Shown piece by piece: positions 1-64,000 of a stretch of DNA of 64,000 nucleotides. A program made the translations under genes and the position numbers. Below the pieces are notes generated by a model that saw nothing but the letters and a program-made list of their open reading frames with translations, made no database searches and had not been told where the DNA came from. Positions within the stretch are counted from its first letter, which is position 1. Every line of letters starts with the position of its first letter. Origin of the DNA: Escherichia phage 348Ecol098PP; sequence record OR062947.1, one strand, 5' to 3'.

Positions 1-182
1 GCTAAAAGGTCACACAATACGTTTAAGCGTGAACCTTCAAAATCATAATCAAGAAATTCATTCTGTCCATTGAGCCATTCGATAATGTTCTGTTTGATTT
101 CGGCAAATGTGCCCCCGATAAAAATCTCGGGAATAGCATTCGCTGTTCGGGTTAATTGATAATTTACAGGAGTGTTTGCCAT
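1..182 (-). CDS. 6: baseplate wedge subunit gp6, N-terminal fragment (continues beyond window)
   Basis: Reverse complement from 182 reads MANTPVNYQLTRTANAIPEIFIGGTFAEIKQN..., recalled T4 gp6 N-terminus; follows 5.4 as in T4. Confidence 0.85.
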   Translation of the reverse strand, partial: MANTPVNYQLTRTANAIPEIFIGGTFAEIKQNIIEWLNGQNEFLDYDFEGSRLNVLCDLL

Positions 183-190
183 TTTAATTC

Positions 191-484
191 CTATTTTATA
201 AAGACTTTTGACGAGGCCTGAGAAACAGTATCCCCGCATGAAATTGGGTCAGCCATTTGAACGGCCTTTTTACCTGTGACGTATACTTTAGATGTACGAG
301 GTTCAGTAACACCTCCATGAGTCTCGTATGGTTTTTTAATTTCTGTATGAGGTGTTATTTGGTCTCCTGCCACAAGAACAGGAATACCGCCGGTGAACAC
401 TTTAGATTGGGAAGCATTTATTACAGTAGGAGGCCATGCTTCATGACCTGCTGTAACGCACTTGTCGTAACTTAAGCCAGACAT
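191..484 (-). CDS. 5.4: PAAR-repeat baseplate spike tip protein gp5.4
   Basis: 97 aa from internal ATG ([19 protein letters not shown]...); size and position between 5.1 and 6 as in T4. Confidence 0.8.
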
Positions 485-486
485 TT

Positions 487-1002
487 TCACGGCCTCACAT
501 AAACATAGTTTCGTAATTGATGGGCCCATTTGCTCCAATTTCCTACTATAGTTTTTGTATAAACCTTAGTAAGAGTTTTTTGTACTGGAGCTGGTGGAGG
601 TTCTGTACCAGAGTCACTTCTAGAACCGCCTGATGAACTTTCTTCTTGGTAGTTATAAATCATTTCAACCGTATAACTAAACACTTTACGAAGATTCTGA
701 GGAGCTCTCCACAAATATAACTGTGTGGATTCATCTTTTGGTAAATCATCCCATGAAGATGCGGTTTCAAAATCATCATTTAATCGGTATTTCAATGCAT
801 CCGAAGAAAAGCTAAACACACTTTCATATATTCCATATAAACGATTGCCATCTACCGTAATGCCTTGTGTCGGTTCATAATCTGTTATATTTATTGACAC
901 TAAAGTTTCGGTTGTTTCTAACTGTGGAGTAAAAAGGACGTCAATAGACGCCCCTTCCATGTCTTCTCCTAAGTCGGTATTTAAAGGAAGTATTTGTGCC
1001 AT
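487..1002 (-). CDS. 5.1: gp5.1-like hypothetical protein
   Basis: 171-aa ORF immediately downstream of gene 5 on - strand; syntenic with T4 5.1. Confidence 0.6.
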
Positions 1003-1005
1003 ATA

Positions 1006-2739
1006 TTACCCAATATCAATACGAGATCCGTCAACAGTGTATTGTCCTGAAGCTACTGAGCTCATTGTAGACATTGTTTCTGCCCAATCCCCGGCAACAG
1101 TCATATCAACATTACCATTAACGGTCCATTTAACGTTTCCGTTGACAGTGTAATCATGATTCCCTTCGACCTGAGTTTTAGCATCACCTTTAACAAGAAT
1201 ATCTGCATTTCCGTCAACAACTATTTTGATATTACCCTTAACGTAAAGAGTTCCATCGCCTTCAACAGTTTTAGTTTGGTTACCACGAATAAAGATTGTG
1301 TCATTGCCGTCTATTTGATGGAGGCGGTCTGCCATGTTATAATATATTTCATTAGCACCAACGTTAACAAGCTTATCGCCAGAAATCAAGAAGTTCCCAT
1401 CGCCATTAGTGATGTCAAAAAGGTCTTCTACAGTTTTACGAGTACGACGCCCAGACGGAGAAACTTCCTCATATGACCCTGTTGGATGAACTAAGCGATA
1501 ACGTTCATTACCTGGAGTATCGTCAAATTCTTGGATATGACCACTTTCTGTTTCCATAGCATGAACGTATGGATACTCACCACGATAACTTGATTCCGGT
1601 TCTTTAAAAAGGATACGTGAATCTAATGGAACAGGAGGACCAGCCGGGTCTTCTGGATCGGTATTTCTAGTAACTAAATCAGCACCAACTCCTGGTGAAG
1701 GCGGTGTTTTAACAGGAACACCGTATGATTCCATGTTACCAGTTAAAATAATTGTTGTTACACGTGAAGCACGCCCTTTAGTCTGTTGGAACCATAATGA
1801 ATCGCGTCCAGATTTGTATGCAGTTTTCCAATCACCTGTGGCCATTGCTTTAAGCATAGTATTGAATTTTGCTACACCACCAACACCCATTTGGAAGCAC
1901 ATGTTTTCTAATGCCATTTGACGAGACCTGTTCATTTTAGCATAAACAGGACCTACTTTAGAATTAGAACGAATGTCTTTCTGCATCTTAGCAAGGTCTT
2001 TCTCAAATAACGCTGTTGCTTCTTCTAATGTAATAGTTCCGGGATTTCCTGTTACTTCACGCCCTACTTGATCGGATAACAATTTATTAATTCGAGACAT
2101 ATCTCGGGTCTTTTCCATTACGATAAGGTGTCCAATACCTACTGTAGGATATCCGAGATGGTCCCAATACACTTTATCACGAAGACCTTCGTCACGACGT
2201 AACATTTCTGTTATTGTAAAATTAGGGTCATCATCTTCTGGAATATTTGCTAAATCTGTATCATCTGGGTTTATACCATAATCCAAGTTGTTGTCTTGAA
2301 TTACGTTAGAGTTCGAATAATAACCAGCTTCACCACCTTGGTTTAATACGTTCGTATCATTACCTAAACGTCGTGGATACTGGCCTGTCGGGTCCGAAAA
2401 ACCTTCAAGTCTATTAGGCTTTTCACGTACGATTCCGCCGTATGTACCAAGTACGATCCCGTTTGTTTTCCATTTGTCTAAGAAATGACCATATACTCGA
2501 GTTCCTTCAACAGGACCTGTAACAGAACCACCAATACCTGACATTGATGCAGACGTAATAGGTTGAATAACAGTCATCCATGGAAGTTTTTCTGTAGGAA
2601 TACCCTGCACATCGCCTTGTACTCTCTGTGCGGGATGAAGTCCAACTACTCGCACTCGAACTCGCCCTTGTTTTAATGGGTCCATTCTGTCTTCGACAAC
2701 ACCCACGAACCAATTAAGGCTACTGCTAATCATTTCCAT
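1006..2739 (-). CDS. 5: baseplate hub / tail lysozyme gp5
   Basis: 577 aa; internal lysozyme domain (DEGLRDKVYWDHLGYPTVGIGHL) and C-terminal VxG beta-helix repeats. Confidence 0.95.
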   Translation of the reverse strand: MEMISSSLNWFVGVVEDRMDPLKQGRVRVRVVGLHPAQRVQGDVQGIPTEKLPWMTVIQPITSASMSGIGGSVTGPVEGTRVYGHFLDKWKTNGIVLGTYGGIVREKPNRLEGFSDPTGQYPRRLGNDTNVLNQGGEAGYYSNSNVIQDNNLDYGINPDDTDLANIPEDDDPNFTITEMLRRDEGLRDKVYWDHLGYPTVGIGHLIVMEKTRDMSRINKLLSDQVGREVTGNPGTITLEEATALFEKDLAKMQKDIRSNSKVGPVYAKMNRSRQMALENMCFQMGVGGVAKFNTMLKAMATGDWKTAYKSGRDSLWFQQTKGRASRVTTIILTGNMESYGVPVKTPPSPGVGADLVTRNTDPEDPAGPPVPLDSRILFKEPESSYRGEYPYVHAMETESGHIQEFDDTPGNERYRLVHPTGSYEEVSPSGRRTRKTVEDLFDITNGDGNFLISGDKLVNVGANEIYYNMADRLHQIDGNDTIFIRGNQTKTVEGDGTLYVKGNIKIVVDGNADILVKGDAKTQVEGNHDYTVNGNVKWTVNGNVDMTVAGDWAETMSTMSSVASGQYTVDGSRIDIG

Positions 2740-3314
2740 TATGCAATCTCCATCTCACGAATCAAATCTGTGATAAACGAGTTTATATCTTCTTTTGCAA
2801 CAATTTTTATTTTACGAAGTTTTTCATTATCTAATACTGCCGCTTCATAAGTATCTACTGCAGCTAAAGGTCCTTTATATTGCGGATACTTACGAGCTTC
2901 ATCACCTTTATCGTACCACACTAAAGGCTCGTCCGGATATGAAACCAAATTGTAAAATTTCTCACGATTTTCATTAATATGATAAAGAACTTGGTCGCCG
3001 CCCGCATTAGCATATTTCTGAATAGAAGCTTGATAAGCTGCTTCCTGAGATGTAATCCAACCATAATACGGATCATAGTTATCATTACACATCAAAAGGA
3101 CCCAGTATAATTGAGGGTTGCCATAAATTATGTTTGCTAGTTCTTCAGGACGCGGAGAGCCTTTAATATAATAAGAACGTAATCTATAATTGGCAGCAAC
3201 ACGTTTAAAGTACTCTTTATAGTTACGAAATATGTCTGTCATAGGAATAGTAGGTGCATTCTTATTAACTGTTTTAGCACTATATCCTATTGGGTCGAAG
3301 AATGTAAATAACAA
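2739..3314 (-). CDS. 53: baseplate wedge subunit gp53
   Basis: 191 aa; position upstream of gene 5, divergent from gene 4, as in T4. Confidence 0.8.
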   Translation of the reverse strand: MLFTFFDPIGYSAKTVNKNAPTIPMTDIFRNYKEYFKRVAANYRLRSYYIKGSPRPEELANIIYGNPQLYWVLLMCNDNYDPYYGWITSQEAAYQASIQKYANAGGDQVLYHINENREKFYNLVSYPDEPLVWYDKGDEARKYPQYKGPLAAVDTYEAAVLDNEKLRKIKIVAKEDINSFITDLIREMEIA

Positions 3315-3341
3315 GATAGTCTCCTTCCAATATGAAATTGG

Positions 3342-3349
3342 TATAAATA
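3342..3349 (+). promoter_or_regulatory. late promoter TATAAATA for gene 4
   Basis: Exact T4 late -10 consensus TATAAATA 27 nt upstream of gene 4 ATG. Confidence 0.55.
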
Positions 3350-3356
3350 ATAATAC

Positions 3357-3364
3357 TATTTATA
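3357..3364 (-). promoter_or_regulatory. late promoter TATAAATA (minus strand) for gene 53 operon
   Basis: tatttata on + strand = TATAAATA on - strand, about 43 nt upstream of gene 53 start. Confidence 0.45.
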
Positions 3365-3375
3365 AGGAGGACAAC

Positions 3376-3825
3376 ATGGCCTACTCTGGTAAATGGGTCC
3401 CAAAAAATTTAAAAAAATACCGTGGAGACCATACCAAAATAACGTATCGTTCAAACTGGGAAAAATTCTTTTTCGAATGGTTGGATAAAAATCCAGAAAT
3501 TATTGCATGGGGTAGTGAAACAGCAGTAATTCCATATTTTTGTAATGCTGAAGGTAAGAAACGTCGATACTATATGGACATATGGATGAAAGATGCATCA
3601 GGTCAAGAGTTTTTTGTAGAAATAAAACCAAAGAAAGAAACTCAACCACCTATTAAACCGGTGAATCTTACAACTGCGGCTAAGAAACGTTATATGAATG
3701 AAATATATACCTGGTCTGTGAACTGTGACAAATGGAAAGCTGCCTCAGCTGTTGCTGAAAAGAGAAATATAAAATTTCGAGTTCTAACCGAAGATGGTCT
3801 TAGAAAACTCGGATACAAGGGGTAA
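3376..3825 (+). CDS. 4: head completion protein gp4
   Basis: [42 protein letters not shown]...; SD AAGGAGG upstream; track ORF trimmed to this ATG. Confidence 0.85.
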
Positions 3826-3827
3826 TT

Positions 3828-4649
3828 ATGAGCATATTCCAAATTATATCTGAAGGCGTACAAGCCCCTAAGATTGCTCAGTCTATGAATGAAAGAAAAT
3901 GGATTGAGATAGGATTAGAATACAAGAAAGCTAAAGAGAAAGGAATCACTGCAAAAGCATTTGCAGAATCAAAAGGAATAAAATACTCGTCGTTTACATC
4001 TGCAATGTCTAGATATGCATCATCTATTAAGACTGCACAGAAAATTGAAACGCTTGAATCTAAACCTAAAAATAAACTCAATAAGCAAGAACGTCAACTT
4101 CTGATGATAAACTCGTTTCGCAGTTCAATACGAGAAAAGATTAGAAATGAAGGCGCAGCAGTAAACAACAAATCATCTAAGTGGTTTGTTGAAACAATTA
4201 AGAAAAGTGTAAAAGGTCATAAAGTAGTCAAGCCTACGCCAGGCAAAATTTATACTTACGTGTATGATGCTAAACATAAAGATACTCTACCGTATTGGGA
4301 CAGATATCCTTTGATTATTTATTTAGGATTAGGTAAACATAATTTGATGTACGGGTTAAACTTGCACTATATCCCACCTAAAGCACGTCAACAGTTTCTT
4401 GAAGAATTGCTGAAGCAATATGCTAGCACAACTACTATTACTAATAACACAAAGTTGAAGATAGACTGGAGCAAGGTGAAAGGATTTCAAGGTGCTGACA
4501 AAATGATTAAAGCATACCTGCCAGGCCACATTAGAGGAACAATAACAGAAATCGCTCCTAAAGACTGGGCCAACATAATCATGTTACCTACTCAGCAGTT
4601 TATGTCAAAAGGAAAACGTTTCTCTGCGAATACTGTTTGGAAATCTTAA
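3828..4649 (+). CDS. 2: DNA end protector protein gp2
   Basis: 273 aa; size and synteny (4-2-3-1). Confidence 0.8.
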
Positions 4650-4751
4650 TTCTATTCTCTTCCGTTCTTCTGATATTCTGTTGAACCAGATTAATGGAAG
4701 AGACCTAAAACCATTATACTGCATTTTTATTAAAGCGTTTTTGAGGTGCTT

Positions 4752-5336
4752 ATGACTCGTCCAGCGAGACAGATTTTTAACCAAACAAATATAACAAACT
4801 TTGTTGTGGATATCCCAGATAGTACACGAACTTCAGGTTTTGTGCTCAATGCCCAAACGGCTCCATTGCCAGGTGTGAGAATTCCTGTTGTTGAAACTGT
4901 GACAGGCACAATGGGGCTAGGACGTGCAATGCGTGCAGGCACCACATTTGAATATGACCCTTTTATTGTACGATTTATAGTTGATGAAGACATGACGTCC
5001 TGGATGAACATGTATAAATGGATGCTCAGCACTAATAATTATATAACCGGCCATAATACGGCCCACTCTGATGGTCCTGAGTTTGTTACTTTGCACATTT
5101 TAAACAACAATAAGACCGAAGTAGTTTTGACGGCAAATTTCTATAAACCATGGATTTCCGATTTGAGTGAAATTGAATTTAGTTACACTGAAGACTCTGA
5201 CCCTGCCGTTACTTGCGTAGCAACTATTCATTACGCGTATATGACGATAGAAAAAGATGGCGAAGTCATTGTATCTCAACAACCACGTCAAGCGGTCGAA
5301 TCTAAATCCATTTCTAGACACCCTTCCTTGCGTTAA
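4752..5336 (+). CDS. 3: tail completion / sheath stabilizer gp3
   Basis: Synteny between 2 and 1; first ATG (MTRPARQ...). Confidence 0.75.
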   Translation: MTRPARQIFNQTNITNFVVDIPDSTRTSGFVLNAQTAPLPGVRIPVVETVTGTMGLGRAMRAGTTFEYDPFIVRFIVDEDMTSWMNMYKWMLSTNNYITGHNTAHSDGPEFVTLHILNNNKTEVVLTANFYKPWISDLSEIEFSYTEDSDPAVTCVATIHYAYMTIEKDGEVIVSQQPRQAVESKSISRHPSLR

Positions 5337-5389
5337 TCGCTTCTAGCTCCGTATGTTATAATCACTCATAAATTATATGAGGAAAACCT

Positions 5390-6124
5390 ATGGAGCTAAT
5401 CTTTTTAAGTGGCATCAAACGTAGTGGTAAAGACACTACTGCTGATTACATCAATTCAAACTTTAAATCCGTAAAATACCAATTGGCATATCCGATTAAA
5501 GACGCTCTAGCAATAGCCTGGGGACGTAGGCATGCTGAAAACCCTGATGTATTCACAGAGTTGAAATACGAATACTTTGAAGGCATTGGATACGACCGTG
5601 AAACACCATTAAATCTCAATAAGTTGGATGTTATTGAATTATTGGAAGAAGCGCTAATTTATTTGCAAAGTCAATATTTACCAATTAATAATGTTAAAGT
5701 ATTATCATCGTTAGAAGGTGGATATTCGTATCTAGATATTAAACCATATGAAGCCCTGCGTGAAGCTATAAATAATATCAACGACACATGGTCAATCCGC
5801 CGTCTTATGCAAGCCCTCGGTACGGATGTTGTCGTTAATTTATTTGACCGTATGTATTGGGTTAAACTTTTTGCATTAAACTATATGGATTATATTGGAA
5901 GTGATTTCGATTACTATGTCGTAACCGATACACGTCAAGTCCATGAAATGGAAACCGCTAGAGCGATGGGTGCTACAGTTATTCATGTGGTTCGCTCTGG
6001 TACGGAATCCACCGATAAACATATTACAGAAGCTGGGTTGCCTATTGAAGAAGGCGATTTAGTTATTACAAACGACGGCTCTTTAGAAGAGCTTTATTCT
6101 AAAATTGAAACAATCTTAAGGTAA
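5390..6124 (+). CDS. 1: deoxynucleoside monophosphate kinase gp1
   Basis: 244 aa, N-terminal P-loop-like GIKRSGKDT; synteny. Confidence 0.8.
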   Translation: MELIFLSGIKRSGKDTTADYINSNFKSVKYQLAYPIKDALAIAWGRRHAENPDVFTELKYEYFEGIGYDRETPLNLNKLDVIELLEEALIYLQSQYLPINNVKVLSSLEGGYSYLDIKPYEALREAINNINDTWSIRRLMQALGTDVVVNLFDRMYWVKLFALNYMDYIGSDFDYYVVTDTRQVHEMETARAMGATVIHVVRSGTESTDKHITEAGLPIEEGDLVITNDGSLEELYSKIETILR

Positions 6125-6128
6125 TAAA

Positions 6129-6814
<686 letters not shown>

Positions 6815-6825
6815 TTTTCACAAAA

Positions 6826-6860
6826 CAGTTTACATAAAGATGATGGTGTGTTACTATCAT
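6826..6860 (+). promoter_or_regulatory. early sigma70-type promoter (GTTTAC ... tactat)
   Basis: GTTTACA -35-like box, about 18 nt spacer, -10-like tactat, partial inverted repeat; precedes ORF 6892. Confidence 0.5.
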
Positions 6861-6891
6861 CCTATCAAATAAACAGCCTCAAGGAAATAAA

Positions 6892-7203
6892 ATGAAAACT
6901 TATCAAGAGTTTATCGCTGAAGCTACTAAAGCCGATAAAAATTTTATTATTAACACCACCGGTCCGTTAGATGATGAATACGCTAATGCTATTATTAAGT
7001 CAATTTCTAATCAAGGCGTTGAAGTAACAAATTTCGAATATAAGAAAAATGATACTTATATGATAATTAGTATCAAAAAAGGTTCAAAGGCTAAAATTAA
7101 ATCTGCATTTGGTGTTATGCGAGTCGACCAAATCGATAACCACGATTTTTCACAAACAGGGGCCAAACGCCAAAACACCATTTCTTCTAAAGGCATAAAA
7201 TAA
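6892..7203 (+). CDS. internal-protein-like protein with capsid targeting sequence
   Basis: N-terminus MKTYQEFIAE = T4 internal protein capsid targeting sequence (CTS). Confidence 0.75.
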   Translation: MKTYQEFIAEATKADKNFIINTTGPLDDEYANAIIKSISNQGVEVTNFEYKKNDTYMIISIKKGSKAKIKSAFGVMRVDQIDNHDFSQTGAKRQNTISSKGIK

Positions 7204-7242
7204 TTTACAACTTGATAGGACTACTATATCATAGTCCTATCA
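7204..7242 (+). promoter_or_regulatory. early promoter inside perfect inverted repeat (PeSL-like)
   Basis: ATTTACA then 9-bp inverted repeat ataggacta/tagtcctat flanking the -10 region. Confidence 0.55.
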
Positions 7243-7264
7243 AAATAACCAAATGGAACCTAAA

Positions 7265-7528
7265 ATGAAAACTTTCAACGAATTCATCTCAGAATCGTCT
7301 GGTGTGAAAATTAACAAAGCGGTCAATCAGGTTATTGCTGATATTCTTAATTTGTATAACATTGACTTAACTCCGCATATCACGCTTGGTAACAAACGAA
7401 ACTTTTTCATATTTGACACATCCGAACTTGATGAAAATCAGTTCAATAACATTCAACGTTTTGCGAATGATAAAGGTCTTCGACACGAGCCTGGTGGCTA
7501 TAAAAAATACGCAATATATTTGAAATAA
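7265..7528 (+). CDS. internal-protein-like protein with CTS
   Basis: Starts MKTFNEFISE (CTS pattern); SD upstream. Confidence 0.7.
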   Translation: MKTFNEFISESSGVKINKAVNQVIADILNLYNIDLTPHITLGNKRNFFIFDTSELDENQFNNIQRFANDKGLRHEPGGYKKYAIYLK

Positions 7529-7529
7529 A

Positions 7530-7572
7530 GGTATACAAGCCTATAGGGATATGTTATAGTAGTCCTATCAAA
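7530..7572 (+). promoter_or_regulatory. early promoter / PeSL-like cassette
   Basis: gtatacaa ... tgttatagtagtcctatc, same cassette family. Confidence 0.45.
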
Positions 7573-7597
7573 ACAAATGAGTAAATGGAGAAATAAA

Positions 7598-7783
7598 ATG
7601 AAACGCGCTGAACTGATTCGTAATGTTGCTGTAGTAATTGCTTCAATGGCTTTTAGTTTTTCGATGTTTGTAGGATTCATTTGTGGACTACTGACAACAA
7701 CTGAAAACTCTATCTCATTGGTAGTAGCATTTCTAATCGGCTTAATCGCTATCGTTATGGATAAAATTGCAAAAGGTGAGTAA
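7598..7783 (+). CDS. small hydrophobic (membrane) protein
   Basis: 61 aa, one predicted TM segment; SD aaatggag before ATG. Confidence 0.55.
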   Translation: MKRAELIRNVAVVIASMAFSFSMFVGFICGLLTTTENSISLVVAFLIGLIAIVMDKIAKGE

Positions 7784-7784
7784 A

Positions 7785-8147
7785 ATGAAATATCACGTAT
7801 ATGCGGATTTTGAAGCAAATCCTTCTAAAGACCCCGATTGTCGTTTGATACGCAGACCATTTGATTCAGCAGCTCAAGCCTGGGCCTGGATTAAAACTTG
7901 TACTCCTTCTTACACTTTCTTTGAAGTGGTAGATGATAACGGTGTTCTGCATCCAGAACCTACAGAAACTATTAATTTCCTTCTGTTTGCAGGTTATGAC
8001 TGTTATCCTCTTGGCGGTATTGATGATCTTGTTGCTACAGGAAAAACTGTTGAGGCTCTTCGCGAAATCTACAAAAATGCTGAAGAAAATTTTGACTGGT
8101 ATCATATTGTTGATGCTCATACCTTTGAAATGGTGGAACATTCATGA
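7785..8147 (+). CDS. hypothetical protein
   Basis: 120-aa ORF with SD, packed between neighbours. Confidence 0.6.
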   Translation: MKYHVYADFEANPSKDPDCRLIRRPFDSAAQAWAWIKTCTPSYTFFEVVDDNGVLHPEPTETINFLLFAGYDCYPLGGIDDLVATGKTVEALREIYKNAEENFDWYHIVDAHTFEMVEHS

Positions 8148-8434
8148 TTCTTTACGCTAAAATAAAATCTGTCGAGAACGGATATGAAAGCGACCGTCGA
8201 GCGGCTAAAGCATTAGTCGATGACTACGGTATTTTGACTATTTTTGAGGTTGAAAAGGTTTACATCGACCGTTCGTCTTCACAGGTCAAATTACTATGGG
8301 AAGACCGTAAATTTAATACAGTGAACTTTGATTTCTTTATTGAAACCGAATCAGGTCCTGTTGAATATGATATTTTCAAGAATCCTTTGAAATTACGTTG
8401 CATTGAATATAATTACATTAATATGGTACGGTGA
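8144..8434 (+). CDS. hypothetical protein
   Basis: 96-aa ORF, ATGA overlap with upstream gene. Confidence 0.6.
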   Translation: MILYAKIKSVENGYESDRRAAKALVDDYGILTIFEVEKVYIDRSSSQVKLLWEDRKFNTVNFDFFIETESGPVEYDIFKNPLKLRCIEYNYINMVR

Positions 8435-8438
8435 GTAA

Positions 8439-8954
8439 ATGAATATTTGTTTAGGCAGTACAATTCCTAAGGGTTACGTAATTGATGTCACTACTTGGGA
8501 AAATGACGGCGACAACTATAAAACCAAAACATTATTTGGTGTAGAAGAGCATGAGCTCCAACAGTTTAAATATCTCTTGAAGAAATTTAAGAGTCGTCAT
8601 TCTAGCACTAAAGCTGAACGTTACTGTGGTAATACACCATTCAGTGATTGCTCGCTTTTAATCTATGAATACTTGGTTGAAGGACTGTTCTCAGACCAGC
8701 TTTATCCAGAATTCATTAAAAAGGTCTTTGGTATTGAAGTCGACCTTGGTGATAAATCTGAAGAAGACGAAGCCCGCGTATTCGACCTGTTCTTTGTGAA
8801 AGGCGATGAGGTATCTCAAGGACTTATTGATATTCTTGGCTATGCTTCTGAATACTACGACTATGATTTCTTGCGTGTAGTTGAACGTGTTGAATTCGCT
8901 TATATTGAAGAAGAAATTGTTTTGCCGACTGTTAAAATGATTGATTTGCTTTAA
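8439..8954 (+). CDS. hypothetical acidic protein
   Basis: 171-aa ORF. Confidence 0.6.
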   Translation: MNICLGSTIPKGYVIDVTTWENDGDNYKTKTLFGVEEHELQQFKYLLKKFKSRHSSTKAERYCGNTPFSDCSLLIYEYLVEGLFSDQLYPEFIKKVFGIEVDLGDKSEEDEARVFDLFFVKGDEVSQGLIDILGYASEYYDYDFLRVVERVEFAYIEEEIVLPTVKMIDLL

Positions 8955-9033
8955 GAATTATGTGTTATTATTAATTCATACCCTCTATTACCAAAGGTGC
9001 TCTAAAGTGCCTTTCATAATAGAAAGTTATTTA

Positions 9034-9107
9034 GGCCCTGTAGCTCAACGGTTAGCAGCAGTCCCCTCATAAGGGAAAGGTTACCAGTTCGAATCTGGTC
9101 TGGGTCA
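9034..9107 (+). tRNA. tRNA with CAU anticodon (Ile2 or Met)
   Basis: Hand-folded cloverleaf: acceptor GGCCCTG/CTGGGTC (one mismatch), D-loop with GG, anticodon loop CTCATAA, T-arm ACCAG-TTCGAAT-CTGGT; no encoded CCA. Confidence 0.6.
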
Positions 9108-9113
9108 TATATT

Positions 9114-9189
9114 CGAGGCATAGCTCAGAAGGAAGAGCAAGGACCTTCTAAGTCCTAGGTCGTAGGTTCGATCCCTACTGTCTCGACCA
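9114..9189 (+). tRNA. tRNA-Arg (anticodon UCU)
   Basis: Hand-folded: acceptor CGAGGCA/TGTCTCG, D-arm GCTC-AGAAGGAA-GAGC, anticodon loop CTTCTAA, T-arm GTAGG-TTCGATC-CCTAC, encoded CCA. Confidence 0.8.
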
Positions 9190-9207
9190 ACTTTAAGTGA
9201 GGAAAAT

Positions 9208-9552
9208 ATGAAAGGCAATATTTATCTGGTAGTTCATGATTTAACGTTTTATTTTAACGAATATGATACAGTTATTTCTCATCGATTGATTAATTCGCTG
9301 TATCAGCATGCCGATTACATTTATGTTCAAAATGAATTTGGACATTGGAAGTTCATTAAAAACCGTTCTGGGTTAACTAGTTTTGAATACTTTGATCGCA
9401 AAGACCTTTTAAACGAAATCCCATTGCAACATCGGTTCCAGAAACGCGAATCATTATATTATTGCCGTCATATACCAAACGCCGAATGTGTTAATGAAGC
9501 GATTAATCTATGGCGTCGGCGTCGAGAGCAAATTGATGATATGCCAAAATAA
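9208..9552 (+). CDS. hypothetical protein
   Basis: 114-aa ORF with SD GAGGA 7 nt before ATG. Confidence 0.6.
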   Translation: MKGNIYLVVHDLTFYFNEYDTVISHRLINSLYQHADYIYVQNEFGHWKFIKNRSGLTSFEYFDRKDLLNEIPLQHRFQKRESLYYCRHIPNAECVNEAINLWRRRREQIDDMPK

Positions 9553-9639
9553 GAAGCCGGGTCGCTACCGGTAAGTCGTCGGACTGATGTTCCCTGAGTA
9601 AGGACTGGTCTTAATAAATCTTTATGATTTGTTAATATC

Positions 9640-9815
9640 CCCTTACATCACAGCAGAAACGGCGCACAGAATTATCGATTCGAGGAAATATCTTTGCCGT
9701 AAGCCGAGTAGCGTTTTTGACGGAACGTTCGGATATGGTCGAGATATGGCCTTTTAAAAATATTGAGTAGCGTCAACTACTTAATAACCGGGTTCGAATC
9801 CCGGCGTTTCGTACA
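9640..9815 (+). ncRNA. possible small stable RNA with tRNA-like 3-prime T-arm
   Basis: Non-coding stretch with CCGGG-TTCGAAT-CCCGG T-arm-like hairpin at 9788-9804 but no canonical cloverleaf; terminator follows. Confidence 0.3.
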
Positions 9816-9854
9816 AACACTTACTTAGTAGGTGGAAACCCCGACAAGGTATAT

Positions 9855-9883
9855 AGCCCCTTCCGAAAGGTTGGGGCTTTTTT
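9855..9883 (+). terminator. rho-independent terminator
   Basis: agccccttccgaaaggttggggc hairpin followed by TTTTTT; same hairpin recurs at 25116. Confidence 0.7.
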
Positions 9884-9884
9884 G

Positions 9885-9892
9885 TATAAATA
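9885..9892 (+). promoter_or_regulatory. late promoter TATAAATA
   Basis: Exact TATAAATA about 35 nt upstream of CTS-protein gene 9928. Confidence 0.45.
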
Positions 9893-9927
9893 TAGTAAAC
9901 AATAAACCTACTTTCTAAGGACCGTCA

Positions 9928-10554
9928 ATGTATACTTTTAATGAATTTTTAGCCGAAACGGAAGTAATCACCGAAGCCGGTGTACGTATGACAAAAGAGA
10001 AATGGCAAGCTGCTTACGATGCTATTTCTGGTACAAAAACTAGTACAGAGTTTTTCAAAAACGTTCAAGCCATGTACGGTATCGACACTTCCAGCCAAAA
10101 AGAATATTACAGAGCTTCTAAAGCATTCAAAGATATTGTTAGTGGTGGTGTTTCTGCTAAATCGGGTTCGCCTAAAGTAAAACCTGCTCCTACCATTCCT
10201 AAACCTGCGACCCCTAAAGCAATAGCAAAACCTGAGCCTAAGCCGGAAGTAAAAGCAACTCCTAAAGCTCCTGCTCTTAAGTTTGATACTTCTAGCCTGG
10301 AAAAAAAATATAAACAACTATCTTCGCTTGTTCGCGATATTGAATCCGATACATCTTCACTCGTTCGTGAATTCAATAGTCTTCGTAATGGCCAACATAT
10401 CAACAACCTTGATACCCCGGACCTTTATCGTCTTTATTTGACTATCGAAGGTTTGAAGTACACTCAACCACTTCACGACGCGATTAAAGAAAAACTTCGT
10501 CAGGCAGGTCGTTTGGCTGCTGACGCTGCTCAGTATGCAAAAACTCGTAAGTAA
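9928..10554 (+). CDS. internal-protein-like protein with CTS and Pro/Lys-rich linker
   Basis: Starts MYTFNEFLAE (CTS pattern); central PKxxP low-complexity segment. Confidence 0.7.
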   Translation: MYTFNEFLAETEVITEAGVRMTKEKWQAAYDAISGTKTSTEFFKNVQAMYGIDTSSQKEYYRASKAFKDIVSGGVSAKSGSPKVKPAPTIPKPATPKAIAKPEPKPEVKATPKAPALKFDTSSLEKKYKQLSSLVRDIESDTSSLVREFNSLRNGQHINNLDTPDLYRLYLTIEGLKYTQPLHDAIKEKLRQAGRLAADAAQYAKTRK

Positions 10555-10559
10555 AGAAT

Positions 10560-10578
10560 GGGGACTTCGGTCCCCTTT
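10560..10578 (+). terminator. rho-independent terminator (TTCG tetraloop)
   Basis: ggggac-ttcg-gtcccc followed by TTT. Confidence 0.65.
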
Positions 10579-10604
10579 AGGGGGTCTATAACTTACTGAA
10601 AAAG

Positions 10605-10645
10605 TTGTTTACTTCTTCCCTAGATGTGTTACTATAGACCTATCA
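10605..10645 (+). promoter_or_regulatory. early promoter
   Basis: GTTTAC ... gtgttactat before ORF 10664. Confidence 0.5.
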
Positions 10646-10663
10646 AAACACGTGGAGAATATT

Positions 10664-10969
10664 ATGAGTCTTTACACTGAACTGAATAAAAAATCTGAAG
10701 AATCCGCTGAAACTATTTTTAAAAACGTGCAAAAGCGTATTTTAGAAAAGATGTATAACACTGCAGCTAAAGGTGAAAAATCTTGCCGGTTTCCGATTAG
10801 GTGTTCTTCAGATTTATGCGCAAATACTATTGAATGGCTGGAAAGTGAAGGTCTTACAGTAGAGAAAAACCCGGCGACTTCTATTGACGGCGAATCATAT
10901 ATTAGTATTTCTTGGGATAAACCACGTATGAATGAAGGACACTACAAGTTGTTAAGTTGGAAAAATTAA
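10664..10969 (+). CDS. hypothetical protein
   Basis: ORF with SD; ATG MSLYTELNKK. Confidence 0.6.
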   Translation: MSLYTELNKKSEESAETIFKNVQKRILEKMYNTAAKGEKSCRFPIRCSSDLCANTIEWLESEGLTVEKNPATSIDGESYISISWDKPRMNEGHYKLLSWKN

Positions 10970-10976
10970 AAATAAT

Positions 10977-11010
10977 GATGTACAAGCACCAAGGATGGTG
11001 ATACTATAGA
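10977..11010 (+). promoter_or_regulatory. early promoter (atgatgtaca subfamily)
   Basis: TGTACA -35-like, -10-like tactat; related cassettes at 29408, 31368, 32388, 63061. Confidence 0.45.
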
Positions 11011-11037
11011 CTTATCAACTACAGAGGAGTAAACAAA

Positions 11038-11202
11038 ATGACTACTTTAATTATTTGGTTCGATGAAAATGAAGAAACATACTGTGTGAATATTGGTGAA
11101 AGTCCAATGCCTGAATTTGAATCCTCAGATAAAAACTCTGTTGTATCTTGGGCTGAAGGTTATAAAGCAGCTAAAGGTGACGTTGAAATAATTTACATCT
11201 AA
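11038..11202 (+). CDS. small hypothetical protein (54 aa)
   Basis: ORF below track cutoff; SD agaggag before ATG; promoter upstream. Confidence 0.45.
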   Translation: MTTLIIWFDENEETYCVNIGESPMPEFESSDKNSVVSWAEGYKAAKGDVEIIYI

Positions 11203-11225
11203 GTAAGTTTATGTTATAGTAGTCC
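11188..11225 (+). promoter_or_regulatory. early promoter / PeSL-like cassette
   Basis: atttaca ... tgttatagtagtcctatc. Confidence 0.45.
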
Positions 11226-11248
11226 TATCAAATCAAGAGGAAAACAAA

Positions 11249-11476
11249 ATGGCTAAAGTTAGTATTGATGTCGTTGATTATGAATACACCGAAGAAGTTA
11301 TTCGCAACCGTCACCCTGAAGTTCGTATCGATTCAGCCCAAGATTCCAAGTTCTGGACAACTGAGCTTAATCTGAGTGGTCCTTATGAAGCTGTTAAGAA
11401 GTTCATGGTTGAAGAATACTGCGAAGGCATGCACCCGGAAGACGCCAAGTTTTATGTCAATTTGATTAAAAAATAA
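11249..11476 (+). CDS. hypothetical protein
   Basis: 75-aa ORF. Confidence 0.6.
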   Translation: MAKVSIDVVDYEYTEEVIRNRHPEVRIDSAQDSKFWTTELNLSGPYEAVKKFMVEEYCEGMHPEDAKFYVNLIKK

Positions 11477-11524
11477 TTTACAAACTCTTGAGAGCAGAGT
11501 ATAATGCTCTCATTGGATAATAAA
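11477..11524 (+). promoter_or_regulatory. early promoter TTTACA-17-TATAAT within inverted repeat; duplicated cassette
   Basis: Canonical -35/-10 spacing; inverted repeat gagagca/tgctctc around -10; 45-nt identical copy at 40957-41001. Confidence 0.65.
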
Positions 11525-11546
11525 CCACCAATTGAAAGGTAATAAT

Positions 11547-12140
11547 ATGAACACACTGAAGAAACTTGTCGAATTCATCCGCACTAAATTGGGTACTGCT
11601 ATGGCTAAAAATCTGACTGTCGAAGAACAGTATAACGCAGCTGCAGATAAGTTGATTACCCAAATCAAAGAACTAAAAACGGCTTCTGTTAAATCTATTA
11701 ATGAAGAAAAACGTATTCGCGAACTTGTTAATGAAAAGAACAAGCAAGCCGCTTCTAAGGAACGTGAAATTCGTAAGCTCCTGGCCGAAGGACAAGATGT
11801 TACCATGCATGCTAAGCTTGGTCTTCTGTATCGTCGAACTGCCGAACAACTTAATACAAAAGCTGACGGGTATGCCGCTATGCGAATTGAAATTGCTCGT
11901 AAGGTGGTTGAACTTGATGATGCTCGTCAGAACCTGGCAATCAAACTCGAATACATTCGTGAAACTCGAGCAGCCAATGCCCTTGGTATCTCTACGGCCG
12001 ATGATGTAATTGAAATCGCTGCACTGACTAAGGTTGATATCGAAGACACTCTGACTCGTGTTGAAACGTTCAATGGCACTCCAGCAGGTGTCGAAACCAC
12101 TTCTGCTGATGTACAAGAATATATTAACTCTTTGAAATAA
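11547..12140 (+). CDS. coiled-coil protein
   Basis: 197 aa, largely heptad-like charged sequence. Confidence 0.6.
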
Positions 12141-12148
12141 AATAATAC

Positions 12149-12170
12149 GGAGGACTCCGGTCCTCCTTTT
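12149..12170 (+). terminator. rho-independent terminator
   Basis: ggaggac-tccg-gtcctcc followed by TTTT. Confidence 0.7.
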
Positions 12171-12189
12171 GGATAATAAAGGAGTTAAC

Positions 12190-12792
12190 ATGCGAAACCA
12201 AAATAATGATATTGACTCAATGTTCGAAGAGTTCCGAGATAAGGTAAATCCACCTACGTCTTTAGTTGATTCATTACGATATGTTGCAACCGGACGTAAA
12301 TGGTACTGGTCGTCTTCTTATGAGACCACCGAGAAAACGGCTAGCCATAGCAGAAAATCTTTATTAGCCCCAGGTATTATGATTCATGATATCGGAGCTA
12401 TTGCTAAACTAGTTGCAGATCATGATATTAGATTCACCGATTTCGTTGCTCCTACATGGTCTGTTTGTTGTTTAAACACTGAATTGGAATATATCAGCGA
12501 ACGCTCTGAAGATTATTATGGTTTTAGAGATAAGCTTCTGAGGTCTAATATGTTTTATATCGATACAGAAGTTCTAGTCGATAATAAAAAATATTACTTT
12601 ACGTTAATCATCGATTCTGAAACTATGTATGAAGGCAAGCCTTTGCTTAAAAGAGTTGATGCTTTAAGTGCTATTGATGCGCTTTATGAAACCATGGTTG
12701 TTAGTCCTAATTTCACTAACAATTTAATCCTTGAGCAATTTATTATGGAATGTAGAGAATATGTCAAAGCCAACCCTGTACATGCCAAGTAA
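12190..12792 (+). CDS. hypothetical protein
   Basis: 200-aa ORF with SD aaggag. Confidence 0.6.
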   Translation: MRNQNNDIDSMFEEFRDKVNPPTSLVDSLRYVATGRKWYWSSSYETTEKTASHSRKSLLAPGIMIHDIGAIAKLVADHDIRFTDFVAPTWSVCCLNTELEYISERSEDYYGFRDKLLRSNMFYIDTEVLVDNKKYYFTLIIDSETMYEGKPLLKRVDALSAIDALYETMVVSPNFTNNLILEQFIMECREYVKANPVHAK

Positions 12793-13153
12793 GCCCTGGG
12801 CATACGAATACAAACGTAAATTAATCCCAAACGAAGTACTATTTGGCCCTATTTTAGCTTTAGCATTTTTAATCTTTATGATTATAGGAGCTGTTTTAGA
12901 TTCTAGTGAAGTTATATCGTCTGATGCAGTGTTTTTACTTATTATAGCTGGGTCGTTTATTGTGCCATTTTTATTAATGCCTATTAATTGGGTGGGATAT
13001 TGGTACCAAGGACGTCATCACAGAGCTAGAGTACGCGAATGGAAAATTCAATGTGCAAAAGCAAGAGCTCAATATGACGAGGCTGTTAAAAAATATGAAT
13101 ATGACGAAGCCATGGAATTCGTTAAGGAGATAAGATGCAAAAGCCTGAACTGA
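12782..13153 (+). CDS. membrane protein (2 predicted TM)
   Basis: Starts at ATG overlapping upstream stop; hydrophobic segments. Confidence 0.55.
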   Translation: MPSKPWAYEYKRKLIPNEVLFGPILALAFLIFMIIGAVLDSSEVISSDAVFLLIIAGSFIVPFLLMPINWVGYWYQGRHHRARVREWKIQCAKARAQYDEAVKKYEYDEAMEFVKEIRCKSLN

Positions 13154-13162
13154 ATTTATGCT

Positions 13163-13192
13163 GTTTACGCTTCTCAAATGATTAGTTATAAT
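13163..13192 (+). promoter_or_regulatory. early promoter GTTTAC-N18-TATAAT
   Basis: Direct read. Confidence 0.55.
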
Positions 13193-13251
13193 GAACTCCT
13201 AGCTAGACGTGAAAATGAAACAATCGAAAACTTTATTAAGGAATGTAGAAA

Positions 13252-13557
13252 ATGAGTAAGATTATTGAAATTAAAGTACCAGAGTTTAATGATGCCAAAT
13301 CCGCTTCAGATGCAATTTATAAACTTCTGAATCAAGCTGAACGTATCGAAGAAGAAGCAACAAAGATCGCAGACCAATATGCCGTATCATTTTCTGTAGG
13401 TGATTATGGTAGCGGTCGTACTTATTATCCTAAGGGTGAAATCGTATCCCAGTGGATGAAAAATGAAATTGAAAATAATGGTGGCGATGTTAAGCGTGAA
13501 GGTAATGGTTACGTTATTACTGAAGGTGCTTGGGTTTCGTCTTCTGCGTTGTGCTAA
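13252..13557 (+). CDS. small protein, paralog 1 of 3 (C-terminal WVSSSxxC motif)
   Basis: Ends ...GAWVSSSALC. Confidence 0.6.
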   Translation: MSKIIEIKVPEFNDAKSASDAIYKLLNQAERIEEEATKIADQYAVSFSVGDYGSGRTYYPKGEIVSQWMKNEIENNGGDVKREGNGYVITEGAWVSSSALC

Positions 13558-13566
13558 GGAATCATT

Positions 13567-13839
13567 ATGTCTAAAGAACAAACCGAACTGGCTGAAGCTG
13601 TAGCAAAAATCTATGCAGCTATTGAGGCTGCCAAAGAAATTGCTGATAAACAAAACACAACATTCGACTTGCACCCAGCTTATGGTATGGGTGGAACCTA
13701 TCATTCACCCGGACATCTTAAAGCCGATCTTGAACGTTGTACAAAAAACGGCTATGCTGAATGGGCTGACGTTTACCAATACGACTACAACCTGAGCCTC
13801 GAAACTGGTGGTTGGGTCGCATCTTCTCACACTTGCTAA
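13567..13839 (+). CDS. small protein, paralog 2 of 3
   Basis: Ends ...GGWVASSHTC. Confidence 0.6.
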   Translation: MSKEQTELAEAVAKIYAAIEAAKEIADKQNTTFDLHPAYGMGGTYHSPGHLKADLERCTKNGYAEWADVYQYDYNLSLETGGWVASSHTC

Positions 13840-13848
13840 GGAAACTAT

Positions 13849-14046
13849 ATGTCTCGTGAATTAGATTGTGCTGTACGTACCGCAGTAGCTGCCCTGGAAA
13901 ACCTGTTCCAAATTGCAACAGAAGAACGCGAAGAAGTTACATTGTGGATTGAAGATAACGCAGGTCTGAATCTCCAGGACGCGATCTCATTATCCCACAA
14001 TAGTATCACTGTTCAAGGCTGGGTATCATCTAGTTATTCTTGCTAA
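13849..14046 (+). CDS. small protein, paralog 3 of 3
   Basis: Ends ...QGWVSSSYSC. Confidence 0.6.
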   Translation: MSRELDCAVRTAVAALENLFQIATEEREEVTLWIEDNAGLNLQDAISLSHNSITVQGWVSSSYSC

Positions 14047-14049
14047 AAC

Positions 14050-14090
14050 AGTTTACAACAAGATAGGGCTATGTTATAGTAGTCCTATCA
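14050..14090 (+). promoter_or_regulatory. early promoter / PeSL
   Basis: GTTTACA ... atagggcta tgttatag tagtcctat. Confidence 0.5.
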
Positions 14091-14108
14091 AATTAAATGG
14101 AGTCCACA

Positions 14109-14348
14109 ATGATTTATTACGAAAGTATCGGAACCAAAGTGGTTGCTAAAACCATTACTCGTGAAAAGTTTGCAAAGATATTCGATATGCGTTATAAAAA
14201 ATCTGAACACAAAGGCATCCGATTCGAAGATGCGCACTGTACAATTTGCCCTTATAATGAAGACATAAACGGTACAATCGTTCCATTGGTAGAGGCTTCA
14301 CACGATGACCTCTGGGATGAATATGATATCGCATGTCGTGAAATTTAA
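14109..14348 (+). CDS. hypothetical protein
   Basis: SD GGAG before ATG (MIYYESIG). Confidence 0.55.
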   Translation: MIYYESIGTKVVAKTITREKFAKIFDMRYKKSEHKGIRFEDAHCTICPYNEDINGTIVPLVEASHDDLWDEYDIACREI

Positions 14349-14376
14349 GTTAATGAATTAATCCGAGGAAAATATT

Positions 14377-15333
14377 ATGATGTTAGTTATTGGTTCTCGT
14401 GCACTTCACTATCACGGTCTTATTGATTCTAGCGCTATCAAAAATAGTGATTGGGACTTTATTGCGGACCAAGGTTCTTGGAATGCATTCAAAAATCAAA
14501 TGATGGGTGTATATGTTCACCAAGATAACCCTAATGTTCAAGTTTTCAAATGCTTCCATAATGGACGCGAAACTCATTTTGAAGCATATATTGTTCCGGC
14601 AATCACTAATGTCCGTGAATTAGTCGGTGAACTCACTCCTGAAGATTTCACGTCTTCTTATGACCTTTTAAAATACGCCAAGAAAAATTTGACTAAAGAC
14701 CGTTTGAACGGGTTTTACTGGGCAACTCCTGAGATATGTCTTGCAATTAAGATGTCTCATCGTTTCAAGAAAAATAATCCATTCTTTTTAAAGACTATGA
14801 ACCATATTCAGTATCTTCGTGGTAAAGGTGTTACACTGAACGATGAACTTACTGAAATTATGCTGAAACGCCAGAAAGAAACCTTGAACTATGCTCACCC
14901 AGTTCTTGACACTTCTAAAAGTGCGTTCTTTAAAGATGACATCTATACATATGACCATGATACTATTCATGAAGCCATTGCACTAACAGACCGTCCAGCG
15001 TATACATTTTATATGAAAGATGGTTCTGAAGTCATGACCTCACGCGAGAAGTTCGAATCGTTACCCGAAATGATTAAACTGGCTGGTGTATACGAAGAAT
15101 CATGTGTACTAGCATTAGAACGTTCTCAAATTCCTAATGACTTTAAAATTAACCCTGAAGCCAGTTTTATGATGGCATTGGAAAAAGTCTGTACAAGCAT
15201 CACCTCCGGTTGGTTCCGTGAATACGCATACGAGAACTATTATGAAGTAGTGGCTATGTATCATAAGCTCGGCAAAAATGATTACGTCAAACGTTTCAAA
15301 CAAAATTTCCATATGGTAAAACCTTTCAAATAA
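14377..15333 (+). CDS. hypothetical protein, possible nucleotidyltransferase fold
   Basis: N-terminal GS-x17-DWD resembles a loosened pol-beta nucleotidyltransferase motif. Confidence 0.5.
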   Translation: MMLVIGSRALHYHGLIDSSAIKNSDWDFIADQGSWNAFKNQMMGVYVHQDNPNVQVFKCFHNGRETHFEAYIVPAITNVRELVGELTPEDFTSSYDLLKYAKKNLTKDRLNGFYWATPEICLAIKMSHRFKKNNPFFLKTMNHIQYLRGKGVTLNDELTEIMLKRQKETLNYAHPVLDTSKSAFFKDDIYTYDHDTIHEAIALTDRPAYTFYMKDGSEVMTSREKFESLPEMIKLAGVYEESCVLALERSQIPNDFKINPEASFMMALEKVCTSITSGWFREYAYENYYEVVAMYHKLGKNDYVKRFKQNFHMVKPFK

Positions 15334-15343
15334 CTTCACAAAA

Positions 15344-15385
15344 CTGTTTACGCAATTATAGGACTATGTTATAGTAGTCCTATTA
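15344..15385 (+). promoter_or_regulatory. early promoter inside perfect inverted repeat (PeSL)
   Basis: GTTTAC, inverted repeat ataggacta/tagtcctat flanking tgttatag. Confidence 0.55.
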
Positions 15386-15403
15386 AAACATGAGGAGAAT
15401 ATT

Positions 15404-15709
15404 ATGAAATTAGGCGAAACCAACCGAATTGGTCTTTTAACAATATTTGCATCACCTTTTTACGCAACTCTTTCTGTTGCAGTATTACAAAAGGCTTACA
15501 GTATGGATGGTGTTCCTGGTTTTGTATTCTTATCACCGTTTTTATTATTCGTCGGAGCTTTGTTATTATATGCCACGACTAGTTTCGACCATAATGTCTG
15601 GGTCAATTATAAATGTAAATTGTCCGAAGAAGAACACGCAGAAGCTCGTAAAAAAGCTATTGAATCTACCAATCTAGAAAATTTCATTAAAGAATGTCGA
15701 GGAAAATAA
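15404..15709 (+). CDS. membrane protein
   Basis: 101 aa, 2-3 hydrophobic segments. Confidence 0.6.
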   Translation: MKLGETNRIGLLTIFASPFYATLSVAVLQKAYSMDGVPGFVFLSPFLLFVGALLLYATTSFDHNVWVNYKCKLSEEEHAEARKKAIESTNLENFIKECRGK

Positions 15710-15710
15710 T

Positions 15711-16397
15711 ATGAATAGTTCTAAAGTGTTTAATAGTCAAGCTCGTGCAGTAGGTGGTTTTGCTCATGCGATTAAAAACGACCAGATTAAAAACGAGCCT
15801 ATGTTCTTTAACTGCGATTTGAATTTTGCTTTTGATAATGGTGGTCCAATTACTCGTAGCTTTATCATGAACTTGCCAGATGATTGGAACACCGACCAGG
15901 TTGTATTTGATTCACGAGTCCACATGCTGATGCCAGGTTGGTACCCTGCTATTCCTGGATATCACCATGACGATGTTCCACGCCCTGATATTCCAGTTGG
16001 TCAACACTTTATTACTGCAGGACAACCTGACTATGACAATCCTCGTTATTTGTCTGAACATATTCTTGGTCTTGTTAACGCTGATGTGTGTCCTACTCAT
16101 TTTGCAACAGGAACTGCAGAGTTCAGTCAGATTCCTGATGGCGAACTTATCTATCGCCAGTGGCACAAAGAAGTCCTCGAAAAAATTGAAAAAGGTGAAC
16201 TAGAGAAATGGGAAGCTCCAGATCGTACTCTTCTTCAGTTTGATTGGCAAACATGGCACACTGGTTCTCGTGCAATTAGTAACGGATGGCGTTGGTTCGG
16301 ACGTGTATCTCGTAATACAGACCGAGTTAAAAAGATTACCAATGAAATTCGTGTCAACGCTCAAGTTTATCTGGAATTCCCTATGGAAGGCTGGTAA
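15711..16397 (+). CDS. hypothetical protein
   Basis: 228-aa ORF. Confidence 0.6.
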   Translation: MNSSKVFNSQARAVGGFAHAIKNDQIKNEPMFFNCDLNFAFDNGGPITRSFIMNLPDDWNTDQVVFDSRVHMLMPGWYPAIPGYHHDDVPRPDIPVGQHFITAGQPDYDNPRYLSEHILGLVNADVCPTHFATGTAEFSQIPDGELIYRQWHKEVLEKIEKGELEKWEAPDRTLLQFDWQTWHTGSRAISNGWRWFGRVSRNTDRVKKITNEIRVNAQVYLEFPMEGW

Positions 16398-16876
16398 TGA
16401 TTAACAATAATATAGACGATGGCAATGAAGGTATTTCGTATTATTCAGTAGATTGGACAGGATGTCCATCCTACTTAGTGAAACATATTTGCCAAGAATT
16501 TAAAATCGACCAGCCAGCAGGTATTATCGTGAACAGATACATTAATGGATATCAACCTATCGATGAAGTAATACGAACAACTCAAGCTGAGCTTGAAAAG
16601 TTTTTCAATAAGTGCCAATGGATAACAGGATGGATTATATTTGTACCGTCGGTATGGTTTTTCGGTACTAAGGTGAGTTCTTTCGGTTTTGTTGATATTA
16701 TTGCTATCTTATTAGCATCTACTATCGTAAGTATTATTGGTGGTATTATTGGTGGAGGTACTGTAGGCATCATTATTAATCTTGTTAAAAGTAGTTTACA
16801 GGAACGTAAAGACAAGATAAAAGCCAAGAATAATGAAGTTGAACGTTTTATTACCGAATGCAGGAATTTGAGATGA
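16397..16876 (+). CDS. membrane protein with glycine-zipper segment
   Basis: IIGGIIGGGTVGIIINL hydrophobic Gly-zipper. Confidence 0.6.
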   Translation: MINNNIDDGNEGISYYSVDWTGCPSYLVKHICQEFKIDQPAGIIVNRYINGYQPIDEVIRTTQAELEKFFNKCQWITGWIIFVPSVWFFGTKVSSFGFVDIIAILLASTIVSIIGGIIGGGTVGIIINLVKSSLQERKDKIKAKNNEVERFITECRNLR

Positions 16877-17109
16877 GTATAGCAATTTACGTTAAATCAG
16901 AATCATGTGATAGTTATCTGTACACATACGATAAAGATGTGTCAGAAGAAAAAATCAAAGACGACCTTAATATGGACCTTGATATGTTCTGTCCTATTGC
17001 AGATTACAAACTTGCGGTCTCTAATAGTGAAAGTCCATCTAAAGAAACGCGCATTGAAGAATTTATGTCCGAATTAATGGCCAAATCATGGGACCGAGAT
17101 GATGAGTAA
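16873..17109 (+). CDS. hypothetical protein
   Basis: ATGA overlap start. Confidence 0.5.
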   Translation: MSIAIYVKSESCDSYLYTYDKDVSEEKIKDDLNMDLDMFCPIADYKLAVSNSESPSKETRIEEFMSELMAKSWDRDDE

Positions 17110-17557
17110 GAAAAATAAAGTGAAAGAACTATCAGCCGGTATTATTTTCCTTACCGAAGATAAAGAGTTATTCATGGGGCGTGTAACTGGTTCTCGTCCT
17201 AAAGGTGCATTAGCTCATCGGTGGGATATTCCTAAAGGCCGTGTCGAACCTGGCGAATCTCCTATTGAAGCCGCTATTCGTGAATGCGAAGAAGAAACTG
17301 GGTTTACACAATATGACCCTGCCTTCCTGAAAGACTTAGGTGAACGTCATTACTCAGACAATAAGAATATTCATCTGTTCCAATATACCATCCCTGTAGA
17401 GCACGAGCAATTCAGAAACAGTGTTTGTAATTCCTATCATACATTCCCAGACGGACGTCAGATTCCTGAATTTGATGCATTCGCTTTAATTAAACCTTCT
17501 CAATGGGAATATGTAATGGGCAAATCATTATATAAGGTGCTCACTACCCTCCTATAA
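17099..17557 (+). CDS. nudE: Nudix hydrolase NudE
   Basis: Nudix box GRVEPGESPIEAAIRECEEETG. Confidence 0.85.
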   Translation: MMSKKNKVKELSAGIIFLTEDKELFMGRVTGSRPKGALAHRWDIPKGRVEPGESPIEAAIRECEEETGFTQYDPAFLKDLGERHYSDNKNIHLFQYTIPVEHEQFRNSVCNSYHTFPDGRQIPEFDAFALIKPSQWEYVMGKSLYKVLTTLL

Positions 17558-17591
17558 GTAATAAATACCTCCTATAAACGTGGGAGGTATT

Positions 17592-18080
17592 ATGAATATA
17601 TTTGAAATGCTTCGTAATGACGAAGGTCTTAGACTGACTTTATATAAAGACACTGAAGGCTTTTGGACGATTGGCATAGGCCATTTAGTAACAAAGAACC
17701 CGTCTTTAGCCGTAGCTAAAGCTGAACTTGACAGAATGATCGGTCGTAAATGCAACGGTACAATTACCCTTGATGAGGCTGAAAAGCTATTTAATGAAGA
17801 CGTTGATAAAGCCGTTCGCGGAATCTTGGGTAATGCTAAACTTAAACCGGTATACGATTCTTTAGATGCAGTTCGTCGATGTGCATTGGTCAATATGGTC
17901 TTCCAAATGGGTGTAGCAGGCGTCGCCGGTTTTACTAATTCTCTTCGTATGCTTCAACAGAAACGTTGGGATGAAGCGGCAGTAAATCTAGCCCAATCTA
18001 AATGGTATCGTCAGACACCTAATCGCGCGAAACGCGTAATCTCAACATTTAAAACAGGAACTTGGAAAGCGTATATATGA
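17592..18080 (+). CDS. e: endolysin (T4 lysozyme e)
   Basis: [32 protein letters not shown]..., about 164 aa. Confidence 0.95.
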
Positions 18081-18358
18081 AAACATATAGTGAATTTTTA
18101 TCAGAATCTATTCTTAACGAAGCTACTGACACATTTGCAACTAAGCTAGGTGCAGCTTTGGTTGAAGCTGAAAGTCTATTAGCACGTATTTCTGAACTTG
18201 CTAGTAAGATAGATACTCGCAAATTTGAGCGCACCAGTGATATCGTTAAGCTTGAAGCCTTATTGCGTATGTGCGATAAACCGGAAGAAATCGCTAAGAA
18301 CGGCTCGCTGATGAAACAACGTCTTGAAAAATATATTTCAGGCGCTTCAGAAAAATAG
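18077..18358 (+). CDS. internal-protein-like protein with CTS
   Basis: Starts [10 protein letters not shown], overlaps e stop. Confidence 0.7.
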
Positions 18359-18359
18359 T

Positions 18360-18412
18360 GTTTACTTCCTCCAAGGGTTTTGATACTATACATTCATCAA
18401 CTACTTGGAGGA
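18360..18412 (+). promoter_or_regulatory. early promoter in stem-loop whose 3-prime arm carries the SD (PeSL)
   Basis: GTTTAC; inverted repeat tcctccaag/cttggagga; SD for denV inside 3-prime arm. Confidence 0.5.
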
Positions 18413-18416
18413 AATT

Positions 18417-18830
18417 ATGACTCGTATCAATTTAACACTTGTTTCTGAACTGACCGACCAACACCTTATGGCTGAGTATCGTGAATTACCACGCGTATTT
18501 GGTGCAGTCCGTAAACATGTTCAAAACGGTAAACGTGTAAAGGATTTTAAAATCTCTCCAACATTTATCTTAGGCACAGGTCACGTAACATTCTTTTACG
18601 ACAAACTCGAATTTTTACGTTTACGACAAATCGAGCTAATCGCTGAATGTTTGAAACGTGGTTTCAAAATCAAGGACACGACAGTCCAGGATATTTCCGA
18701 CATCCCTGCCGAATTTCGTAATAATTATGTCCCGTCCGAAGCGTCCATTGCGATAAGTCAAGCGCGCTTAGATGAAAAAATTGCTCAACGTCCGACTTGG
18801 TACAAATACTATGGTAAATCAATTTACTAA
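18417..18830 (+). CDS. denV: endonuclease V (pyrimidine dimer DNA glycosylase) DenV
   Basis: [34 protein letters not shown]..., recalled T4 endo V. Confidence 0.9.
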
Positions 18831-18836
18831 GGAAAA

Positions 18837-19097
18837 ATGAAAATGTATCAAGAATTTATCGTTGAAGCAGATGCCAAAGGTCCTAAATTTAAAGTTAAAG
18901 CTTTCATTGGTGATGCGGAAGACTTTGGCTCATTAAAACGTAATGGGTATTCTTTCTTAGGTGGCAATGGTAAAGAAATCAACACCTATGCAAAACGTAG
19001 TGAAATTGCTTATGTTGTAGCAAGTCCTAAAGTAGATGTTGACGATATTGGATATGATTTTAACAACTTCGGAATTATTTCTGGCGGTAAAGCTTAA
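18837..19097 (+). CDS. internal-protein-like protein with CTS (ipII position)
   Basis: Starts MKMYQEFIVE; follows denV as ipII does in T4. Confidence 0.7.
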   Translation: MKMYQEFIVEADAKGPKFKVKAFIGDAEDFGSLKRNGYSFLGGNGKEINTYAKRSEIAYVVASPKVDVDDIGYDFNNFGIISGGKA

Positions 19098-19100
19098 ACG

Positions 19101-19130
19101 GTTTACGCTTAAGTATTAATATGGTATAAT
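19101..19130 (+). promoter_or_regulatory. early promoter GTTTAC-N18-TATAAT
   Basis: Direct read. Confidence 0.55.
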
Positions 19131-19161
19131 TACTCTATCAAAACAAACAAGGAAACAAAAA

Positions 19162-19476
19162 ATGAAAACGTATAAAGAATTTATTGCAGAATCCGCCAAC
19201 CAACGCGTTGAAGGTGGTTATATTTGGATTGAACAAGTTGAGCCACCGAGCCGCACTTCTACAGGTAAATGGAAAATTACTGTTGACGGTCCTGGCGGTA
19301 AACGTAGGACTCTTAAAGAAATTAATGGGTACTATGAAGAAGCTCTTTCGGATGCAGGAACTTACATGATGCAAATCATGATTAAAAACCCTGAAAACCG
19401 TTTTGCAGCTAAAGTCTTCCGTCGTATTGGTAATAAACTTTATGATGCATACTCTAAAAACTTCCCTAAAGAATAA
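19162..19476 (+). CDS. internal-protein-like protein with CTS (ipIII-like)
   Basis: Starts MKTYKEFIAE. Confidence 0.7.
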   Translation: MKTYKEFIAESANQRVEGGYIWIEQVEPPSRTSTGKWKITVDGPGGKRRTLKEINGYYEEALSDAGTYMMQIMIKNPENRFAAKVFRRIGNKLYDAYSKNFPKE

Positions 19477-19501
19477 CATAAATTAAAACAATAGGAACAA
19501 A

Positions 19502-19831
19502 ATGAAAACATATCAGGAGTTTATCACTGAAGTTACATTATCTGCGGAACAGAAAGCTGCTATCGAAGAAGGTAAAAATCCCAAAGTAACATATAAAGTA
19601 AATAGTAAAGGCGTTTTTGATGGCTTGGTTCAAGACCCTGAATTGAAAAAAGTTCTTTCTAAAACTAATGCGTACTTTGCTCCTAAATTTAACACAGCCG
19701 GTGTACTTATTGGATTGGATGTATTCAACTCTAAAGGTGTTCTATCTAATGCCTTTGGTTATGCCGCTAACAAAATTACCAAAGCCGCATGGGAATCCAA
19801 TACTAAACAAGCTCAAAAGCCTAGAGTATAA
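19502..19831 (+). CDS. internal-protein-like protein with CTS (ipIII-like)
   Basis: Starts MKTYQEFITE. Confidence 0.7.
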   Translation: MKTYQEFITEVTLSAEQKAAIEEGKNPKVTYKVNSKGVFDGLVQDPELKKVLSKTNAYFAPKFNTAGVLIGLDVFNSKGVLSNAFGYAANKITKAAWESNTKQAQKPRV

Positions 19832-20003
19832 TTCTTGCCTAATAAAGGGAAACGCAACCTCTCCTTATGAACGTCGAGTCCTCTAAGTGATGTACCTTTT
19901 CCAACCTGTAATAAGGTCGAGCGCAATGCGGTAATGGGTTTACATAGCGAGTCGAAGGACCTAACATGTGCCATGGAATGGCCCAAACCTTAAGAGAAAT
20001 AAT

Positions 20004-20543
20004 ATGAGAACATTTTTAACTGGTCCTTATCTATCCCTGATGAATGCTTTTACACACCATTCTGATGCTAGAGTAGAAGAAATTTGTAAGAATGGTTATG
20101 TCCCACCATTTGAAGACGTACTCAAGCAGTACTGTACACTTCGTTTAGACGGTGGCAGACAATCAGGTAAATCAACCGCAATAACTAATTTTGCTGTTAA
20201 TTGGCTGTATGATGGTGGAACAGTTATTGTTCTTTCTAATACTTCAGCTTATGCTAAAATTTCTGCTGGCAACATTAAAAAAGAATTTTCTCGTTATTCT
20301 AGCGATGATATTCGATTCCGTTTATTTACTGATTCTGTTCGTAGTTTTATTGGCAATGAAGGTTCTAAATTCCGTGGATTAACGCTTTCTCGTATTCTGT
20401 ATATAATTGACGAGCCTATTAAAGCTCCTGATATGGATAAGATTTACAATGTCCACATTAAAACAGTACAGCACTGCTGCAAAAGCAAATATTGCATCGG
20501 CGGTAATGCTCGTCCTCAATTTTTTGTGATTGGAATGCAATGA
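20004..20543 (+). CDS. P-loop NTPase-like protein
   Basis: Walker A-like GGRQSGKST. Confidence 0.55.
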   Translation: MRTFLTGPYLSLMNAFTHHSDARVEEICKNGYVPPFEDVLKQYCTLRLDGGRQSGKSTAITNFAVNWLYDGGTVIVLSNTSAYAKISAGNIKKEFSRYSSDDIRFRLFTDSVRSFIGNEGSKFRGLTLSRILYIIDEPIKAPDMDKIYNVHIKTVQHCCKSKYCIGGNARPQFFVIGMQ

Positions 20544-20848
20544 TGACCACTATTGAAGTTTTTGAGTATTGTTATAACAGCCCAGTATGCAATAAAAGGG
20601 CTCTTGTAGAAAATTATGAGATTTACCATTTTAAACCTAAACGATATCGTTTGACTAAAGGTCCGTTCGCAGGGCAGCAGGTTCTTTGTACTGCTCCTAA
20701 TGCACGGTTGATGACTAGTATTCCGCATTTCAAAATGGAATTTATTGATGGGCCATTTAAGGGATTAATCACTCAAAGTTTAATGGCGTTTAATTCCGAC
20801 CCATTTTTGATTAAAGAACAATCTTGGATAAATTTATTTTCTAATTGA
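20540..20848 (+). CDS. hypothetical protein
   Basis: ATGA overlap. Confidence 0.55.
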   Translation: MMTTIEVFEYCYNSPVCNKRALVENYEIYHFKPKRYRLTKGPFAGQQVLCTAPNARLMTSIPHFKMEFIDGPFKGLITQSLMAFNSDPFLIKEQSWINLFSN

Positions 20849-20854
20849 GGTTAT

Positions 20855-21217
20855 ATGAAAGCATATCAAATTCTTGAAGGTGCACATAAAGGCACTATTT
20901 ATTTTGAAGACGGTACTCAAGCCCGGATTATTGTCTCTAAGACTTTTAAAGAAGACTCTATTGTAGACCCGGAAATTTTCTATGGTTTGAATGCCCGTGA
21001 AATTGAAATTGAACATCAACCTAAAGTTAAAATTGAAGGTGGTCAACATCTGAACGTTAACGTTCTGCGTCGTGAAACTCTAGAAGATGCAGTTAAGCAT
21101 CCGGAAAAATATCCGCAGCTGACCATCCGTGTATCCGGTTATGCAGTTCGCTTTAACTCTCTGACTCCAGAACAGCAGCGCGACGTTATCGCTCGTACCT
21201 TTACTGAGAGTCTATAA
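20855..21217 (+). CDS. autonomous glycyl radical cofactor (GrcA/YfiD-like)
   Basis: C-terminus [25 protein letters not shown] = glycyl-radical signature of the PFL C-terminus / GrcA. Confidence 0.8.
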
Positions 21218-21441
21218 TGGCTAAATTGATTATAGAAGGGTCTGAAGATGTTTTAAAATGTTTTGCCGCCTGGTTTAGTTGCTCAGGCGAGCAATCATTC
21301 ATTGAAGCATTTAGAACGGGTGATATTACTGGAAAATATCCGTCAACCGATATCACTGTACGCGGATATGGTATTAATGAGCCTATCCAATTGGTCGAAT
21401 ATGACCTTGCCACCGATGAGGAAATTCCTTATGTCGATTGA
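21217..21441 (+). CDS. hypothetical protein
   Basis: 74-aa ORF. Confidence 0.5.
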   Translation: MAKLIIEGSEDVLKCFAAWFSCSGEQSFIEAFRTGDITGKYPSTDITVRGYGINEPIQLVEYDLATDEEIPYVD

Positions 21442-21697
21442 AGACATCAAAGGCTACAAGCCGCATACCGATGATAAAATCAGTAAAGTGAACGCTATTA
21501 AAGACGCAGAAGTCCGTCTTGGATTGTTGTTTGATGCTCTGATTGAAGAAGCATATATCTTGAAAGAAAACGAAACAGAGCAACAAACCAAAGAAGATAT
21601 GGATGCAGTGCAGGCTCTTAAGTATGCTAAGCAACATCTAAAAGAAGCCAGCATGTGGGCATGTCGTGCGGTATTTCGACCTGAGGAAAAATACTAA
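21431..21697 (+). CDS. hypothetical protein
   Basis: Internal ATG (MSIEDIKGY) overlapping upstream stop. Confidence 0.5.
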   Translation: MSIEDIKGYKPHTDDKISKVNAIKDAEVRLGLLFDALIEEAYILKENETEQQTKEDMDAVQALKYAKQHLKEASMWACRAVFRPEEKY

Positions 21698-21912
21698 TGG
21701 CTTCTACTATTACTGGGTTATTGGACTTTCAAGAAAAGGTCAACAAAATTTGTAGTGAATACTTAAAGTATCTTGAAGAAGACCTTGAAGATTGTAAGGA
21801 AGAAGGCGAAGAAGACTATGCTGACCAGCGTCGTCGCCAAATCGAAGAGATGAGGCATTTCGCCAATATGGTATCTAAAGAATCTTGGGCTTTAACTCCA
21901 TTTTATCAATAA
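21697..21912 (+). CDS. hypothetical acidic protein
   Basis: 71-aa ORF. Confidence 0.5.
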   Translation: MASTITGLLDFQEKVNKICSEYLKYLEEDLEDCKEEGEEDYADQRRRQIEEMRHFANMVSKESWALTPFYQ

Positions 21913-21917
21913 AGTAG

Positions 21918-21965
21918 TTTACTTCTCCTCTAGTTGTGTTACTATAGACCTGTCAACTAGAGGAG
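21918..21965 (+). promoter_or_regulatory. early promoter in 12-bp perfect inverted repeat (PeSL)
   Basis: GTTTAC; ctcctctagttg / caactagaggag; 3-prime arm carries SD of regB. Confidence 0.55.
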
Positions 21966-21973
21966 AAATCAAA

Positions 21974-22432
21974 ATGACTATCAATTCAGACGTTTTTATC
22001 CGCCGTAATAAACTCCGTCGAATCTTTGAAACGGAGTTCCGCAAAATAAATGCCGGTATAAAAGATGCTGCAAAGTCTCTTGGACTACCAGGCTTTCATA
22101 TCAAGTATTCTCAACATCTCTTAGATCGTGCCATCCAGAGAGAAATAGATGAGAATTACGTTTTTGAATTATTTCATAAAGTAAAAAATCATGTTAAAGA
22201 AGTTGCAGAATTTTTATCAATGCCGGCACGTCCAGATGTTGATGAAGATTTTGTCGAAGGTGTCGAATATCGCCCAGGCCGTTTAGAAATAACTGATGGA
22301 AATCTTTGGTTAGGACTTACAGTTTGTCGCGAAAATCCAGCATTCAAAATGAAGACTCTTCAATGCAGAATGGCTATTATTAACAGTAAACGACTACCAG
22401 GAAAAGCTTCTAAAGCAGTGATTAAAATCTAG
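21974..22432 (+). CDS. regB: endoribonuclease RegB
   Basis: MTINSDVFIRRNKLRR...HLLDRAIQREIDENYVFELFHK...RLPGKASKAVIK, recalled T4 RegB. Confidence 0.8.
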   Translation: MTINSDVFIRRNKLRRIFETEFRKINAGIKDAAKSLGLPGFHIKYSQHLLDRAIQREIDENYVFELFHKVKNHVKEVAEFLSMPARPDVDEDFVEGVEYRPGRLEITDGNLWLGLTVCRENPAFKMKTLQCRMAIINSKRLPGKASKAVIKI

Positions 22433-22440
22433 AGGTAAAC

Positions 22441-22983
22441 ATGAGAAAAGCACTACTCGCTGGTCTATTTGCTCTTTCGTTATCAGCACATAGCTCCGAG
22501 CATACTTTTAGTAATGTCCAACTCGATAACTTGAATTATGCTTATCAGTTTGGGGAACAGTTTTCTAAGGACGGAAAATTTAAAACGCATGAAAATATGC
22601 ATAAGAAAGGACTTGGATACATAATGGCCGCAATACTATGGCAAGAATCATCTGCCGGTATTAATCTTAAAGATAAGAAAGGTCACCATGCGTATGGAAT
22701 GTTCCAAAACTATCTACCGTCAATGAGGGCAAGAATTAACCAGCTTGGTTATAATATGACTGATGCCCAAATTAAGAAAATGCTATCTAAGCGGTCTAAT
22801 TCAGCCAGATGGGCTTATATCGAATTTTCTTATTGGTTAAATATACATAATGGGGATATAAGAAAAGCTATATCCTCATATAATGCGGGATGGAAGACAA
22901 GTGCTGGAAGTAAATATGCTTCTGAAGTCCTAGAAAAGGCTAATTACCTTAAATCAAATAAACTACTGGAAATAAAAGAATGA
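22441..22983 (+). CDS. secreted lytic transglycosylase (SLT domain)
   Basis: Signal peptide; SLT motifs E-S (WQESS), G-hMQ (YGMFQ), AYNAG-like (SYNAGW). Confidence 0.65.
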   Translation: MRKALLAGLFALSLSAHSSEHTFSNVQLDNLNYAYQFGEQFSKDGKFKTHENMHKKGLGYIMAAILWQESSAGINLKDKKGHHAYGMFQNYLPSMRARINQLGYNMTDAQIKKMLSKRSNSARWAYIEFSYWLNIHNGDIRKAISSYNAGWKTSAGSKYASEVLEKANYLKSNKLLEIKE

Positions 22984-23327
22984 CCAAAATGTTGGCTTTA
23001 ATAGTTGGCTTGGTTTCATTTAACGCTCTTGCTAATACTACATATACTGATGTAACGGAGTATACAAACAGAACGGCGTCTGATTATTGTGGTAAAAGTC
23101 AAGAGTGTAAAGTAGATTTTTCACAAAAATTGTTATATGCGTATAAAGACGGAGAAAAAGATGGGGCGTCTAGTAGGTTCAAGGCGTCTACCTTAATTAA
23201 AAGATACTATAAAAAATGGCAAATATTAGAATGCTCGGTGGCGGAACCTAAAGATAAGGCAGCATGCAATTCTATGGTGGACCGTCTAGTTGACTCTTAT
23301 ACTAGAGGACTTGCAGCAAGTGATTAA
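22980..23327 (+). CDS. secreted/periplasmic hypothetical protein
   Basis: N-terminal signal peptide MTKMLALIVGLVSFNALA. Confidence 0.55.
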   Translation: MTKMLALIVGLVSFNALANTTYTDVTEYTNRTASDYCGKSQECKVDFSQKLLYAYKDGEKDGASSRFKASTLIKRYYKKWQILECSVAEPKDKAACNSMVDRLVDSYTRGLAASD

Positions 23328-23784
23328 AAACTATATCAAGGGCGATATTGTCGCCCTGTTTTCTAAAGGTAATAATATTGCTCATGGGTGTAATTGTTTT
23401 CATACAATGGGCGCTGGTGTGGCAGGACAATTAGCAAAGGCTTATCCAAAAATTCTGGAAGCCGATAAACTTCAAACCGAATTCGGAGACGAGTCTAAAC
23501 TCGGGACTTATTCGGTTTATGAAAAATATTTTAAGACCCATAAAGCTTATTGCTTTAATCTTTATACACAGTTTGAGCCGGGACCTAATTTTGAGTACTC
23601 TGCTTTAATGAATTGTATAATAGAATTAAATGAATTCGGAAAGAATAAGATAACAAAGCCTGTAATTTATATGCCAAGAATTGGTGCAGGTATTGGTGGT
23701 GGAAACTGGGACGTCATCGAAGAGATTTTAGATACGTATTCTACTAAACTAGAAATTGTGATTGTTGATTGGGAACCTAAATGA
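23320..23784 (+). CDS. macro-domain protein (ADP-ribose binding/processing)
   Basis: Macro-domain-like motifs NIAHGCN ... GAGVAGQL; no in-frame ATG, start placed at GTG 23320 after SD (uncertain). Confidence 0.6.
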   Translation: MIKNYIKGDIVALFSKGNNIAHGCNCFHTMGAGVAGQLAKAYPKILEADKLQTEFGDESKLGTYSVYEKYFKTHKAYCFNLYTQFEPGPNFEYSALMNCIIELNEFGKNKITKPVIYMPRIGAGIGGGNWDVIEEILDTYSTKLEIVIVDWEPK

Positions 23785-23963
23785 AATTAACTAAAGAAGA
23801 GAAAGCTAAACTGTTCGAACTTATCCATGACCTATTGGATGAGCAAGCAGCCACCAATGCGTACGATGAATATGCTCCTTTAACAGATGAAGAATATCAA
23901 GCATTGATGGAATCATTTGACAGGAAAGAACAAGAACTCATTGACTACGTGAATTCACTATAA
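23781..23963 (+). CDS. hypothetical acidic protein
   Basis: 60-aa ORF. Confidence 0.45.
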   Translation: MKLTKEEKAKLFELIHDLLDEQAATNAYDEYAPLTDEEYQALMESFDRKEQELIDYVNSL

Positions 23964-23972
23964 GGGACTCTT

Positions 23973-24554
23973 ATGGCTAGTTTAATTTTTACATATGCCG
24001 CTATGAACGCTGGTAAGTCTGCTTCATTACTTACTGCCGCACATAACTATAAAGAACGTGGCATGGGTGTATTAGTTCTTAAACCGGCTATTGATACTCG
24101 TGATTCAAAGGGTGAAATAGTCTCTCGTATTGGTATTCGTCAGGATGCCAATATAATTACAAAAGACATGGATATCTTTGAATTCTATAAATGGGCTGCA
24201 GCACAAAAGGATATTCACTGCGTATTTGTTGACGAAGCTCAGTTCTTAACTACTGAAAAGGTGTATCAACTTAGTCGTATTGTTGACGTATACAATGTGC
24301 CAGTAATGGCATATGGACTACGAACAGATTTTAAAGGTAATCTATTTGAAGGTTCTCAAGCATTAATGGCTATTGCCGATAAGCTTGTTGAACTTAAAGG
24401 TGTCTGTCATTGTGGTAAAAAGGCCACAATGGTAGCTAGAGTCACGGAAGATGGACTTCCAATTACAGATGGCAGTCAAATTGAAATTGGTGATACCGAT
24501 AGATATGTGTCATTATGCCGGAAGCATTGGAATGATTTGACAGGGTTGTTATAA
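23973..24554 (+). CDS. tk: thymidine kinase
   Basis: P-loop AAMNAGKS, TK zinc-ribbon CHCGKKAT...LCRKHW. Confidence 0.9.
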   Translation: MASLIFTYAAMNAGKSASLLTAAHNYKERGMGVLVLKPAIDTRDSKGEIVSRIGIRQDANIITKDMDIFEFYKWAAAQKDIHCVFVDEAQFLTTEKVYQLSRIVDVYNVPVMAYGLRTDFKGNLFEGSQALMAIADKLVELKGVCHCGKKATMVARVTEDGLPITDGSQIEIGDTDRYVSLCRKHWNDLTGLL

Positions 24555-24581
24555 ATACTAATATCTAACCAAGAGGTATAT

Positions 24582-24794
24582 ATGCAGCAATTAAACGAAA
24601 GACAACTTCGTAATCTTACTGTAACCCAATTGGATGAAATCCGAAGAGAATTAGGACATTCTATTTCTCATTTAAACGAGGATATCCGTCAAACTGGTTC
24701 TAAAGCTGATTATACACGCAAGCGCAAGCTGGAAAAATACCTCACAGATGTTAAGGCCGTCCAAAGGCGAAAAATAAATACTGGCCAAAATTAA
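24582..24794 (+). CDS. hypothetical protein
   Basis: 70-aa ORF with SD. Confidence 0.5.
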
Positions 24795-24806
24795 CAGGAG
24801 GCCTAT

Positions 24807-25109
24807 ATGGCCTTAAGAGCGATAGCTGTCATGGCGATGCTGGGGTTTTTTGCAGCAACAACTCCTATCGTTGGTACTGCATATATCGACCCATATTTTG
24901 ATAACTTTATGGAATCAGGGATTAAAAACGTATATACTTTGTTTGAAATTCAAAATGTCGAGAATTCTGAAAAATTCTATAAGTATATGGCAAAGCATTA
25001 CAAAAATAGCCCCTGTGATGATGCATTTGAATGTCATGAACAAGGCATAAAAACTGCCAGACAATTTGCCGAGTTCATGAAAATAAAATTAGAGCCTACA
25101 TCTATCTAA
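24807..25109 (+). CDS. secreted protein
   Basis: N-terminal signal peptide. Confidence 0.55.
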   Translation: MALRAIAVMAMLGFFAATTPIVGTAYIDPYFDNFMESGIKNVYTLFEIQNVENSEKFYKYMAKHYKNSPCDDAFECHEQGIKTARQFAEFMKIKLEPTSI

Positions 25110-25115
25110 TTTACT

Positions 25116-25143
25116 AGCCCCTTCCGAAAGGTTGGGGCTTTTT
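25116..25143 (+). terminator. rho-independent terminator (copy of 9855 hairpin)
   Basis: agccccttccgaaaggttggggc + T-run, identical to 9855-9883. Confidence 0.7.
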
Positions 25144-25154
25144 GGCATCTATCA

Positions 25155-25206
25155 GTTTACTTCTCCTCAGGTTGTGTTATAGTAAACCTTACTTACTAGA
25201 GGAGAA
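25155..25206 (+). promoter_or_regulatory. early promoter / PeSL with SD in 3-prime arm
   Basis: GTTTAC; inverted repeat ttctcctc/gaggagaa. Confidence 0.5.
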
Positions 25207-25210
25207 CGTT

Positions 25211-25390
25211 ATGTCACGTAAAGAAAAAATTTCTAAGTTAATGTTTTTGATTGAAGAGTACGCTAATGCGGTATCTGATTGGGAAAATGCTCATGGTTGC
25301 GAAGATGGAGACATCGACATTAACAGAGCTATGAAAAAGATGGCTGATACGCACACCGAATTGCAAATGTATGTTAACGAGATTATGTGA
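25211..25390 (+). CDS. small hypothetical protein
   Basis: Internal ATG with SD gaggag. Confidence 0.5.
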   Translation: MSRKEKISKLMFLIEEYANAVSDWENAHGCEDGDIDINRAMKKMADTHTELQMYVNEIM

Positions 25391-25397
25391 GGACATT

Positions 25398-25607
25398 ATG
25401 CTTTACGATTATACTGGAAAATCTGAAGACGGTGTACTTGAACTTTTACCTGAAAGTGCTGAAGATGATGATATGACGACGGTGATGTTTTGTAAAAATG
25501 GCCCTGGGGATAAGGGATGGATTTATCTTCGTCAAGAAAATGACTTAATTGTTTTGGACCCTAAACAAGTTGAAGAACTTTATCAACATTTAAAACACAA
25601 TCGGTAG
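25398..25607 (+). CDS. hypothetical acidic protein
   Basis: ORF with SD. Confidence 0.5.
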   Translation: MLYDYTGKSEDGVLELLPESAEDDDMTTVMFCKNGPGDKGWIYLRQENDLIVLDPKQVEELYQHLKHNR

Positions 25608-25645
25608 TTTACAACTTGGTAGGACTATGTTATAGTAGTCCTACC
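25607..25645 (+). promoter_or_regulatory. early promoter in 10-bp perfect inverted repeat (PeSL)
   Basis: GTTTACA; ggtaggacta/tagtcctacc flanking tgttatag. Confidence 0.55.
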
Positions 25646-25663
25646 AAAACAAATGGAGAACAA

Positions 25664-25774
25664 AATGAAACTTTTGCTTATCGCTTATGTTGTAGTACAA
25701 TACAATTATCCGATGTTTACGTATAACATGGTAAATGGTATAATGAATCTTATTGAAGCGAGTATGGTAAAATG
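25664..25774 (+). CDS. possible 36-aa micro-ORF
   Basis: Strong SD aaatggag; region also contains promoter-like GTTTAC-N18-TATAAT, so may be non-coding. Confidence 0.25.
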
Positions 25775-25887
25775 ACCTGTGAACAAGCTAATAAATTGAT
25801 AGATCTTATTTAATTTTTATAGAAATCAGGTTGATGCTCGTCAGAATTATTTGGTGAATTTTGTTGAAACTTTAATTGGTGAATAAT

Positions 25888-26418
25888 ATGAAAACTGTAA
25901 TTGAAACGACTGAGTTGTTTGGTGATTTATGTATCGAAAAACGTGGTTATGCGTACGTTCTGACGCAAGAAGATGATGTTGTTACTATTCTTCCTATGGA
26001 ACTAGACAAGATTTTGAAACTCAATCCACCTGGTCATGCATCTGTAATTAACATTGATGGAGACCTTCAAGTTCGTTTTTATCACGGACTTTATAGCGGG
26101 GTTAATATCGAAACCGAAGATGAATGTTTTTCTATTAATAATTGGAAAACATTTGTCACTAAGGTGAAAGAATTCATGGAATCTGAAACAGCCAAAAAGG
26201 CCAAACTTCAATGGGCTAAATGCCGTAATGCTTTTATTACAAATCAGGACCGCCCTGACTATACAACAGTCCTGGGAGTTAATCCTTCTTATGAAGATGG
26301 TGATGTCGTAGTTATTCGTCAAATTGATGACCTTCGTCAACATATCATTACATTAGACAAAGATGAAGCAGTTGCTCTTAAAGCTTATCTTGATTCTATT
26401 ATCCCGACTTTGAAATAA
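25888..26418 (+). CDS. hypothetical protein
   Basis: 176-aa ORF. Confidence 0.6.
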   Translation: MKTVIETTELFGDLCIEKRGYAYVLTQEDDVVTILPMELDKILKLNPPGHASVINIDGDLQVRFYHGLYSGVNIETEDECFSINNWKTFVTKVKEFMESETAKKAKLQWAKCRNAFITNQDRPDYTTVLGVNPSYEDGDVVVIRQIDDLRQHIITLDKDEAVALKAYLDSIIPTLK

Positions 26419-26427
26419 GGAATTATT

Positions 26428-26901
26428 ATGATTATCAATGAAAACTCTTGGCACTTTAAAATTTATGCAGCGTTCAATAGTACATGGAATCGTCCGAAAA
26501 CGTTGTGTGCTTATTTTTGGAAAACGTTAATCCCGGTATTGGCTGCTTCAATTATTGGATTTGCGATTTTAGCAGCAGTCACAATCATTGGCCAGGAAAT
26601 TTTAACTAAATTCTTTGTTTTTAGCAGTCTATGGACATTAGTTCCAGCCTCAATTGGTGTAGGCATTTTAATGGTAGCAGTCATGGCTTTTATTGCTACT
26701 GGGTTGGTAATTGGTCCGTCTTGGTTGTTAGACAAATATAACGACAGAAAATATTATAAAGAAATTGAGCTCATTGCACAAAACCAAGAACGAATTAAAA
26801 ATGGACTTGAGCCTATTGAACGTAAGAAATCATTAATAGGTGAATACCTTAAAGCTCGTAAAGAAAAAGTCTGTCCTACTCTTGAATATAAGGCTAAATG
26901 A
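26428..26901 (+). CDS. integral membrane protein
   Basis: Several hydrophobic TM segments. Confidence 0.6.
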   Translation: MIINENSWHFKIYAAFNSTWNRPKTLCAYFWKTLIPVLAASIIGFAILAAVTIIGQEILTKFFVFSSLWTLVPASIGVGILMVAVMAFIATGLVIGPSWLLDKYNDRKYYKEIELIAQNQERIKNGLEPIERKKSLIGEYLKARKEKVCPTLEYKAK

Positions 26902-27887
26902 TGAAAACAATTATGAAAGGCTACTTTGGTAGCCACCTTTATGGAACGTCTACTCCTGAATCTGACGTCGATTTTAAAGAAATTTATGTCCCTCATGCTC
27001 GTGATATCTTGACCGGTAACGTTAAAGAACACATGAGCAAGAACACGAATAACACATCTTCTAAGAACACAAAAGACGACGTGGACCATGAGTTGTATAG
27101 TCTCAAATATTTCTTTAAACTAGCTGCGGATGGTGAAACCGTCGCATTAGATATGCTTCACACTCCACCAAGTCTAGTAGTTAAATCTGATTTGCCTGAT
27201 GTATGGAAGTATATTCAAGATAACAGGTCTCGTTTCTATACCACTAACATGAAATCTTATTTAGGGTATGTCCGTAAGCAAGCTTCTAAATATGGTGTCA
27301 AGGGTTCTCGACTGGCTGTTCTTCGTCAAGCCCTTAAACGTTCTAATGAATGGGGACAATACTTTGATAATGGTGCAGTAATTCGTTTATCACATATGAA
27401 GAATGTTCTGCCTGTAGGTGAATTTGCTTCGTGGGTTGAAACCGAAAACGAGAAAACAGGTAAGCAAACATTCTATAATCTGTTAGACCGTAAATTCCAA
27501 GACACATTAACCAATAAAGAGTTCAATGCCATCCTGGTTAAACTGGAAGAGAACTATGGTGAACGTGCTCGTAAGGCAGAAGCTAACGAAGGTATTGACT
27601 GGAAAGCATTGAGTCATGCATGTCGTGGTGGACTTCAACTATTGGAAATTTACAAAACCGACGACCTGGTTTACCCACTTCAGGATGCTCCATTTATTCT
27701 CGATGTTAAGCTTGGTAAACATACATTTAAAACTGTACAAGAATTCCTAGAAGATATCGTTGACCAAGTTGAACAAGCATCAGAACAAGCCGCTAAGAAC
27801 GGTATGCAACAAAAAGTAGATATGAGTTTCTGGGATGATTTCCTTGAGCAAGTCTATCTCGAAAATCATAATTCTTACTATAAATAA
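26898..27887 (+). CDS. nucleotidyltransferase-fold protein
   Basis: N-terminal GS-x10-DVD (pol-beta superfamily NTase motif hG[GS]...DhD). Confidence 0.6.
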   Translation: MMKTIMKGYFGSHLYGTSTPESDVDFKEIYVPHARDILTGNVKEHMSKNTNNTSSKNTKDDVDHELYSLKYFFKLAADGETVALDMLHTPPSLVVKSDLPDVWKYIQDNRSRFYTTNMKSYLGYVRKQASKYGVKGSRLAVLRQALKRSNEWGQYFDNGAVIRLSHMKNVLPVGEFASWVETENEKTGKQTFYNLLDRKFQDTLTNKEFNAILVKLEENYGERARKAEANEGIDWKALSHACRGGLQLLEIYKTDDLVYPLQDAPFILDVKLGKHTFKTVQEFLEDIVDQVEQASEQAAKNGMQQKVDMSFWDDFLEQVYLENHNSYYK

Positions 27888-27918
27888 ATAGATAAATAAC
27901 CCTTAACTTGAGGTAAAT

Positions 27919-28200
27919 ATGAAAAAATTAGTAATTGGTTTATTCGCAGTAATGATGGCATTCTCTGTTGGTGCTACCACAGGTGCAGCCGGCGGTAGTG
28001 CAGGAGCTGGTGGTAACCAGTCTTCTGGGCCTTCCAACGGTTCGGTAAATGCATCACATTCTCAGGGTATTGAGAACATTAAATCAAGCTATATTAATAG
28101 CACGGCCGGACAAGCAACTGAAGCATGGTCAAAGGGCCGAGTAGTTACTCGCTCCGTATTCTGTGATATGCCTAATTATGTTGCTAAGTGCGATAAGTAA
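27919..28200 (+). CDS. secreted Gly-rich protein
   Basis: Signal peptide then GAAGGSAGAGG. Confidence 0.55.
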   Translation: MKKLVIGLFAVMMAFSVGATTGAAGGSAGAGGNQSSGPSNGSVNASHSQGIENIKSSYINSTAGQATEAWSKGRVVTRSVFCDMPNYVAKCDK

Positions 28201-28204
28201 ATGT

Positions 28205-28224
28205 GGGGACCTTCGGGTCCCTTT
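28205..28224 (+). terminator. rho-independent terminator
   Basis: gggacc-ttcg-ggtccc + TTT. Confidence 0.65.
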
Positions 28225-28249
28225 AGGGGGTTAAAATATTTAAAAAAGT

Positions 28250-28285
28250 AGTGTACATGCTTTTAGGATATGTTATTATAGACCT
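28250..28285 (+). promoter_or_regulatory. early promoter
   Basis: gtgtaca ... tgttattatagacctatc. Confidence 0.45.
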
Positions 28286-28317
28286 ATCGAAACGAAATGA
28301 GTAAATTGGAGAATAAA

Positions 28318-29298
28318 ATGTTCAACGTTCAAATCAAAAAAGGTATCTATCGTAATAACGAAATCTCTGGTTCTTATGTTGCCACAAAGACCTGGTTCCC
28401 GGCAAAGCTTAATCCTGAATGTTCCCACTTAGGTGATGGTAAAATTTTCGTTATTATTGATGGTTCTGAACGTGGAGTATGGGTCTTCAAATCAGACATC
28501 GTAATGGAAGGAGTTGAGACATCACCAGTTGCAGTTGTTGAAAGCACTGAAGATATGAAAACTCGTATCAACAAACGCTTTAAAGTAATGAACATGATGA
28601 CGAATGGCATTATCGATGGCAAAATTCGTTCACTCATTATTTCAGGTGCAGCCGGTATTGGTAAGACGTATTCTCTGGATAAAGCACTTAATAATGCTAA
28701 TGATAATGGTTTCATCAAATACAAAAGCATTAATGGTAAAATCTCTGGTATTGGCCTTTACGAACAACTTTGGCTCAACCGTGATGCAGACAGCGTTCTC
28801 TTAATCGACGACGTTGACGTATTCTCAGATATGGACATCTTGAACCTTCTTAAAGCAGCATTAGATACAGGCGATAAACGCAAAGTTTGTTGGAGCACTG
28901 CGTCATCTTATCTCGAGGATAAGGGTATTGATAAAGAATTTGAGTTTGAAGGTACTATCGTTTTCATTACAAACGTTGATATAGATAAAGAGTTAGAACG
29001 GGGTTCGAAACTTGCTCCACACCTTCAAGCTTTAGTATCTCGTTCAGTGTATCTCGACCTTGGAGTACACTCTAATGAAGAGATTATGGTTCGAGTTGAA
29101 GATGTAATATTATCTACTGACATGATGCAGAAACGTGGTCTGACGGATGCAGAAACGTATAAAGCATTGTCCTGGATGAAGGCTAATGTATCTCGTCTTC
29201 GCAATGTATCATTACGTACCGCTCTTTATGTAGCAGATTTTATTTCAACTGATAAAGATGGTTGGGAGGAAATCTCTGAAGTAACTTTACTGAAATAA
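28318..29298 (+). CDS. P-loop ATPase (Walker A/B) with N-terminal extra domain
   Basis: Walker A SGAAGIGKT, Walker B VLLIDDVD. Confidence 0.65.
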   Translation: MFNVQIKKGIYRNNEISGSYVATKTWFPAKLNPECSHLGDGKIFVIIDGSERGVWVFKSDIVMEGVETSPVAVVESTEDMKTRINKRFKVMNMMTNGIIDGKIRSLIISGAAGIGKTYSLDKALNNANDNGFIKYKSINGKISGIGLYEQLWLNRDADSVLLIDDVDVFSDMDILNLLKAALDTGDKRKVCWSTASSYLEDKGIDKEFEFEGTIVFITNVDIDKELERGSKLAPHLQALVSRSVYLDLGVHSNEEIMVRVEDVILSTDMMQKRGLTDAETYKALSWMKANVSRLRNVSLRTALYVADFISTDKDGWEEISEVTLLK

Positions 29299-29435
29299 GC
29301 TTATAGGAAGTTCTGAGGTAACAAAAGCCATAAAGATGAATAATCATATGGCTTACCTCAAAGAAGGACACCAGGAACCTACTGAGGGCATAGAAATATT
29401 TAAAATAATGATGTACAAATCAAAGAGGATATGTT

Positions 29436-29723
29436 ATGGATTTTATGCAAAAAATTAAAGCCGCAGTCGAACTGTATGCTCATCGTATGGTTAGTTCTAC
29501 GATGCAATATAGTGAGGAGGTTCGCCAGGACTCTTCCTTGAAAGGAAAAACTAAAGCCTTAATTACCTTAGATCGTTTGCAAAAGAATGCCATAGAGATG
29601 CTCCAGTACGACAAGGGTGTATATAAGAAAGAACAGGAAGAGAAACTTAAATCTGAAAAATTACAAAAAATCCCGAAGTCTGTTTGGTTCAGTGGAAAAA
29701 ATACCGAAAAAAGTTTCTTTTAG
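29436..29723 (+). CDS. hypothetical protein
   Basis: 95-aa ORF with SD agagga. Confidence 0.55.
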   Translation: MDFMQKIKAAVELYAHRMVSSTMQYSEEVRQDSSLKGKTKALITLDRLQKNAIEMLQYDKGVYKKEQEEKLKSEKLQKIPKSVWFSGKNTEKSFF

Positions 29724-29724
29724 T

Positions 29725-29762
29725 TGTTTACAAGGTCTATGGTTATGTTATTATAGACCTAT
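29725..29762 (+). promoter_or_regulatory. early promoter / PeSL
   Basis: GTTTACA; inverted repeat aggtctat/atagacct around tgttattat. Confidence 0.55.
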
Positions 29763-29781
29763 CAACTACTGGAGGTAAAAC

Positions 29782-30309
29782 ATGAACGCTAAAGATATTT
29801 TCAACCTGGTAAATTATAACGACGGTAAATTTAAATCTGAAGCACAAAGCAAGTTCTTTAATGACGTTGCTTATGGTAACGAGATTACCGTGGACGGAGG
29901 TCAGATTTTCAAATCTCGCTGGAATTGGATTGTTATCATCGATTCAGTTGGAATTGTGGAAGTCTACAAAAACACTAACAAAAAACGTACATTATTCTGG
30001 TCTCGTGAAACTAACGAGCAGTACAAAAAGGATAAAGCATCTCGTTTATCCAAAGTAACCCAGGAAGATATCGACTTCATCAAGAAAGATATCGAGATGT
30101 ACGAAAATTTAATTGCTGAAGACCAGGCAGTACTCGATAAGTTTGATGAAATTAAAGCTTCTCGTGAAATCCCTGACTTCATGAAAGAAACAGTAAACGA
30201 ACGATACGCTCTCACTTCAGAACGTATTGCAAACTATACAAAACAGAAAGCAGAACGTATTAGTACTCTTCGGAAATTTGAAGAACGTTTAAAGACGGTT
30301 CACGCATAA
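29782..30309 (+). CDS. hypothetical protein
   Basis: 175-aa ORF. Confidence 0.6.
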   Translation: MNAKDIFNLVNYNDGKFKSEAQSKFFNDVAYGNEITVDGGQIFKSRWNWIVIIDSVGIVEVYKNTNKKRTLFWSRETNEQYKKDKASRLSKVTQEDIDFIKKDIEMYENLIAEDQAVLDKFDEIKASREIPDFMKETVNERYALTSERIANYTKQKAERISTLRKFEERLKTVHA

Positions 30310-30311
30310 AC

Positions 30312-30336
30312 GCTTTACCCAAGGACGGGTTATAAT
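30312..30336 (+). promoter_or_regulatory. early promoter
   Basis: gctttac ... TATAAT. Confidence 0.45.
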
Positions 30337-30371
30337 GGTTTTGAGTTCCAATTCAATCTGAGGAAATAGTT

Positions 30372-31367
30372 ATGAGCATTACATCTGATGCGGTAAAACA
30401 TGAAATTAACGGTTTATGTGCTTCACAGATTAAAGTGTGGTTTAAAGACCATAACGATCGCAGAGCACTTAATTATGAACAAATTGCTATCCAAGTTCAT
30501 CAATTACTGGTTAGTAAATTTGATTTTCATATGCCGTCTGAAATCTATACTAATCTGCCGCGAGCACTTATTAAAGCGTGTAAAGGTTATGGAAAATCAA
30601 TGGCTGATGGAATCTTCAGCGCGCTGAATAAACTTAACGTTCTGTCGATGATTAACTCTAACAACATCCTGCGTAATCTAGGACGTACTGATTTGTTCGG
30701 CCGTGAACAGTGTAAAATGCCTTTGAAATGGATTGTTGCTCATCTTAACGAGAACCAAACACGTTTTATGGCCGTAACAGCACGCTTACAAATGGGCCTA
30801 GATCGTCAGATGAACTTTAAAACTCATCCACGTTATTCAGGTTCAACTGACTTTTATAAATGTGAGCTTCAAAAGGTTGCAGGTAAAACTGTCTTAGTAG
30901 TTCGTGTAACGTTTGAAGGACGACGTCAAGGATATTTTGACATAATCGGCTCCGGGCTTAAACATTGTGGATTTATCGACGAAGTTGATATCAAGCGAGA
31001 CGGCATTGGATACCGTATTGGATATGTTTGTACTCTTAAAGAAGAGATTTCAGGACCAGCACCAGGACTAAAAGACGTTAGATATAAAGACGAGCTCGTT
31101 GAAGAAATAAAAGAAGTTGAATATGATATCAACCAAGAAGATGCTCTTAAAGACCTTATTGATGAACCGAACCAAGACGTTATTCCTGTTCAGAAATTTG
31201 AATCAAAACATGCTGAGCAAATCAAATACTTTGAAGCTTTGATTAACGAACTTAATGTAACTATTCAACAGACTGACGATGAAATCTCACGATTAGCAGG
31301 TTTAAACGGTAAAAATAAAACAGAACGAGCTAATCTTATTCAGGTAGTAAAACTTCTTAAGGAATGA
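30372..31367 (+). CDS. hypothetical protein with C-terminal coiled coil (array member 1)
   Basis: 331 aa. Confidence 0.6.
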   Translation: MSITSDAVKHEINGLCASQIKVWFKDHNDRRALNYEQIAIQVHQLLVSKFDFHMPSEIYTNLPRALIKACKGYGKSMADGIFSALNKLNVLSMINSNNILRNLGRTDLFGREQCKMPLKWIVAHLNENQTRFMAVTARLQMGLDRQMNFKTHPRYSGSTDFYKCELQKVAGKTVLVVRVTFEGRRQGYFDIIGSGLKHCGFIDEVDIKRDGIGYRIGYVCTLKEEISGPAPGLKDVRYKDELVEEIKEVEYDINQEDALKDLIDEPNQDVIPVQKFESKHAEQIKYFEALINELNVTIQQTDDEISRLAGLNGKNKTERANLIQVVKLLKE

Positions 31368-31396
31368 TGTACAACCAAGGATGGTTGGAGTATAAT
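31368..31396 (+). promoter_or_regulatory. early promoter TGTACA-N17-TATAAT (duplicated cassette)
   Basis: 27-nt tacaaccaaggatggttggagtataat identical at 32390-32416. Confidence 0.6.
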
Positions 31397-31422
31397 AAAT
31401 TTTTCAACATGAGGAATATAAA

Positions 31423-32382
31423 ATGGCTTTTATTACACGTAGAGAACTTATCAAAGAATTTACCTCGAACGCATATACTCCAGGACCTAATCCTATCCGT
31501 ATGCCTGTAAAGACTCCTGAAGAGATTGAGGAAATCTGTTCATATTATGGGATTACTTCTCGTAAGTTTACTCAATTTGAATGCGTTACTAACACACCCG
31601 TTAAAGAGTTCATTAAAAATGGCGAGTTCAGCCGTTTATTGGCCAAACAGAAACTTCGTAATTTTTGTATTGGCGGTGAAGGACAATATTTCGCTAAGCA
31701 GTTCCGGAATAACCTTAACAATCTGATGGCCATTGCTTCTCGTATTCGTCCTCAAGCAATTAACATGAAACATTTGAAATATACTTACGATAAGTTGGAA
31801 ATCATGGTTATCAGTGAGAACGAGTTCACTCTCACGTATAAACCTAAGAATGATAACGTTGCTCGTGTATTCCACCAAGCGTTGGAAGTTTTAGGTGATA
31901 ATATTCACCAGATTAAAGCAATTTATTCTCGTGAGCTTAATATTATCGACCCTATCAAGAATAAGGGCCATATCGCTATCCAAGCTCGTGTATCTATTGG
32001 TAAAAAGGTTCCTGCGCCATGGTGGCACAAAGACTCTGAATACTATCAAAATCTTAAAAAGGAAAATGCATTGTTTGAAGGCAATATTACAGCAACACCA
32101 GTCGGTAATGCAGAGGTTCTAGGCGCATATTCTCCAGCACAATCTGGTATGTTTAAAGGTTTGCCAAATGTGTGCAAACTGTCGGCAGTAAAACTAAATG
32201 TTTCTAATGACCTTCTTCCGGCCGAAGATTATCATTACAACCAAATCAAGGCTACTGTAGACCAACTGTCCGTTGAACTTGACAAAGCACAAGCTAAGCT
32301 TCGTGATGCTCAACAGGTGGTGACCAATCTCCAGTTGCAGTACTCTAAACTTTTTAACGCAATGAATGCATTAAAATCATAA
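31423..32382 (+). CDS. hypothetical protein with C-terminal coiled coil (array member 2)
   Basis: 319 aa. Confidence 0.6.
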   Translation: MAFITRRELIKEFTSNAYTPGPNPIRMPVKTPEEIEEICSYYGITSRKFTQFECVTNTPVKEFIKNGEFSRLLAKQKLRNFCIGGEGQYFAKQFRNNLNNLMAIASRIRPQAINMKHLKYTYDKLEIMVISENEFTLTYKPKNDNVARVFHQALEVLGDNIHQIKAIYSRELNIIDPIKNKGHIAIQARVSIGKKVPAPWWHKDSEYYQNLKKENALFEGNITATPVGNAEVLGAYSPAQSGMFKGLPNVCKLSAVKLNVSNDLLPAEDYHYNQIKATVDQLSVELDKAQAKLRDAQQVVTNLQLQYSKLFNAMNALKS

Positions 32383-32387
32383 AATAG

Positions 32388-32416
32388 TTTACAACCAAGG
32401 ATGGTTGGAGTATAAT
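32388..32416 (+). promoter_or_regulatory. early promoter GTTTACA-N17-TATAAT (duplicated cassette)
   Basis: Near-identical to 31368-31396. Confidence 0.6.
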
Positions 32417-32444
32417 GAATCTATCTTAACGAGAGGAAAATATT

Positions 32445-33392
32445 ATGACACGTTCACATTACATTGAATACTTTGCAGGTCTTATCGCTAACGCTCACGC
32501 TCAACGTGCTACTGGTGCTTGGACTGATGTTCCACATAAAGGTGTGGTTTATAGTATTCTTCGTGATTTTCTTACATACACAGGCCAAGAAAATCATATC
32601 TGTAAAGATACTCAAAATGCATATTCTCATTCATTAGGGACACTGCTTCAATGGTTCAAACGTTCTCGTTTATTATCTTCTACTGTAGCTCGCGATAACA
32701 TTAAAAACTTTATGAAGCCGAGCTTTATTAAATCTGTGACATCTAAAACCGATTTGGTTGAATTCACTATTGTTAATGATGTTAAAAAGACTCATTTGGC
32801 TGATTGGTTATCTACCATTCCTGAAACTAAATTTGCTGATAAATTTGCTTGTGAATTCAATAACCAAGTGAATATGCTTTTTAAACATTCTCGTAAATTA
32901 TTCACAGGCGGCGATGATCGTACAAATACAGTTCATGCTAAAGATTGGGTTACTGCAGTGTTCAAACCAACCGGTAATGGTACCGCATCATTATCAATTG
33001 ATATTCAGGTTCCTTATTATTACTCACGTAATCTCGGCACCATGAAAGCTGAAGAAATTAAGAAGCACAATAAAACCATTCGTTCGTTGTCTTATAAACT
33101 TCGCATGATGTTAAGAATCATGGACGTGGTAGAAATGTATGATGAAACCGAAGATAACGGTTCAATGTTATACAGTTCTCGCATTCAAATTAAGTTGAAG
33201 AACCCTAACGAGTATAAGCCTAAGCCTATTAAAGAGCCTAAAGCAGAAAAAGTTGATAACTTAAGAGAAGAACGCGAATATCTCAAATCTCGTCTGAAAG
33301 AAGTCGAAGCCCAGATTGCAGAACAAACTAAATCGTTAAAAGCTCTGAATGCGAAAGCGGATGGTTTACGAAATGCCATTGAGGTGTTATAA
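32445..33392 (+). CDS. hypothetical protein with C-terminal coiled coil (array member 3)
   Basis: 315 aa. Confidence 0.6.
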   Translation: MTRSHYIEYFAGLIANAHAQRATGAWTDVPHKGVVYSILRDFLTYTGQENHICKDTQNAYSHSLGTLLQWFKRSRLLSSTVARDNIKNFMKPSFIKSVTSKTDLVEFTIVNDVKKTHLADWLSTIPETKFADKFACEFNNQVNMLFKHSRKLFTGGDDRTNTVHAKDWVTAVFKPTGNGTASLSIDIQVPYYYSRNLGTMKAEEIKKHNKTIRSLSYKLRMMLRIMDVVEMYDETEDNGSMLYSSRIQIKLKNPNEYKPKPIKEPKAEKVDNLREEREYLKSRLKEVEAQIAEQTKSLKALNAKADGLRNAIEVL

Positions 33393-33697
33393 TGAAACTA
33401 CGTCTTTTAGAGGATATTGATATGAACACTAATCACCGCTTGGTTAAGTTTATTGACGATAGTTCAAAGATTGAATTTGTTCAGCGAGATAAAATCCACG
33501 GTGAAGAAGAGTTCGTTCCTCCGGCATGGAACGAAATCATGAAAATGGTTGAACGACGTGAAAATGCTGCCAAATCGGCAGCAAAACATCCATGCCCGGA
33601 ATGTGGAACTATCCAAGTCCAACTGGTTAACTGGACCACTGATAACTTGAAATTGAAATGCCGTAAATGCTTCCACAAATTTGAGAGAACATTATAA
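33392..33697 (+). CDS. zinc-ribbon protein
   Basis: CPECG ... CRKCFHKF four-Cys motif. Confidence 0.55.
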   Translation: MKLRLLEDIDMNTNHRLVKFIDDSSKIEFVQRDKIHGEEEFVPPAWNEIMKMVERRENAAKSAAKHPCPECGTIQVQLVNWTTDNLKLKCRKCFHKFERTL

Positions 33698-34110
33698 TGA
33701 GATATAGCCTTCGTTGTTTTATTGCAGCTTTAGTTTTTGCCATCATTCCATTCATTTGGAACAGCCAGAATACTTACATGGAAACTAAAGTAATTCCTGT
33801 GGAGGTAGTGGAATTAATCTCAGGCCAATCTACAGGAAAATATTCTAAATTAGAATTTATTGCAGTCTATAAAGATGAGCAAGGACGAGTTTTTGACAGG
33901 CGTGTATCACCGTCGTTTTATACGCTTCTGAATAAAGGTGATACGATAGCTATAGAAATTCGTGAGATGGATATCAAACAAACTACTAAAGATAACCTGA
34001 TTTGGTTCTTTGGTACGGTGTTGTTGGTTTCTATCTGTATCACAGGTTTTATTACATGTATTGTATTTGGCGTTGCATATTTAATCGATGAAAGGAAAAA
34101 TAATGTTTAA
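33697..34110 (+). CDS. membrane protein
   Basis: N- and C-terminal hydrophobic segments. Confidence 0.55.
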   Translation: MRYSLRCFIAALVFAIIPFIWNSQNTYMETKVIPVEVVELISGQSTGKYSKLEFIAVYKDEQGRVFDRRVSPSFYTLLNKGDTIAIEIREMDIKQTTKDNLIWFFGTVLLVSICITGFITCIVFGVAYLIDERKNNV

Positions 34111-34366
34111 AGTGTACGGGTATGACTCTACTATTCATAAATGCATTTATTGTGATAATGCGAAACGATTGCTGACTGTTAAGAAACAGCCATTCGAATT
34201 CATTAATGTTATGCCAGAAAAAGGTGTGTTCGACGATGAGAAAATTACTGAGCTTCTTGTTAAGCTTGGACGCGAATCACAAGTTGGATTGACTATGCCT
34301 CAAGTGTTTGCTCCTGACGGAAGTCACATTGGTGGATTTGATCAACTGCGAGAATATTTTAAATGA
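34103..34366 (+). CDS. nrdC: glutaredoxin/thioredoxin NrdC
   Basis: MFKVYGYDSTIHKCIYCDNAKRLL... with CxxC. Confidence 0.85.
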   Translation: MFKVYGYDSTIHKCIYCDNAKRLLTVKKQPFEFINVMPEKGVFDDEKITELLVKLGRESQVGLTMPQVFAPDGSHIGGFDQLREYFK

Positions 34367-34578
34367 TGCTTGAAGGAACTGATTATATCCATGACTACCG
34401 TGGAAACGCGGTATATGTAGGTGATGAAGTTGCAGTTTACTATGGGTATGGAACTTTGATGACAGCCAAGGTTATTCAAATTAAAAATAATCGTGCTAAA
34501 CTCGAAGTTTATTATTCTAATGGCGAAAAGTCTATTTCTAAATGGAAATACGGCGATTGCATTGTTAAACTGGGGTAA
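34363..34578 (+). CDS. hypothetical protein
   Basis: 71-aa ORF. Confidence 0.5.
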   Translation: MMLEGTDYIHDYRGNAVYVGDEVAVYYGYGTLMTAKVIQIKNNRAKLEVYYSNGEKSISKWKYGDCIVKLG

Positions 34579-34580
34579 AT

Positions 34581-34751
34581 ATGATTTACGATATTAGTGC
34601 AGCAAGAGCTCCATCAATGGTTACTATTCCTGTTGAAGAATTAGATCGTCTTCAGAAAATTGAAGAGCTTCTTTGGGAAATTGAATCTGATTTGCCATCT
34701 GGGCTAGAATCCTGGGTTGATTATGAAGAGCTCAATAAGCTCCGCGGTTAA
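34581..34751 (+). CDS. small hypothetical protein (56 aa)
   Basis: ORF below track cutoff, starts 3 nt after upstream stop. Confidence 0.35.
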   Translation: MIYDISAARAPSMVTIPVEELDRLQKIEELLWEIESDLPSGLESWVDYEELNKLRG

Positions 34752-34800
34752 ACCATGGTATTCGGCTCGATGGGAGACGGTCGAGCCAGACGTCGAAACA

Positions 34801-34830
34801 GTTTACAACGACGAAGAAACGTGTTATGAT
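34801..34830 (+). promoter_or_regulatory. early promoter
   Basis: GTTTACA ... tgttatgat. Confidence 0.45.
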
Positions 34831-34879
34831 GAACCTTCAATAAATGAATTAATTGATATGGAAATGGGAAGAGATTATT

Positions 34880-35050
34880 ATGCAAGTTAAATTATTATAC
34901 CGTTTATTAAAAAATGGCAAGCATGATTGGTATTTGCTTATTAAAACCGATCCGAATTTTTTCTCTGGACAACCATTTACAGTTCGTCCTACTAAACGTC
35001 AGCTTCGCAAAGCTAAACGTTCTCATCGAGACTTTTATAACGTTTACTAA
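34880..35050 (+). CDS. small basic protein
   Basis: SD gggaagag before ATG. Confidence 0.45.
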   Translation: MQVKLLYRLLKNGKHDWYLLIKTDPNFFSGQPFTVRPTKRQLRKAKRSHRDFYNVY

Positions 35051-35052
35051 AT

Positions 35053-35060
35053 TATAAATA
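35053..35060 (+). promoter_or_regulatory. late promoter TATAAATA for gene 49
   Basis: Exact TATAAATA 30 nt before gene 49 ATG, next to a hairpin that can pair with the SD region. Confidence 0.55.
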
Positions 35061-35089
35061 CCCTTATCTATTTAAGGTAAGGGTTTATC

Positions 35090-35563
35090 ATGTTATTATC
35101 AGGCGCAAAATATAAAGAAGAAAAACAAAAATTTTATGATGCACAGAATGGTAAGTGTCCTATTTGCCACCGTGAATTAGACCCTGATGTTCAAGGTAAC
35201 CATCTTGACCACGACCATGAATTAAACGGGCCAAAAGCAGGTAGAGTTCGTGGGTTACTCTGTAATCTGTGCAATGCAGCAGAAGGTCAAATGAAGCATA
35301 AGTTCAACCGTTCCGGTCTTAAAAGACGTGATGTCGACTACCTCGAATGGCTTGAAGCTCTTCTTGCTTATTTGAAACAAGATTATTCTGATAATAATAT
35401 CCATCCTAATTTTGTTCCAGACAAAACTAAAGAGTTCTCAAGACTAGGTAAAGAGGAAATGATGTCCGAGATGCTTCAAAGAGGATTTGAATATAATGAA
35501 TCTGATACCAAAACACAATTAATAGCTTCATTCAAAAAGCAGCTTAGAAAGAGTTTAAAATGA
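35090..35563 (+). CDS. 49: endonuclease VII (Holliday junction resolvase) gp49
   Basis: 157 aa; CxxC...HLDHDHELNGPKAG...CNLCN zinc/H-N-H-like motifs; recalled T4 gp49. Confidence 0.9.
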   Translation: MLLSGAKYKEEKQKFYDAQNGKCPICHRELDPDVQGNHLDHDHELNGPKAGRVRGLLCNLCNAAEGQMKHKFNRSGLKRRDVDYLEWLEALLAYLKQDYSDNNIHPNFVPDKTKEFSRLGKEEMMSEMLQRGFEYNESDTKTQLIASFKKQLRKSLK

Positions 35564-36381
35564 ATGTAGTATATAAACTATCATTTATTAATAGAATTAA
35601 TGCTAAAACCCCACCATATTATTACATTGGAAGTAAAACCAATTGCACTTTTGATGGAACGAATATTATTGATAAAAATGGTAAATTTTATTATTCGTCT
35701 TCGTCATCTTCCGAATTTCAAAAAGCCTTATTGAAAGAAACGCCGAAAGTTGAAATATTATATTTTCAATTAGTCGGAGATGAACAAATAACTAGCATTG
35801 AAGCTGAATTTCAAAAGAATATAGAAAAAGATGTATGGAATAAAGAGTATTTTAATTTAGCATATGCTGATGGCAAATTTACGACATATGGTATTTCTCC
35901 TTCTAAAGAAACTAGAGAAAAACAATCAATAACCATGATTAAAAGAAATCGTAATAAAGGCAAAAATCATGGATTTTATGGAAAGCATCATACTAATTTA
36001 GCCAGAAAGAAAATATCAGAAGCTTCTAAAAAATACTGGAAAGAAAATCCGCATCGTGGATTTTCGCATACAAAGGAAGCTAAAATTAAAATTGGAATTT
36101 CATCTTCTATCAGGCATAAAGGAAGTGGAAATCCGATGTATGGTGTAAAACCTTGGAAAACTCCGAACGCAATTAAATCTGGTACTTGTATATTATGGTT
36201 AAAATACGCAGAAATTTTATATGATTATTTAGGTCCAGATTTTAAAAGTAAATCATCTATTTTTGCGGATTTAAACTTACCGAAATTTAGAATTGATAAT
36301 TTCATCAAAAGGTTTAAAATGGGTTGGAACCCATATTTAGACGAAGAATTTCAAAAGGATAAATTAGAATTATGTCTTTAG
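35560..36381 (+). CDS. GIY-YIG homing endonuclease (Seg / I-TevI-like) with NUMOD3-like repeats
   Basis: VYKLSFINRIN...YYYIGSKTN GIY-YIG motif; repeated GxxHxxExKxKIS motifs; strongly AT-rich. Confidence 0.75.
   Translation: MNVVYKLSFINRINAKTPPYYYIGSKTNCTFDGTNIIDKNGKFYYSSSSSSEFQKALLKETPKVEILYFQLVGDEQITSIEAEFQKNIEKDVWNKEYFNLAYADGKFTTYGISPSKETREKQSITMIKRNRNKGKNHGFYGKHHTNLARKKISEASKKYWKENPHRGFSHTKEAKIKIGISSSIRHKGSGNPMYGVKPWKTPNAIKSGTCILWLKYAEILYDYLGPDFKSKSSIFADLNLPKFRIDNFIKRFKMGWNPYLDEEFQKDKLELCL
35560..36381 (+). mobile_element. free-standing homing endonuclease gene between gene 49 and nrdD
   Basis: Same as CDS; composition differs from flanking genes. Confidence 0.6.
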
Positions 36382-38189
36382 AGAAAGATGTTTTAAATTT
36401 TATTTCAAATAAAGATAAAGAATTAAATACCGAAAACGCCAACAAAGATTCTCGTGTCTTTCCAACAAAAAGAGATTTAATGGCCGGTATTGTTTCTAAA
36501 CATATCGCTTGTCGTATTCTTCCAAGTCATATTGTAAATGCCCATAATGTTGGATTAATTCATTTTCATGATTTAGATTACAGTATATCATTGCCTTTTA
36601 CTAATTGCTGTTTAGTAGATTTAAAAGGAATGCTTGAGAATGGATTTAAATTAGGCAATGCTCAAATTGAAACGCCTAAATCGATTGGTGTTGCTACTGC
36701 AATTATGGCACAAATTACTGCACAAGTTGCTTCTCACCAGTATGGCGGAACTACATTTGCGAATGTAGATAAAGTACTTTCTCCTTATGTTAAACGCACA
36801 TATGCAAAACATATTGAGGATGCAGAAAAATGGCAAATCGCTGATGCGTTGAATTATGCTCAATCTAAAACAGAAAAAGATGTCTATGACGCATTTCAAG
36901 CTTATGAGTATGAAGTAAATACTCTCTTTAGTTCAAACGGACAAACGCCTTTTGTAACAATTACATTTGGTACGGGAACTGACTGGACTGAACGAATGAT
37001 TCAGAAAGCAATTTTGAAAAATCGTATTAAAGGTCTTGGTCGTGATGGGATAACTCCTATTTTCCCTAAGCTTGTTATGTTCGTTGAAGAAGGTGTTAAT
37101 CTTTATAAAGATGATCCGAACTATGATATTAAACAGCTTGCTCTAGAGTGCGCAAGCAAAAGAATGTATCCTGACATTATTTCGGTTAAGAATAATAAAG
37201 CTATTATCGGTTCTTCAGTTCCTGTTTCTCCAATGGGCTGCCGTAGTTTCTTGAGTGTATGGAAAGATTCGACTGGCAATGAAATTCTTGATGGACGTAA
37301 TAATCTTGGTGTTGTAACACTGAATCTTCCTCGTATCGCATTAGATTCTTATATTGGAACCCAGTTCAATGAACAGAAATTTGTTGAATTATTCAATGAA
37401 CGAATGGATTTATGTTTTGAAGCATTGATGTGCAGAATTAGTTCCTTAAAAGGAGTTAAAGCGACTGTTGCTCCTATTCTTTACCAAGAAGGTGCATTCG
37501 GGGTTCGTCTTAAACCTGATGACGATATAATTGAGTTATTTAAAAACGGTAGAAGTTCAGTGTCTTTGGGATACATTGGTATTCACGAATTGAATATTCT
37601 TGTCGGTCGTGATATTGGACAAGAAATTTTAACTAAAATGAATGCTCATCTTAAACAGTGGACTGAAAGAACCGGATTTGCTTTTAGTTTATATTCTACT
37701 CCTGCTGAAAACCTTTGTTATCGCTTCTGTAAACTTGATACAGAAAAATATGGAAGCGTAAAAGATGTTACCGATAAAGGTTGGTACACTAACAGTTTCC
37801 ACGTTTCAGTAGAAGAAAATATTACTCCGTTTGAAAAGATTTCTCGTGAAGCGCCGTATCATTTCATTGCGACAGGCGGTCACATTTCTTATGTTGAACT
37901 TCCAGATATGAAAAACAATTTAAAGGGACTTGAGGCTGTCTGGGATTATGCTGCACAACATTTAGATTATTTTGGTGTTAATATGCCAGTAGATAAATGT
38001 TTTACATGCGGAAGTACCCATGAAATGACTCCTACTGAAAACGGATTTGTTTGTTCAGTTTGCGGAGAAACTGATCCTAAAAAGATGAACACCATAAGAA
38101 GAACATGCGGTTATTTGGGAAATCCGAACGAACGCGGATTTAATCTCGGTAAAAATAAAGAAATCATGCATAGGGTTAAACACCAATGA
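36372..38189 (+). CDS. nrdD: anaerobic ribonucleoside-triphosphate reductase NrdD
   Basis: 605 aa; C-terminal glycyl radical motif RTCGYLG and Zn-Cys cluster; uninterrupted. Confidence 0.9.
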   Translation: MSLEKDVLNFISNKDKELNTENANKDSRVFPTKRDLMAGIVSKHIACRILPSHIVNAHNVGLIHFHDLDYSISLPFTNCCLVDLKGMLENGFKLGNAQIETPKSIGVATAIMAQITAQVASHQYGGTTFANVDKVLSPYVKRTYAKHIEDAEKWQIADALNYAQSKTEKDVYDAFQAYEYEVNTLFSSNGQTPFVTITFGTGTDWTERMIQKAILKNRIKGLGRDGITPIFPKLVMFVEEGVNLYKDDPNYDIKQLALECASKRMYPDIISVKNNKAIIGSSVPVSPMGCRSFLSVWKDSTGNEILDGRNNLGVVTLNLPRIALDSYIGTQFNEQKFVELFNERMDLCFEALMCRISSLKGVKATVAPILYQEGAFGVRLKPDDDIIELFKNGRSSVSLGYIGIHELNILVGRDIGQEILTKMNAHLKQWTERTGFAFSLYSTPAENLCYRFCKLDTEKYGSVKDVTDKGWYTNSFHVSVEENITPFEKISREAPYHFIATGGHISYVELPDMKNNLKGLEAVWDYAAQHLDYFGVNMPVDKCFTCGSTHEMTPTENGFVCSVCGETDPKKMNTIRRTCGYLGNPNERGFNLGKNKEIMHRVKHQ

Positions 38190-38656
38190 ATTATGATAGA
38201 TTTTATCCTTGCGATTTTGTGAATGGCCCTGGTTGCAGGGTCGTTCTTTTCGTTACAGGTTGTTTGCATAAATGCGAAGGGTGTTATAATAAATCAACAT
38301 GGAATGCTAGAAATGGTATTCCATTCACCGGAGAGACACTAGAACAATTAATTGAATGTTTGAATAATGATTATATAGAAGGATTGACTATAACCGGAGG
38401 TGACCCTCTCTATCCTGACAACCGAGATGTTGTTCATTGCATCGTTCAAACAGTAAAAAATCTTTATCCCAATAAAAGCATTTGGTTGTGGACAGGATAT
38501 AAGTTTGAAGATATTAAACAACTAGAAATGCTTAAATATGTTGATGTTATTATTGATGGGAAGTATGAGAAAAATCTTCCGACTAAAAAGCTGTGGCGAG
38601 GATCAGATAATCAGCGACTTTGGTCAAATACCGATGGGGTGTGGAAACATGATTAA
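38186..38656 (+). CDS. nrdG: anaerobic RNR activating enzyme NrdG (radical SAM)
   Basis: CLHKCEGCYN = CxxxCxxC. Confidence 0.85.
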   Translation: MNYDRFYPCDFVNGPGCRVVLFVTGCLHKCEGCYNKSTWNARNGIPFTGETLEQLIECLNNDYIEGLTITGGDPLYPDNRDVVHCIVQTVKNLYPNKSIWLWTGYKFEDIKQLEMLKYVDVIIDGKYEKNLPTKKLWRGSDNQRLWSNTDGVWKHD

Positions 38657-38770
38657 ATTGAATTACATTATGGATACTATAAATGATATGATTTTTCGTT
38701 TTGGCCCAGAATTTTATTCGCAGTATAGTTTGGTGTTTATCAATGTTTGGTTAATCAATTAAGGGTAAAT

Positions 38771-38986
38771 ATGTATAAATTTCGTAAAGGTTTAGCTGAT
38801 TTTCTTACAACTGTAACGTTCTTTTTGTTTATGGCAGTTGGAGCTATTTTTCTTATTCCTTTTACTGTTGTATTTTTCGTGATTAGTTTAATTTCTCCGG
38901 AAAAGGGATTATCCTCCAGCGAATTCAATGAACGTTTGGACAAAATTACTAATAAACTGAATTCTGTTCTTGATAAAAAGGCTTAA
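38771..38986 (+). CDS. small membrane protein
   Basis: Hydrophobic segment. Confidence 0.5.
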   Translation: MYKFRKGLADFLTTVTFFLFMAVGAIFLIPFTVVFFVISLISPEKGLSSSEFNERLDKITNKLNSVLDKKA

Positions 38987-38988
38987 TT

Positions 38989-39306
38989 ATGATTAGTTTT
39001 GAGCGGTATGTGGTAGAGAGTTGGAAAGGTTTTGATATGTTCGGTAATGACTATTATTTCTATGAATGTAGTCTAAATCCTAGTTTTTGGGCTGGACGTG
39101 AACGAGATTTCGAAGAAATTAATGCTCGTGCCGAATTGTTAGGTGAACTGCCTACGGTTTATTTTACCTTTGATGAATCTGGATTTGTTATCCAGGTTTA
39201 TTTTCCTGAAGAAAACTCCGGTGAGGATTCTGTTAATCCTCCTTATTGGGCTTACCAAGGAATTATTTCTCGTGGAACAAAACTCGAACTTAAAGAACAA
39301 GATTGA
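38989..39306 (+). CDS. hypothetical protein
   Basis: 105-aa ORF. Confidence 0.55.
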   Translation: MISFERYVVESWKGFDMFGNDYYFYECSLNPSFWAGRERDFEEINARAELLGELPTVYFTFDESGFVIQVYFPEENSGEDSVNPPYWAYQGIISRGTKLELKEQD

Positions 39307-39595
39307 AATTTATGGCATCCCTGAAGAAGTAGGACGTTGTCCGGGATGTTATACTGTTACAAAACTTTTAAAGGAGCTCAATGCTCCTTATACATTTTAT
39401 AAAGTCCTCACTAATAATGGTAAGATTGAATATGACCGTCCTTTAATCGTATCTCTTGCTAAACGTGCAGGATTCACTTCACTTAATATTCGTTATCCTG
39501 TCATATTTTTAAATGATAAGAAACAAAAGAATATTGCAGAGTTTAAAAAGTCCTTGATTTCATTAGGATATGACTCTGATATCATAGAAGATTGA
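39302..39595 (+). CDS. glutaredoxin-like protein (NrdH-like); start codon uncertain
   Basis: KIEIYGIPEEVGRCPGCYTVTKLL redox CPGC motif; no in-frame ATG after upstream stop, ATT at 39302. Confidence 0.5.
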   Translation: MEIYGIPEEVGRCPGCYTVTKLLKELNAPYTFYKVLTNNGKIEYDRPLIVSLAKRAGFTSLNIRYPVIFLNDKKQKNIAEFKKSLISLGYDSDIIED

Positions 39596-39619
39596 CCAGG
39601 CGGCGCCTGGTCAATCTTC
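39587..39619. repeat. 33-nt perfect palindrome
   Basis: gaagattgaccaggcg-g-cgcctggtcaatcttc; overlaps stop codon of glutaredoxin-like gene. Confidence 0.8.
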
Positions 39620-39704
39620 ATCTCATTTCTAATATAATCCATTGGAATCTTCACTTCACTATCTCCTTGTGCCCCTCTCAAATCGAAAATATTTTCATAA
39701 AACA

Positions 39705-39750
39705 GTTTACATCCTCAATAGATGTGTTAAGATTAAACCATCTACTATAG
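39705..39750 (+). promoter_or_regulatory. early promoter (approximate)
   Basis: GTTTACA with imperfect inverted repeat. Confidence 0.4.
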
Positions 39751-39761
39751 AGGAAAATAAA

Positions 39762-40010
39762 ATGATTAGTTTAGATTCAAAGAAAGTTGTTCTAACTCTT
39801 AATGTAAATAACGAACGTCTGATATTCATTACCATTTCCGATTTGAACGTTGAAATTGCTAATGGCGTCCGTACTTATCAAACGTCTAAAACACATTGGG
39901 ACTATATCCCAATGTTGACGCTTACTCAGCGTTTAGAATCAATCGGTCTTAAAGACCTTTCAGTAAGTGAAGTGAATTTTATCAAACGCATTGTATCAAT
40001 CAACCTCTGA
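39762..40010 (+). CDS. hypothetical protein
   Basis: SD gagga before ATG. Confidence 0.55.
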   Translation: MISLDSKKVVLTLNVNNERLIFITISDLNVEIANGVRTYQTSKTHWDYIPMLTLTQRLESIGLKDLSVSEVNFIKRIVSINL

Positions 40011-40017
40011 GGTACTT

Positions 40018-40311
40018 ATGGGTAAAACGTATCGTCGTAAAGATTTGAAAGTTCGTGATTACGACTATTTTGGTAAACGTAAAGCTCCTGACGGTGTTAG
40101 CCACAGAGACATGGTTGAAAACATTTTCCGCTCAGATAAATGGAAACGTATGAAAGGCGTTGATTCCGAAGTCAAGAATGAAATGAATCGACAACTTCGA
40201 AAAGAAGTTCGTAAGTTGAAAAAAGATGTTTACAGTAAAGAAGATTATGATTATAATACTTCTCATACTGAAGCCAAACGTAAAGCTAACGAATGTTATC
40301 GTTACAGTTGA
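40018..40311 (+). CDS. hypothetical basic protein
   Basis: SD gaggt before ATG. Confidence 0.55.
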   Translation: MGKTYRRKDLKVRDYDYFGKRKAPDGVSHRDMVENIFRSDKWKRMKGVDSEVKNEMNRQLRKEVRKLKKDVYSKEDYDYNTSHTEAKRKANECYRYS

Positions 40312-40318
40312 GGAAATT

Positions 40319-40453
40319 ATGAATATCAAACGAATGCTTTTTAAGCAGGGATTATATACTTTAAATGCTAATCTAAAGGGTGATACAACTAAATGGTCTG
40401 TAAATGACTGGATTAAGTTCATCGACGAAAACGCGGCGTGGAACACAAAATGA
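40319..40453 (+). CDS. small hypothetical protein (44 aa)
   Basis: SD gagga before ATG. Confidence 0.4.
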   Translation: MNIKRMLFKQGLYTLNANLKGDTTKWSVNDWIKFIDENAAWNTK

Positions 40454-40650
40454 ATCCTGAAAATATTGTGTCATGGCAACTTCGTGAAGAACGTGCCGAA
40501 TTCTTTGCCAATATGAAACTCAACGGTGTTGATGATGAAGACTTTTTACGTTGGTTCTGGATTTACAAATACAAAGAATGCCAGCACGCTGTACTACTGA
40601 CTTGCGCAGTTATGTACGAAGGCTGGAAAGGCGCTAAAAAGTTCGGTTAA
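40450..40650 (+). CDS. hypothetical protein
   Basis: ATGA overlap. Confidence 0.5.
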   Translation: MNPENIVSWQLREERAEFFANMKLNGVDDEDFLRWFWIYKYKECQHAVLLTCAVMYEGWKGAKKFG

Positions 40651-40652
40651 TA

Positions 40653-40692
40653 ATGTACAACGATAGGAAGACATGTTATTATCTTCCTATCG
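40653..40692 (+). promoter_or_regulatory. early promoter in 10-bp perfect inverted repeat (PeSL)
   Basis: atgtaca; gataggaaga/tcttcctatc. Confidence 0.55.
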
Positions 40693-40713
40693 TCTTAAAA
40701 TGAGGAAAATATC

Positions 40714-40953
40714 ATGGAACAAGAATTAGACATTACTACATCGAAAAAACGTCTTGAAGTCGTAGTGAATGGTTCAACTATTAAGTTTGTATATGACACT
40801 TTAACTGATGCTATTACCGTTAGTTGTGGTGGAAAGGCTTTTAGTCTAGATTCTACTGAAAACAAATACCCGTTCTATAAAGGTATCTTTGATATGGGTG
40901 TTGATATCAGTGTTCGTCAAGCAAACTATTTACATTATCTTATCACGAAATAA
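40714..40953 (+). CDS. hypothetical protein
   Basis: 79-aa ORF. Confidence 0.55.
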   Translation: MEQELDITTSKKRLEVVVNGSTIKFVYDTLTDAITVSCGGKAFSLDSTENKYPFYKGIFDMGVDISVRQANYLHYLITK

Positions 40954-41001
40954 TGCACAAACTCTTGAGAGCAGAGTATAATGCTCTCATTGGATAATAA
41001 A
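40954..41001 (+). promoter_or_regulatory. early promoter, second copy of the 11477 cassette
   Basis: 45-nt identity with 11480-11524. Confidence 0.65.
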
Positions 41002-41019
41002 ACAACCGAGGAAAATAAT

Positions 41020-41352
41020 ATGTCTACTAAAATCAAAAACGTAGTTAATTCTTTCGCTTTCGATAAAGTTGTTGCTCTTCTGGAATCCGGCAATATTGTT
41101 ACTCCTCAAGTTCTTGACGCGTGGGAATTCCGTCTTTATGAAATCATGCAAAAACACGACCAGAAAATTGGACGTAATTCTATTCGCGAAATTCTAGTAC
41201 AATATATTCTTTCTGAATTTGACGTTGCTGCATTTGGTGTTGAATCTAAAGCTTATCAGAAACATGAAATCTCTGAAAAAACTATCCGTCGTATGAAAAA
41301 TCAACGTAAGAAAAAATTCGTTGACCTGAAAATTGTTAAGGCGGTAAAATGA
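41020..41352 (+). CDS. hypothetical protein
   Basis: Start after promoter cassette; SD gagga. Confidence 0.6.
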   Translation: MSTKIKNVVNSFAFDKVVALLESGNIVTPQVLDAWEFRLYEIMQKHDQKIGRNSIREILVQYILSEFDVAAFGVESKAYQKHEISEKTIRRMKNQRKKKFVDLKIVKAVK

Positions 41353-41576
41353 GCGTATTAACAGAAACTTTGATTAATGACCTGCGTCTAGCTGGTTACG
41401 AAGTTGGTACAAATAGCCTAGGTCTTCCTCAGATTGAAGGGCCTGGATTTATTCTAGAATACGAATTCAAACAATGGTGGTTATATGCTACGGTTGACGA
41501 TGCGTTGAATATTGATTTCGTTGACCAATTTGATTCGTTGGATGCTGCCTTATTTGCAGCAAAGGAAATAGAATGA
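41349..41576 (+). CDS. hypothetical protein
   Basis: ATGA overlap. Confidence 0.55.
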   Translation: MSVLTETLINDLRLAGYEVGTNSLGLPQIEGPGFILEYEFKQWWLYATVDDALNIDFVDQFDSLDAALFAAKEIE

Positions 41577-41731
41577 AACTATCTTGAATCGCTATAACCG
41601 AAGAAAAGTTTGGTGAATTTTAAGTCGACAACTTTATGAAAGTTACGTATCTTTGATAGTATCTCGTGCTTTAAGATAGGTCTCTAAATATTATGATATA
41701 ATAGACCTATGAATTGAGCCAAGAGGTACTT

Positions 41732-42289
41732 ATGACTGAACAAAAACCTAAAAATAACTATGTGAATAATAAAGAGCTTCTCGCCGCTATAATCGAGTGG
41801 AAAAAGGAGCTCTTAAATAATAAAGACCCAAACAAAATTATTCGTCAGAATGATACCATCGGTTTAGCAATTATGCTTATCGCCGAAGGCCTGTCCAAAC
41901 GTTTCAACTTTTCAGGATATACCCAGTCTTGGAAGCAGGAGATGATTGCAGATGGGATTGAAGCCTCTATTAAGGGACTTCATAATTTCGACGAAACTAA
42001 GTACAATAACCCACATGCATACATAACTCGAGCTTGTTTTAATGCCTTTGTCCAACGTATCAAAAAAGAACGTAAGGAAGTTGCAAAGAAATATAGTTAC
42101 TTCGTTCATAATGTCTACGACAGTCATGACGATGATATGGTAGCGTTGGTAGATGAAACGTTTATTCAAGACATCTACGATAAAATGACGCATTATGAAG
42201 AATCCGCTTATAAAGCTCCTGGGGCTGAAAAGAAGGAAGTTGTTAGCGATTCGCCTAGTTTGGATTTTTTATATGAGGATGACAATTGA
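41732..42289 (+). CDS. 55: late-transcription sigma factor gp55
   Basis: [27 protein letters not shown]...[32 protein letters not shown], recalled T4 gp55. Confidence 0.9.
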
Positions 42290-42488
42290 CATCTCTAACT
42301 ACTTAGAAGAACCTTTTGACGAAGCAATCCCTTATTTGGTAAAACTGTTGGGTCGTGAATTTAAAATTAATTTTGACATCGACCCTTTGAACCCACATGA
42401 CGTGTCATTTTCGATAAATGGGACTCCGGTTGAGTATGAGTTCTGTATTGAAGAGGATGGACGTTTTTATTTTAATTTAATGAGATAA
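42273..42488 (+). CDS. hypothetical protein
   Basis: ORF overlapping end of 55. Confidence 0.45.
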
Positions 42489-42489
42489 T

Positions 42490-42813
42490 ATGACTACCGA
42501 GATTATTGAAAATAAAGAAGCAGAAGATGCAGTAGCTAAAATGCTACAAGAAATCCAAAAGAAAAATGAAGCTGAAGCACGTAAAAAATCCGAAAAGATT
42601 CTTAAAAAGAATCGTTTTGAACTAAACCGTCTTTATGCTCATGCTCAAGAAGCAGCAATTCAAAACAACTTCGAAGCTTACGAATATGCTATTAAGAAAT
42701 CTCGGGATATTCTACGACAACCATATAACGACAAGCTAATTAAAATCCAGTGGGTTACTACTCGTCAGGCTATTGAGGACATCATTAATGGCGCTAGTTC
42801 AAACAAAGTTTAA
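42490..42813 (+). CDS. hypothetical protein
   Basis: 107-aa ORF. Confidence 0.55.
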   Translation: MTTEIIENKEAEDAVAKMLQEIQKKNEAEARKKSEKILKKNRFELNRLYAHAQEAAIQNNFEAYEYAIKKSRDILRQPYNDKLIKIQWVTTRQAIEDIINGASSNKV

Positions 42814-42994
42814 ACGTCTGAAGCTGAACGCAGGGTTCACCCTTAAATTGGGAGGTCCTCTTTGTGTTAAAATCTCTGAAAAGGAATATCACGACTGTTC
42901 TATTACAGAAATTTGTCCGCCTATTGTAAAGGCAGACCCAAAACAACTCGTGTGGGTTGATTCATTTCAAGTTAAGAAATGGTGGAAACGATGA
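42788..42994 (+). CDS. hypothetical protein
   Basis: Overlapping ORF in different frame. Confidence 0.35.
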   Translation: MALVQTKFKRLKLNAGFTLKLGGPLCVKISEKEYHDCSITEICPPIVKADPKQLVWVDSFQVKKWWKR

Positions 42995-43033
42995 GAGAAA
43001 TCGATTTAGGTATTTTCTGAGAGGTGCTTATGC

Positions 43034-43207
43034 ATGACGAACATCCCGACTTCTGAAAATTTCGATAAAATCCGTAAAGGCAAAGCAGAAAGAATGAGAC
43101 GTTTTAAAGAGTCTTATGATAAAGCTAAAGCCGAAGGAACTATTACATACAAGCCCATTCGATTTAAAAGTTCAAATGAGCCTCTGTACGGTGTACTATG
43201 TGGATAG
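43034..43207 (+). CDS. small hypothetical protein (57 aa)
   Basis: ORF below track cutoff; SD gaggtg; terminator immediately after. Confidence 0.4.
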   Translation: MTNIPTSENFDKIRKGKAERMRRFKESYDKAKAEGTITYKPIRFKSSNEPLYGVLCG

Positions 43208-43230
43208 GAACTCTTCGGAGTTCCTTTTTT
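43206..43230 (+). terminator. rho-independent terminator
   Basis: aggaactc-ttcg-gagttcct + TTTTTT. Confidence 0.75.
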
Positions 43231-43276
43231 GCTTTATAAACGGATGATAGAATGAATTAACTAATGAGGAAATAAT

Positions 43277-44296
43277 ATGAAAATTTTGCACTTAGGCGAC
43301 TTCCATATCGGAGTCAAACAAGATGACCCATGGGTTCAAGATATTCAACGTGACGGTATTCGTCAAGCAATTGAATACTCTAAGAAACACGGGATTAAAA
43401 CTTGGATTCAGTACGGTGATTGGTTTGACGTCCGTAAAGCAATAACACATCGTACAATGGAATTCAATCGTGAAATCGTTGATATGATTTCTAAAGCAGG
43501 CATTCACGTTCATGTCACGATAGGAAACCATGACATGGCGTTTAAGAATACAATAACACCTAACACTGTTTCTGAATTGTTAACTCAATTTGAAAACTTT
43601 ACTATTTACGAGCATCCAACTACTGTAGATTTTGACGGATGTCTGATTGATATCGTTCCATGGATGTGTGAAGAAAATACAGGTGAAATCTTAGAGCACA
43701 TCAAGACTTCTTCTGCAGCGTATTGTGTTGGGCACTGGGAACTGAACGGCTTTTATTTCTATAAAGGAATGAAGTCTCATGGGCTTGAACCTGATTTCTT
43801 AAAGACCTATAAACAAGTCTGGTCCGGCCACTTCCACACAATCTCTGAAGCTGCTAACGTCAAATATATTGGGACACCATGGACCCTTACTGCAGGTGAT
43901 GAGAACGACCCGCGCGGATTCTGGGTATTTGACACTGATGTTGAACGTATGGAATTTATTCCTAATGAAACAACATGGCATCGACGAATCACTTATCCGT
44001 TTAAAGGCAAAATCAATTATTCTGATTATACTAATCTAGCAGTACGTGTTATAGTATCAGAAATTGATTCAGAGTTGACTAAGTTTGAATCTGAACTTGA
44101 AAAAGTAGTTCACTCTCTTCGTATGGTTTCTAAAGTTGATAACAGTGTTGAATCTGATGATGACCAGGAAATCGAGATTAAATCACTTCAAGATATCATT
44201 AAAGAATATATTGACGCGATTCCAGATATCTCAGACGAAGATAGAGAAGCGCTGGTCAAATATTCCAACGAACTTTATATTGAGGCAACACAATGA
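43277..44296 (+). CDS. 47: recombination endonuclease subunit gp47 (Mre11-like)
   Basis: 339 aa; phosphoesterase motifs LHLGDFH, GDWFD, GNHD. Confidence 0.9.
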   Translation: MKILHLGDFHIGVKQDDPWVQDIQRDGIRQAIEYSKKHGIKTWIQYGDWFDVRKAITHRTMEFNREIVDMISKAGIHVHVTIGNHDMAFKNTITPNTVSELLTQFENFTIYEHPTTVDFDGCLIDIVPWMCEENTGEILEHIKTSSAAYCVGHWELNGFYFYKGMKSHGLEPDFLKTYKQVWSGHFHTISEAANVKYIGTPWTLTAGDENDPRGFWVFDTDVERMEFIPNETTWHRRITYPFKGKINYSDYTNLAVRVIVSEIDSELTKFESELEKVVHSLRMVSKVDNSVESDDDQEIEIKSLQDIIKEYIDAIPDISDEDREALVKYSNELYIEATQ

Positions 44297-44550
44297 CTTT
44301 AGATGAATTTAACAATGCTGGTCTCAGGCTTGAAGTCGAAATGGACGTTAAAGATGATGATGGATTCGAGAACACTATCAAGTATTGGATTGAGCCATTA
44401 CGCGTTGAAGGCAATGAAGTTAAAGCAGTTCATGTCTGCACCGACTGGGCTATTGAATTTAGCTTTAATATAATGGACAACGATACTCCTGGCTCTATTC
44501 TTAAAATGGCTGAAGCGTGTATTGAGGACGCGTATAATGACGAAGACTGA
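44293..44550 (+). CDS. hypothetical protein (46.2-like position)
   Basis: 85-aa ORF. Confidence 0.5.
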   Translation: MTLDEFNNAGLRLEVEMDVKDDDGFENTIKYWIEPLRVEGNEVKAVHVCTDWAIEFSFNIMDNDTPGSILKMAEACIEDAYNDED

Positions 44551-44776
44551 TTACGAAATCCATCGTCATGAATTTAGTATTGGTGACGGTTATATTGGTG
44601 TCGTTGAATGGGCTGAGAATTACGAGGAATCAACTCCTCGTTTCTTTGGAACAATGTATGTTACCTGTGAGTACGCGCCAGGTGTTGTTATATATGCAGA
44701 ACTAGATGAATATTTTGCTGATAGAGATGACATGTTAAAATATGTAGAGGACTTCATTCGAAGAGAATACATATGA
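44537..44776 (+). CDS. hypothetical protein (46.1-like position)
   Basis: ORF. Confidence 0.5.
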   Translation: MTKTDYEIHRHEFSIGDGYIGVVEWAENYEESTPRFFGTMYVTCEYAPGVVIYAELDEYFADRDDMLKYVEDFIRREYI

Positions 44777-46461
44777 AATCATTTAAATTAAATCGTGTTC
44801 GTTATCAAAACATCATGTCGGTAGGTGGGAATCCTATTGACATCCAATTAGATAAAGTCCAAAAGACATTAATCACTGGTAAAAATGGTGGTGGTAAATC
44901 TACGATGTTAGAAGCCATTACTTTCGGACTTTTCGGTAAACCATTTCGTGATGTTAAGAAAGGGCAAATCATTAATAGCACGAACAAGAAAGAGCTCTTA
45001 GTTGAGCTTTGGATGGAATTCGATGGTAAAAAATACTTCATTAAACGTGGCCAAAAGCCCAATATTTTCGAAATCTCCGTTGACGGTGTTCGTCTCGATG
45101 AATCTGCCAGCAGTCGTGACTTCCAAGAAGAATTTGAACGTAGCATCGGAATGTCATACGCGTCTTTTAAACAAATCGTTGTGCTTGGGACGGCAGGGTA
45201 TACCCCTTTCATGGCTCTTAGCACCCCTGCTCGTAGAAAACTTGTCGAAGACCTTTTAGAAGTCGGCACACTCGCTGAAATGGATAAAATCAATAAGTCT
45301 CAAGTTCGAGAACTTAATTCCCAGGGACAAGTTCTCGATGCCAAGAAAGATGGTGTTATCCAACAAATTAAGATTTATAACGAGAATATCGAACGTCAAA
45401 AGAAATTATCTGGTGATAATGTAGCGCGTCTACAGAATATGTATGATGACCTAGCCAAAGAAGCTCGTTCATTAAAAGCAGAAATCGAAGAAGCTAATGA
45501 GCGACTACTTAATATCGTTCTTGATGAAGACCCTACTGAGGCATTCAACAAGATCGGACAAGAAGCATTCTTGATTAAATCTAAAATCGACTCATATAAC
45601 AAAGTTATTAAGATGTATCATGACGGTGGCACATGTCCTACTTGTGCGTCACAGTTGCACCAGGGTGACCCTATTGTCTCTAAGATTACCGATAAGCTTC
45701 ATGAATGTAATCACTCATTCGAGCAACTTACATGTCACAGAGATAATCTGAGTGTCCTAGTGGACGAATATAGAGCTAATGTTAAGACTAAACAGGACCT
45801 TGCATCTGATATTCGTACCAAGAAACAAGCAATGATTGCCACTATTGATAAAGCTAAGAAAGTTAAAGCTGCAATAGAACAAGCCTCGGCGGAATTTATC
45901 GACCATGCCGATGAGATAGCTTTGCTTCAAAAAGAACTTGATAAAATCATTAAAACAAAATCAGATATCGTTCTTGAAAAATACCATCGTGGTATTATCA
46001 CAGATATGTTAAAAGATTCTGGTATTAAAGGTGCTATCATTAAAAAATACGTGCCTCTGTTCAACAAGCAGATTAACCATTATCTTAAAATCATGGAAGC
46101 TGATTACGTGTTTTCTATTGACGAAGAATTCAATGAATCTATAAAATCACGTGGCCGCGAAGAGTTCAGTTATGCTTCATTTAGTCAAGGTGAAAAAGCA
46201 CGTATCGATATCGCGTTATTGTTTACATGGCGAGATATTGCTGAAAAGGTCTCTGGTGTTAGAATCAATACATTAATTATGGACGAAGTCATGGATTCCG
46301 CGACTGATTCTGAAGGTATTAAAGCTATTTCAACAATTCTTAACTCTCTAACCGATGCAAACGTGTTTATAATTAGTCACAGAGACCATGACCCACAAGC
46401 TTATGGACAGCATTTGCAAATGAGCAAAGTTGGACGATTTACTGTAATGAAAGCCTCTTAA
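44773..46461 (+). CDS. 46: recombination endonuclease subunit gp46 (Rad50-like ATPase)
   Basis: 562 aa; Walker A GKNGGGKST, zinc hook CPTC, signature and Walker B near C-terminus. Confidence 0.9.
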   Translation: MKSFKLNRVRYQNIMSVGGNPIDIQLDKVQKTLITGKNGGGKSTMLEAITFGLFGKPFRDVKKGQIINSTNKKELLVELWMEFDGKKYFIKRGQKPNIFEISVDGVRLDESASSRDFQEEFERSIGMSYASFKQIVVLGTAGYTPFMALSTPARRKLVEDLLEVGTLAEMDKINKSQVRELNSQGQVLDAKKDGVIQQIKIYNENIERQKKLSGDNVARLQNMYDDLAKEARSLKAEIEEANERLLNIVLDEDPTEAFNKIGQEAFLIKSKIDSYNKVIKMYHDGGTCPTCASQLHQGDPIVSKITDKLHECNHSFEQLTCHRDNLSVLVDEYRANVKTKQDLASDIRTKKQAMIATIDKAKKVKAAIEQASAEFIDHADEIALLQKELDKIIKTKSDIVLEKYHRGIITDMLKDSGIKGAIIKKYVPLFNKQINHYLKIMEADYVFSIDEEFNESIKSRGREEFSYASFSQGEKARIDIALLFTWRDIAEKVSGVRINTLIMDEVMDSATDSEGIKAISTILNSLTDANVFIISHRDHDPQAYGQHLQMSKVGRFTVMKAS

Positions 46462-47174
46462 TGAGGCTTATGTTTACAGTTATCAAAATGCCAACGACGC
46501 ATATTAGCAGGGATCCCTATTTTATCGCAATGAGGACATTTAATTTTCTTGTCCTCTTTTTTCTTTCTGTTAGGATTTGATTTACAGAATTTTATATGCG
46601 GCTTTAACGCCGATAACTTAGTAGTTAAGCCACAAAACGGACAAGAATCTTCTTTCCAAATTTTCGTGGCCATGGTTTTAATTATTTTATCTTTTGTTTC
46701 TTGATCAAGTTTTACTATTTTAGGCGTAGGGCCTTGTTTACAGTTATCAAAATGCCAACGTCTCATGTTTCCTTCAGTGCCGGTTAAACCGCAGTGTGGA
46801 CATGTAATCTTTGGTTTATTTTTTGCCGACTCAGACATTTTCTTACGAGTTTCAGCAGTGAATTCTTTGTTCTTTTGAACTTCTTGATTCTTACGTCGAA
46901 GCCATCCAAATAATTTGTTTTTGCTTCTATCTGCTTTAGGAGATGAGATAGTCATCATACGAGCAGCATATATTAAAGAGGCATTATCTGGATGGATTTT
47001 TACCAACAGTTGATGTGCCAAATAATGTTCTTCCGGTGTTAAGTCTACTAAGTTTAAAGCATCATCACTTCCACCTAAACATTGTGGTATAATGTGATGA
47101 CGTTCTGTATAACCATCTAAACTTCTTGATTTAGCATTGGTGATAAGCTTTTCGTATATTGAGTTATAATTCAT
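46458..47174 (-). CDS. HNH homing endonuclease with three C-terminal Cys-His repeats
   Basis: HNH motif ERHHIIPQCLGGSDDALNLVDLTPEEHYLAH; repeated CPHCG...MRRWHFDNCK; only minus-strand gene in an all-plus region. Confidence 0.75.
   Translation of the reverse strand: MNYNSIYEKLITNAKSRSLDGYTERHHIIPQCLGGSDDALNLVDLTPEEHYLAHQLLVKIHPDNASLIYAARMMTISSPKADRSKNKLFGWLRRKNQEVQKNKEFTAETRKKMSESAKNKPKITCPHCGLTGTEGNMRRWHFDNCKQGPTPKIVKLDQETKDKIIKTMATKIWKEDSCPFCGLTTKLSALKPHIKFCKSNPNRKKKEDKKIKCPHCDKIGIPANMRRWHFDNCKHKPH
46458..47174 (-). mobile_element. free-standing HNH homing endonuclease gene between 46 and 45.2
   Basis: Opposite orientation to neighbours; internal 30-nt direct repeats (46471 and 46737). Confidence 0.6.
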
Positions 47175-47227
47175 TTACTAAATCCTTATTTGATACAGCA
47201 ACAGATAAATTGATAAACCTATTTATA

Positions 47228-47253
47228 TTGCTTTAATCTCGGAGATTTATAAT
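47228..47253 (+). promoter_or_regulatory. candidate MotA-dependent middle promoter
   Basis: MotA-box-like TTGCTTTA, 12-nt spacer, -10 TATAAT. Confidence 0.45.
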
Positions 47254-47443
47254 GGCGGAGTATTCAACTGGCCAACATCTTCTCGTTGTCCCTGAAATTA
47301 AAAAATATGTTTTGACCAATACGTTTTCAGGTGAAGAACATATTGTTACTGAACAAATGCTCAAATCTGCTTTTAAAGATGAGTATAATAAAATAATGTC
47401 TAATCGCAATTCCGCATGGACAGTTACCGACTTCTACGAATAA
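47252..47443 (+). CDS. 45.2: gp45.2-like hypothetical protein
   Basis: 63 aa, position between 46 and rpbA. Confidence 0.55.
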   Translation: MAEYSTGQHLLVVPEIKKYVLTNTFSGEEHIVTEQMLKSAFKDEYNKIMSNRNSAWTVTDFYE

Positions 47444-47455
47444 GAGAGAAATAAT

Positions 47456-47872
47456 ATGTTTACTACTGCTAAAGGTTTCACTGCTGCTGATCTGAAAGTT
47501 ACTTCTATCCGTACTGACGCTAACCCACATAACCATAATCGTGTTCGTAAAGCATGGGTCCTGCATTGTGATGACGCAAGTGCTAAAAAACTCCAATCTT
47601 TGCCACAAGAAACTCGTTTTATGATTTATGGTTTTATTGATAACGATGTATCTGATATGTGGATTCATCTGATGCGTAAGCACTATAAAGATTCTATTGA
47701 AGCCGGCGGAAAAATCGTTCTTGATAAAGATGGTTCTGAGCGTCTGGAAGATTTCTACTGTGTTGATGCCGACGAACAACTAATTGCAGCTGGCGAAATT
47801 GTTGCTTCTAAAATTCCAGAATATATTGAATCACTGCCTGAAGCTATTAAAAAGCAGATGGTTGCTGCATAA
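47456..47872 (+). CDS. rpbA: RNA polymerase-binding protein RpbA
   Basis: 138 aa, immediately upstream of gene 45. Confidence 0.65.
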   Translation: MFTTAKGFTAADLKVTSIRTDANPHNHNRVRKAWVLHCDDASAKKLQSLPQETRFMIYGFIDNDVSDMWIHLMRKHYKDSIEAGGKIVLDKDGSERLEDFYCVDADEQLIAAGEIVASKIPEYIESLPEAIKKQMVAA

Positions 47873-47914
47873 TAAATTTGTTATAAACTTTGAATTGTCT
47901 TGAAAGGAAATAAA

Positions 47915-48601
47915 ATGAAACTGTCTAAAGATACTATCGCTATTCTGAAAAACTTTGCCTCTATTAACTCTGGCATTCTGCTGAGTCAAGGTAAATTTAT
48001 TATGACTCGTGCAGTTAATGGCACCACTTATGCGGAAGCAAATATCTCTGATGAAATTGATTTTGACGTAGCACTTTATGATTTGAATAGCTTCTTAAGC
48101 ATTTTGAGTCTAGTGTCTGATGATGCCGAAATTTCAATGCACACCGATGGCAATATTAAAATTGCAGATACACGTTCCACAGTTTATTGGCCTGCCGCTG
48201 ACAAGAGCACCATTGTTTTTCCTAATAAGCCAATTCAATTCCCAGTGGCTTCTGTGATTACTGAAATTAAAGCCGAAGACCTTCAACAATTGCTTCGAGT
48301 TTCACGTGGTCTTCAGATTGATACAATTGCTATTACAAATAAAGATGGTAAAATTGTTATCAATGGCTATAATAAAGTTGAAGATTCTGGACTAACTCGT
48401 CCTAAGTATTCTTTGACTCTTACCGATTATGATGGTTCTAACAATTTTAACTTCGTAATCAATATGGCTAATATGAAAATCCAGCCAGGTAACTATAAAG
48501 TAATGTTGTGGGGAGCTGGTGATAAAGTTGCAGCCAAGTTTGAAAGCCCTCAAGTAAGTTATGTTATTGCGATGGAAGCCGATTCTACTCACGACTTCTA
48601 A
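47915..48601 (+). CDS. 45: sliding clamp gp45
   Basis: MKLSKDTIAILKNFASINSGILL... Confidence 0.9.
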   Translation: MKLSKDTIAILKNFASINSGILLSQGKFIMTRAVNGTTYAEANISDEIDFDVALYDLNSFLSILSLVSDDAEISMHTDGNIKIADTRSTVYWPAADKSTIVFPNKPIQFPVASVITEIKAEDLQQLLRVSRGLQIDTIAITNKDGKIVINGYNKVEDSGLTRPKYSLTLTDYDGSNNFNFVINMANMKIQPGNYKVMLWGAGDKVAAKFESPQVSYVIAMEADSTHDF

Positions 48602-48676
48602 GTCAAAGCTTTACGTTTATTGTGATACGATTATGGAGGAGAAATCCTCCAGTTTAATGATAATGAGGAAAATTAC

Positions 48677-49639
48677 ATGATTACTATCAATTCCAAAGAA
48701 CACATTCTAGAACAGAAATATCGTCCTTCTTCCATTGACGAATGTATTCTGCCTGCGTATGACCATGAAACATTCAAGTCTTTAGTATCTAAAGGAAAAC
48801 TTCCTCATATTATTTTGCACTCTCCTTCTCCTGGTACAGGTAAAACAACCGTAGCAAAAGCATTATGTAACGATATCAACGCTGAAATGATGTTCGTCAA
48901 CGGTTCTGATTGTAAAATTGATTTTGTACGTGGACCGTTAACTGCATTTGCTCGTTCAGTCTCAATGGAAGGCAAGCCGAAAGTTATTGTTATCGATGAA
49001 TTTGACCGTAGTGGCCTCGCCGAATCACAACGTCACCTTCGTACATTCATGGAAGAATTCTCTAGTAACTGTTCTATTATTATTACTGCTAACAACATCG
49101 ATGGAATTATTGAACCATTACGTAGTCGTTGTCGAGTTATCGAATTCGGACGTCCAACCGAAGAAGATAAAATCTCGATGATGAAGAAAATGATTCATCG
49201 TATGGTTGAAATCTGTAAGAACGAAAATATCGAAATCGCTGATATGAAAGTTGTTGCAGCTCTGGTTAAAAAGAACTTCCCGGACTTTCGTCGTACAATT
49301 GGCCAATTAGACCAGTACTCGTCTAAAGGTGTTCTTGATGCGGGTATTTTGTCTATCGTAACTAATGACCGTGGCACAGTCTCTGATGTTATCGAAGCAA
49401 TGAAGAACAAAGATATCAAACAGCTTCGTGCATTAGCTCCAAAATATGCCGCAGATTATTCATGGTTCATCGATAAATTAGTTTCAGAATGTTATGACCA
49501 AGTTGCACCCGGTAAAAGTATTATTTCGCTTTATGAAATTGCAGGCGAAAATAATAAGTTTCATGGACTAGCTAGTAATATTGAATTACATGTTATGTAT
49601 ATGCTTCTTCAACTGACCTGCGAACTGACTTGGAAATAA
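48677..49639 (+). CDS. 44: clamp loader large subunit gp44
   Basis: AAA+ motifs [17 protein letters not shown]. Confidence 0.9.
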
Positions 49640-49640
49640 T

Positions 49641-50204
49641 ATGAACTTATTCGATGATGACGTCCGGCTTAACGAGCACCAAATTGCATGGAAGTCTAAT
49701 GACGCTGATGCGATTCAAAAATGTGCTGATATGTTTAAAGAAAAACCTGAGAATGGATTCTTTAAAATCATTAATGCTATTAATGAAAAGAAATCTATGT
49801 CAATTGCTCAGGTCGACTATTCAAAATTTATGGTTGAGAACTCATTATCCCAGTTCCCAGAATGTATGCCAGCTGTTTACATGATGAACTTAGTCGGTTC
49901 TGAATTAAGTGATGAAGCGCACTTCAACTATATGATGGCGGCAATTCCGCGTGGTCGTCGATTCTCTAAATGGGCTAAACTAGTCGAAGACACTTCAGAG
50001 TTACTAGTTATCAAACTGTTGATGAAACATTACACAATCAACATGAATGATGCTACTGAGTATAAGCGGCTCCTTGAAAAAAATAACAAGTTGCCAATAG
50101 TCCTTAAAGAACTGAAGGCCATGGTCACTGATGAGTTTCTCAAAGAAGTTACAAAAAATGTGAAAGAACAAAAACAATTTAAAAAATTAGCATTGGAATG
50201 GTAA
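49641..50204 (+). CDS. 62: clamp loader small subunit gp62
   Basis: 187 aa directly coupled to 44. Confidence 0.85.
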
Positions 50205-50206
50205 AA

Positions 50207-50575
50207 ATGATTGAAATTAAATTGAAGAACCCTGAAGATTTTCTGAAAGTCAAAGAGACTCTGACCCGTATGGGCATCGCTAATAACAAGGATAAAGTCC
50301 TTTACCAGTCTTGTCATATCCTCCAAAAGCAAGGTAAATACTATATCGTCCACTTTAAAGAAATGCTGCGTATGGACGGACGTCAGGTTGATATTGACGG
50401 TGAAGACTATCAGCGACGTGATTCGATTGCTCAGTTGCTTGAAGACTGGGGATTGATTGTTATTGAAGATTCTGCTCGTGAAGATCTATTTAGCCTGACT
50501 AATAACTTCCGAGTTATCTCTTTTAAACAGAAAGATGACTGGACTTTGAAAGCAAAATATACAATTGGTAATTAA
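50207..50575 (+). CDS. regA: translational repressor RegA
   Basis: MIEIKLKNPEDFLKVKETLTRMGIANNKDKVLYQSCHILQK... Confidence 0.9.
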   Translation: MIEIKLKNPEDFLKVKETLTRMGIANNKDKVLYQSCHILQKQGKYYIVHFKEMLRMDGRQVDIDGEDYQRRDSIAQLLEDWGLIVIEDSAREDLFSLTNNFRVISFKQKDDWTLKAKYTIGN

Positions 50576-50581
50576 AGCAAT

Positions 50582-50599
50582 GGGACTTCGGTCCCATTT
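50582..50599 (+). terminator. hairpin after regA (terminator and/or gene 43 translational operator)
   Basis: gggac-ttcg-gtccc followed by aTTT, 58 nt before gene 43. Confidence 0.45.
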
Positions 50600-50656
50600 G
50601 GAGTATAATAAGTTCATCAACAAACAAAAGACAATAACTCGTCTAAAGGAAATTAA

Positions 50657-53368
50657 ATGAAAGAATTTTACTTAACGGTTGAACAGATTGGTGATTCAAT
50701 TTTTGAACGTTACATCGATTCTAACGGCCGTGAACGTACTCGTGAAGTAGAATATAAACCATCACTGTTTGCTCATTGTCCAGAAAGTCAGGCTACGAAA
50801 TATTTCGATATCTACGGTAAGCCGTGTACTCGTAAGTTGTTCGCTAATATGCGTGATGCCTCCCAATGGATTAAACGCATGGAAGATATCGGTCTTGAAG
50901 CACTTGGCATGGACGATTTCAAATTGGCGTATTTGTCTGACACTTATAACTATGAAATCAAATACGACCATACAAAAATTCGTGTGGCTAACTTCGACAT
51001 CGAAGTAACATCTCCCGATGGGTTCCCTGAGCCATCACAAGCAAAACATCCGATTGATGCTATCACCCATTATGACTCAATTGACGACAGGTTCTACGTA
51101 TTTGATCTATTGAATTCTCCATATGGTAATGTAGAAGAATGGTCTATTGAAATCGCTGCTAAGCTTCAAGAACAAGGCGGTGATGAAGTTCCATCCGAAA
51201 TTATCGATAAAATCATTTATATGCCGTTCGATAACGAAAAAGAATTGTTGATGGAATATCTCAACTTCTGGCAACAGAAAACTCCTGTCATTTTGACTGG
51301 ATGGAACGTTGAGTCATTTGATATTCCATATGTGTATAACCGAATCAAGAATATTTTTGGCGAATCTACTGCGAAACGTTTATCACCACATCGTAAAACT
51401 CGTGTTAAAGTTATCGAAAACATGTATGGTTCTCGTGAAATCATTACATTGTTCGGTATCTCTGTTCTTGATTACATTGACCTTTACAAAAAATTCTCTT
51501 TTACCAATCAACCATCGTATTCTCTGGATTACATTTCAGAATTTGAATTGAACGTTGGTAAACTGAAATATGACGGCCCTATTTCTAAGCTTCGTGAAAG
51601 CAATCACCAACGATATATTTCTTATAACATTATCGACGTGTATCGTGTATTGCAAATTGATGCTAAGCGTCAGTTCATCAACTTGAGTTTGGACATGGGT
51701 TATTATGCTAAAATTCAGATTCAATCTGTGTTTAGCCCAATTAAAACATGGGATGCTATTATTTTTAATAGCCTTAAAGAGCAGAACAAGGTGATTCCAC
51801 AAGGTCGTTCTCACCCGGTTCAACCTTATCCTGGCGCTTTTGTTAAGGAACCTATTCCAAATCGATACAAATATGTAATGAGTTTCGACCTTACATCTCT
51901 GTATCCAAGTATTATTCGCCAAGTGAATATTAGCCCGGAAACAATAGCAGGAACGTTTAAAGTAGCTCCATTGCATGATTATATTAACGCAATCGCTGAA
52001 CGTCCTTCAGATGTGTACAGTTGTTCTCCTAACGGCATGATGTATTATAAAGACCGTGATGGTGTAGTTCCAACTGAAATCACTAAAGTCTTTAATCAAC
52101 GTAAAGAACATAAAGGTTATATGCTTGCGGCTCAACGTAATGGCGAAATAATTAAAGAGGCATTGCATAATCCTAATCTTTCTGTTGATGAACCATTAGA
52201 TGTTGATTATCGTTTCGACTTCAGTGATGAGATTAAAGAAAAGATTAAAAAGTTGTCTGCTAAATCTCTTAATGAAATGTTGTTTAGAGCTCAACGTACT
52301 GAAGTTGCAGGTATGACTGCCCAAATTAACCGTAAATTGCTTATCAACTCACTTTATGGTGCACTTGGAAACGTTTGGTTCCGTTATTATGATTTGCGTA
52401 ATGCTACTGCAATCACAACATTTGGTCAAATGGCTTTACAGTGGATTGAACGTAAAGTTAATGAATATCTGAATGAAGTTTGTGGTACAGAAGGTGAAGC
52501 TTTCGTTCTTTATGGTGATACAGACTCTATTTACGTATCTGCTGATAAAATTATCGATAAGGTTGGTGAATCTAAATTCCGTGATACCAACCATTGGGTA
52601 GACTTCTTAGATAAGTTTGCACGTGAACGTATGGAACCAGCTATTGATAGAGGTTTCCGTGAAATGTGTGAATACATGAACAATAAACAACACTTAATGT
52701 TCATGGACCGAGAAGCTATCGCTGGTCCTCCACTTGGTTCTAAAGGTATTGGTGGATTCTGGACTGGTAAGAAACGTTATGCATTAAACGTGTGGGATAT
52801 GGAAGGTACTCGTTACGCTGAGCCTAAACTCAAAATCATGGGTCTAGAGACTCAGAAATCTTCGACTCCTAAAGCAGTACAGAAAGCTCTTAAAGAATGT
52901 ATTCGTCGTATGCTTCAAGAAGGTGAAGAATCATTACAAGAATATTTTAAAGAGTTTGAAAAAGAATTCCGTCAATTGAATTATATTAGCATCGCGTCTG
53001 TATCTTCTGCGAATAACATTGCTAAATATGATGTTGGTGGATTCCCTGGCCCCAAATGCCCATTCCATATTCGTGGAATTCTGACGTATAACCGGGCTAT
53101 CAAAGGTAATATCGATGCACCGCAAGTTGTAGAAGGTGAAAAAGTATATGTTCTGCCTTTACGTGAAGGAAACCCATTCGGTGATAAATGTATCGCATGG
53201 CCTTCTGGTACTGAAATCACAGATTTAATTAAAGACGACGTACTTCATTGGATGGACTACACTGTTCTCCTTGAGAAGACATTTATTAAACCACTTGAAG
53301 GATTCACATCAGCAGCGAAACTCGATTACGAGAAGAAAGCATCTCTGTTCGATATGTTCGATTTTTGA
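50657..53368 (+). CDS. 43: DNA polymerase gp43 (family B)
   Basis: 903 aa; exo motifs FDIEV, YNIIDVYRV, pol motifs DxxSLYPS, YGDTDS; N-terminus MKEFYLTVEQIGDSIFERYIDSNGRERTREVEYKPSLFAH matches recalled RB69 gp43. Confidence 0.97.
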   Translation: MKEFYLTVEQIGDSIFERYIDSNGRERTREVEYKPSLFAHCPESQATKYFDIYGKPCTRKLFANMRDASQWIKRMEDIGLEALGMDDFKLAYLSDTYNYEIKYDHTKIRVANFDIEVTSPDGFPEPSQAKHPIDAITHYDSIDDRFYVFDLLNSPYGNVEEWSIEIAAKLQEQGGDEVPSEIIDKIIYMPFDNEKELLMEYLNFWQQKTPVILTGWNVESFDIPYVYNRIKNIFGESTAKRLSPHRKTRVKVIENMYGSREIITLFGISVLDYIDLYKKFSFTNQPSYSLDYISEFELNVGKLKYDGPISKLRESNHQRYISYNIIDVYRVLQIDAKRQFINLSLDMGYYAKIQIQSVFSPIKTWDAIIFNSLKEQNKVIPQGRSHPVQPYPGAFVKEPIPNRYKYVMSFDLTSLYPSIIRQVNISPETIAGTFKVAPLHDYINAIAERPSDVYSCSPNGMMYYKDRDGVVPTEITKVFNQRKEHKGYMLAAQRNGEIIKEALHNPNLSVDEPLDVDYRFDFSDEIKEKIKKLSAKSLNEMLFRAQRTEVAGMTAQINRKLLINSLYGALGNVWFRYYDLRNATAITTFGQMALQWIERKVNEYLNEVCGTEGEAFVLYGDTDSIYVSADKIIDKVGESKFRDTNHWVDFLDKFARERMEPAIDRGFREMCEYMNNKQHLMFMDREAIAGPPLGSKGIGGFWTGKKRYALNVWDMEGTRYAEPKLKIMGLETQKSSTPKAVQKALKECIRRMLQEGEESLQEYFKEFEKEFRQLNYISIASVSSANNIAKYDVGGFPGPKCPFHIRGILTYNRAIKGNIDAPQVVEGEKVYVLPLREGNPFGDKCIAWPSGTEITDLIKDDVLHWMDYTVLLEKTFIKPLEGFTSAAKLDYEKKASLFDMFDF

Positions 53369-53408
53369 TATAATGACATGGACGGTAAACTAATTAAACG
53401 AGAGAAAT

Positions 53409-54044
53409 ATGAAAACTACTCCTATTACTATCGCTATTGACGCAATCATAAAACAATCTTCTTCTTTGGCCGCTATGGCCAAAGTAATTAGTCAAAACCC
53501 TGCTCGTTATAATGCTATTCTAGAAACTCTTCGACGTCCGGGACTTAGTAATTATGAAAGTCGTGTAATTATTACAGGTGTTGGTAAGAATGCTAATATT
53601 GCAACTAAAGCTTCTGAGACATTTGCTTCACTCGGTATCCCGAGTATGTACTTGAACACTGGGCATTATTCTCACGGCGATGCAGGATTCATTGCGCCTA
53701 ATGATGTGTTGATTCATATTAGTCGTTCTGGTAAAACTGAAGAAATGATAGGCGTGGCTAAGCATCTTAAAATGATTCGACCGAACGTCAAACAGATTCT
53801 GTTGCATTGTAACCCAGACATTCCACAAGAAAATGAAGCCCTTTTTGATTACTCTTTCTGTACAGGCATCGCAGTAGAGGTTGATGAGAATTCTCTGGCT
53901 CCGACTATGTCCACTACATTGTTGTTAGCGCTTATCGATACGTTTGCTATCAACCTTTCGTCTGAACGTGGATTTACCTCTAATGATTTCCTTAAGTTCC
54001 ATCCAGGCGGTGCACTAGGTGCCATGTTACGAGGCGAGCAATGA
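53409..54044 (+). CDS. SIS-domain sugar-phosphate isomerase (KdsD/GutQ-like arabinose-5-phosphate isomerase core)
   Basis: ITGVGKNANIATKASETFASLGIPS...HGDAG...ISRSGKTEE...LAPTMSTT matches SIS/KdsD pattern. Confidence 0.8.
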   Translation: MKTTPITIAIDAIIKQSSSLAAMAKVISQNPARYNAILETLRRPGLSNYESRVIITGVGKNANIATKASETFASLGIPSMYLNTGHYSHGDAGFIAPNDVLIHISRSGKTEEMIGVAKHLKMIRPNVKQILLHCNPDIPQENEALFDYSFCTGIAVEVDENSLAPTMSTTLLLALIDTFAINLSSERGFTSNDFLKFHPGGALGAMLRGEQ

Positions 54045-54225
54045 AAGCAATAACAATAGGACTTTTACTATTGATGCTTGTCATGACTATCTACTGGAGC
54101 TTAACGGCTCCAGTAATGATTCCAACACTTGTAATTGGATGGATTATGATTGGACTACAAGCAAAGTATGAATGCTTTAACTAGAATAGTGTACAATACT
54201 CCTACTTACCAATGAGGACCACAAC

Positions 54226-55911
54226 ATGAAAAAAGCTGTTATTCTTGGTGCTGGACTAGCAACTCGTTTGTATCCAATAACGCATCATATTCCTAAGGTG
54301 CTTGTTAACTATAAACAAGACACTATTCTGAGCAATTTGTATACAATTTATTCTGACCTTGGCGCAGATGAAATTATTGTAGTAGTTCATTCAAAATTTG
54401 CTGGAACTGTTCGAGCTTATTGTGAGCAAGAAGGGTTCAATGTGACTATTCGTACAGTTGATGAAGCGTATGGTTCTGCTTATGCTCTTGCTAAATTGCA
54501 CAAAGATTTAGACGGCCATAATGTAATTGTTAACTGGTGTGATATTATTCCTGATTTTGGTTCATGGTCTTGGAATGTTAACGCAATCTATGTTAAGGGT
54601 GACGAATGTCGATATAATTTCGACGGTGAAAATATCACTAACGTAGGTTCAACAGGTGGTAATGTTGTAGGAATTTACCAGTTCAAAGACTGGGAATTCT
54701 ATATGGGTTCTACCGATGAGGAAATTCATGAATACTGCAAAGGACGTGATTTCGTAGAATTCCTTTACGGCAGTGCATTCAATAAATCAGAGCTTATGAA
54801 TCTAATTGATTTAGGTGATATGCCTAAACTTGAAAAGGCTCATGAAGTTCGTGAACTTAATCGTAGTTTTAATGCAGTTGAAATTGGTGAAGAAACTGTA
54901 ACTAAATTCGCATTAACCGAACAAGGCCGAGCTCTTCAGAAAGATGAGATTTCATGGTATCTTAAAGTGAAATCAGATTCAGTTCCTCAGTTAGTTTCTG
55001 TTAATGAAAATAACTTTGAAATGGAACGCATTAAAGGTAAGCCGGCATTTGAATATATTAAATCCAAATCGAGTCTCGCTCGTCCACAAATTGTTGATGC
55101 AATTTTAGATGCACTGAAATTCAGCACAGACACTTATTTTGTAAGTCCTGAAACTGTTCGTCGTGATTTCACTAAAGAATTCTATACGAAAGTTATTGAT
55201 CGTTGTGAAAGTATTCAACCATTGATTGATTCATTTGGTAAAATAACACATGTGAACTACACTAAGATTGGGCGTCTGAAGCCAATGTTGAAACAAGCTT
55301 TAGAACACCTTATTCGTTATCATAACCGTTCTCAGGGACAGTACTCTGTTATTCATGGTGACCCGAACTTCAGTAATACTATGATTACTGATAATGGCGA
55401 AGTCAAGTTTATCGACCCTCGTGGATATTTTGGTGAAACCAAGATTTACGGGCCAAAATTGTATGATGAAGCTAAAGTGCTTTACGCTGTTTCAGGATAT
55501 GATGAATTCAACGCTAATCCGACCTGGGGGCAGTTTACTATTGATGAAACAACTTGTAATGTGACTATTAACATCAATCCATTAGTTTACAAATATGGAA
55601 AGATGAGTTCGTTTAACGAGTATCATCATTTGGCGGTGGCAATTATCTGGATTGCATTAGGTGGTTATTTCAAGAATAATCCACTTAAAGCGGTAGCCGC
55701 ATATTATAAAGGTATGGAACTTCTGACTAAGCAATTACGTAACATGGGCCGTGTACTTCAGGACGGCACCATTAGTTATGACGTAGCAGAACCTGTAACG
55801 GCTACTCTGATTACAAAAAATCCTGGTAAATGGGTACTAACTGATAAAGAAACTGGTGTTTCCTATCGTCCAATCGGTGGCGATATCACTCATCAATGGG
55901 AACGAATCTAA
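54226..55911 (+). CDS. bifunctional sugar-1-phosphate nucleotidyltransferase / APH-like sugar kinase
   Basis: N-terminus AVILGAGLATRL (NDP-sugar pyrophosphorylase); C-terminal HGDPNFSN and FIDPRG (APH/choline-kinase fold). Confidence 0.8.
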   Translation: MKKAVILGAGLATRLYPITHHIPKVLVNYKQDTILSNLYTIYSDLGADEIIVVVHSKFAGTVRAYCEQEGFNVTIRTVDEAYGSAYALAKLHKDLDGHNVIVNWCDIIPDFGSWSWNVNAIYVKGDECRYNFDGENITNVGSTGGNVVGIYQFKDWEFYMGSTDEEIHEYCKGRDFVEFLYGSAFNKSELMNLIDLGDMPKLEKAHEVRELNRSFNAVEIGEETVTKFALTEQGRALQKDEISWYLKVKSDSVPQLVSVNENNFEMERIKGKPAFEYIKSKSSLARPQIVDAILDALKFSTDTYFVSPETVRRDFTKEFYTKVIDRCESIQPLIDSFGKITHVNYTKIGRLKPMLKQALEHLIRYHNRSQGQYSVIHGDPNFSNTMITDNGEVKFIDPRGYFGETKIYGPKLYDEAKVLYAVSGYDEFNANPTWGQFTIDETTCNVTININPLVYKYGKMSSFNEYHHLAVAIIWIALGGYFKNNPLKAVAAYYKGMELLTKQLRNMGRVLQDGTISYDVAEPVTATLITKNPGKWVLTDKETGVSYRPIGGDITHQWERI

Positions 55912-56297
55912 TGCACCGTGTAGAAAACATGCTTAATCTTTGTTTTGATGTCGATGATTGTATAACAGAGTGGAATAACAATCGTGATTACGTGAACTTC
56001 AAACCAGACGTCGAAATGGTGTCTGCCATTAATGCCCTATATGATGCAGGGCATACCATAACGCTTTACACTGCTCGCGGTATGAAGTCAGTAGGTCCTG
56101 GTCGTATAGCAATTGACATTCTCCCAAGTCTGATTCAGAACTTGGCAAACATTGGCTTGAAGTACCATAATTTGCTAACACATAAACCAGTATATGATTG
56201 GATTATCGACGACAAAGCTATGCGTCCTGACGAATTCAAAGCTCTTATGAATAAAGGCGAATTCGAAACATTTAAATCATATAAACCGAATCTATAA
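55911..56297 (+). CDS. HAD-superfamily phosphatase (KdsC-like)
   Basis: Motif I FDVDD, later T, K-P and DD motifs. Confidence 0.7.
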   Translation: MHRVENMLNLCFDVDDCITEWNNNRDYVNFKPDVEMVSAINALYDAGHTITLYTARGMKSVGPGRIAIDILPSLIQNLANIGLKYHNLLTHKPVYDWIIDDKAMRPDEFKALMNKGEFETFKSYKPNL

Positions 56298-56351
56298 TAA
56301 TTTAAGTAAGACCTGCAAAAACCATCGCAACAATTAACGCGAGATGCAAAA

Positions 56352-57512
56352 ATGAATACCTTTAAAATCGGAACGAATTTTGATTTAGCTCTTCTTGATA
56401 AAATCGTAGAGCTCAATAAAACTTATCCTAATAGCTTGATAAACGAAGTATACGGCTCTACAAGAGAAATGGCTTTTGTAGCAGCCAGACCTGATTTTAG
56501 GCTTCCTGACGTTGACAAAAAGATGTTAGAAGATTACGTTAAACGTTGTAACGAATTAGGTATTTGCTTTAACTATACACTCAACACGATAAATCCTGGT
56601 TCAAAAAGAGAACTAGTTGAGTGGAAGAAGAAAGCTATTCAGGATTATGTTCAGTATCTTTGGTCAATAGGCGTATGGCGTATTACTATCGCTAACCCTG
56701 TTGTTATGGAAATTGTTCGTGAAGTCAATAAAGACATTGAGATTGAAGTTTCAACAATTCTACATGTCGATGCTGTAACTCAAATCAAATACTTGCATGA
56801 CCAATATAATATCAAAAAGGTCTGCTGTGGAATTCATAAGAACCGTTCAGTTTCTTTCCTGAAGCGTGCAGCAGAGTTTTGCAATAAGAACAATATAATA
56901 TTTGAAGTTCTCGTAAATGAATTCTGCTCTAATGCTGGTAAAGGGTATACAACACATTGTAGTTATCGTGACTCTTGCTATATTTTCCATAGCACCGATG
57001 TTACAGTAGATGATGCCAAATCCTTAAATGGATATCCTATGCAGCACTGTATTAAAGCTCGTGATACAGACCCATTTAACTGGTTGAGAACTCGTTTTGT
57101 TCGTCCTCAAGATTTGAAACTTTATAATGATATTGGTATCACTCAATTCAAAGTTTCAGGACGTACAGGTAGCACCGACTACATTTTGAAAGTTCTTGAA
57201 GCTTATGCTTCTGAAAAGTTTGAAGGTAATTTGTTGGAATTGTGGAAGCCTTTAGAGACTATTTTCACTCTTGAAAATGAGACCGAGTTTTCACATACGG
57301 TAAATATTGAAACCTCTTTGTTAGATGGCTTTTTAGAAAAAAGGTGGTTCAAACATCCAGATTTCGATTGTGCTAATGAAATCTGCGGGACGACGTGTAC
57401 ATATTGTGAAAGATATTATAAACGTCAGTTATCTAAAAATGGGTTAGCAGAAAACTCTATATCTATTATTGATATAACTAACTCTGATGACGCTTTGAGG
57501 TACCCGGAATGA
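56352..57512 (+). CDS. Cys-rich enzyme of unknown function (possible metal / Fe-S binding)
   Basis: 386 aa; Cys clusters C-x10-C-x5-C and C-x5-C-x3-C-x2-C near C-terminus. Confidence 0.6.
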   Translation: MNTFKIGTNFDLALLDKIVELNKTYPNSLINEVYGSTREMAFVAARPDFRLPDVDKKMLEDYVKRCNELGICFNYTLNTINPGSKRELVEWKKKAIQDYVQYLWSIGVWRITIANPVVMEIVREVNKDIEIEVSTILHVDAVTQIKYLHDQYNIKKVCCGIHKNRSVSFLKRAAEFCNKNNIIFEVLVNEFCSNAGKGYTTHCSYRDSCYIFHSTDVTVDDAKSLNGYPMQHCIKARDTDPFNWLRTRFVRPQDLKLYNDIGITQFKVSGRTGSTDYILKVLEAYASEKFEGNLLELWKPLETIFTLENETEFSHTVNIETSLLDGFLEKRWFKHPDFDCANEICGTTCTYCERYYKRQLSKNGLAENSISIIDITNSDDALRYPE

Positions 57513-57670
57513 TTTCTAGAAAAACTTTTAACCACCAACTTAATGAAGAGATTTTGACTATGAAAATTAACAGCAACGAACAAATTCTTAAAAAGGCCCT
57601 TATGGGCCTGTTTGAAACTAAAGCGGCTAAAGTGATTAAAGAAACCTGTTCAACTAGAATACTACGCTGA
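57509..57670 (+). CDS. small hypothetical ORF (53 aa), possibly frameshifted gene
   Basis: ATG overlaps upstream stop; downstream frame continues protein-like to 57749. Confidence 0.3.
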   Translation: MISRKTFNHQLNEEILTMKINSNEQILKKALMGLFETKAAKVIKETCSTRILR

Positions 57671-57745
57671 TGCATTTCTTCATAGTGTTCTTGGAAGTAT
57701 CGATGCTGAAGCTTTACGTTATATCAACATCGCTAAGAAATTCAA

Positions 57746-57772
57746 ATAAGCTTTATGAATTGAGTATATAAT
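57746..57772 (+). promoter_or_regulatory. candidate MotA-dependent middle promoter for gene 42
   Basis: MotA-box-like AAGCTTTA, 11-nt spacer, TATAAT. Confidence 0.45.
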
Positions 57773-57790
57773 AACTGTATTGAGGTAAAC

Positions 57791-58507
57791 ATGGGAAAAC
57801 ATAACACAATGAAATATATTAAAGCCGCAGATTTTCAATCCGCATTTAAAGCTGTCAATCGTGAAATTTTAGAAAATCCACAGTTCGTTACTGACTCTCG
57901 TATTGGACGTTGTAATGAAATTGGGTCTATGACAGTAGTTGTTGATACCCCTTCATCATTCAAAATGACCGACCCACGTATTAATCGCATCTCTTATGAA
58001 TATGCTGAAGATTTCTGGAAATTTATGATTTCTGGTGGTACTGATGCAGAAGAAGCATTTAAGGCATATCCTAACGTTGCTAAATTTATTTCTAAACCTA
58101 AATCAGATGCTTTGCCTGCAAACTTCAACACTTTCTACGGTCCACGAATTGCGGCCCAGTTACCAGCTCTTCTCAAAGAACTTAAAGAGAAACCTAATTC
58201 ACGAAGAGTTGTGTTTCAAATTCTTGAAAGTTCAGATCAGGCTTTGCTTGATTCGGATGAAACACTTGAATATCCATGTACTGACTCAGTGACTTATTAT
58301 ATTCGTGATGGTAAGCTTTATACCCACTGTCATATGCGTTCTCAGAACTGTGCTGTTGTTATGCAGTTGGATTTTTATCTCCAAGGAAAATTACTTCATT
58401 ATATCGCTAACGAATGTGGTGTAGAAGTTGGTGATTATACTCATACCATGGTAAGTGCCCATGTGTTTGAACGTGATTTTGATTATGTTAAAGGATTCCT
58501 TGACTAA
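57791..58507 (+). CDS. 42: dCMP hydroxymethylase gp42-like (thymidylate synthase fold)
   Basis: TS-family motifs RRVVFQIL, PCTDSVTYYIRDGKLYTHCHMRSQN, AHVFE; position between 43 and uvsX. Confidence 0.75.
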   Translation: MGKHNTMKYIKAADFQSAFKAVNREILENPQFVTDSRIGRCNEIGSMTVVVDTPSSFKMTDPRINRISYEYAEDFWKFMISGGTDAEEAFKAYPNVAKFISKPKSDALPANFNTFYGPRIAAQLPALLKELKEKPNSRRVVFQILESSDQALLDSDETLEYPCTDSVTYYIRDGKLYTHCHMRSQNCAVVMQLDFYLQGKLLHYIANECGVEVGDYTHTMVSAHVFERDFDYVKGFLD

Positions 58508-59406
58508 TGGCTATTTTCCGCGTACCTATCTTGAGTATGCGGTCTTATGAAACTGGACAGTATGCTATCCTTAAGGATGGCAACTTCCAACTTCATTTGC
58601 ACCGTGCTAATCCGGGTGATGTGATTACATATCCACGTAATGCATCTGATATTAAAGAATGTGAACGTCTTTTCCCAGAATTTAAGTTTGTTCCATTATG
58701 GTATAAAGATAACGCATATAACACTCGTAAATATTTCTGGTCTGAAAATGAATTTGTGGTTGATTCATTAATTGATTATTATGATTGTGATTTTCTAATC
58801 ACAGATATCACTGGATATGACGGTACTTTTGACGTAGAATTCAATTTCAATATCACTGCAGACCCTAATAAACCACGTTTTTATATTGACGAATTCTTAA
58901 AAACCGATATGTTGTCGGTTAATCGTTCACTTCAAACTACTGTGTTGAATAAACGTCAAAAGGAAGTGCTGGTTAACGCTGGTGCCGATGGTAATAAGAT
59001 TATCGTAACCCAGAAAGTTATACGTCCTTCCATCATGCAGCGTCTTGTAGGTGATTTGGCTCCTATTCATCTAGATGGTATTTTTCATCCATTTCGAATT
59101 AGTGATCCGTGCTATCGTTTTGAACAAGTGGTTGAATGCGCGATTCAATTAGGTCAACCGCTTTATATAACCGATCCAAATAATAGCTTCGACAGAAATA
59201 AGTATCCTGAAGAAGCGTTGATTCGAATTTTTAAACCAACTAAAACTGAGTACTATCAAATTCTTAAAGGACGACCGAAGATTCAATATTTCGAAAATCC
59301 TGAAGAAGTATTTCATCCAGGTCTTGGTGAGTTCATCTACTTTAACGCTTTAATTTCTTCGCCGTATAATATACCTAAATATGAAGATGTCGTAATCGAG
59401 GAATAA
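58507..59406 (+). CDS. hypothetical protein in the beta-glucosyltransferase position
   Basis: 299 aa, no resemblance to recalled T4 beta-gt; ATGA coupling to gene 42. Confidence 0.6.
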   Translation: MAIFRVPILSMRSYETGQYAILKDGNFQLHLHRANPGDVITYPRNASDIKECERLFPEFKFVPLWYKDNAYNTRKYFWSENEFVVDSLIDYYDCDFLITDITGYDGTFDVEFNFNITADPNKPRFYIDEFLKTDMLSVNRSLQTTVLNKRQKEVLVNAGADGNKIIVTQKVIRPSIMQRLVGDLAPIHLDGIFHPFRISDPCYRFEQVVECAIQLGQPLYITDPNNSFDRNKYPEEALIRIFKPTKTEYYQILKGRPKIQYFENPEEVFHPGLGEFIYFNALISSPYNIPKYEDVVIEE

Positions 59407-59407
59407 A

Positions 59408-59956
59408 ATGGCTAAAATTATTTTAGTAGATGGCCCAGATAATGCTGGTAAAACAACTTTCATTAATGACATAATGGAAATTAGTGAAAGATATGTAAAG
59501 ATTGATTTCCCTAAACGAACAGTTGATGGACGTTTCGATGTTAAGTCTCGAAATGAAGTTGGCTGTTTCGAAACGATGTTGAATTATTTAGACCCTACTA
59601 AGATTTATCTGTTAGACCGTGGATATATTAGTAACTGGGTTTATGGACGTATTCGACAAGACGCGGACTCGGTTCTTGACGTTTATGAACAGGATTATGT
59701 TCGTCTTTGCCAAAACCATGATGTGTTCACAATTATTTTAACACGTAACGAAATGACTGAAAGTTTTGAAGACGACCTTATTACTTTGTCTTCATTCGGT
59801 TTTAATACAGTCATTTCACATTTTGAAGAGTTTGCAATTCATAACAAAATCCAAACGTATCAATTACTTAATCATGATGGTGCTAACAAAGTTATAGGAT
59901 TTAATGCAAGCGAACGTAATGATTTGATTACAGAAATCATCAAATGGGCTCGTTAA
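59408..59956 (+). CDS. thymidylate-kinase-like P-loop nucleotide kinase
   Basis: P-loop VDGPDNAGKTT and DRGYISNWVYG resembling the TMK DRY motif. Confidence 0.65.
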   Translation: MAKIILVDGPDNAGKTTFINDIMEISERYVKIDFPKRTVDGRFDVKSRNEVGCFETMLNYLDPTKIYLLDRGYISNWVYGRIRQDADSVLDVYEQDYVRLCQNHDVFTIILTRNEMTESFEDDLITLSSFGFNTVISHFEEFAIHNKIQTYQLLNHDGANKVIGFNASERNDLITEIIKWAR

Positions 59957-59974
59957 GAGCCATTTAAAGTTTTA

Positions 59975-60002
59975 AATGCTGTATAACCCTTAGTATATAA
60001 TC
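59975..60002 (+). promoter_or_regulatory. candidate middle promoter upstream of uvsX
   Basis: aTGCTGTA box, 13-nt spacer, TATAAT. Confidence 0.35.
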
Positions 60003-60054
60003 ATCTTATCTTTTAAACATGAGTAAAATATAATGATGCCTATGGAAAAATACA

Positions 60055-61227
60055 ATGTCTGATTTAAAATCTCGTCTGATTAAAGCTTCTACTTCTAAAA
60101 TGACTGCAGACTTGACTAAGTCTAAGCTGTTTAATAATCGTGATGAAGTCCCTACTCGTATTCCGATGTTGAATATTGCACTAGGTGGTGCTCTGAATGC
60201 AGGATTGCAATCAGGCTTGACTATTTTTGCTGCACCTTCTAAACATTTTAAAACATTGTTTGGACTGACCATGGTTGCAGCATATATGAAGAAATATAAA
60301 GATGCAATTTGTTTGTTCTATGATTCAGAATTTGGTGCTTCAGAATCTTATTTTCGTTCAATGGGTGTTGATTTAGACCGTGTAGTTCATACTCCGATTC
60401 AATCTGTCGAACAACTTAAAGTTGATATGACTAATCAGCTTGACGCGATTGAACGTGGTGATAAAGTTATTATCTTTATCGATTCAATCGGTAATACTGC
60501 ATCTAAGAAAGAAACCGAAGATGCGTTGAACGAGAAAGTTGTAGGTGATATGTCTCGTGCTAAGGCACTTAAATCTCTGTTCCGCATTGTGACTCCTTAT
60601 CTGACTATTAAAGATATTCCATGTGTTGCAATCAACCATACAGCAATGGAAATCGGCGGACTATATCCTAAAGAGATTATGGGCGGCGGTACAGGTATTC
60701 TTTACTCTGCTAACACTGTATTCTTTATCTCTAAACGTCAGGTTAAAGAAGGTACAGAATTGACCGGTTATGACTTCACGTTGAAAGCAGAAAAATCTCG
60801 CACAGTTAAAGAGAAATCTACTTTCCCGATCACGGTTAATTTTGATGGCGGTATTGACCCATTCAGTGGCTTGTTAGAAATGGCAACTGAAATTGGTTTT
60901 GTAGTTAAGCCTAAAGCCGGGTGGTATGCTCGTGAATTCCTTGACGAAGAAACAGGCGAAATGATTCGTGAAGAAAAATCATGGCGTGCTAAAGCTACTG
61001 ATTGTGTAGAATTTTGGGGGCCGTTGTTTAAACATAAGCCTTTCCGAGATGCAATTGAAACTAAATATAAACTAGGTGCTATCTCTTCTATTAAAGAAGT
61101 TGATGACGCTGTTAACGACCTTATTAATTGCAAAGCAACAACTAAAGTTCCGGTTAAAACTTCTGATGCTCCGTCTGCAGCAGATATAGAAAACGACCTT
61201 GACGAAATGGAAGATTTCGATGAATAA
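60055..61227 (+). CDS. uvsX: RecA-like recombinase UvsX
   Basis: MSDLKSRLIKASTSKMTADLTKSKLFNNRDEV...; RecA fold motifs. Confidence 0.95.
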   Translation: MSDLKSRLIKASTSKMTADLTKSKLFNNRDEVPTRIPMLNIALGGALNAGLQSGLTIFAAPSKHFKTLFGLTMVAAYMKKYKDAICLFYDSEFGASESYFRSMGVDLDRVVHTPIQSVEQLKVDMTNQLDAIERGDKVIIFIDSIGNTASKKETEDALNEKVVGDMSRAKALKSLFRIVTPYLTIKDIPCVAINHTAMEIGGLYPKEIMGGGTGILYSANTVFFISKRQVKEGTELTGYDFTLKAEKSRTVKEKSTFPITVNFDGGIDPFSGLLEMATEIGFVVKPKAGWYAREFLDEETGEMIREEKSWRAKATDCVEFWGPLFKHKPFRDAIETKYKLGAISSIKEVDDAVNDLINCKATTKVPVKTSDAPSAADIENDLDEMEDFDE

Positions 61228-61561
61228 TCTCGATGATTTAAATCTAGAAATCGTTGATGAATCCCCTTCTTCGGAAGGGGAAGACATTCGCAAAGAACGA
61301 GTGTTTAATGAATCTCTTAAAATTGTCCGTTCAGCAATGGAAAATGTCATTCAAGAGATTCTGATTACACTTGAAGACGGTTCCCATCATATAGTCTATA
61401 TTACAAAACTAGACTGGGTTGATGGTAAAATCGTAATGGACTTTGCAGTTCTTGACCAGGACAGAAAAGCAGAACTTGCACCACATGTTGAAAAATGTGT
61501 TACAATGCAAGTACAACAAGCTTTTAATGAACGAACCAAGAAAAAATTTAAATTCTTTTAA
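61220..61561 (+). CDS. 40: head vertex assembly chaperone gp40
   Basis: 113 aa overlapping uvsX stop; position between uvsX and 41. Confidence 0.7.
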   Translation: MNNLDDLNLEIVDESPSSEGEDIRKERVFNESLKIVRSAMENVIQEILITLEDGSHHIVYITKLDWVDGKIVMDFAVLDQDRKAELAPHVEKCVTMQVQQAFNERTKKKFKFF

Positions 61562-61570
61562 GGAGTTATC

Positions 61571-63013
61571 GTGGTAGAAATTATTTTGTCTCATCTAGTA
61601 TACGACCAGGCTTATTTTTCTAAGGTCTGGCCTTATATGGATTCTGAGTATTTTGAGCGTGGACCGGCAAAAAATGTCTTTAAAATTATAAAGAGCCACG
61701 TTAACGAATATAATGCAATGCCATCTATCAATGCGTTAAAGGTGGCTTTAGATAACAGTTCTTTAACTGAAGCCGAATATAAAGGAACTTCAGACCTAAT
61801 TGAAAAATTGGCTGATACTCCTGAAGACCACGAATGGTTGGTTAAAGAAACTGAGAAATATGTCCAGCAAAAAGCGATGTATAACGCTACATCCAAAATC
61901 ATTGAGATTCAGTCTAATGCTGAACTACCTCCAGAACAACGTAACAAGAAAATGCCTGACGTAGGAGCTATTCCTGATATTATGCGTCAAGCACTTTCAA
62001 TTTCGTTTGATAGTTATGTTGGGCATGACTGGATGGAAGACTACGAAGCACGCTGGCTTTCTTATCTGAACAAAGCACGTAAGGTCCCGTTCAAATTAAA
62101 CATTTTGAATAAAATCACTAAAGGTGGTGCTGAAACCGGTACACTAAACGTTTTAATGGCTGGTGTTAACGTCGGTAAATCTTTAGGCCTTTGTTCACTT
62201 GCTGCAGATTATCTTCAAACAGGTCATAATGTTCTTTATATTTCCATGGAAATGGCTGAAGAAGTTTGTGCTAAGCGTATAGATGCAAACATGCTTGACG
62301 TATCACTTGATGATATTGATGATGGTAACGTATCTTATGCTGAATATAAAGCCAAGATGGAAAAATGGCGTTCAAAAACAACATTAGGACGTTTAGTAGT
62401 TAAACAGTATCCTACTGGTGGAGCTAATGCTAATACATTCCGTGCATTGCTTAATGAATTGAAACTCAAGAAGAACTTTGTGCCATCTGTAATCATGGTT
62501 GATTACTTAGGTATTTGTGGGTCTTGTCGTATCAGAGTTTACACTGAAAATAGCTACACATTAGTTAAAGCTATCGCAGAAGAACTTCGTGCATTAGCAG
62601 TAGAATCTGAAACAGTTCTATGGACTGCAGCTCAAGTAGGACGTGCAGCATGGGATGCTTCAGACATGAACATGAGTGATATTGCAGAATCAGCAGGTTT
62701 ACCAGCAACGGCAGATTTCATGTTGGCCGTAATTGAAACCGAAGAACTTGCACAAGCTGAACAACAACTTATCAAACAAATCAAATCACGATACGGTGAT
62801 AAGAATAAGTGGAATAAATTCCTGATGGGTGTACGTAAAGGCAACCAGAAATGGATTGAGATTGAGCAAGAAGGCATGAACACACCTAACACAGTAAATG
62901 AAAACGCAGGTGCTCAGATGCGTCAGGCAGAGATGAATCGTACGGAACGCGTAGGTAAAGCCAAAGCAACACGTGCTGACCTAGATAGCTTAGCCAATGA
63001 GTTAAAATTTTAA
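61571..63013 (+). CDS. 41: replicative DNA helicase gp41 (DnaB-like)
   Basis: 480 aa; Walker A GVNVGKS, Walker B IMVDYLG. Confidence 0.9.
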   Translation: MVEIILSHLVYDQAYFSKVWPYMDSEYFERGPAKNVFKIIKSHVNEYNAMPSINALKVALDNSSLTEAEYKGTSDLIEKLADTPEDHEWLVKETEKYVQQKAMYNATSKIIEIQSNAELPPEQRNKKMPDVGAIPDIMRQALSISFDSYVGHDWMEDYEARWLSYLNKARKVPFKLNILNKITKGGAETGTLNVLMAGVNVGKSLGLCSLAADYLQTGHNVLYISMEMAEEVCAKRIDANMLDVSLDDIDDGNVSYAEYKAKMEKWRSKTTLGRLVVKQYPTGGANANTFRALLNELKLKKNFVPSVIMVDYLGICGSCRIRVYTENSYTLVKAIAEELRALAVESETVLWTAAQVGRAAWDASDMNMSDIAESAGLPATADFMLAVIETEELAQAEQQLIKQIKSRYGDKNKWNKFLMGVRKGNQKWIEIEQEGMNTPNTVNENAGAQMRQAEMNRTERVGKAKATRADLDSLANELKF

Positions 63014-63019
63014 TAAAAA

Positions 63020-63038
63020 GGAGACTTCGGTCTCCTTT
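63020..63038 (+). terminator. rho-independent terminator
   Basis: ggagac-ttcg-gtctcc + TTT. Confidence 0.65.
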
Positions 63039-63101
63039 CGGGGTTTACATCTTCCTCTAGGCATGATATGATGTACTTACACCAACCAAGAGGAGAACAA
63101 A

Positions 63102-63419
63102 ATGAAAACCATCGATTGTAAAGCAGAATTTAAGATTTTTTATCACGGTTCAAGTAGTTCAGCTAACATCGAAAACATGCTTTGTCCTCCTGAGGAAACA
63201 GGAGTTCTGTCTGAAACCGGACGTAAGAAAAACTTGGATCGTGTATTCTTTACTGAAGATATCGGTTTAGCAAAGATTTATGCAGGACGAGCAGCACGCT
63301 CTTATGGAGGTGAACCACGTCTCTATCGAGTAATTTCTCCGGTAGACGTAGTTCAAATGAATAATACTAAAGGTGCTACAGTTTATCACGCTGAATGGGC
63401 ATTTTGTGAGGAAATATGA
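63102..63419 (+). CDS. hypothetical protein
   Basis: 105-aa ORF with SD agaggag. Confidence 0.55.
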   Translation: MKTIDCKAEFKIFYHGSSSSANIENMLCPPEETGVLSETGRKKNLDRVFFTEDIGLAKIYAGRAARSYGGEPRLYRVISPVDVVQMNNTKGATVYHAEWAFCEEI

Positions 63420-63604
63420 ACAAATTAACTAAAGTTACTTTTATCGGTTGGTTTAAAAGCGGTGAGATGTTCACTAAAGATATCATGTTATCAGGTGATC
63501 GCGAAGAAATCGAGTGGGTTACGGTACAACTTGCTGAAGTGAACAACGCATTAGTTAAAGCATTTGTTAATGACGAGAAAGTTTTCGAAGCAGATTTTCA
63601 ATAA
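63416..63604 (+). CDS. dmd: Dmd-like antitoxin (inhibitor of host RnlA/LsoA toxins)
   Basis: 62 aa; KVTFIGWFKSGEMFTKDI and NNALVKAFVND resemble recalled T4 Dmd; position after 41. Confidence 0.5.
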   Translation: MNKLTKVTFIGWFKSGEMFTKDIMLSGDREEIEWVTVQLAEVNNALVKAFVNDEKVFEADFQ

Positions 63605-63616
63605 TTTTAAATAACT

Positions 63617-63650
63617 GTTTACAAGCACCACATACTGTGTTACTATCTTT
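63617..63650 (+). promoter_or_regulatory. early promoter
   Basis: GTTTACA ... gtgttactat. Confidence 0.5.
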
Positions 63651-63674
63651 CTATCAACTACAGAGGAAATTGAA

Positions 63675-64000
63675 ATGAAAAAATTAATCGCTTTAGCAAT
63701 GGTATTTGGATTAACCGGATGTGGTGCCCACGGCTTTATCCCTAATAACGTTGGCCAACTGATTTACAATCCGAATGTTAAACAGTATGACCAACCTAAA
63801 GTTGAAGTGGAAGACCCGGTTACTGTAGGTAATCGAATGATTCAAGCTGATACCCATGCTCAACGTTATCGTGACTCTGATACTGTAGCATTGTCAAAAG
63901 AACAACGCGTTAAAGAACATTGTCTACAGGCTACTGAAATCGCATTCATTCGCTATGTTGAAACAACTGGTAAAGAGCCTACCCAGAAACAAATCGTGAA
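63675..64000 (+). CDS. lipoprotein, 5-prime partial (continues beyond window)
   Basis: MKKLIALAMVFGLTGC lipobox; open frame to window end. Confidence 0.6.
   Translation, partial: MKKLIALAMVFGLTGCGAHGFIPNNVGQLIYNPNVKQYDQPKVEVEDPVTVGNRMIQADTHAQRYRDSDTVALSKEQRVKEHCLQATEIAFIRYVETTGKEPTQKQIV

Follow-up and report, generated by a model that had tools for sequence, protein, structure and literature searches.

Repair of tRNA by Pnkp and Rnl1 of bacteriophage T4 is a classic phage counter-defence. Nucleases such as RloC cut their target and also remove a nucleotide, and we know of no answer that Pnkp-Rnl1 repair in T4 has to nucleases of the RloC type.

Biochemical data on the RlaP family of nucleotidyltransferases (NTases) come from a preprint of December 2025 on two Pseudomonas enzymes, from P. 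fluorescens and P. aeruginosa, which are encoded between rtcB and rtcA (Carruthers et al., PMC12776372). These RlaPs extend RNA at its 3'-OH by one or two NMPs or dNMPs, have no action on DNA or protein, and prefer Mn2+ or Co2+ (PMC12776372). They favour the 3' end of a mimic of the cleaved anticodon loop over the acceptor end, and the aminoacylation of a tRNA missing one loop nucleotide is partly recovered by their activity (PMC12776372). RlaP also labels full-length tRNAs, its NTP specificity is low, and it has been proposed to serve as an antidote to cut-and-trim ribotoxins such as RloC (PMC12776372). The 3'-OH that it leaves on its product fits 5'-phosphate ligases such as T4 Rnl1, and not RtcB (PMC12776372). 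In the RlaP network of that work, T4 NrdC.11 falls in cluster 5 and the assayed Pseudomonas enzymes fall in cluster 1a (PMC12776372), while a survey from 2021 predicted that phage RlaPs restore lost nucleotides prior to ligation. Within T4 itself, the block from nrdC.11 to mobD.3 can be deleted and is dispensable (PMC9825161), and our search of the literature on NrdC.11 found no experimental work beyond genome descriptions.

Here we analyse a window of 64,000 nucleotides, the whole stretch of DNA under study, from Escherichia phage 348Ecol098PP (OR062947.1). A preliminary description of this window had pointed out two proteins with features of the NTase fold, of 329 and 318 aa, and had left the role of the first open, listing the addition of nucleotides to RNA or tRNA ends, the making or degrading of signalling nucleotides, and an AbiEii-like toxin as candidates.

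Results

A NrdC.11-type gene in a Mosigvirus genome

The region is 98% identical to the genomes of the Mosigvirus phages mogra, SA79RD and ST0, and the window belongs to a Mosigvirus, an RB69/JS09-like member of the T4 group. An open reading frame on the plus strand at positions 26898..27887 encodes the 329-aa protein, which we describe as an RlaP NTase of NrdC.11 type from its identity to T4 NrdC.11 and its matches to PF10127 and PHROG 388. An alternative in-frame ATG at 26901 would give a 328-aa form, as found in many GenBank records, some of which name the protein 'RNA repair pathway DNA polymerase beta'. The Pfam family PF10127 matches residues 7-140 of the protein over model positions 23-147 of 249 (E 2.8e-12, 47.3 bits, with a cutoff of 23), PHROG 388 ('nucleotidyltransferase') matches with an E-value of 3e-125, and 98 of 99 diverse relatives of the protein are also matched by PF10127. 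NCBIfam and PADLOC gave nothing useful for either the 329-aa or the 318-aa protein, and searches of PDB sequences with single proteins and with profiles of both NTases yielded no relevant match. The N-terminal GS-x10-DVD signature to which the preliminary description had drawn attention can be read directly from the translation, as the protein begins with MMKTIMKGYFGSHLYGTSTPESDVDF, in which G11 and S12 are followed by ten residues and then by D23, V24 and D25. The family match lies far beyond chance, and neither the GS/DVD signature nor its counterpart in the 318-aa protein is a chance motif.

T4 NrdC.11 (NP_049709, annotated 'nucleotidyltransferase') is 78% identical to the 329-aa protein over its full length, and both genes occupy the slot between a mobD.1/y05I-like gene and nrdC.10, on the same strand and with the same direction of transcription. 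The order of genes in the window runs from tk and rI through small ORFs, a y05I/MobD.1-like gene, a membrane protein gene, the NTase and a secreted protein to a NrdC.10-like ATPase, and continues downstream to nrdC and gene 49, in agreement with the T4 nrdC region. The two loci differ directly upstream of the NTase, where T4 carries the homing-endonuclease gene mobD, whereas the phage of the window, along with some Tequatrovirus and Dhakavirus phages, carries a gene for a predicted protein with three transmembrane (TM) segments. Searches by tblastn found the 329-aa protein in 1526 phage records, nearly all of them T4-like. As judged from these sequence comparisons, the protein is the Mosigvirus ortholog of T4 NrdC.11 and a member of a long subtype of RlaP (PF10127), which leaves its role less open than it had been in the preliminary description.

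The gene upstream of the NTase (26428..26901, plus strand) encodes a protein of 157 aa with three predicted TM segments that matches PHROG 944, 'membrane protein', and its stop overlaps the start of the NTase in the sequence ATGATG at 26898-26903. Viral context was sampled in 79 IMG/VR loci with relatives at 40-99% identity. Members of the membrane gene family lie within 3.5 kb of the NTase in 47 of 82 viral loci, but adjoin it directly only in Mosigvirus, Dhakavirus and some Tequatrovirus; in other viral loci the gene is missing or separated from the NTase by one to three inserted genes, and T4 and distant phages are without it. The association between the membrane gene and the NTase is one of synteny. 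A consensus scan placed a promoter-like site, TTTACG-17-TATAAT with a TG, at 25716..25744 (plus strand) and a further promoter-like site at 25608-25636, both upstream of the y05I-like gene, and no terminator was found between these sites and the NTase. The near-identical genome of SA79RD has an annotated T4 middle-promoter-like site slightly upstream and no terminator ahead of its NTase gene. Because promoter-like sites lie upstream with no intervening terminator, the NTase likely belongs to an early or middle transcription unit. A T4 late-promoter box, TATAAATA (27879..27886, plus strand), which is an annotated late promoter in SA79RD, overlaps the NTase stop codon and precedes a gene whose 93-aa product has a signal peptide. 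Downstream of this secreted protein gene, at ~28205-28232, there is a GC hairpin.

Conserved residues and predicted fold

Relatives of the 329-aa protein were searched for in a 50%-identity library of 1.84 billion cluster representatives, which returned 3098 relatives, and 724 of these reached E ≤ 1e-30. Among 99 aligned sequences that share 33-52% identity with the query, there is no variation at G11, S12, S22, D23, D25, N57, D63, Y132, R243 and G273, and conservation is 90% or higher at K27, D61, D85, Q128, K131 and H240. The GS-x10-DVD signature thus holds as a putative catalytic motif, G11-S12-x10-D23-V24-D25 (26928..26972, plus strand), whose G11, S12, D23 and D25 are invariant in the 99 relatives and which hhalign places onto the SGS...SDYD of canonical RlaP. 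The third carboxylate, D63, sits on a strand predicted by AlphaFold at residues 62-68, and the segment at 27078..27152 (plus strand), delimited from the alignment, AlphaFold and hhalign, comprises this third-carboxylate strand with D61 and D63 together with a conserved LDMLH element containing D85. Comparison of the long type with 13 short RlaPs by hhalign gave an alignment of residues 6-97 only (probability 93.8%, E 1.8e-7), with D23/D25 on SDYD, D63 on the invariant D72 and D85 on the invariant E94 of canonical RlaP; G11, S12, D23, D25 and D63 align in this way with S26/G27, D39/D41 and D72. The RlaP catalytic signature hG[GS]...[DE]x[DE] and the third carboxylate are both present and conserved in the 329-aa protein.

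An AlphaFold2 model built from the 99-sequence alignment (pLDDT 93.9, pTM 0.84) predicts an alpha/beta NTase core to approximately residue 115, followed by a helical segment at residues 119-155. Within the helical region that follows, the predicted secondary structure contains a three-stranded beta insertion at residues 177-201 (27426..27500, plus strand), with strands at 177-184, 188-195 and 198-201 and weak sequence conservation. The remainder is a predicted helical C-terminal domain at residues 206-328 (27513..27881, plus strand), in which the alignment reveals conserved YGxRA...DWKAxSHAxR motifs. The C-terminal tail lacks conservation and has many gaps, and its tyrosines are common but unaligned. 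The solved fold closest to the predicted model is that of HalB (PDB 9dbh), the top structural match. As modelled, the 329-aa protein has a pol-beta-superfamily NTase fold with conserved catalytic carboxylates. Fold prediction and alignments, which the preliminary description had named as a check on its assignment, find the NTase core and conserved catalytic Asp residues in both the 329-aa and the 318-aa protein.

Genomic context in cellular organisms

The cellular sample comprised 80 bacterial or archaeal loci encoding full-length relatives, which have 33-52% identity and typically align over residues 2-320, with identities of 33-42% across that span. An RNA-repair gene lies within approximately 5 kb of the long-subtype NTase in 22 of these loci, the partners being RtcB (10), bacterial Pnkp with a ligase domain (7), Hen1 (5), Ro60/TROVE (4), T4-type Pnkp (3) and RtcA (2), plus Rnl1-type ligases. 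When the count is restricted to loci flanked on each side by 3 kb or more, 15 of 48 have an RNA-repair gene, and a rough estimate of the number expected by chance is ~1 locus. In one locus (L089), genes for the NTase, a T4-type Pnkp and an Rnl1-like ligase lie on the same strand in a stretch of 3.8 kb, and in another (L125) a fusion of kinase, phosphatase and Rnl1 stops 4 nt ahead of the NTase start. No recurrent membrane protein family was found among the 80 loci. The bacterial context provides a direct tie between the NrdC.11 subtype and RNA repair, one that is independent of the biochemistry of the Pseudomonas enzymes.

At least two ORFs of the RlaP family are present in 19 of the 80 loci. 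In 16 cases, which makes it the usual tandem partner, a canonical short RlaP of 255-290 aa is encoded immediately downstream of the long type. The short partners that were scanned match PF10127 end to end, with E-values of 1e-51 to 1e-71, and the long type in tandem loci matches the first half of the PF10127 model only, with E-values of ~1e-13 to 1e-16. That bacteria keep a long and a canonical short RlaP side by side suggests that the two types are not equivalent, and they may have differing jobs.

Genomic context in T4-like phages

In viral loci, a NrdC.10-like ATPase lies within 3.5 kb of the NTase in 37 of 82 cases, and only 4 of 79 have Pnkp or Rnl1 at a distance of 10 kb or less. Searches of the window for Pnkp, Rnl1 and Rnl2 gave no match. 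Since the window has none of the repair genes and just four viral loci have one that close, the T4-type NTase gene is physically unlinked from them. The idea that T4-type phages keep the NTase in tight linkage with Pnkp, Rnl1 or Rnl2 was rejected. Rnl1 is found at 67% identity in phage AV111, and Pnkp at 74% in mar005P1 and Shf125875. The NTases of AV111 and mar005P1 are at least 99% identical to that of the window, and both of these phages also carry Rnl1 or Pnkp; the phage lineage of the window has its Pnkp and Rnl1 genes at other genomic positions. Counts of phage records per genus are near equal for NrdC.11, Pnkp and Rnl1 among T4-like hosts, a pattern that fits co-occurrence but may also reflect the simple shared ancestry of T4-like genomes. 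A conserved operon of a membrane protein and an NTase, resembling Hailong, was sought across the 79 viral and 80 bacterial loci and was rejected as a general feature.

A second protein of nucleotidyltransferase fold in the window

The gene for the second NTase-fold protein (14377..15333, plus strand) encodes an RB69ORF134c-like protein of 318 aa that matches the Pfam families DUF7277 (5e-28) and DUF7275 (8e-78) as well as PHROG 2141. Its N terminus, MMLVIGSRALHYHGLIDSSAIKNSDWDF, contains G6 and S7, followed after 17 residues by D25, W26 and D27, and the looser GS-x17-DWD signature that had been proposed for this protein is borne out, with G6, S7, D25 and D27 invariant in 54 homologs. E69 is invariant in the same homologs, as are C-terminal residues including K125, H128, H174, H194, D195, H198, E240, E241, C243, E248 and R249. 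The predicted structure is a pol-beta NTase fold that is closest to the MenT/AbiEii toxins. The family occurs in 733 phage records from several groups, with many of the distant matches aligning over the C-terminal DUF7275 region only, and T4 was not among 40 sampled matches. No AbiEi-type antitoxin was recognised beside the gene, a Pfam scan of the neighbouring ORFs gave no match, and a literature search on DUF7275 and DUF7277 found nothing. The AbiEii-likeness that had been raised for this window can be retained for the 318-aa protein at the level of its predicted fold, and not for the 329-aa protein. By analogy with MenT, it is a reasonable guess, and no more, that the 318-aa protein might nucleotidylate tRNA 3' ends.

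Discussion

On balance, we think that the 329-aa protein probably acts on damaged tRNA or RNA, adding nucleotides at its 3' end ahead of ligation. Among the roles listed in the preliminary description, family, literature and genomic context favour nucleotide addition to RNA or tRNA ends; for the 329-aa protein we found no support for the making or degrading of signalling nucleotides or for an AbiEii-like toxin. In the mechanism that we propose, a host anticodon nuclease would cut a tRNA and trim a nucleotide from it, and the phage Pnkp would then heal the tRNA ends, with removal of the 2',3'-cyclic phosphate, before the NTase acts. D23, D25 and D63 would coordinate two divalent metal ions, and one or a few NMPs would be moved from NTP to the 3'-OH of the broken RNA in a template-independent manner. 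The NTase would in this way refill the lost nucleotide and leave a 3'-OH, and the phage Rnl1 (or Rnl2), which requires a 3'-OH and a 5'-phosphate, would seal the break last. Our analysis establishes family membership, a conserved catalytic triad, the predicted fold and the linkage of the subtype to RNA repair in bacteria; what we infer for this protein is an RNA substrate, how many nucleotides it transfers, and that it works together with the phage Pnkp and Rnl1. Some doubt about the refilling role stems from the C-terminal half, in which the characterised enzymes differ, and from the bacteria that hold both types together.

Because the long type stands in tandem with canonical RlaP in bacteria and HalB is its closest solved fold, the NrdC.11 subtype could perform a reaction distinct from that of RlaP, although we regard this as very unlikely. 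One candidate could be the tailing of RNA or DNA ends, either processive or with deoxynucleotides, by which a phage could feed or decoy host immunity that is gated by DNA or oligonucleotides, and in another the NTase could work with the probably co-transcribed membrane protein. A HalB-like reading, which we judge highly improbable, has the enzyme synthesising oligodeoxynucleotide or oligonucleotide chains processively, possibly primed by protein, either paired with the membrane protein as in Hailong or as a decoy with which the phage enzyme would hold DNA-gated host effectors shut. HalB is indeed the top structural match, and the upstream membrane gene overlaps the NTase start, but the structural similarity to HalB of Hailong is accompanied by just 16% identity to PDB 9dbh and no sequence-level relationship was detected, the profile search giving no HalB match. 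The adjacency of the membrane gene is moreover inconsistent across phage genera, with T4 and distant phages lacking it, and the bacterial neighbours are RNA-repair genes with no recurring membrane family. The protein offers no aligned, conserved C-terminal tyrosine for priming, and PADLOC gave no match, albeit with a library from 2023 that may predate Hailong.

Refilling of the anticodon loop also has to be weighed against repair or tailing of tRNA acceptor ends hit by acceptor-end toxins, in the manner of CCA-adding enzymes. A relative in Ruegeria phage RpAliso is annotated 'tRNA nucleotidyltransferase', the phage has tRNA genes of its own, and RlaP labels full-length tRNAs with low NTP specificity (PMC12776372), all of which would suit action at the acceptor end. 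We nevertheless consider this reading unlikely, as no family of CCA enzymes or poly(A) polymerases matched in Pfam at E ≤ 1, the top structural neighbours include no CCA-adding enzyme, canonical RlaP favours the 3' end of the cleaved loop over the acceptor end (PMC12776372), and the genes that accompany the subtype encode ligases and end-healing enzymes. Nucleotidylation of small molecules or proteins, of the kind catalysed by aminoglycoside and lincosamide NTases or by MntA-type AMPylases, or the synthesis of signalling nucleotides, has in our estimation only the slimmest chance of being correct, since the similarity on which it draws is generic to the fold.

If NrdC.11-type enzymes do refill lost nucleotides, they would constitute the missing third enzyme of the Pnkp-Rnl1 pathway in ~1500 sequenced T4-like phages. 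A nucleotide-refilling role has already been proposed by others (PMC7824862, PMC12776372), and with the NrdC.11/RlaP family assignment likewise published, the value of our analysis lies in confirmation and a sharper context. It adds that the long subtype occurs in RNA-repair neighbourhoods, often stands in tandem with canonical RlaP and diverges from it in the C-terminal half, and that the 318-aa protein has a predicted MenT-like fold. The tandem long and short RlaPs and this undescribed MenT-like phage NTase (DUF7277 + DUF7275) might reward further work.

Compared with known systems, the 318-aa protein shares with MenT the predicted DUF1814-type NTase fold and a conserved catalytic triad, but no sequence membership in AbiEii/DUF1814 was detected in Pfam or PADLOC, and the PDB profile search was empty. 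Unlike MenT and AbiEii, it is phage-encoded and has a strongly conserved C-terminal domain that is rich in His, Asp and Glu. The 329-aa protein and its relatives of the NrdC.11 type are longer than canonical RlaP (310-350 aa versus 255-270 aa), and their beta insertion and C-terminal half are specific to the subtype, with no hhalign alignment to canonical RlaP. The two types share an alignable GS...DxD...D core and, as far as the model of the 329-aa protein predicts, an overall layout in which an N-terminal NTase is followed by a helical C-terminal region; RNA-repair gene neighbourhoods occur for both, in the case of the NrdC.11 type among bacterial loci.

Canonical short RlaP genes accompany long NrdC.11-type RlaP genes in bacteria

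Among the bacterial and archaeal genome loci (L-numbers) that encode full-length relatives of the long NrdC.11-type RlaP nucleotidyltransferase (NTase), 16 bacterial ones carry a canonical short RlaP gene directly 3' of the long one (L110, L143 and L162, together with 13 more in the range L091-L164), and some of these pairs lie within RtcB/RtcA/Ro60 or Pnkp-Hen1 operons. The short partners are mostly 255-280 aa in length, with a full PF10127 match in all four of those scanned. As the long and short genes are paired, this arrangement suggests that the two proteins provide non-redundant activities or form a heteromer. At L089, a 4-kb contig (DAOUTL010000132.1) binned as Bathyarchaeota, genes for an NrdC.11-type RlaP, a T4-type Pnkp and an Rnl1-like ligase run in the same direction and constitute a complete T4 repair set in a single cluster; this contig probably represents a piece of viral sequence that was assigned to a MAG during binning.

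The second NTase carries a candidate metal site

The C-terminal DUF7275 domain (residues 120-305) of the second, MenT-like NTase (14377-15333) contains an unusually crowded set of invariant His, Asp, Glu and Cys residues (H128, H174, H194-D195, H198, E240-E241, C243 and E248), and the density of this set suggests a metal site. DUF7275 is the sole region of this protein matched in many more distant phage records, including those from Acinetobacter, Streptomyces, Gordonia and Vibrio. Shortly upstream of the gene lie three tandem small ORFs (13252-14046) of 101, 90 and 65 aa, which share the C-terminal motif G-x-W-V-[SA]-S-S-x-x-C and look like a paralogous trio; no family match was found for them in Pfam. 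The MenT-like NTase gene is also located approximately 5 kb downstream of two phage tRNA genes, tRNA-Met (CAT) and tRNA-Arg (TCT), at 9034-9189.

Gene neighbourhood of the NrdC.11-type NTase and comparison with T4

The stop codon of the NTase gene (26898-27887) is overlapped by a late-promoter box, TATAAATA, which is followed by the gene for a Gly/Ser-rich 93-aa protein with a signal peptide and a weak YbgS-like match, and then by a GGGACC-TTCG-GGTCCC hairpin (27879-28232 in all). Beyond this lies the gene for an NrdC.10-like 333-aa protein (28297-29298) with the Walker A motif GAAGIGKT and weak AAA_22/AAA_16 and HTH_37 matches, a gene kept 3' of the NTase in 37 of the 82 loci in which neighbours within 3.5 kb of viral NTase relatives were counted. 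On the upstream side, the NTase start is overlapped by the stop codon of a gene (26428-26901; PHROG 944) encoding a 157-aa protein with three predicted transmembrane segments, whereas T4 carries the homing-endonuclease gene mobD at this site. The position of the T4 nrdC.6/.5/.4/.3 block is taken by three successive genes at 30372-33392 with products of comparable length (331, 319 and 315 aa; PHROGs 2257, 2351 and 1435), the middle one of which encodes DUF7235.

Follow-up and report, generated by a model that had tools for sequence, protein, structure and literature searches.

We propose that three consecutive genes of Escherichia phage 348Ecol098PP (g1, g2 and g3; positions 30,372 to 33,392 of the window, the 64,000-nt stretch of record OR062947.1 that was analysed) are strongly diverged paralogues, of which g2 is lost in some natural isolates through a promoter repeat and whose likeliest role is counter-defence, and we assign this reading a probability of roughly 0.7. 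Judged from sequence, the family would comprise T4 NrdC.6, NrdC.5 (Pfam DUF7235) and NrdC.3, and NrdC.4 would be its fourth branch. The trio adds a further case to the known promoter-cassette pattern of the T4 hyperplastic region, the promoter-early stem-loop (PeSL) pattern.

Genomic context and assignment of the three genes

The window belongs to a Mosigvirus, an RB69-like T-even phage, and is 98.3% identical to phage SA79RD. The trio lies in the accessory block that runs from nrdC.10 to nrdC, in the order nrdC.10,.9,.8, g1, g2, g3, nrdC.2, nrdC.7-like, nrdC and gene 49. A NUMOD3 homing endonuclease ORF is found nearby (35560-36381), and relatives carry mobD, I-TevII and segD. The three consecutive + strand reading frames of the preliminary description were recovered at the same coordinates:

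30372..31367, + strand: g1, 331 aa, homologue of T4 NrdC.6
31423..32382, + strand: g2, 319 aa, Pfam DUF7235 (T4 NrdC.5 family), a dispensable cassette
32445..33392, + strand: g3, 315 aa, NrdC.3

The g1 protein matched phrog_2257 over residues 1-331 (E 1.6e-127) and was 33% identical to T4-type NrdC.6 over 305 aa (E 2e-34); tblastn of g1 against the whole phage collection linked it to NrdC.6 at E 1e-27, and PF26899 is the precomputed Pfam label on its close relatives. DUF7235 was matched by residues 15-318 of the 319 of g2 (E 3e-120, 401.7 bits against a cut-off of 30) and also by T4 NrdC.5 and the JS10 homologue. Identity between g2 and T4 NrdC.5 is only 23-24% over ~300 aa; both lie between the NrdC.6-type and the NrdC.4/3-type genes and share the same two core motifs and a C-terminal helix, while g2 lacks a 30-aa insert after motif 1. 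The g3 protein matched phrog_1435 (E 1.4e-104), with 78% identity to ime09 NrdC.3 and 56% to T4 NrdC.3, and NrdC.3 is in turn homologous to NrdC.4 (hhalign probability 97%).

In tblastn searches the family was confined to four T-even genera. Tequatrovirus has all four genes (.6,.5,.4 and.3), the Mosigvirus of the window has three and lacks NrdC.4, and Dhakavirus and Gaprivervirus have.6,.5 and.4 and lack NrdC.3; NrdC.3 and NrdC.4 alternate between genera. Databases list NrdC.6, NrdC.3 and NrdC.4 as separate families, and many GenBank homologues are labelled 'thioredoxin'. This label we rejected. The true NrdC at 34088-34366 matched Glutaredoxin, and searches of g1, g2 and g3 against Pfam at E<=0.1 gave no thioredoxin or glutaredoxin match. 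Since no thioredoxin or enzyme domain was detected, we trace the label to the gene-name prefix; as an annotation of NrdC.3-6-type genes, widespread as it is, it is wrong.

Profile comparisons link the three proteins

It had been noted earlier that the N-terminal parts look unrelated at the sequence level and that the genes nevertheless resemble a diversified family, and our results agree with both observations. BLASTP did not match any of the three proteins to another (best E 0.29 to 4.2), whereas profile-profile comparison with the tails removed joined NrdC.6, NrdC.5 and NrdC.3. With hhalign, NrdC.5 aligned to NrdC.3/4 with a score of 47.4 (88% probability, E 3e-6, z=16, reached by 0/100 shuffles), and NrdC.6 aligned to the merged NrdC.3/4/5 profile with a score of 36.9 (54%, E 1.3e-4, z=12.7, 0/100 column shuffles). 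The weakest link is that of g1, with ~100 aligned columns at 13% identity. Two shared helices were aligned in the same register by all three pairwise comparisons and fell into the same columns of an independent MAFFT alignment, the g1 core falling into one register with those of g2 and g3:

30603..30794, + strand: conserved core of g1, aa 78-141, with motif-1 helix ALNKLNVLSMINSNNILRNL and motif-2 helix IVAHLNENQTRFMAVTARL
31600..31752, + strand: conserved core of g2, aa 60-110, with VKEFIKNGEFSRLLAKQKLRNF and FAKQFRNNLNNLMAIASRI, aligned by hhalign to NrdC.3/4
32634..32903, + strand: conserved core of g3, aa 64-153, with LQWFKRSRLLSSTVARDNIKNF and FACEFNNQVNMLFKHSRKL separated by a 40-aa insert

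Each of the proteins would begin with N-terminal helices, continue through a pair of conserved helices (LS..A...L.NF and F..F.xN...L.A.RL) and a beta-rich middle, and finish in a C-terminal helix ending in L..A(L/I)..LK.

Wider searches returned few further sequences. An exhaustive HMMER search of 1.84 billion proteins with the NrdC.3 profile gave five representatives and no bridging sequences, word-indexed protein searches found close relatives only, and sequence searches of the PDB gave no matches. Pooling the three families into one HMM brought no gain over the separate HMMs, since NrdC.4 was missed and T4 NrdC.5 reached only 24 bits, and the pooled HMM was not used for a large search.

Structure models and C-terminal tails

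AlphaFold2 models were of low confidence. For g3, modelled from its own family alignment of 29 sequences, the mean pLDDT was 58 and the usable parts were the first 80 residues and the helix of the tail; for g2, modelled from a merged three-family alignment, it was 48. Helices were predicted in the g3 core at residues 64-72, 75-89 and 127-152. Of the aligned columns, 87% had coinciding predicted helices in g2 and g3, the figure for shifted controls being 49%; this agreement is not independent evidence, because the alignment behind the g2 model contained g3 relatives. Foldseek searches of BFVD with these low-confidence models gave, for g3, a strong match to NrdC.3 and weak matches (E 1e-4 to 1e-3, TM 0.2-0.27) to proteins of 320-370 aa from other T4-like phages, and for g2 a sole match, RB69 NrdC.5.

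All three proteins had been described as ending in charged, heptad-like tails, which are located as follows:

31185..31364, + strand: C-terminal tail of g1, approximately aa 272-331, two helical segments with AGLNGKNK between them, ending in LIQVVKLLKE
32218..32376, + strand: C-terminal helix of g2, aa 266-318, heptad periodicity, AlphaFold helix
33264..33386, + strand: C-terminal helix of g3, aa 274-314, an AlphaFold helix with heptad periodicity and a high content of charged residues

The heptad part of that description held for g2 (score 0.92, matched by 1/200 shuffles) and g3 (0.90, 0/200) but not for g1, whose tail is interrupted by AGLNGKNK; the best g1 window did fall in the tail but was not significant (55/200 shuffles). 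Enrichment in charge was confined to g3 (43% of tail residues against 24% in the rest), the corresponding values being 30% and 27% in g1 and 22% and 23% in g2. AlphaFold predicted a single long C-terminal helix both in g3 (274-314, pLDDT ~70-83) and in g2 (266-318, 59-77). The tail profiles of NrdC.5 and NrdC.3/4 are related (z=7.6), and the g1 tail is kept across NrdC.6 proteins of four genera. Such a C-terminal helix probably mediates oligomerisation.

Promoters upstream of each gene

The elements preceding the three genes are:

30312..30336, + strand: promoter before g1, with GCTTTA box 30312-30317, hairpin ACCC[AAGGAC]GGGT 30317-30330 and TATAAT 30331-30336
31363..31405, + strand: promoter copy 1, before g2, TGTACA-17-TATAAT 31368-31396, with hairpin CAACCA[AGGA]TGGTTG 31372-31387, then GGAG
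32383..32425, + strand: promoter copy 2, before g3, TTTACA-17-TATAAT 32388-32416, with hairpin CAACCA[AGGA]TGGTTG 32392-32407, then GGAG

The promoters at 31368 and 32388 are indeed duplicates. A 27-nt core, TACAACCAAGGATGGTTGGAGTATAAT, is present without mismatch at both 31370 and 32390, where shuffles would give none, and the two copies, 86% identical over 43 nt, form repeat family D3; in the promoter scan copy 1 matched at 10/12 positions and copy 2 at 11/12, the latter being a sigma-70-like promoter in the SA79RD annotation. The further claim of a near-identical promoter before every gene held for this pair and failed for g1, whose GCTTTA box lies 13 nt from TATAAT and fits the T4 middle (MotA-type) pattern GCTT N13-15 TATAAT, as predicted here and as annotated for the same upstream site in the 98%-identical record SA79RD. 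Common to the g1 promoter and the two copies are the CCAAGGA hairpin core and TATAAT. Each gene would therefore have a promoter of its own, of MotA middle type for g1 and of sigma-70 early type for g2 and g3.

Pairing in the stem-AGGA-stem hairpin inside the promoters is kept by compensatory changes across four genera. The GGAG that follows it is only a partial match to the published RegB consensus GGAGRAYARAA, so that a RegB site here would be no more than an idea. A terminator scan of the intergenic regions upstream of g2 and g3 found no terminator-like site; the spacer hairpin, the sole conserved one there, has 6 bp and no T-run. The promoter repeat has no connection with the 'StbAB binding site' of the ATK48 annotation, which falls within g1 and on the other strand. 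A pattern scan of IMG/VR for CCAAGGATGG...TATAA gave mostly chance occurrences among the matches listed and was set aside.

It might be argued that the three genes are unrelated ORFans of like size with generic coiled-coil ends, preceded by promoters that reflect the T4 early consensus. The lack of BLASTP similarity, the three separate families in PHROGs and Pfam, and structure models too poor to demonstrate a common fold would all fit this. We nevertheless regard it as very unlikely, as the profile scores stay far above column-shuffled nulls once the coiled coil is removed, the alignments are consistent in register, the 27-nt identity reaches well past the two promoter hexamers, and the hairpin occurs on only three of the window's 14 early-type promoters.

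Loss of g2 at the promoter repeat

Cassette recombination had been suggested for this locus, and our results support it, in the form of loss or gain of a cassette and of the alternation of NrdC.3 and NrdC.4 between genera; the pattern observed is not one of swapping among the three genes. The locus varies among relatives, in which both g1-g3 junctions and internal deletions were seen, the latter, in ACG-C40 and Pinarejo, being a further sign of dispensability: a contiguous g1-g3 junction with g2 absent occurs in 21 phage records, and g2 is present in 132. The junction of genome G2285, the sole one read base by base, holds one promoter composed of the copy-1 left flank, the core and the copy-2 right flank, with zero bases lost or gained, and such an exact chimera is what homologous exchange inside the repeat should yield. 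Among genomes lacking g2, the g1 of p000v is 99% identical to that of the window and the g1 of ESCO47 69%, which suggests more than one event. In the sequence and direction of events that we infer, the homologous recombination machinery of the phage would cross over at the 27-nt core, so that g2 and one promoter copy are excised; re-insertion would be possible in principle. This would match the mechanism published for PeSL cassettes.

A different origin of the presence and absence of g2, through a homing endonuclease or illegitimate recombination, would make the promoter repeat a by-product and not the substrate. Homing endonuclease genes are frequent nearby, as listed above, published work describes amplification of a neighbouring segment driven by SegB, and ACG-C40 and Pinarejo carry internal deletions in the locus whose ends are not at promoter repeats. 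The G2285 junction, with exactly one core left between copy-1 upstream and copy-2 downstream flanks, argues against such an origin, which we consider improbable; homologous exchange within the repeat is the reading that we retain.

Comparison with known cassette systems

PeSL recombination and its mini-circles have been described (Arbiol et al. 2010, PMC2839356; Comeau et al. 2014, PMC4122927). As in that system, sigma-70-like early-promoter modules are repeated here between neighbouring non-essential genes of a hyperplastic region, and recombination of adjacent copies deletes the intervening gene and leaves one chimeric cassette, here that of G2285. The stem-loop differs, since in published PeSLs a terminator stem-loop immediately precedes the promoter, whereas the present hairpin, a 6-bp stem with a loop of AGGA, sits in the -35/-10 spacer, lacks a T-run and is not a terminator. 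Shuffling has also been reported for the T4 internal-protein (IP) locus (Repoila et al. 1994, as cited in PMC4122927). Both loci hold diverged dispensable genes with anti-defence members that are exchanged between related phages via conserved flanks; however, IPs are small and are packaged via an N-terminal capsid-targeting sequence, while the NrdC.3-6 proteins have ~300-340 aa and no capsid-targeting signal.

Integron gene cassettes are single-gene units with short repeated sites at their borders, which exit as circles and re-enter. A g2-type single-gene unit with short repeated bordering sites resembles them, but the phage cassettes lack an integrase and attC sites, come with a promoter each, and presumably recombine by the general homologous route.

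Possible role in counter-defence

Supplied on a plasmid, the early T4 gene nrdC.5 lets a T4 deletion clone grow again on dsr1 cells (Srikant, Guegler and Laub 2022, PMC9391042), and the neighbouring gene 49.2 inhibits OLD (PMC13096335). As T4 nrdC.5 counteracts Dsr1, a sirtuin defence protein, counter-defence appears the likeliest role of g1, g2 and g3, and each paralogue would neutralise a distinct host immune protein, as T4 NrdC.5 does Dsr1. With only 23-24% identity to T4 NrdC.5, the Dsr1 activity itself is not transferable to g2, and anti-defence activity of the trio is a prediction.

The three could instead form one family that serves host takeover or phage physiology, for example by modulating transcription, the nucleoid or nucleotide metabolism at an early stage of infection. 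T4 NrdC.5 is the only member with a tested phenotype, and the genes lie among the nucleotide-metabolism genes nrdC, nrdD and nrdG, with 'thioredoxin' in many of their GenBank records. We hold this to be possible but rather unlikely, in view of the lack of any detected thioredoxin or enzyme domain, the frequent deletion of the genes in natural isolates, their fast evolution (23-33% identity between genera against 79-84% in neighbouring genes) and the other counter-defence genes of the flanking region, 49.2 against OLD and pin against Lon. We accordingly keep to counter-defence as the likeliest role. A bolder proposal goes further, in which NrdC.3,.4,.5 and.6 would form a single fast-evolving counter-defence array, each member tuned to its own bacterial immune protein and oligomerising via the shared C-terminal helix, with the hairpin promoter before each gene as a dedicated exchange signal; this we put forward as speculative and, taken whole, unlikely. 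If the exchange-signal reading were true, the hairpin module would be a phage counterpart of the integron cassette site, through which genes are traded, lost and regained.

The precise natural loss of g2 at the 27-nt promoter repeat offers a clean field example of PeSL modular shuffling, and the covarying hairpin within the promoter is a defined target for mutagenesis. T4 nrdC.5 enables T4 to infect a Dsr1-carrying host, and should the four NrdC families prove to be a single superfamily, another three uncharacterised, widely conserved T-even genes would become candidate inhibitors of other defence systems, an idea that is directly testable with existing phage deletion and defence-library assays.

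Identity and setting of the three genes

The preliminary description had noticed three consecutive genes of similar length, and these were found to be ORFs of 331, 319 and 315 aa, here called g1, g2 and g3. All three belong to named T4 families. The gene order was assigned from the annotations of two T4-like phages, ime09 and RB55.

Genes of the locus, in order (start or span, strand, identity)
28297, +, nrdC.10
29436, +, nrdC.9
29782, +, nrdC.8
30372-31367, +, g1, NrdC.6 (phrog_2257; 33% identity, E 2e-34)
31423-32382, +, g2, Pfam DUF7235, the family shared with T4 NrdC.5 (full-length match; 23-24% identity to T4 NrdC.5)
32445-33392, +, g3, NrdC.3 (phrog_1435; 56-78% identity)
33392, +, nrdC.2
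33697-34110, +, NrdC.7 homologue, 137-aa membrane protein (40% identity)
34088, +, nrdC glutaredoxin
35090, +, gene 49 endonuclease VII
35560-36381, 273-aa ORF directly after gene 49, NUMOD3 motif (E 6e-7)

Many GenBank records name the homologues of nrdC.2 to nrdC.11 'thioredoxin'; since g1, g2 and g3 were found to have no thioredoxin domain, this label is an error propagated from the gene-name prefix. By tblastn the NrdC families were detected in Tequatrovirus, Mosigvirus, Dhakavirus and Gaprivervirus only, the NrdC.3 profile, run exhaustively with HMMER against 1.84 billion proteins, matched five representatives, and no related solved structure was found. Over the 3-kb region identity to Escherichia phage vB_EcoM_SA79RD is 98.3%, and full-length DNA matches occur in about 130 other RB69-like (Mosigvirus) genomes; in T4-type Tequatrovirus genomes the DNA-level match is limited to g3. 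The locus is part of the nrdC accessory block, and the region containing this block has been called hyperplastic in T4-type phages. The NrdC.7 homologue lies here between nrdC.2 and nrdC, while T4 nrdC.7 lies between nrdC.8 and nrdC.6; NrdC.1 is missing from the window, a gene-order difference between genera. The 273-aa ORF probably encodes a homing endonuclease of the seg/mob type.

Relationship of the three proteins

BLASTP among g1, g2 and g3 gave no match, in agreement with the earlier impression that their N-terminal domains are unrelated at the sequence level. Homology between NrdC.3 and NrdC.4 is clear (hhalign, 97% probability). For profile comparison, sequences of five further phages were added and the last 62 residues removed, because the coiled coil might otherwise drive the result. 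The NrdC.5 family then matched NrdC.3/4 with a score of 47.4 (88% probability, E 3e-6, z 16) and the NrdC.6 family matched merged NrdC.3/4/5 with 36.9 (54% probability, E 1.3e-4, z 12.7), neither score being reached by any of 100 shuffles. The register was consistent across all three pairwise alignments: motif 1 (LS..A...L.NF), a conserved helix containing S92 of g1, S70 of g2 and S78 of g3, and a second helix (F..F.xN...L.A.RL) were aligned in all three proteins, and both shared columns in a MAFFT alignment of 19 sequences. The C-terminal tails are also related, with the common ending L..A(L/I)..LK. On this tail-less comparison and consistent register the proposal of a diversified gene family is supported, with good sequence-level support for g2 and g3 as diverged paralogues and with g1 probably a further one; the NrdC.3,.4,.5 and.6 families, filed separately in the databases queried, appear to form one superfamily.

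AlphaFold models of g3 and g2 were poor (pLDDT 58 and 48) and fold searches with them recovered each one's own family alone, so that a common fold is not demonstrated. Model helices of g2 and g3 coincide at 87% of aligned columns (49% in shifted controls), but this is not independent evidence because the g2 alignment included g3 relatives. A single long terminal helix was predicted in both (g3 274-314, g2 266-318). The charged, heptad-like tails ascribed to all three proteins held only in part: heptad periodicity exceeded that of shuffles in g2 and g3 and not in g1, and by composition charged residues were enriched in the g3 tail only. In a Foldseek search of BFVD the g3 model gave weak matches (E 1e-4 to 5e-2) to proteins of 320-370 aa from more distant T4-like phages, among them E5EYP0 and E5EYP1, Serratia phages PS2 and CBH8 and Salmonella phage Melville. 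Two of these carry adjacent accession numbers, and, judged from the model, similar tandem genes may exist outside the T-even genera.

Promoter repeats and their hairpin

The sites at 31368 and 32388 rank among the best sigma-70-type matches of the region and are true duplicates, with an exact 27-nt core at 31370 and 32390 (none expected from shuffles) and 86% identity across 43 nt (copy 1, 31363-31405, before g2; copy 2, 32383-32425, before g3). The near-identical promoter proposed for each gene was thus confirmed for g2 and g3 and did not extend to g1. The g1 promoter has the CCAAGGA hairpin core and TATAAT of both copies, but GCTTTA precedes its -10 by 13 nt, as in T4 middle promoters; the SA79RD record independently annotates it as a T4 middle promoter. 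A second near-identical early-promoter pair (28247-28288 and 29722-29763; 42 nt, 81%) precedes the nrdC.10-like and nrdC.8-like genes, and could provide further recombination substrates.

We surveyed the hairpin in thirteen loci, those of twelve phage records plus that of the window. All promoter modules of these loci that precede nrdC.3, nrdC.4, g2, nrdC.6 or nrdC.7 have, between the TTTAC motif and TATAAT, two complementary stem arms around an AGGA loop, and the hairpin occurs in four T-even genera. Stem sequences vary by lineage with complementarity kept.

Promoter hairpins
Stem variants: CAACCA/TGGTTG, CATCCA/TGGATG, CTTCCA/TGGAGG, AGCCA/TGGCT, TGCCACA/TGTGGTA, TTATACCA/TGGTATAA, ACCCA/TGGGT
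Window: 31372-31387, 32392-32407, 30317-30330, 10983-10996
T4/RB55 locus: 3501-3520, 5889-5906, 6948-6961
JS10 locus: 6766, 8856
TH55 locus: 5913

Across 11 distinct variants 90.9% of cells were paired, one pair showed all four Watson-Crick types, and the covariation score was 0.536 against 0.126 for shuffled variants (0/500) and 0.05-0.19 for slid partners, the inner pairs being biased since part of the instances came from a hairpin scan. Quasipalindrome correction could keep complementarity without selection. The g3 promoter of ESCO47 (locus 4185-4215) has a broken hairpin with mismatched arms (CAACCA...CGGATG), the 3' arm being of the Bp7/Dhakavirus type; either crossing over within the conserved loop or a pair of point changes could account for it. 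The loop stands 3, 5 or 9 nt from the -10, a variation that speaks against a fixed promoter element. Among the early-type promoters of the window the hairpin type occurs at one further site (10979) and at none of the other 11 of 14. The hairpin may act in DNA, as a recombination hot spot, or in read-through RNA; for an RNA role, GGAG lies 3' of it in early-type modules and matches the RegB consensus in part only.

Inside the 3' end of gene 49 (35475-35503) a hairpin, TTCAAA[GAGGA]TTTGAA, is followed by TATAATGAATCT; this element has 81% identity to the g3 promoter core, is kept in the window and 7 of 12 other loci, and may be the promoter of the downstream gene. The annotated nrdC.4 CDS of RZ and Bp7 (locus position 4962) begins at an ATG within the promoter hairpin (GGATGG), and a conserved MTR start with its own Shine-Dalgarno sequence lies about 20 codons downstream; the annotated start is probably mis-called.

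Probable gene loss at the promoter repeat

In Mosigvirus G2285, g3 directly follows g1, without g2. The junction passes from the g1 end and left flank of copy 1 through the 27-nt core into the right flank of copy 2 with zero bases lost or gained, as homologous exchange inside the promoter repeat would produce. This matches recombination at the promoter-early stem-loop (PeSL) cassettes of RB49 and phi1, where the mechanism, including excised mini-circles, was demonstrated by experiment (PMC2839356, PMC4122927), and the g2 deletion offers an especially clean case of it from nature. The published PeSL stem-loop is, however, an upstream terminator; because the hairpin here lies inside the promoter spacer, the locus departs from the strict PeSL definition as to stem-loop position.

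A search with the G2285 junction found contiguous g1-g3 in 21 records, g2 being present in 132, and, with the other variants, this bears out the variability expected of the locus. Among g2-less phages, g1 is 99% identical to that of the window in p000v and 69% in ESCO47, which suggests more than one event. Loss is the likelier direction, since DUF7235 genes fill the same slot in Tequatrovirus, Dhakavirus and Gaprivervirus. In moha (locus 5975-6276) an extra 66-aa hydrophobic membrane ORF, related to the small ORF preceding the DUF7235 gene in JS10, lies between g1 and g2; after it, ahead of the g2 promoter, come eight codons left over from a g2-like tail. A deletion in ACG-C40 (locus 5730-6140) runs from about codon 70 of nrdC.5 into the nrdC.3 tail and leaves of NrdC.3 only the C-terminal tail, fused behind that codon, and an internal nrdC.6 deletion in Pinarejo (locus 5936-6150) leaves only that of NrdC.6; both remnants carry no annotation. 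By genus, the content is.6/.5/.4/.3 in Tequatrovirus,.6/.5/.3 in this Mosigvirus and.6/.5/.4 in Dhakavirus and Gaprivervirus. The overall architecture is the known pattern of a hyperplastic region with PeSL cassettes.

Possible function

Pin is a Lon inhibitor. A T4 clone with genome deletions does not grow on cells with dsr1 from ECOR17, and plasmid-borne nrdC.5 rescues its growth, as reported by Srikant et al. (PMC9391042); the neighbouring gene 49.2 is described as an OLD inhibitor in T6 (PMC13096335). Judged by sequence, the distance between g2 and T4 NrdC.5 is too great for Dsr1 activity to be assumed. Compared between genera, these genes have 23-33% identity, against 79-84% for the flanking nrdC.8 and nrdC.10. 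Because the genes are early or middle in expression, are dispensable, are often lost in nature and diverge very fast, we favour the reading that g1, g2 and g3 would be counter-defence proteins with different targets, oligomerising through the terminal helix. The main value of the analysis is that NrdC.3, NrdC.4, NrdC.6 and the Mosigvirus NrdC.5 subtype are nominated as counter-defence candidates.

Follow-up and report, generated by a model that had tools for sequence, protein, structure and literature searches.

Escherichia phage 348Ecol098PP (OR062947.1) carries between gene 49 and nrdD an open reading frame, here called seg, which most likely codes for a functional homing endonuclease, free-standing and of the T4 Seg type, that travels as part of a cassette and would cut the nrdD gene of relatives lacking seg. 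Throughout, the window denotes the whole stretch of this genome that was analysed (64,000 nucleotides). The gene is already labelled “homing endonuclease” in many GenBank/RefSeq records. The searchable literature, with the SegH paper lying outside the comparison, yielded neither a name nor a cleavage assay for seg at the 49/nrdD junction, and it is therefore considered an uncharacterised Seg paralogue of a well-known kind.

Organization of the seg locus

Three open reading frames define the locus:

35090..35563, + strand: gene 49 (endonuclease VII), left flank, assigned by Pfam
35560..36381, + strand: seg-like homing endonuclease ORF, ATG start, 273 aa
36372..38189, + strand: nrdD, large subunit of the anaerobic ribonucleotide reductase, uninterrupted, assigned by Pfam

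Both neighbours named in an earlier, sequence-only reading of this DNA were recognised by Pfam: gene 49 matches Endonuclease_7 (5.5e-20) and the T4 EndoVII dimerisation domain (1.1e-31), and nrdD matches PF13597 (NRDD; 5.5e-171). The next gene after nrdD is nrdG, and the order nrdC, 49.x genes, 49, nrdD, nrdG in the window is that of T4. In T4, gene 49 and nrdD are joined by a direct ATGA overlap with nothing between them; the window agrees with T4 through ...AAAATGA at the left junction and is divergent thereafter. The start codon of seg (35560-35562) overlaps the TGA of gene 49 (35561-35563) in the sequence ATGA, and its TAG stop (36379-36381) lies 10 nt within the nrdD ORF, which starts at 36372, so that the start and stop overlaps described earlier for both neighbours are found as stated. 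A search for intron-like RNA at 34000-39000 returned nothing beyond one chance-level match to an intron family which, together with the overlap of the ORF with the gene 49 stop and the nrdD start, bears out the description of seg as a free-standing gene. The strong AT-richness that had been pointed out is likewise evident, as GC content is 0.26-0.31 across the seg ORF and its edges vs 0.35-0.40 in the flanks.

Distribution among phages

The phage collection contains 48 records with the full seg gene (96.5-100% nucleotide identity), and in each of them it separates gene 49 from nrdD. These carriers, ~6% of related phages, come from the genera Mosigvirus and Tequatrovirus; one further record, FL18, holds a truncated copy, and in phages G8, fPS-2, Manna and F26 seg occurs together with an interrupted nrdD. 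When the T4 49-nrdD junction was used as query 753 records matched, 695 of them contiguously or nearly so; this number includes some carriers, whose pieces were joined across the 812-nt insert by the search tool, and the number of records with an uninterrupted junction is therefore roughly 650-700. A gp49 search of IMG/VR gave 44 loci, of which 22 have nrdD directly after gene 49, two have seg and the other 20 have no nrdD within 3 kb; the 22 direct junctions span wide divergence across Tevenvirinae. Scanning IMG/VR with the seg protein gave two loci, and a metagenome scan with a two-sequence profile added just one near-identical locus. Insertion into a conserved gene order, as proposed from the sequence, is what this comparison with insert-free relatives reveals: gene 49 and nrdD overlap directly at ATGA in T4 and in several hundred other records, and the gene, far from being universal, is present in 48 carriers against the ~650-700 uninterrupted junctions.

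Domain structure of the seg protein

The ORF can be divided into three parts:

35560..35874, + strand: SegG-type GIY-YIG nuclease domain, N-terminal, residues 1 to ~105, with Y5 (GIY), Y22 and G24 (YIG), E81 and N99
35896..36147, + strand: linker with two NUMOD3 DNA-binding motifs, residues ~113-196, assigned by Pfam
36148..36378, + strand: SegG-type C-terminal domain (PWKT...W...F..GW.P..D.E), from alignment with T4 SegG and the homologues P0002 and P0004

The GIY-YIG motif noticed in the letters (VYKL...YYYIGS) is contained in MNVVYKL...PPYYYIGSK, where V4-Y5-K6 constitutes the GIY and Y22-I23-G24 the YIG element, and it withstood closer comparison. In an alignment of 32 sequences that includes PF01541-positive proteins, Y22, G24 and E81 show almost no variation and N99 none, and hhalign places E81 and N99 opposite the Glu and Asn of canonical GIY-YIG members. 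Profile-profile comparison of SegG-like with canonical GIY-YIG N-termini gave an E value of 7.5e-5 with the motifs in register. The AlphaFold model, built on the 32-sequence alignment, reaches a pLDDT of 95-98 over the first 100 residues and shows strands at residues 2-8 and 21-26 carrying the GIY and YIG motifs.

Conserved residues of the GIY-YIG fold are, in I-TevI numbering, the first-helix Arg R27, the catalytic Glu E75 and the structural Asn N90. The seg protein has no Arg aligned at the first-helix position, where the SegG-like group displays Y-x-[SG]-S; R12 is conserved in this group and might act as a substitute for the canonical Arg. The Pfam GIY-YIG model PF01541 did not match the seg protein even at E<=1, and likewise did not match T4 SegG. 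As SegG is listed as an active GIY-YIG enzyme with gene 32 as target (PMC2988022 Table 1), PF01541 does not cover the SegG-like subgroup, and the GIY-YIG assignment of seg was therefore established by other means. The PF01541 miss was considered as an argument against the GIY-YIG fold and rejected, fold and profile comparisons both fitting GIY-YIG.

The closest characterised relative of the seg protein is T4 SegG, to which residues 1-126 are 40% identical over 128 columns (tblastn, BLASTP; pairwise E 4e-27). The C-terminal ~75 residues are homologous to the SegG C-terminus, and P198, W199, W213, F252, G255, W256, P258, D261 and E263 are invariant in a four-way alignment with T4 SegG, P0002 and P0004. 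This domain, which has no Pfam match and is modelled by AlphaFold with low confidence (pLDDT 31-65), is presumed to be a target-specific DNA-binding module. The repeated NUMOD3-like motifs of the sequence-only reading correspond to two stretches matching PF07460 (29.7 bits vs a gathering cut-off of 20.4, E 6.3e-7), the best of them at residues 130-153; alignment with SegG and P0004 showed that residues ~134-196 have no counterpart in T4 SegG, constituting a 63-residue insertion that holds the NUMOD3 motifs. The protein also matches PHROG 7504 “homing endonuclease” (1e-33). NCBIfam gave only a sub-threshold match to “group I intron endonuclease” (22 bits vs a cut-off of 56), a PDB sequence search one chance-level match and Foldseek against PDB nothing below E 1. 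On the basis of its sequence and predicted fold we conclude that the seg protein is a SegG-type GIY-YIG enzyme and a paralogue of SegG; the earlier designation as Seg-like agrees with both the N-terminal identity and the common C-terminal domain.

The seg-linked nrdD tract and the borders of the cassette

The following features lie at the 5′ end of nrdD:

36372..36595, + strand: seg-linked foreign allele of the nrdD 5′ end, codons 1-74, from identity comparisons and megablast
36537-36595 (equivalent positions), + strand: predicted cut region in seg-less alleles, nrdD codons ~55-74, from contig L061 and boundary positions
36594..36629, + strand: ultra-conserved nrdD stretch encoding PFTNCCLVDLKG, near-invariant from alignment column 225 in all lineages

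Sliding identity comparisons revealed that the carriers share 98-100% identity with the window over ~35500-36600, that is, over seg and the first ~225 nt of nrdD; seg-less phages show 80% identity to the window in 36400-36499 and 57% in 36500-36599. The nrdD tract (nt 1-224) is 96-100% identical among seg-positive phages of both genera vs 62-64% to every seg-less lineage, while seg-less lineages are 69-76% identical among themselves. Megablast with the tract retrieved 49 records, namely the 48 carriers and OLB35. A donor lineage was not found among those sampled, all of which stand at ~60-65% and roughly equidistant, Proteus-phage-type nrdD being about equally far; the best non-carrier database matches (~75%) belong to Klebsiella phages.

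On the left side, the final ~60 nt of gene 49 are kept in all relatives (92-100% identity at 35500-35599 in every compared phage) and provide the left homology arm, and the remainder of the gene tracks the phage genus. On the right side, the last carrier-specific differences fall in nrdD codons 71-74 of the alignment and the near-invariant PFTNCCLVDLKG stretch, which follows directly, marks where the cassette ends on the right and the right homology arm begins. The same nrdD site (PFTN|CC) is occupied by a LAGLIDADG-type intein at locus L042, among Proteus-type relatives. A block of 57-80% identity cannot recombine internally, so the tract stays linked to seg wherever the break falls; the linkage being explicable by the lack of internal homology, it does not by itself place the cut.

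Selection and recent movement

Diversity and pN/pS were computed on 12 seg-positive loci. Synonymous diversity amounts to 0.064 in seg and 0.11 in nrdD nt 1-225 vs 0.41 in gene 49 and 0.30 in nrdD nt 226-540, the cassette being 4-6 times less diverse than its flanks. The pN/pS ratio of seg, taken along the full ORF with the nuclease domain included, is 0.16, and 46 of the 48 records have an undamaged reading frame; judged by this ratio, seg is under purifying selection.

Phage Lutter has only 80.9% identity to the window in gene 49 vs 98.8% in seg, and in JK42 the values are 97.9% and 96.8%, respectively. Neighbour-joining trees, which rest on few substitutions and carry no bootstrap, separate gene 49 into two clean types, and the cassette tree mixes both in at least two clades. 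Near-identical seg copies in diverged backgrounds and the conflict between trees indicate recent transfer between backgrounds; the gene has thus moved between them more than once and was kept intact throughout. Altogether, this is indirect evidence of a horizontal spread of seg with co-conversion of flanking sequence, and the tree conflict and low diversity relative to the flanks lend weight to the earlier description of seg as a mobile gene.

Decayed copies and a metagenomic orthologue

Several records show seg in different states of decay. OLB35, an “UNVERIFIED” record, lacks seg owing to a deletion of 812 nt, which leaves the offset from the ATG unchanged and links the initial ~22 nt of seg, in frame, with nrdD nt ~27; this phage retains the linked tract and a full-length nrdD. 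In Pu-Krd-SF3 and SF4 a 1-nt insertion cuts seg to 245 codons. The FL18 copy runs to seg nt 605, where it joins the final ~15 codons of nrdD, the rest of which is gone; a canonical GIY-YIG endonuclease gene and then nrdG come next.

The closest non-identical homologue of seg (P0002, 58% identity) is encoded on metagenomic contig L061, whose gene 49 is Proteus-phage-like. The order in this contig is gene 49, a 55-codon nrdD fragment of resident type, an apparently frameshifted seg orthologue and a full nrdD, the frameshift and the duplicated nrdD fragment resting on the automated assembly of a single short contig. The first 74 residues of the full nrdD are 61% identical to the window tract vs 51-54% to other lineages, and its remainder most resembles nrdD of the Proteus type. 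With a 5′ end supplied by the cassette itself, the downstream nrdD is complete. In the window lineage no leftover nrdD fragment is present and the left junction is at ATGA. The decayed copies and L061 concur in supporting a mobile cassette that would consist of seg and the nrdD 5′ end. As the arrangement in L061 is that expected after a break in nrdD nt ~165 to ~225 mended with a cassette that carries its own nrdD 5′ end, the cut may be placed at codons ~55-75; L061 and the boundary positions together suggest a cut site in this part of seg-less nrdD alleles.

Transcription and translation signals

One candidate signal lies upstream of the locus:

35053..35060, + strand: exact match to the T4-type late promoter consensus TATAAATA, ~30 nt upstream of gene 49

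This TATAAATA site is a candidate origin of late transcripts across gene 49, seg and nrdD. The motif alone is a weak indication, since the window holds 8 matches to the consensus vs 7.15 expected by chance, and it is its location before gene 49 that gives it plausibility. Around seg there is no excess of promoter-like sites (13 vs 8.8+/-3.2 in shuffles) and no terminator was detected, and a hairpin over the seg AUG (35560-35588) is not significant (z -1.7). It is likely that seg, lacking a promoter of its own, would be co-transcribed with gene 49 and nrdD. Because the window agrees with T4 up to the ATGA, seg starts at the ATG and Shine-Dalgarno of T4 nrdD itself; the endonuclease would then be translated from the initiation region used by nrdD in seg-less phages, probably coupled to gene 49 termination at the ATGA overlap. 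A Shine-Dalgarno for nrdD (AAGGA) is found at 36355-36359, within the seg ORF, at a position equivalent to that of an annotated RBS in phage 55, and the seg 3′ end would in this manner provide nrdD with a new ribosome-binding site.

Proposed homing mechanism and alternative explanations

When a carrier and a seg-less relative infect the same cell, the seg enzyme would attack the nrdD allele of the latter, the most likely place of the cut being codons ~55-75, immediately upstream of the stretch coding for PFTNCC. Repair from the seg-positive genome would then copy the whole cassette into the recipient, that is, seg and the diverged nrdD nt 1-224 comprised between the conserved gene 49 end and the PFTNCC stretch, and the diverged nrdD segment would render carriers immune to their own enzyme. 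Catalytic activity, cut position and immunity are what we infer from the comparisons described above.

A more specific form of this mechanism is offered tentatively, as an idea with slightly less in its favour than against it: seg and the recoded or foreign nrdD codons 1-74 would constitute a two-part unit in which the tract serves as built-in immunity, the cut falls at codons ~55-75 and the nrdD 5′ end is a hot spot for such elements. If true, collisions of seg, the I-TevII intron, the nrdD/nrdG endonucleases and the intein would reshape or even delete nrdD, as may be seen in FL18.

It is possible, although rather unlikely, that the main role of seg is competitive or adaptive, for example keeping out markers of the nrdD region from co-infecting relatives, or stimulating recombination or amplification nearby, as reported for SegB. 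Marker exclusion is a known phenotype of SegF and SegG (PMC2988022), SegB has been reported to drive the segmental amplification of anti-defence genes, one of them gp49.2 from this neighbourhood (PMC13096335), and the nrdD deletion in FL18, which runs from one homing endonuclease gene to another, shows the locus to be recombinogenic. However, this proposal differs from the homing mechanism by its consequence and not by its mechanism. Besides, PADLOC found no defence-system match, and neither amplification nor a cargo gene inside the cassette was seen at any locus examined.

Intron-encoded GIY-YIG enzymes cut within a few tens of bp of their insertion site. On this pattern, the target of the same homing endonuclease could be the intact 49/nrdD junction, cut within a few tens of bp and destroyed by the insertion, the tract being donor baggage with no part in immunity. 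The insertion is exact at the ATGA common to gene 49 and nrdD and therefore disrupts the junction sequence in carriers, the final ~60 nt of gene 49, being highly conserved in all relatives, would offer a suitable target, and the linkage of the tract follows from the absence of internal homology alone. Nevertheless, a cut at the junction is unlikely: in L061 the cassette lies after codon 55 of the resident nrdD, which better fits a break inside nrdD, the characterised free-standing T4 enzymes cut away from their genes (PMC2988022), and the divergence of the tract (62-64% vs 69-76% between genera) exceeds that expected from simple ancestry in a sampled relative.

Finally, the absence of a Pfam GIY-YIG match and of an aligned counterpart of the canonical Arg, the location of the nrdD Shine-Dalgarno within seg and the decay seen in Pu-Krd-SF3/SF4 (frameshift), FL18 (truncation) and OLB35 (deletion) might indicate a stranded, catalytically dead remnant kept for the RBS and translation start of nrdD, or a co-opted DNA-binding regulator, but this is very improbable given the pN/pS of 0.16 over the whole ORF with Y5, Y22, G24, E81 and N99 kept, the listing of T4 SegG as active in spite of the same sequence peculiarities and Pfam miss (PMC2988022 Table 1), the recent transfer that near-identical copies in diverged backgrounds require, and the clean seg deletion with intact nrdD in OLB35, from which it follows that retention of seg is not forced.

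Significance

With seg, the classic T4 system of intron-less homing gains an uncharacterised Seg paralogue and one more, new site of insertion. Public genomes display at this one locus all stages of the homing cycle: empty sites, intact carriers in two genera, frameshifted copies, a clean seg deletion that keeps the nrdD tract, a deletion that removes nrdD, and a degenerate orthologue with a leftover target fragment. The locus offers a natural case for target-gene segments carried between phage genera by endonuclease cassettes, and a concrete prediction can be made, namely a cut in nrdD codons ~55-75 and immunity from the linked tract. There are lessons for annotation as well, the name “SegG” in JK42 being a paralogue mix-up and the Pfam GIY-YIG model missing the whole SegG-like subgroup. 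While a further Seg enzyme will not surprise T4 specialists, the value of the locus lies in the full series of allelic states and in the testable prediction on cut site and immunity.

Comparison with known homing systems

The free-standing endonucleases of T4 that have been characterised cleave hundreds of bp away from their own genes and co-convert the flanks; many are promoter-less cassettes whose ORF overlaps the one upstream, an arrangement described for segC, segF, segG and several mob genes (PMC2988022). SegF and SegG evidence intron-less homing from a distant cleavage site, with flank co-conversion and marker exclusion (PMC2988022), and by analogy seg would work like them in all these respects.

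T4 SegG (gene 32.1), located between genes 59 and 32, is, as seg, free-standing, promoter-less and co-oriented with its neighbours. Both proteins share the N-terminal nuclease domain (40% identical), the PF01541 miss and the C-terminal PWKT...GWxPxxDxE, and both genes adjoin a conserved DNA-metabolism gene whose regulatory signals sit within the endonuclease ORF (PMC2988022). In contrast, seg contains 63 extra residues with two NUMOD3 motifs, and its locus is 49/nrdD instead of 59/32, and its target is presumably nrdD and not gene 32. The “SegG” annotation in JK42 is a name carried over from this paralogue, seg not being the SegG orthologue.

SegH/mobC, at the nrdD/nrdG junction, and I-TevII, in an nrdD intron, belong to the same anaerobic ribonucleotide reductase operon as seg (PMC2988022). 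From SegH/mobC seg is set apart by its position 5′ of nrdD, and the nrdD/nrdG endonuclease of FL18 is of another nuclease subtype, a canonical GIY-YIG recognised by profile. I-TevI, a GIY-YIG endonuclease, is encoded within the td intron of T4, whereas seg lies outside any intron, has neither a zinc finger nor an aligned counterpart of the canonical Arg, and is expected to cut far from its insertion site. Aeh1 mobE and similar genes illustrate endonuclease “transposition” that splits or duplicates part of a reductase gene (PMC2988022, PMC3045599). The L061 arrangement is analogous in that an endonuclease gene is lodged in nrdD with a 55-codon fragment upstream, but differs in that the downstream nrdD is complete, and the window has no leftover fragment.

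Decay of seg and loss of nrdD

The SegG-like homing endonuclease gene seg, which lies between gene 49 (endonuclease VII) and nrdD, is found in altered form in several of the loci compared, as are sequences related to it and an intein in nrdD.

Altered seg copies, relatives of seg and an nrdD intein
L049, Escherichia phage FL18 (PP400780.1), 3001-4492: seg/nrdD fusion
L060, Escherichia phage OLB35 (MH992122.1, record marked "UNVERIFIED"), 2480-2710: seg deletion
L054, Pu-Krd-SF4 (PQ759884.1), 2501-3323: frameshifted seg; Pu-Krd-SF3 likewise
L062, ENA ERZ13617658 contig, 4001-4822: paralogue P0003
L061, Logan SRR27536177 contig, 1718-3300: seg orthologue locus
L042, IMG/VR UViG_2706796082, 3468-6245: nrdD intein

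In Pu-Krd-SF4 and Pu-Krd-SF3 a 1-nt insertion cuts the seg coding sequence to 245 codons; this is decay at an early stage. In OLB35 an 812-nt deletion took out seg with the offset from the ATG kept, so that ~7 codons from the start of seg now open NrdD, while the seg-linked 5' tract of nrdD is retained; this endonuclease-less allele is probably resistant. One endpoint of the deletion falls inside a small hairpin at window 35560-35588, in which the seg AUG region is paired with sequence further downstream; compared with shuffled sequences, the hairpin was not significant (z -1.7). In FL18 seg ends at nt 605 and is joined to the final ~15 codons of nrdD, evidencing that nrdD was deleted. At the nrdD/nrdG junction this phage has another endonuclease gene, of canonical GIY-YIG type (276 aa), followed by nrdG, and the rearrangement appears to be a deletion running from one endonuclease gene to the other.

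In ~170.5-kb phages from IMG/VR (L012-L016 and L019), gene 49 has neither nrdD nor nrdG downstream, meaning that the anaerobic ribonucleotide reductase operon is naturally missing from some relatives; the ORFs directly after gene 49 are similar to window genes at 38989-39595. This absence is consistent with a dispensable nrdD. T4, phage 55, AV112 and Lutter have the protease inhibitor gene pin immediately 5' of gene 49. This gene is missing from window 34853-35090, where the gap holds only a 65-codon ORF, as well as from AV115, JM17 and FL18.

Relatives of seg

An orthologue of seg (58% identity), apparently frameshifted, occupies the same locus in a distant T4-like background (L061), preceded by a 55-codon remnant of the resident nrdD and followed by a complete nrdD whose 5' end is foreign. 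P0003, whose gene is flanked by gene 5 and a 5.1-like gene, shares the seg nuclease domain (56% identity across the N-terminal half) and has an unrelated C-terminal half, which suggests that this type of nuclease domain is redeployed at other loci with differing DNA-binding modules.

Other features in and next to nrdD

The nrdD of L042 is a 925-aa ORF containing an intein with LAGLIDADG-like motifs at PFTN|CC; this site is the conserved stretch found at the seg cassette boundary in the window. Among phages carrying seg, PD112 (L057) shows a ~310-nt gap (5130-5440) between nrdD and the annotated nrdG, whereas these genes overlap in other carriers. In the carriers G8 (L004/L007), fPS-2, Manna and F26, nrdD is interrupted past ~codon 180 by ~1 kb, placing two endonuclease elements no more than ~550 bp apart; the position of the interruption is the same as that of the I-TevII intron of T4.

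Follow-up and report, generated by a model that had tools for sequence, protein, structure and literature searches.

Reading frame between genes 46 and 45.2

Escherichia phage 348Ecol098PP (sequence record OR062947.1) has, in the spacer that separates genes 46 and 45.2, a reading frame that runs against its neighbours. The question raised by this locus, which we analysed within a 64,000-nt stretch of the phage DNA ('the window'), is what such a frame encodes and how it fits among early and middle genes. We conclude that it very probably encodes a homing endonuclease of the Mob HNH family known from T-even phages. The gene is free-standing and forms part of an 806-nt cassette that occupies the 46/45.2 spacer of this RB69-like T-even phage. 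The protein is laid out as a Mob-type HNH N-domain, then a NUMOD3-like helix, then three CX2C-X11-12-H-X3-C fingers along the C-terminal half.

46458–47174, minus strand: homing endonuclease ORF, 238 aa, stop codon within the range (ORF call, PHROG 655, homologs, codon variation)
47183–47187, minus strand: Shine–Dalgarno sequence AAGGA, 8 nt upstream of the endonuclease ATG, read from the sequence

An earlier note on this DNA had described the frame as the only minus-strand gene in its block, and annotation of NHEP10, a 98.6% identical phage, agrees: in the 31 kb around the gene, all 55 other annotated CDS lie on the opposite strand. The 4-nt overlap with gene 46 was likewise found, the TTA of the endonuclease stop (plus strand, 46458–46460) overlapping the gene 46 stop TAA (46459–46461) so that both stops share TTAA.

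An antisense position, together with the lack of a Pfam match above threshold, might be expected of a chance reading frame that yields no product. That explanation is refuted by the 2590 homologs recovered with the 238-aa protein, by a confident AlphaFold model (pLDDT 94) and by purifying selection; moreover, the ORF lies within inserted DNA that is absent from relatives, rather than opposite another gene. We give it virtually no chance of being correct. When the window allele was compared with those of five relatives, six alleles in all, variant codons were synonymous in 21 cases and nonsynonymous in 3; at a dN/dS of ∼0.03, purifying selection is evident and points to a retained function. Identical genes in GenBank already carry the label 'homing endonuclease'.

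A Mob-type HNH domain

47013–47111, minus strand: HNH (beta-beta-alpha-metal) catalytic core YTERHHIIPQCLGGSDDALNLVDLTPEEHYLAH, aa 22–54; predicted catalytic residues H27, N41 and H50
46812–46868, minus strand: NUMOD3-like helix KEFTAETRKKMSESAKNKP, aa 103–121, aligning to the T6 MobE-position segment that passes Pfam NUMOD3

The reading of the protein as an HNH homing endonuclease is supported by a match to PHROG 655 'homing endonuclease' (E=1e-66), by homology to the MobE-position proteins of T6 and RB3, by HNH profile matches and by patchy presence among relatives. The proposed HNH core was borne out: its residues (∼21–54) E24-H26-H27-P30-G35-N41-H50-H54 are invariant or nearly so in 96–104 homologs. 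A profile search aligned residues 21–50 to the HNH core of McrA (E=1.3e-3), and also to those of Cas8-HNH, a group II intron maturase and IscB. The predicted model places strands at 24–27 and 42–45 and a helix at 47–60, all at pLDDT >95, giving a beta-beta-alpha topology. When the N-domain was compared with the PDB by Foldseek, HNH domains ranked first, although the top matches, at E∼0.4, were without significance. A single-sequence search of PDB sequences gave sub-threshold matches only, of the LapB rubredoxin-like tail to finger 1 and of McrA and the group II intron maturase to the HNH core; an NCBIfam search gave no useful match.

In Pfam, the window protein does not reach the HNH threshold, its best match being HNH_5 (E=0.069; 13.5 bits against a cutoff of 27.5). 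The protein at the MobE position of T6, which is 32% identical to it over the full length (E=6e-33), passes both Pfam HNH (PF01844; 24.4 bits against 21.4) and NUMOD3, and HNH membership of the window protein holds by transitive homology through this T6 sequence. The N-domain of RB3 MobE is 44% identical to that of the window protein over 95 aa (E=3e-23). A helix is predicted at residues 107–119 of the NUMOD3-like segment. NUMOD3 (PF07460) stays below the Pfam threshold for the whole window protein and for aa 89–125 alone, while the aligned T6 MobE segment passes it with 35.3 bits and PF07460 is present in many homologs; we therefore call the segment NUMOD3-like only.

MobE of T4, T6 and RB3 thus resembles the window protein in having a homologous N-terminal HNH domain followed by a NUMOD3-type helix, and its gene, too, is free-standing, sporadically distributed and situated in a spacer between conserved genes of DNA metabolism. 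The sites differ, MobE being found at nrdA|nrdB and the window gene at 46|45.2. I-TevIII of RB3 has catalytic positions (H26, H27, N39, H48) much like those here (H26, H27, N41, H50), but its HNH belongs to Pfam HNH_3, gives no significant alignment to the window N-domain and is intron-encoded, whereas the window gene is free-standing.

Zinc fingers and the DNA repeat

46740–46802, minus strand: zinc finger 1 (type A) CPHCGLTGTEGNMRRWHFDNC, aa 125–145, CX2CX12HX3C; ligands C125-C128-H141-C145
46584–46643, minus strand: zinc finger 2 (type B) CPFCGLTTKLSALKPHIKFC, aa 178–197, CX2CX11HX3C; ligands C178-C181-H193-C197
46476–46538, minus strand: zinc finger 3 (type A) CPHCDKIGIPANMRRWHFDNC, aa 213–233; ligands C213-C216-H229-C233
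46471–46547: DNA direct repeat copy 1, encoding finger 3, with a 26-nt exact core at 46471–46496
46735–46811: DNA direct repeat copy 2, encoding finger 1, 74% identical to copy 1

The C-terminal half had been described as a Cys-His DNA-binding repeat, and the homology of fingers 2 and 3 to the zinc fingers of I-TevIII supports this assignment. Fingers 2–3 are 38% identical to the RB3 I-TevIII finger pair over 74 aa (E=4e-11) and share its K-NPNR linker; finger 2 aligns to the first I-TevIII finger (ZF-I, C211/C214), and finger 3 to the second (ZF-II, C242/C245) as well as to the single finger of T6 MobE. The fingers of I-TevIII, which follow the motif CX2CX12-13HX3C, form part of the dimerisation region; they bind Zn, and DNA binding depends on them (PMC1865063). 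Fingers 1 and 3 of the window protein have this spacing (X12), while finger 2, with X11, is one residue short. Each finger is a beta-hairpin plus helix in the predicted model. Finger number also separates these proteins: three are present here, two in I-TevIII, one in T6 MobE, whose C-terminal end is the same type-A finger (CPHCGKKVNKGNALRWHYDKC), and none could be aligned in RB3 MobE.

The earlier note had seen three copies of an NMRRWHFDNCK motif. Three Cys-His modules are indeed present, but only modules 1 and 3 carry the motif; they are near-identical, while the divergent module 2 (CPFCGLTTKLSALKPHIKFCK) keeps the metal ligands only. Finger 1 is kept in all homologs at the 46/45.2 site, across six genera, and finger 3 is the sole finger invariant family-wide, with C213, C216, H229 and C233 invariant in 96 homologs. 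'Triplicated' is thus only partly apt, for the A-B-A layout is old and common to several genera. That the DNA repeat arose by triplication in recent times was rejected, the three-finger layout being common to homologs at 45–68% identity. As for the repeat itself, described as 30 nt long and starting at 46471 and 46737, its existence and first start stand, but the two copies are really 77 nt long and 74% identical, 26 nt of them forming an exact core, and the second copy starts at 46735. In other alleles of the gene, exact sharing between the copies amounts to only 8–18 nt, so that the DNA repeat, judged by these alleles, merely follows from the repeat in the protein. Only the window allele has the 26-nt exact core, for which either a short patch of conversion or the use of the same codons may account.

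A cassette that replaces part of the spacer

46451–47256: 806-nt cassette, replacing 67 nt of relatives that lack the gene (RB69 locus L002, 2552–2618), from BLAST break points and junction alignments

Comparison of the 46–45.2 junction revealed that RB69 and most close relatives are without the gene, and that its presence corresponds to a clean replacement of 67 nt by 806 nt. Far from being conserved in all relatives, the gene occurs in only 13 of ∼154 close records (≥90% identity; ∼8%) and is absent from ∼92%; a 54-nt spacer takes its place in RB69, HX01, JK36, HY126 and 308Ecol101PP. In alignments of seven genomes with the gene against seven without it, the replacement boundaries were sharp and identical, and one allele had a chimeric C-terminus. 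Equivalent insertion boundaries were seen between T4 and FL08 (Tequatrovirus), and an IMG/VR scan found two related loci only, both lacking the gene. At its gene 46 end, the cassette has that gene's last three codons and stop; the endonuclease gene and an intergenic region come next, and then the 45.2 ATG with an extra Ala codon. A search for co-conversion tracts, as flank SNPs fixed between Mosigvirus genomes with and without the gene, found none beyond the 67 nt that are exchanged, a negative that speaks against homing. The ESCO47 cassette matches that of the window at 98.4% identity and its right flank at 83%, a contrast that suggests recent transfer.

Promoters and expression

47220–47227, minus strand: TATAAATA, T4 late-promoter consensus, 53 nt upstream of the endonuclease ATG
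47230–47253, plus strand: MotA-box middle-promoter-like element GCTTTA-N12-TATAAT, cassette-borne; its -10 overlaps the 45.2 ATG

Since its neighbours are early and middle genes, the antisense gene lies on the late-gene strand. TATAAATA occurs eight times in the window against seven expected, a total not above chance, so that the late-promoter call rests on position and cross-genus conservation. The octamer is conserved upstream of homologs with 57–68% aa identity: it is found 41–44 nt upstream in Tequatrovirus, Dhakavirus and Klebsiella phage Roth77, and is degenerate in Cronuts and phiKp_10, being conserved in four of the six genera examined. This suggests late expression from the gene's own promoter. 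The earlier note's idea that transcripts running in from gene 46 may hold down expression of the endonuclease is plausible, but the sequence itself offers this late-promoter consensus instead. The endonuclease 5' leader showed no RNA structure beyond that of shuffled sequences (z=-0.1), and sequestering of the ribosome-binding site was rejected. MobE differs in its regulation: mobE is promoterless, co-oriented with its neighbours and damped by an internal terminator (PMC2790892), whereas the window gene is antisense, has its own late-promoter consensus and has no intrinsic terminator on either strand in 46200–47600. A closer parallel in orientation is segD, a free-standing endonuclease gene and the sole T4 homing endonuclease gene antisense to its neighbours (PMC2988022). 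SegD, however, is a GIY-YIG enzyme encoded among late genes without an identifiable promoter, while the HNH gene of the window lies among early/middle genes.

The MotA-box-like pattern has eight matches in the window against 0.4 expected and is also present in the RB69 and T4 spacers that lack the gene; the putative element on the cassette is a substitute for the one displaced from the 46–45.2 spacer. Such an arrangement bears on whether the gene might be a decaying or inactive relic, whose deletion would cost the embedded promoter, the 45.2 Shine–Dalgarno sequence and start, and the end of gene 46. The middle-promoter-like element and the 45.2 start do sit on the cassette, embedded promoters are known to help such genes persist in T4 (PMC2988022), and the ESCO47 allele carries H27Y, a change of the invariant catalytic His. 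Nevertheless, the window protein keeps all invariant HNH residues and zinc ligands intact, dN/dS across alleles is very low, and the ESCO47 cassette is far closer to the window than its right flank is, which suggests recent transfer. We consider a relic unlikely.

A conserved 5' leader block adjoins the divergent promoters, and this would fit co-option of the protein for another phage function, be it exclusion of competing phages' markers or regulation of the divergent 45.2/rpbA/45 promoter region by DNA binding. Co-option would also explain why homologs in at least six genera share one site and orientation, and T4 intron endonucleases double as autorepressors (PMC2988022). I-TevI-style autorepression was sought by comparing the promoter/leader with the empty-site junction of Mosigvirus and Tequatrovirus, but the best match, 13/20, equalled shuffled controls (mean 13.5). 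As the sporadic distribution within genera argues against a needed function as well, co-option is very unlikely.

Proposed mechanism

A mobile homing endonuclease gene thus remains the preferred reading. In a mixed infection with a relative lacking the gene, the enzyme would use its fingers and helices to bind a long site where 46 and 45.2 meet in the empty allele, and its HNH domain to cut near it. The cut might be a one-strand nick, as reported for MobE and MobA, or a cut of both strands made by a dimer, as with I-TevIII. MobE shows high-frequency inheritance and makes an HNH-dependent, strand-specific nick (PMC2790892). I-TevIII makes a double-strand break as a dimer. Recombinational repair from the genome with the gene would then copy the cassette into the empty allele. 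Because the cassette replaces the 67-nt segment, the carrier genome would be immune, and because the flanks hold no other fixed differences, the target would have to contain, or reach into, the replaced segment or its junctions. Expression would probably be late, with transcription of the late-gene strand driven by the gene's own TATAAATA promoter. The cassette would carry substitutes for the parts that it displaces: the C-terminal codons and stop of gp46, the middle-promoter-like element, and the 45.2 Shine–Dalgarno sequence and start codon.

Homologs across genera and implications

At least six genera of the Straboviridae have homologs (45–68% aa identity) at this same 46/45.2 site; they too are antisense and share the three-finger layout, and within each genus their distribution is sporadic. 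We found no paper describing an endonuclease at this site. One possible, though not probable, reading of these data is that the 46|45.2 endonuclease is a distinct, long-lived Mob lineage that has followed a single homing site across no fewer than six genera of the Straboviridae while keeping three traits together. These may be an A-B-A array that extends the two-finger DNA-binding/dimerisation module of I-TevIII; an obligatory antisense orientation with the gene's own late promoter; and a cassette that supplies replacement ends and a middle promoter for the disrupted host genes.

None of these points overturns current understanding: the gene is an ordinary selfish element, and its finger type has already been characterised in phage I-TevIII. 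Correct annotation is of practical value, as it marks a mobile nuclease cassette that stands outside the replication/recombination machinery, and the cassette marks a recombination boundary between otherwise near-identical phages. Combining a Mob nuclease domain with the dimerising finger pair of I-TevIII, the lineage would be well suited to the question of nicking versus two-strand cutting by Mob-type HNH enzymes. It would also lend itself to asking how the number of CCHC fingers relates to target length, and how essential early/middle genes tolerate in their midst an endonuclease gene that is antisense and driven by a late promoter. If the long-lived lineage is real, it would provide a clean natural example of a selfish nuclease integrating into the temporal transcription programme of a phage, and a candidate Mob enzyme whose dimer would break both DNA strands instead of nicking one.

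Identity and location of the gene

From its sequence, the gene between 46 and 45.2 is best read as a free-standing homing endonuclease gene of the Mob family, with an HNH nuclease domain and an array of I-TevIII-type zinc fingers. It lies in the 44.8–49.6 kb region of a T-even phage, which encodes gp46, gp45.2, RpbA, gp45 and gp44 and is 98–98.6% identical to the RB69-like Escherichia phages NHEP10, G2469, F2 and ST0. The features discussed are:

46458–47174, minus strand: endonuclease ORF, 238 aa
8 nt upstream of its ATG, endonuclease strand: Shine-Dalgarno AAGGA
47227–47220, minus (endonuclease) strand: perfect T4 late-promoter octamer TATAAATA, 53 nt upstream of the ATG
47230–47253, plus strand: MotA-box middle-promoter pattern GCTTTA-N12-TATAAT, inside the cassette that carries the gene

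The N-terminal part of the protein reads ...YTERHHIIPQCLGGSDDALNLVDLTPEEHYLAH.... An earlier note had described the only minus-strand gene of the block, overlapping gene 46 by 4 nt. Both points hold: in NHEP10, 55 of 55 other annotated CDS over the surrounding 31 kb are on the opposite strand, and TTAA at 46458–46461 is common to both stop codons.

Nuclease domain and zinc-finger array

Pfam alone did not recognize the nuclease domain (HNH_5 at E=0.07); the protein matched PHROG 655 ‘homing endonuclease’ (E=1e-66) and has 2590 relatives in a large protein database. Residues E24, H26, H27, P30, C32, G35, N41, L45, H50 and H54 do not vary among 96 aligned relatives, and a profile built from this alignment matched the HNH cores of McrA (E=1.3e-3), Cas8-HNH, a group II intron maturase and IscB, each aligned to residues 21–50. 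Direct comparison with RB3 MobE gave 44% identity over 95 aa (E=3e-23), while the protein at the mobE position of T6, which passes Pfam HNH and NUMOD3, is 32% identical over its full length (E=6e-33). The HNH core proposed earlier is thus borne out by invariant residues, profile matches and MobE homology. In T4 MobE, deletion of the HNH motif abolishes the strand-specific nick in T2 nrdB and lowers preferential inheritance (PMC2790892).

The C-terminal part contains three Cys-Cys-His-Cys modules:

residues 125–145: finger 1, type A
residues 178–197: finger 2, type B
residues 213–233: finger 3, type A

Three repeat copies had been proposed; the three modules are present, but NMRRWHFDNCK occurs in modules 1 and 3 only, module 2 being divergent, with only the ligands and spacing kept. 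Residues 163–234, which comprise fingers 2 and 3 and a K-NPNR linker, are 38% identical to the C-terminus of RB3 I-TevIII (74 aa, E=4e-11). The I-TevIII C-terminus has two CX2CX12-13HX3C fingers, each binding one zinc, both required for DNA binding and both within the dimerization region (PMC1865063). In the predicted model each module would form a beta-hairpin followed by a helix, with an additional helix predicted ahead of each of fingers 1 and 2; the one ahead of finger 1 aligned with the NUMOD3 motif of T6 MobE.

Finger 3 is the sole finger invariant across the 96-relative alignment. Among the best 120 relatives, 80 have one finger, 12 two, 26 three, one five and one seven. With finger number varying in this way, the repeat amounts to a ‘beads-on-a-string’ DNA-binding array of variable length, built from a known type of finger. 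The A-B-A layout is old and occurs in every homolog found at the 46|45.2 site. At the DNA level, of the 30-nt direct repeats reported at 46471 and 46737, two copies exist, one from 46471, but the exact core is 26 nt and its second copy starts at 46735, within a 77-nt repeat of 74% identity. The 26-nt match is peculiar to the window allele, exact sharing in other alleles being only 8–18 nt; it probably follows from the two stretches encoding a shared peptide, and a minor conversion event may have sharpened it.

Replacement at the 46/45.2 junction

In RB69, HX01, JK36, HY126, 308Ecol101PP and two IMG/VR contigs, gene 46 is followed by a 54-nt spacer and 45.2. Homology of the window with these relatives ends at 46450 and restarts at 47257; therefore, an 806-nt cassette stands in place of 67 nt. 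The cassette carries:

gene 46 end: last three codons, KAS instead of TVS
middle: endonuclease gene and new spacer
45.2 start: ATG and an extra Ala codon, MAEY instead of MEY

Comparison of the junction among relatives, as the earlier note had advised, shows a clean replacement, with the gene at this site in only 13 of ∼154 phage records of at least 90% identity. Between seven genomes with the gene and seven without it, no fixed nucleotide differences were found outside the replaced segment, which implies that carrier immunity would reside in that segment or its junctions. The two IMG/VR contigs carry a dense substitution patch over the final ∼300 nt of gene 46 (window ∼46160–46400) and are otherwise ∼98% identical; this local mosaic segment adjoins the empty insertion site.

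The 46|45.2 site is also occupied in other genera, by homologs of 44–68% amino acid identity:

Tequatrovirus: FL08, UFV06
Dhakavirus: IME281, Bp7, MX01
Klebsiella phage Roth77
Slopekvirus: phiKp_10
Pseudotevenvirus: Cronuts

Every one of these genes runs antisense to those beside it and converges with gene 46; the overlap is at most 23 nt, and IME281 has a 5-nt gap instead. The site is empty in T4, and comparison with FL08 gives boundaries equivalent to those in Mosigvirus, the left one 14 nt before the gene 46 stop (11 nt in Mosigvirus) and the right one directly after the 45.2 start codon.

Allele variation and mobility

The window allele and five from relatives together show 21 synonymous and three nonsynonymous variant codons (dN/dS ∼0.03). 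In ESCO47 the cassette is 98.4% and gene 46 95.9% identical to the window, the right flank only 83%, the pattern expected of recent lateral acquisition with one-sided co-conversion. Given the 83% flank beside a 98.4% cassette, the gene marks a recombination boundary in this phage. The ESCO47 copy (OM386662, locus 2559–3275) carries H27Y at an invariant, predicted catalytic His. The allele of Mosigvirus mar005p1 (OZ035759, locus 2559–3275; 193/238 aa identical) is chimeric: over the first ∼155 aa it hardly differs from the window protein, but its finger 2–finger 3 region is strongly diverged, which suggests that DNA-binding modules may be exchanged between endonuclease variants.

Among close relatives, phage F2 has a second PHROG 655 HNH gene in place of 46.1, between 46.2 and 46 (locus L001, 1527–2387), and between rpbA and 45 phage FL31 carries a homing endonuclease gene of PHROG 7504 (locus L003, 2979–3869); the corresponding sites are empty in the window. 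The 47–45 segment looks like a hot spot at which free-standing endonuclease genes insert.

Expression signals

In T-even phages the late-gene strand is opposite that of the early and middle genes. The simplest reading of the antisense placement on this strand, together with the upstream octamer, is that the gene is expressed late, from a promoter of its own; antisense interference from early/middle read-through, as the earlier note had proposed, is possible. Octamer TATAAATA occurs in the window at chance level (8 observed, 7 expected); in Tequatrovirus, Dhakavirus and Roth77 it precedes the homologous gene by 41–44 nt, and in Cronuts and phiKp_10 it is degenerate. No intrinsic terminator was found around the gene (46200–47600, either strand), nor any RBS-sequestering RNA structure in its leader. 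An operator resembling the empty site was sought in the promoter and leader and rejected, similarity being not above chance. Between octamer and Shine-Dalgarno, a block TATC-N7-8-(G)TATCAAA (47175–47219, minus strand) is kept in homolog leaders of six genera (L014–L019), with longer spacing in the window allele; its similarity to the empty-site junction is also not above chance.

With 0.4 matches expected in the window, GCTTTA-N12-TATAAT occurs eight times. The −10 of the cassette copy overlaps the 45.2 start codon (47252); transcription from this element would thus probably begin within 45.2 and supply rpbA/45 alone. RB69 and T4 have the pattern in their empty spacers too, so the cassette apparently provides rpbA/45 with a substitute middle promoter, in keeping with the known tendency of T4 endonuclease genes to embed the promoters they displace (PMC2988022).

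Conclusion

GenBank already lists identical proteins as ‘homing endonuclease’, and no paper on the endonuclease at the 46/45.2 site was found in the published literature. We conclude that it is a new, uncharacterized member of a well-known kind. By homology, the protein would bind DNA in a modular fashion and its HNH domain would cut near the empty 46/45.2 junction, the cassette then being copied in through repair.
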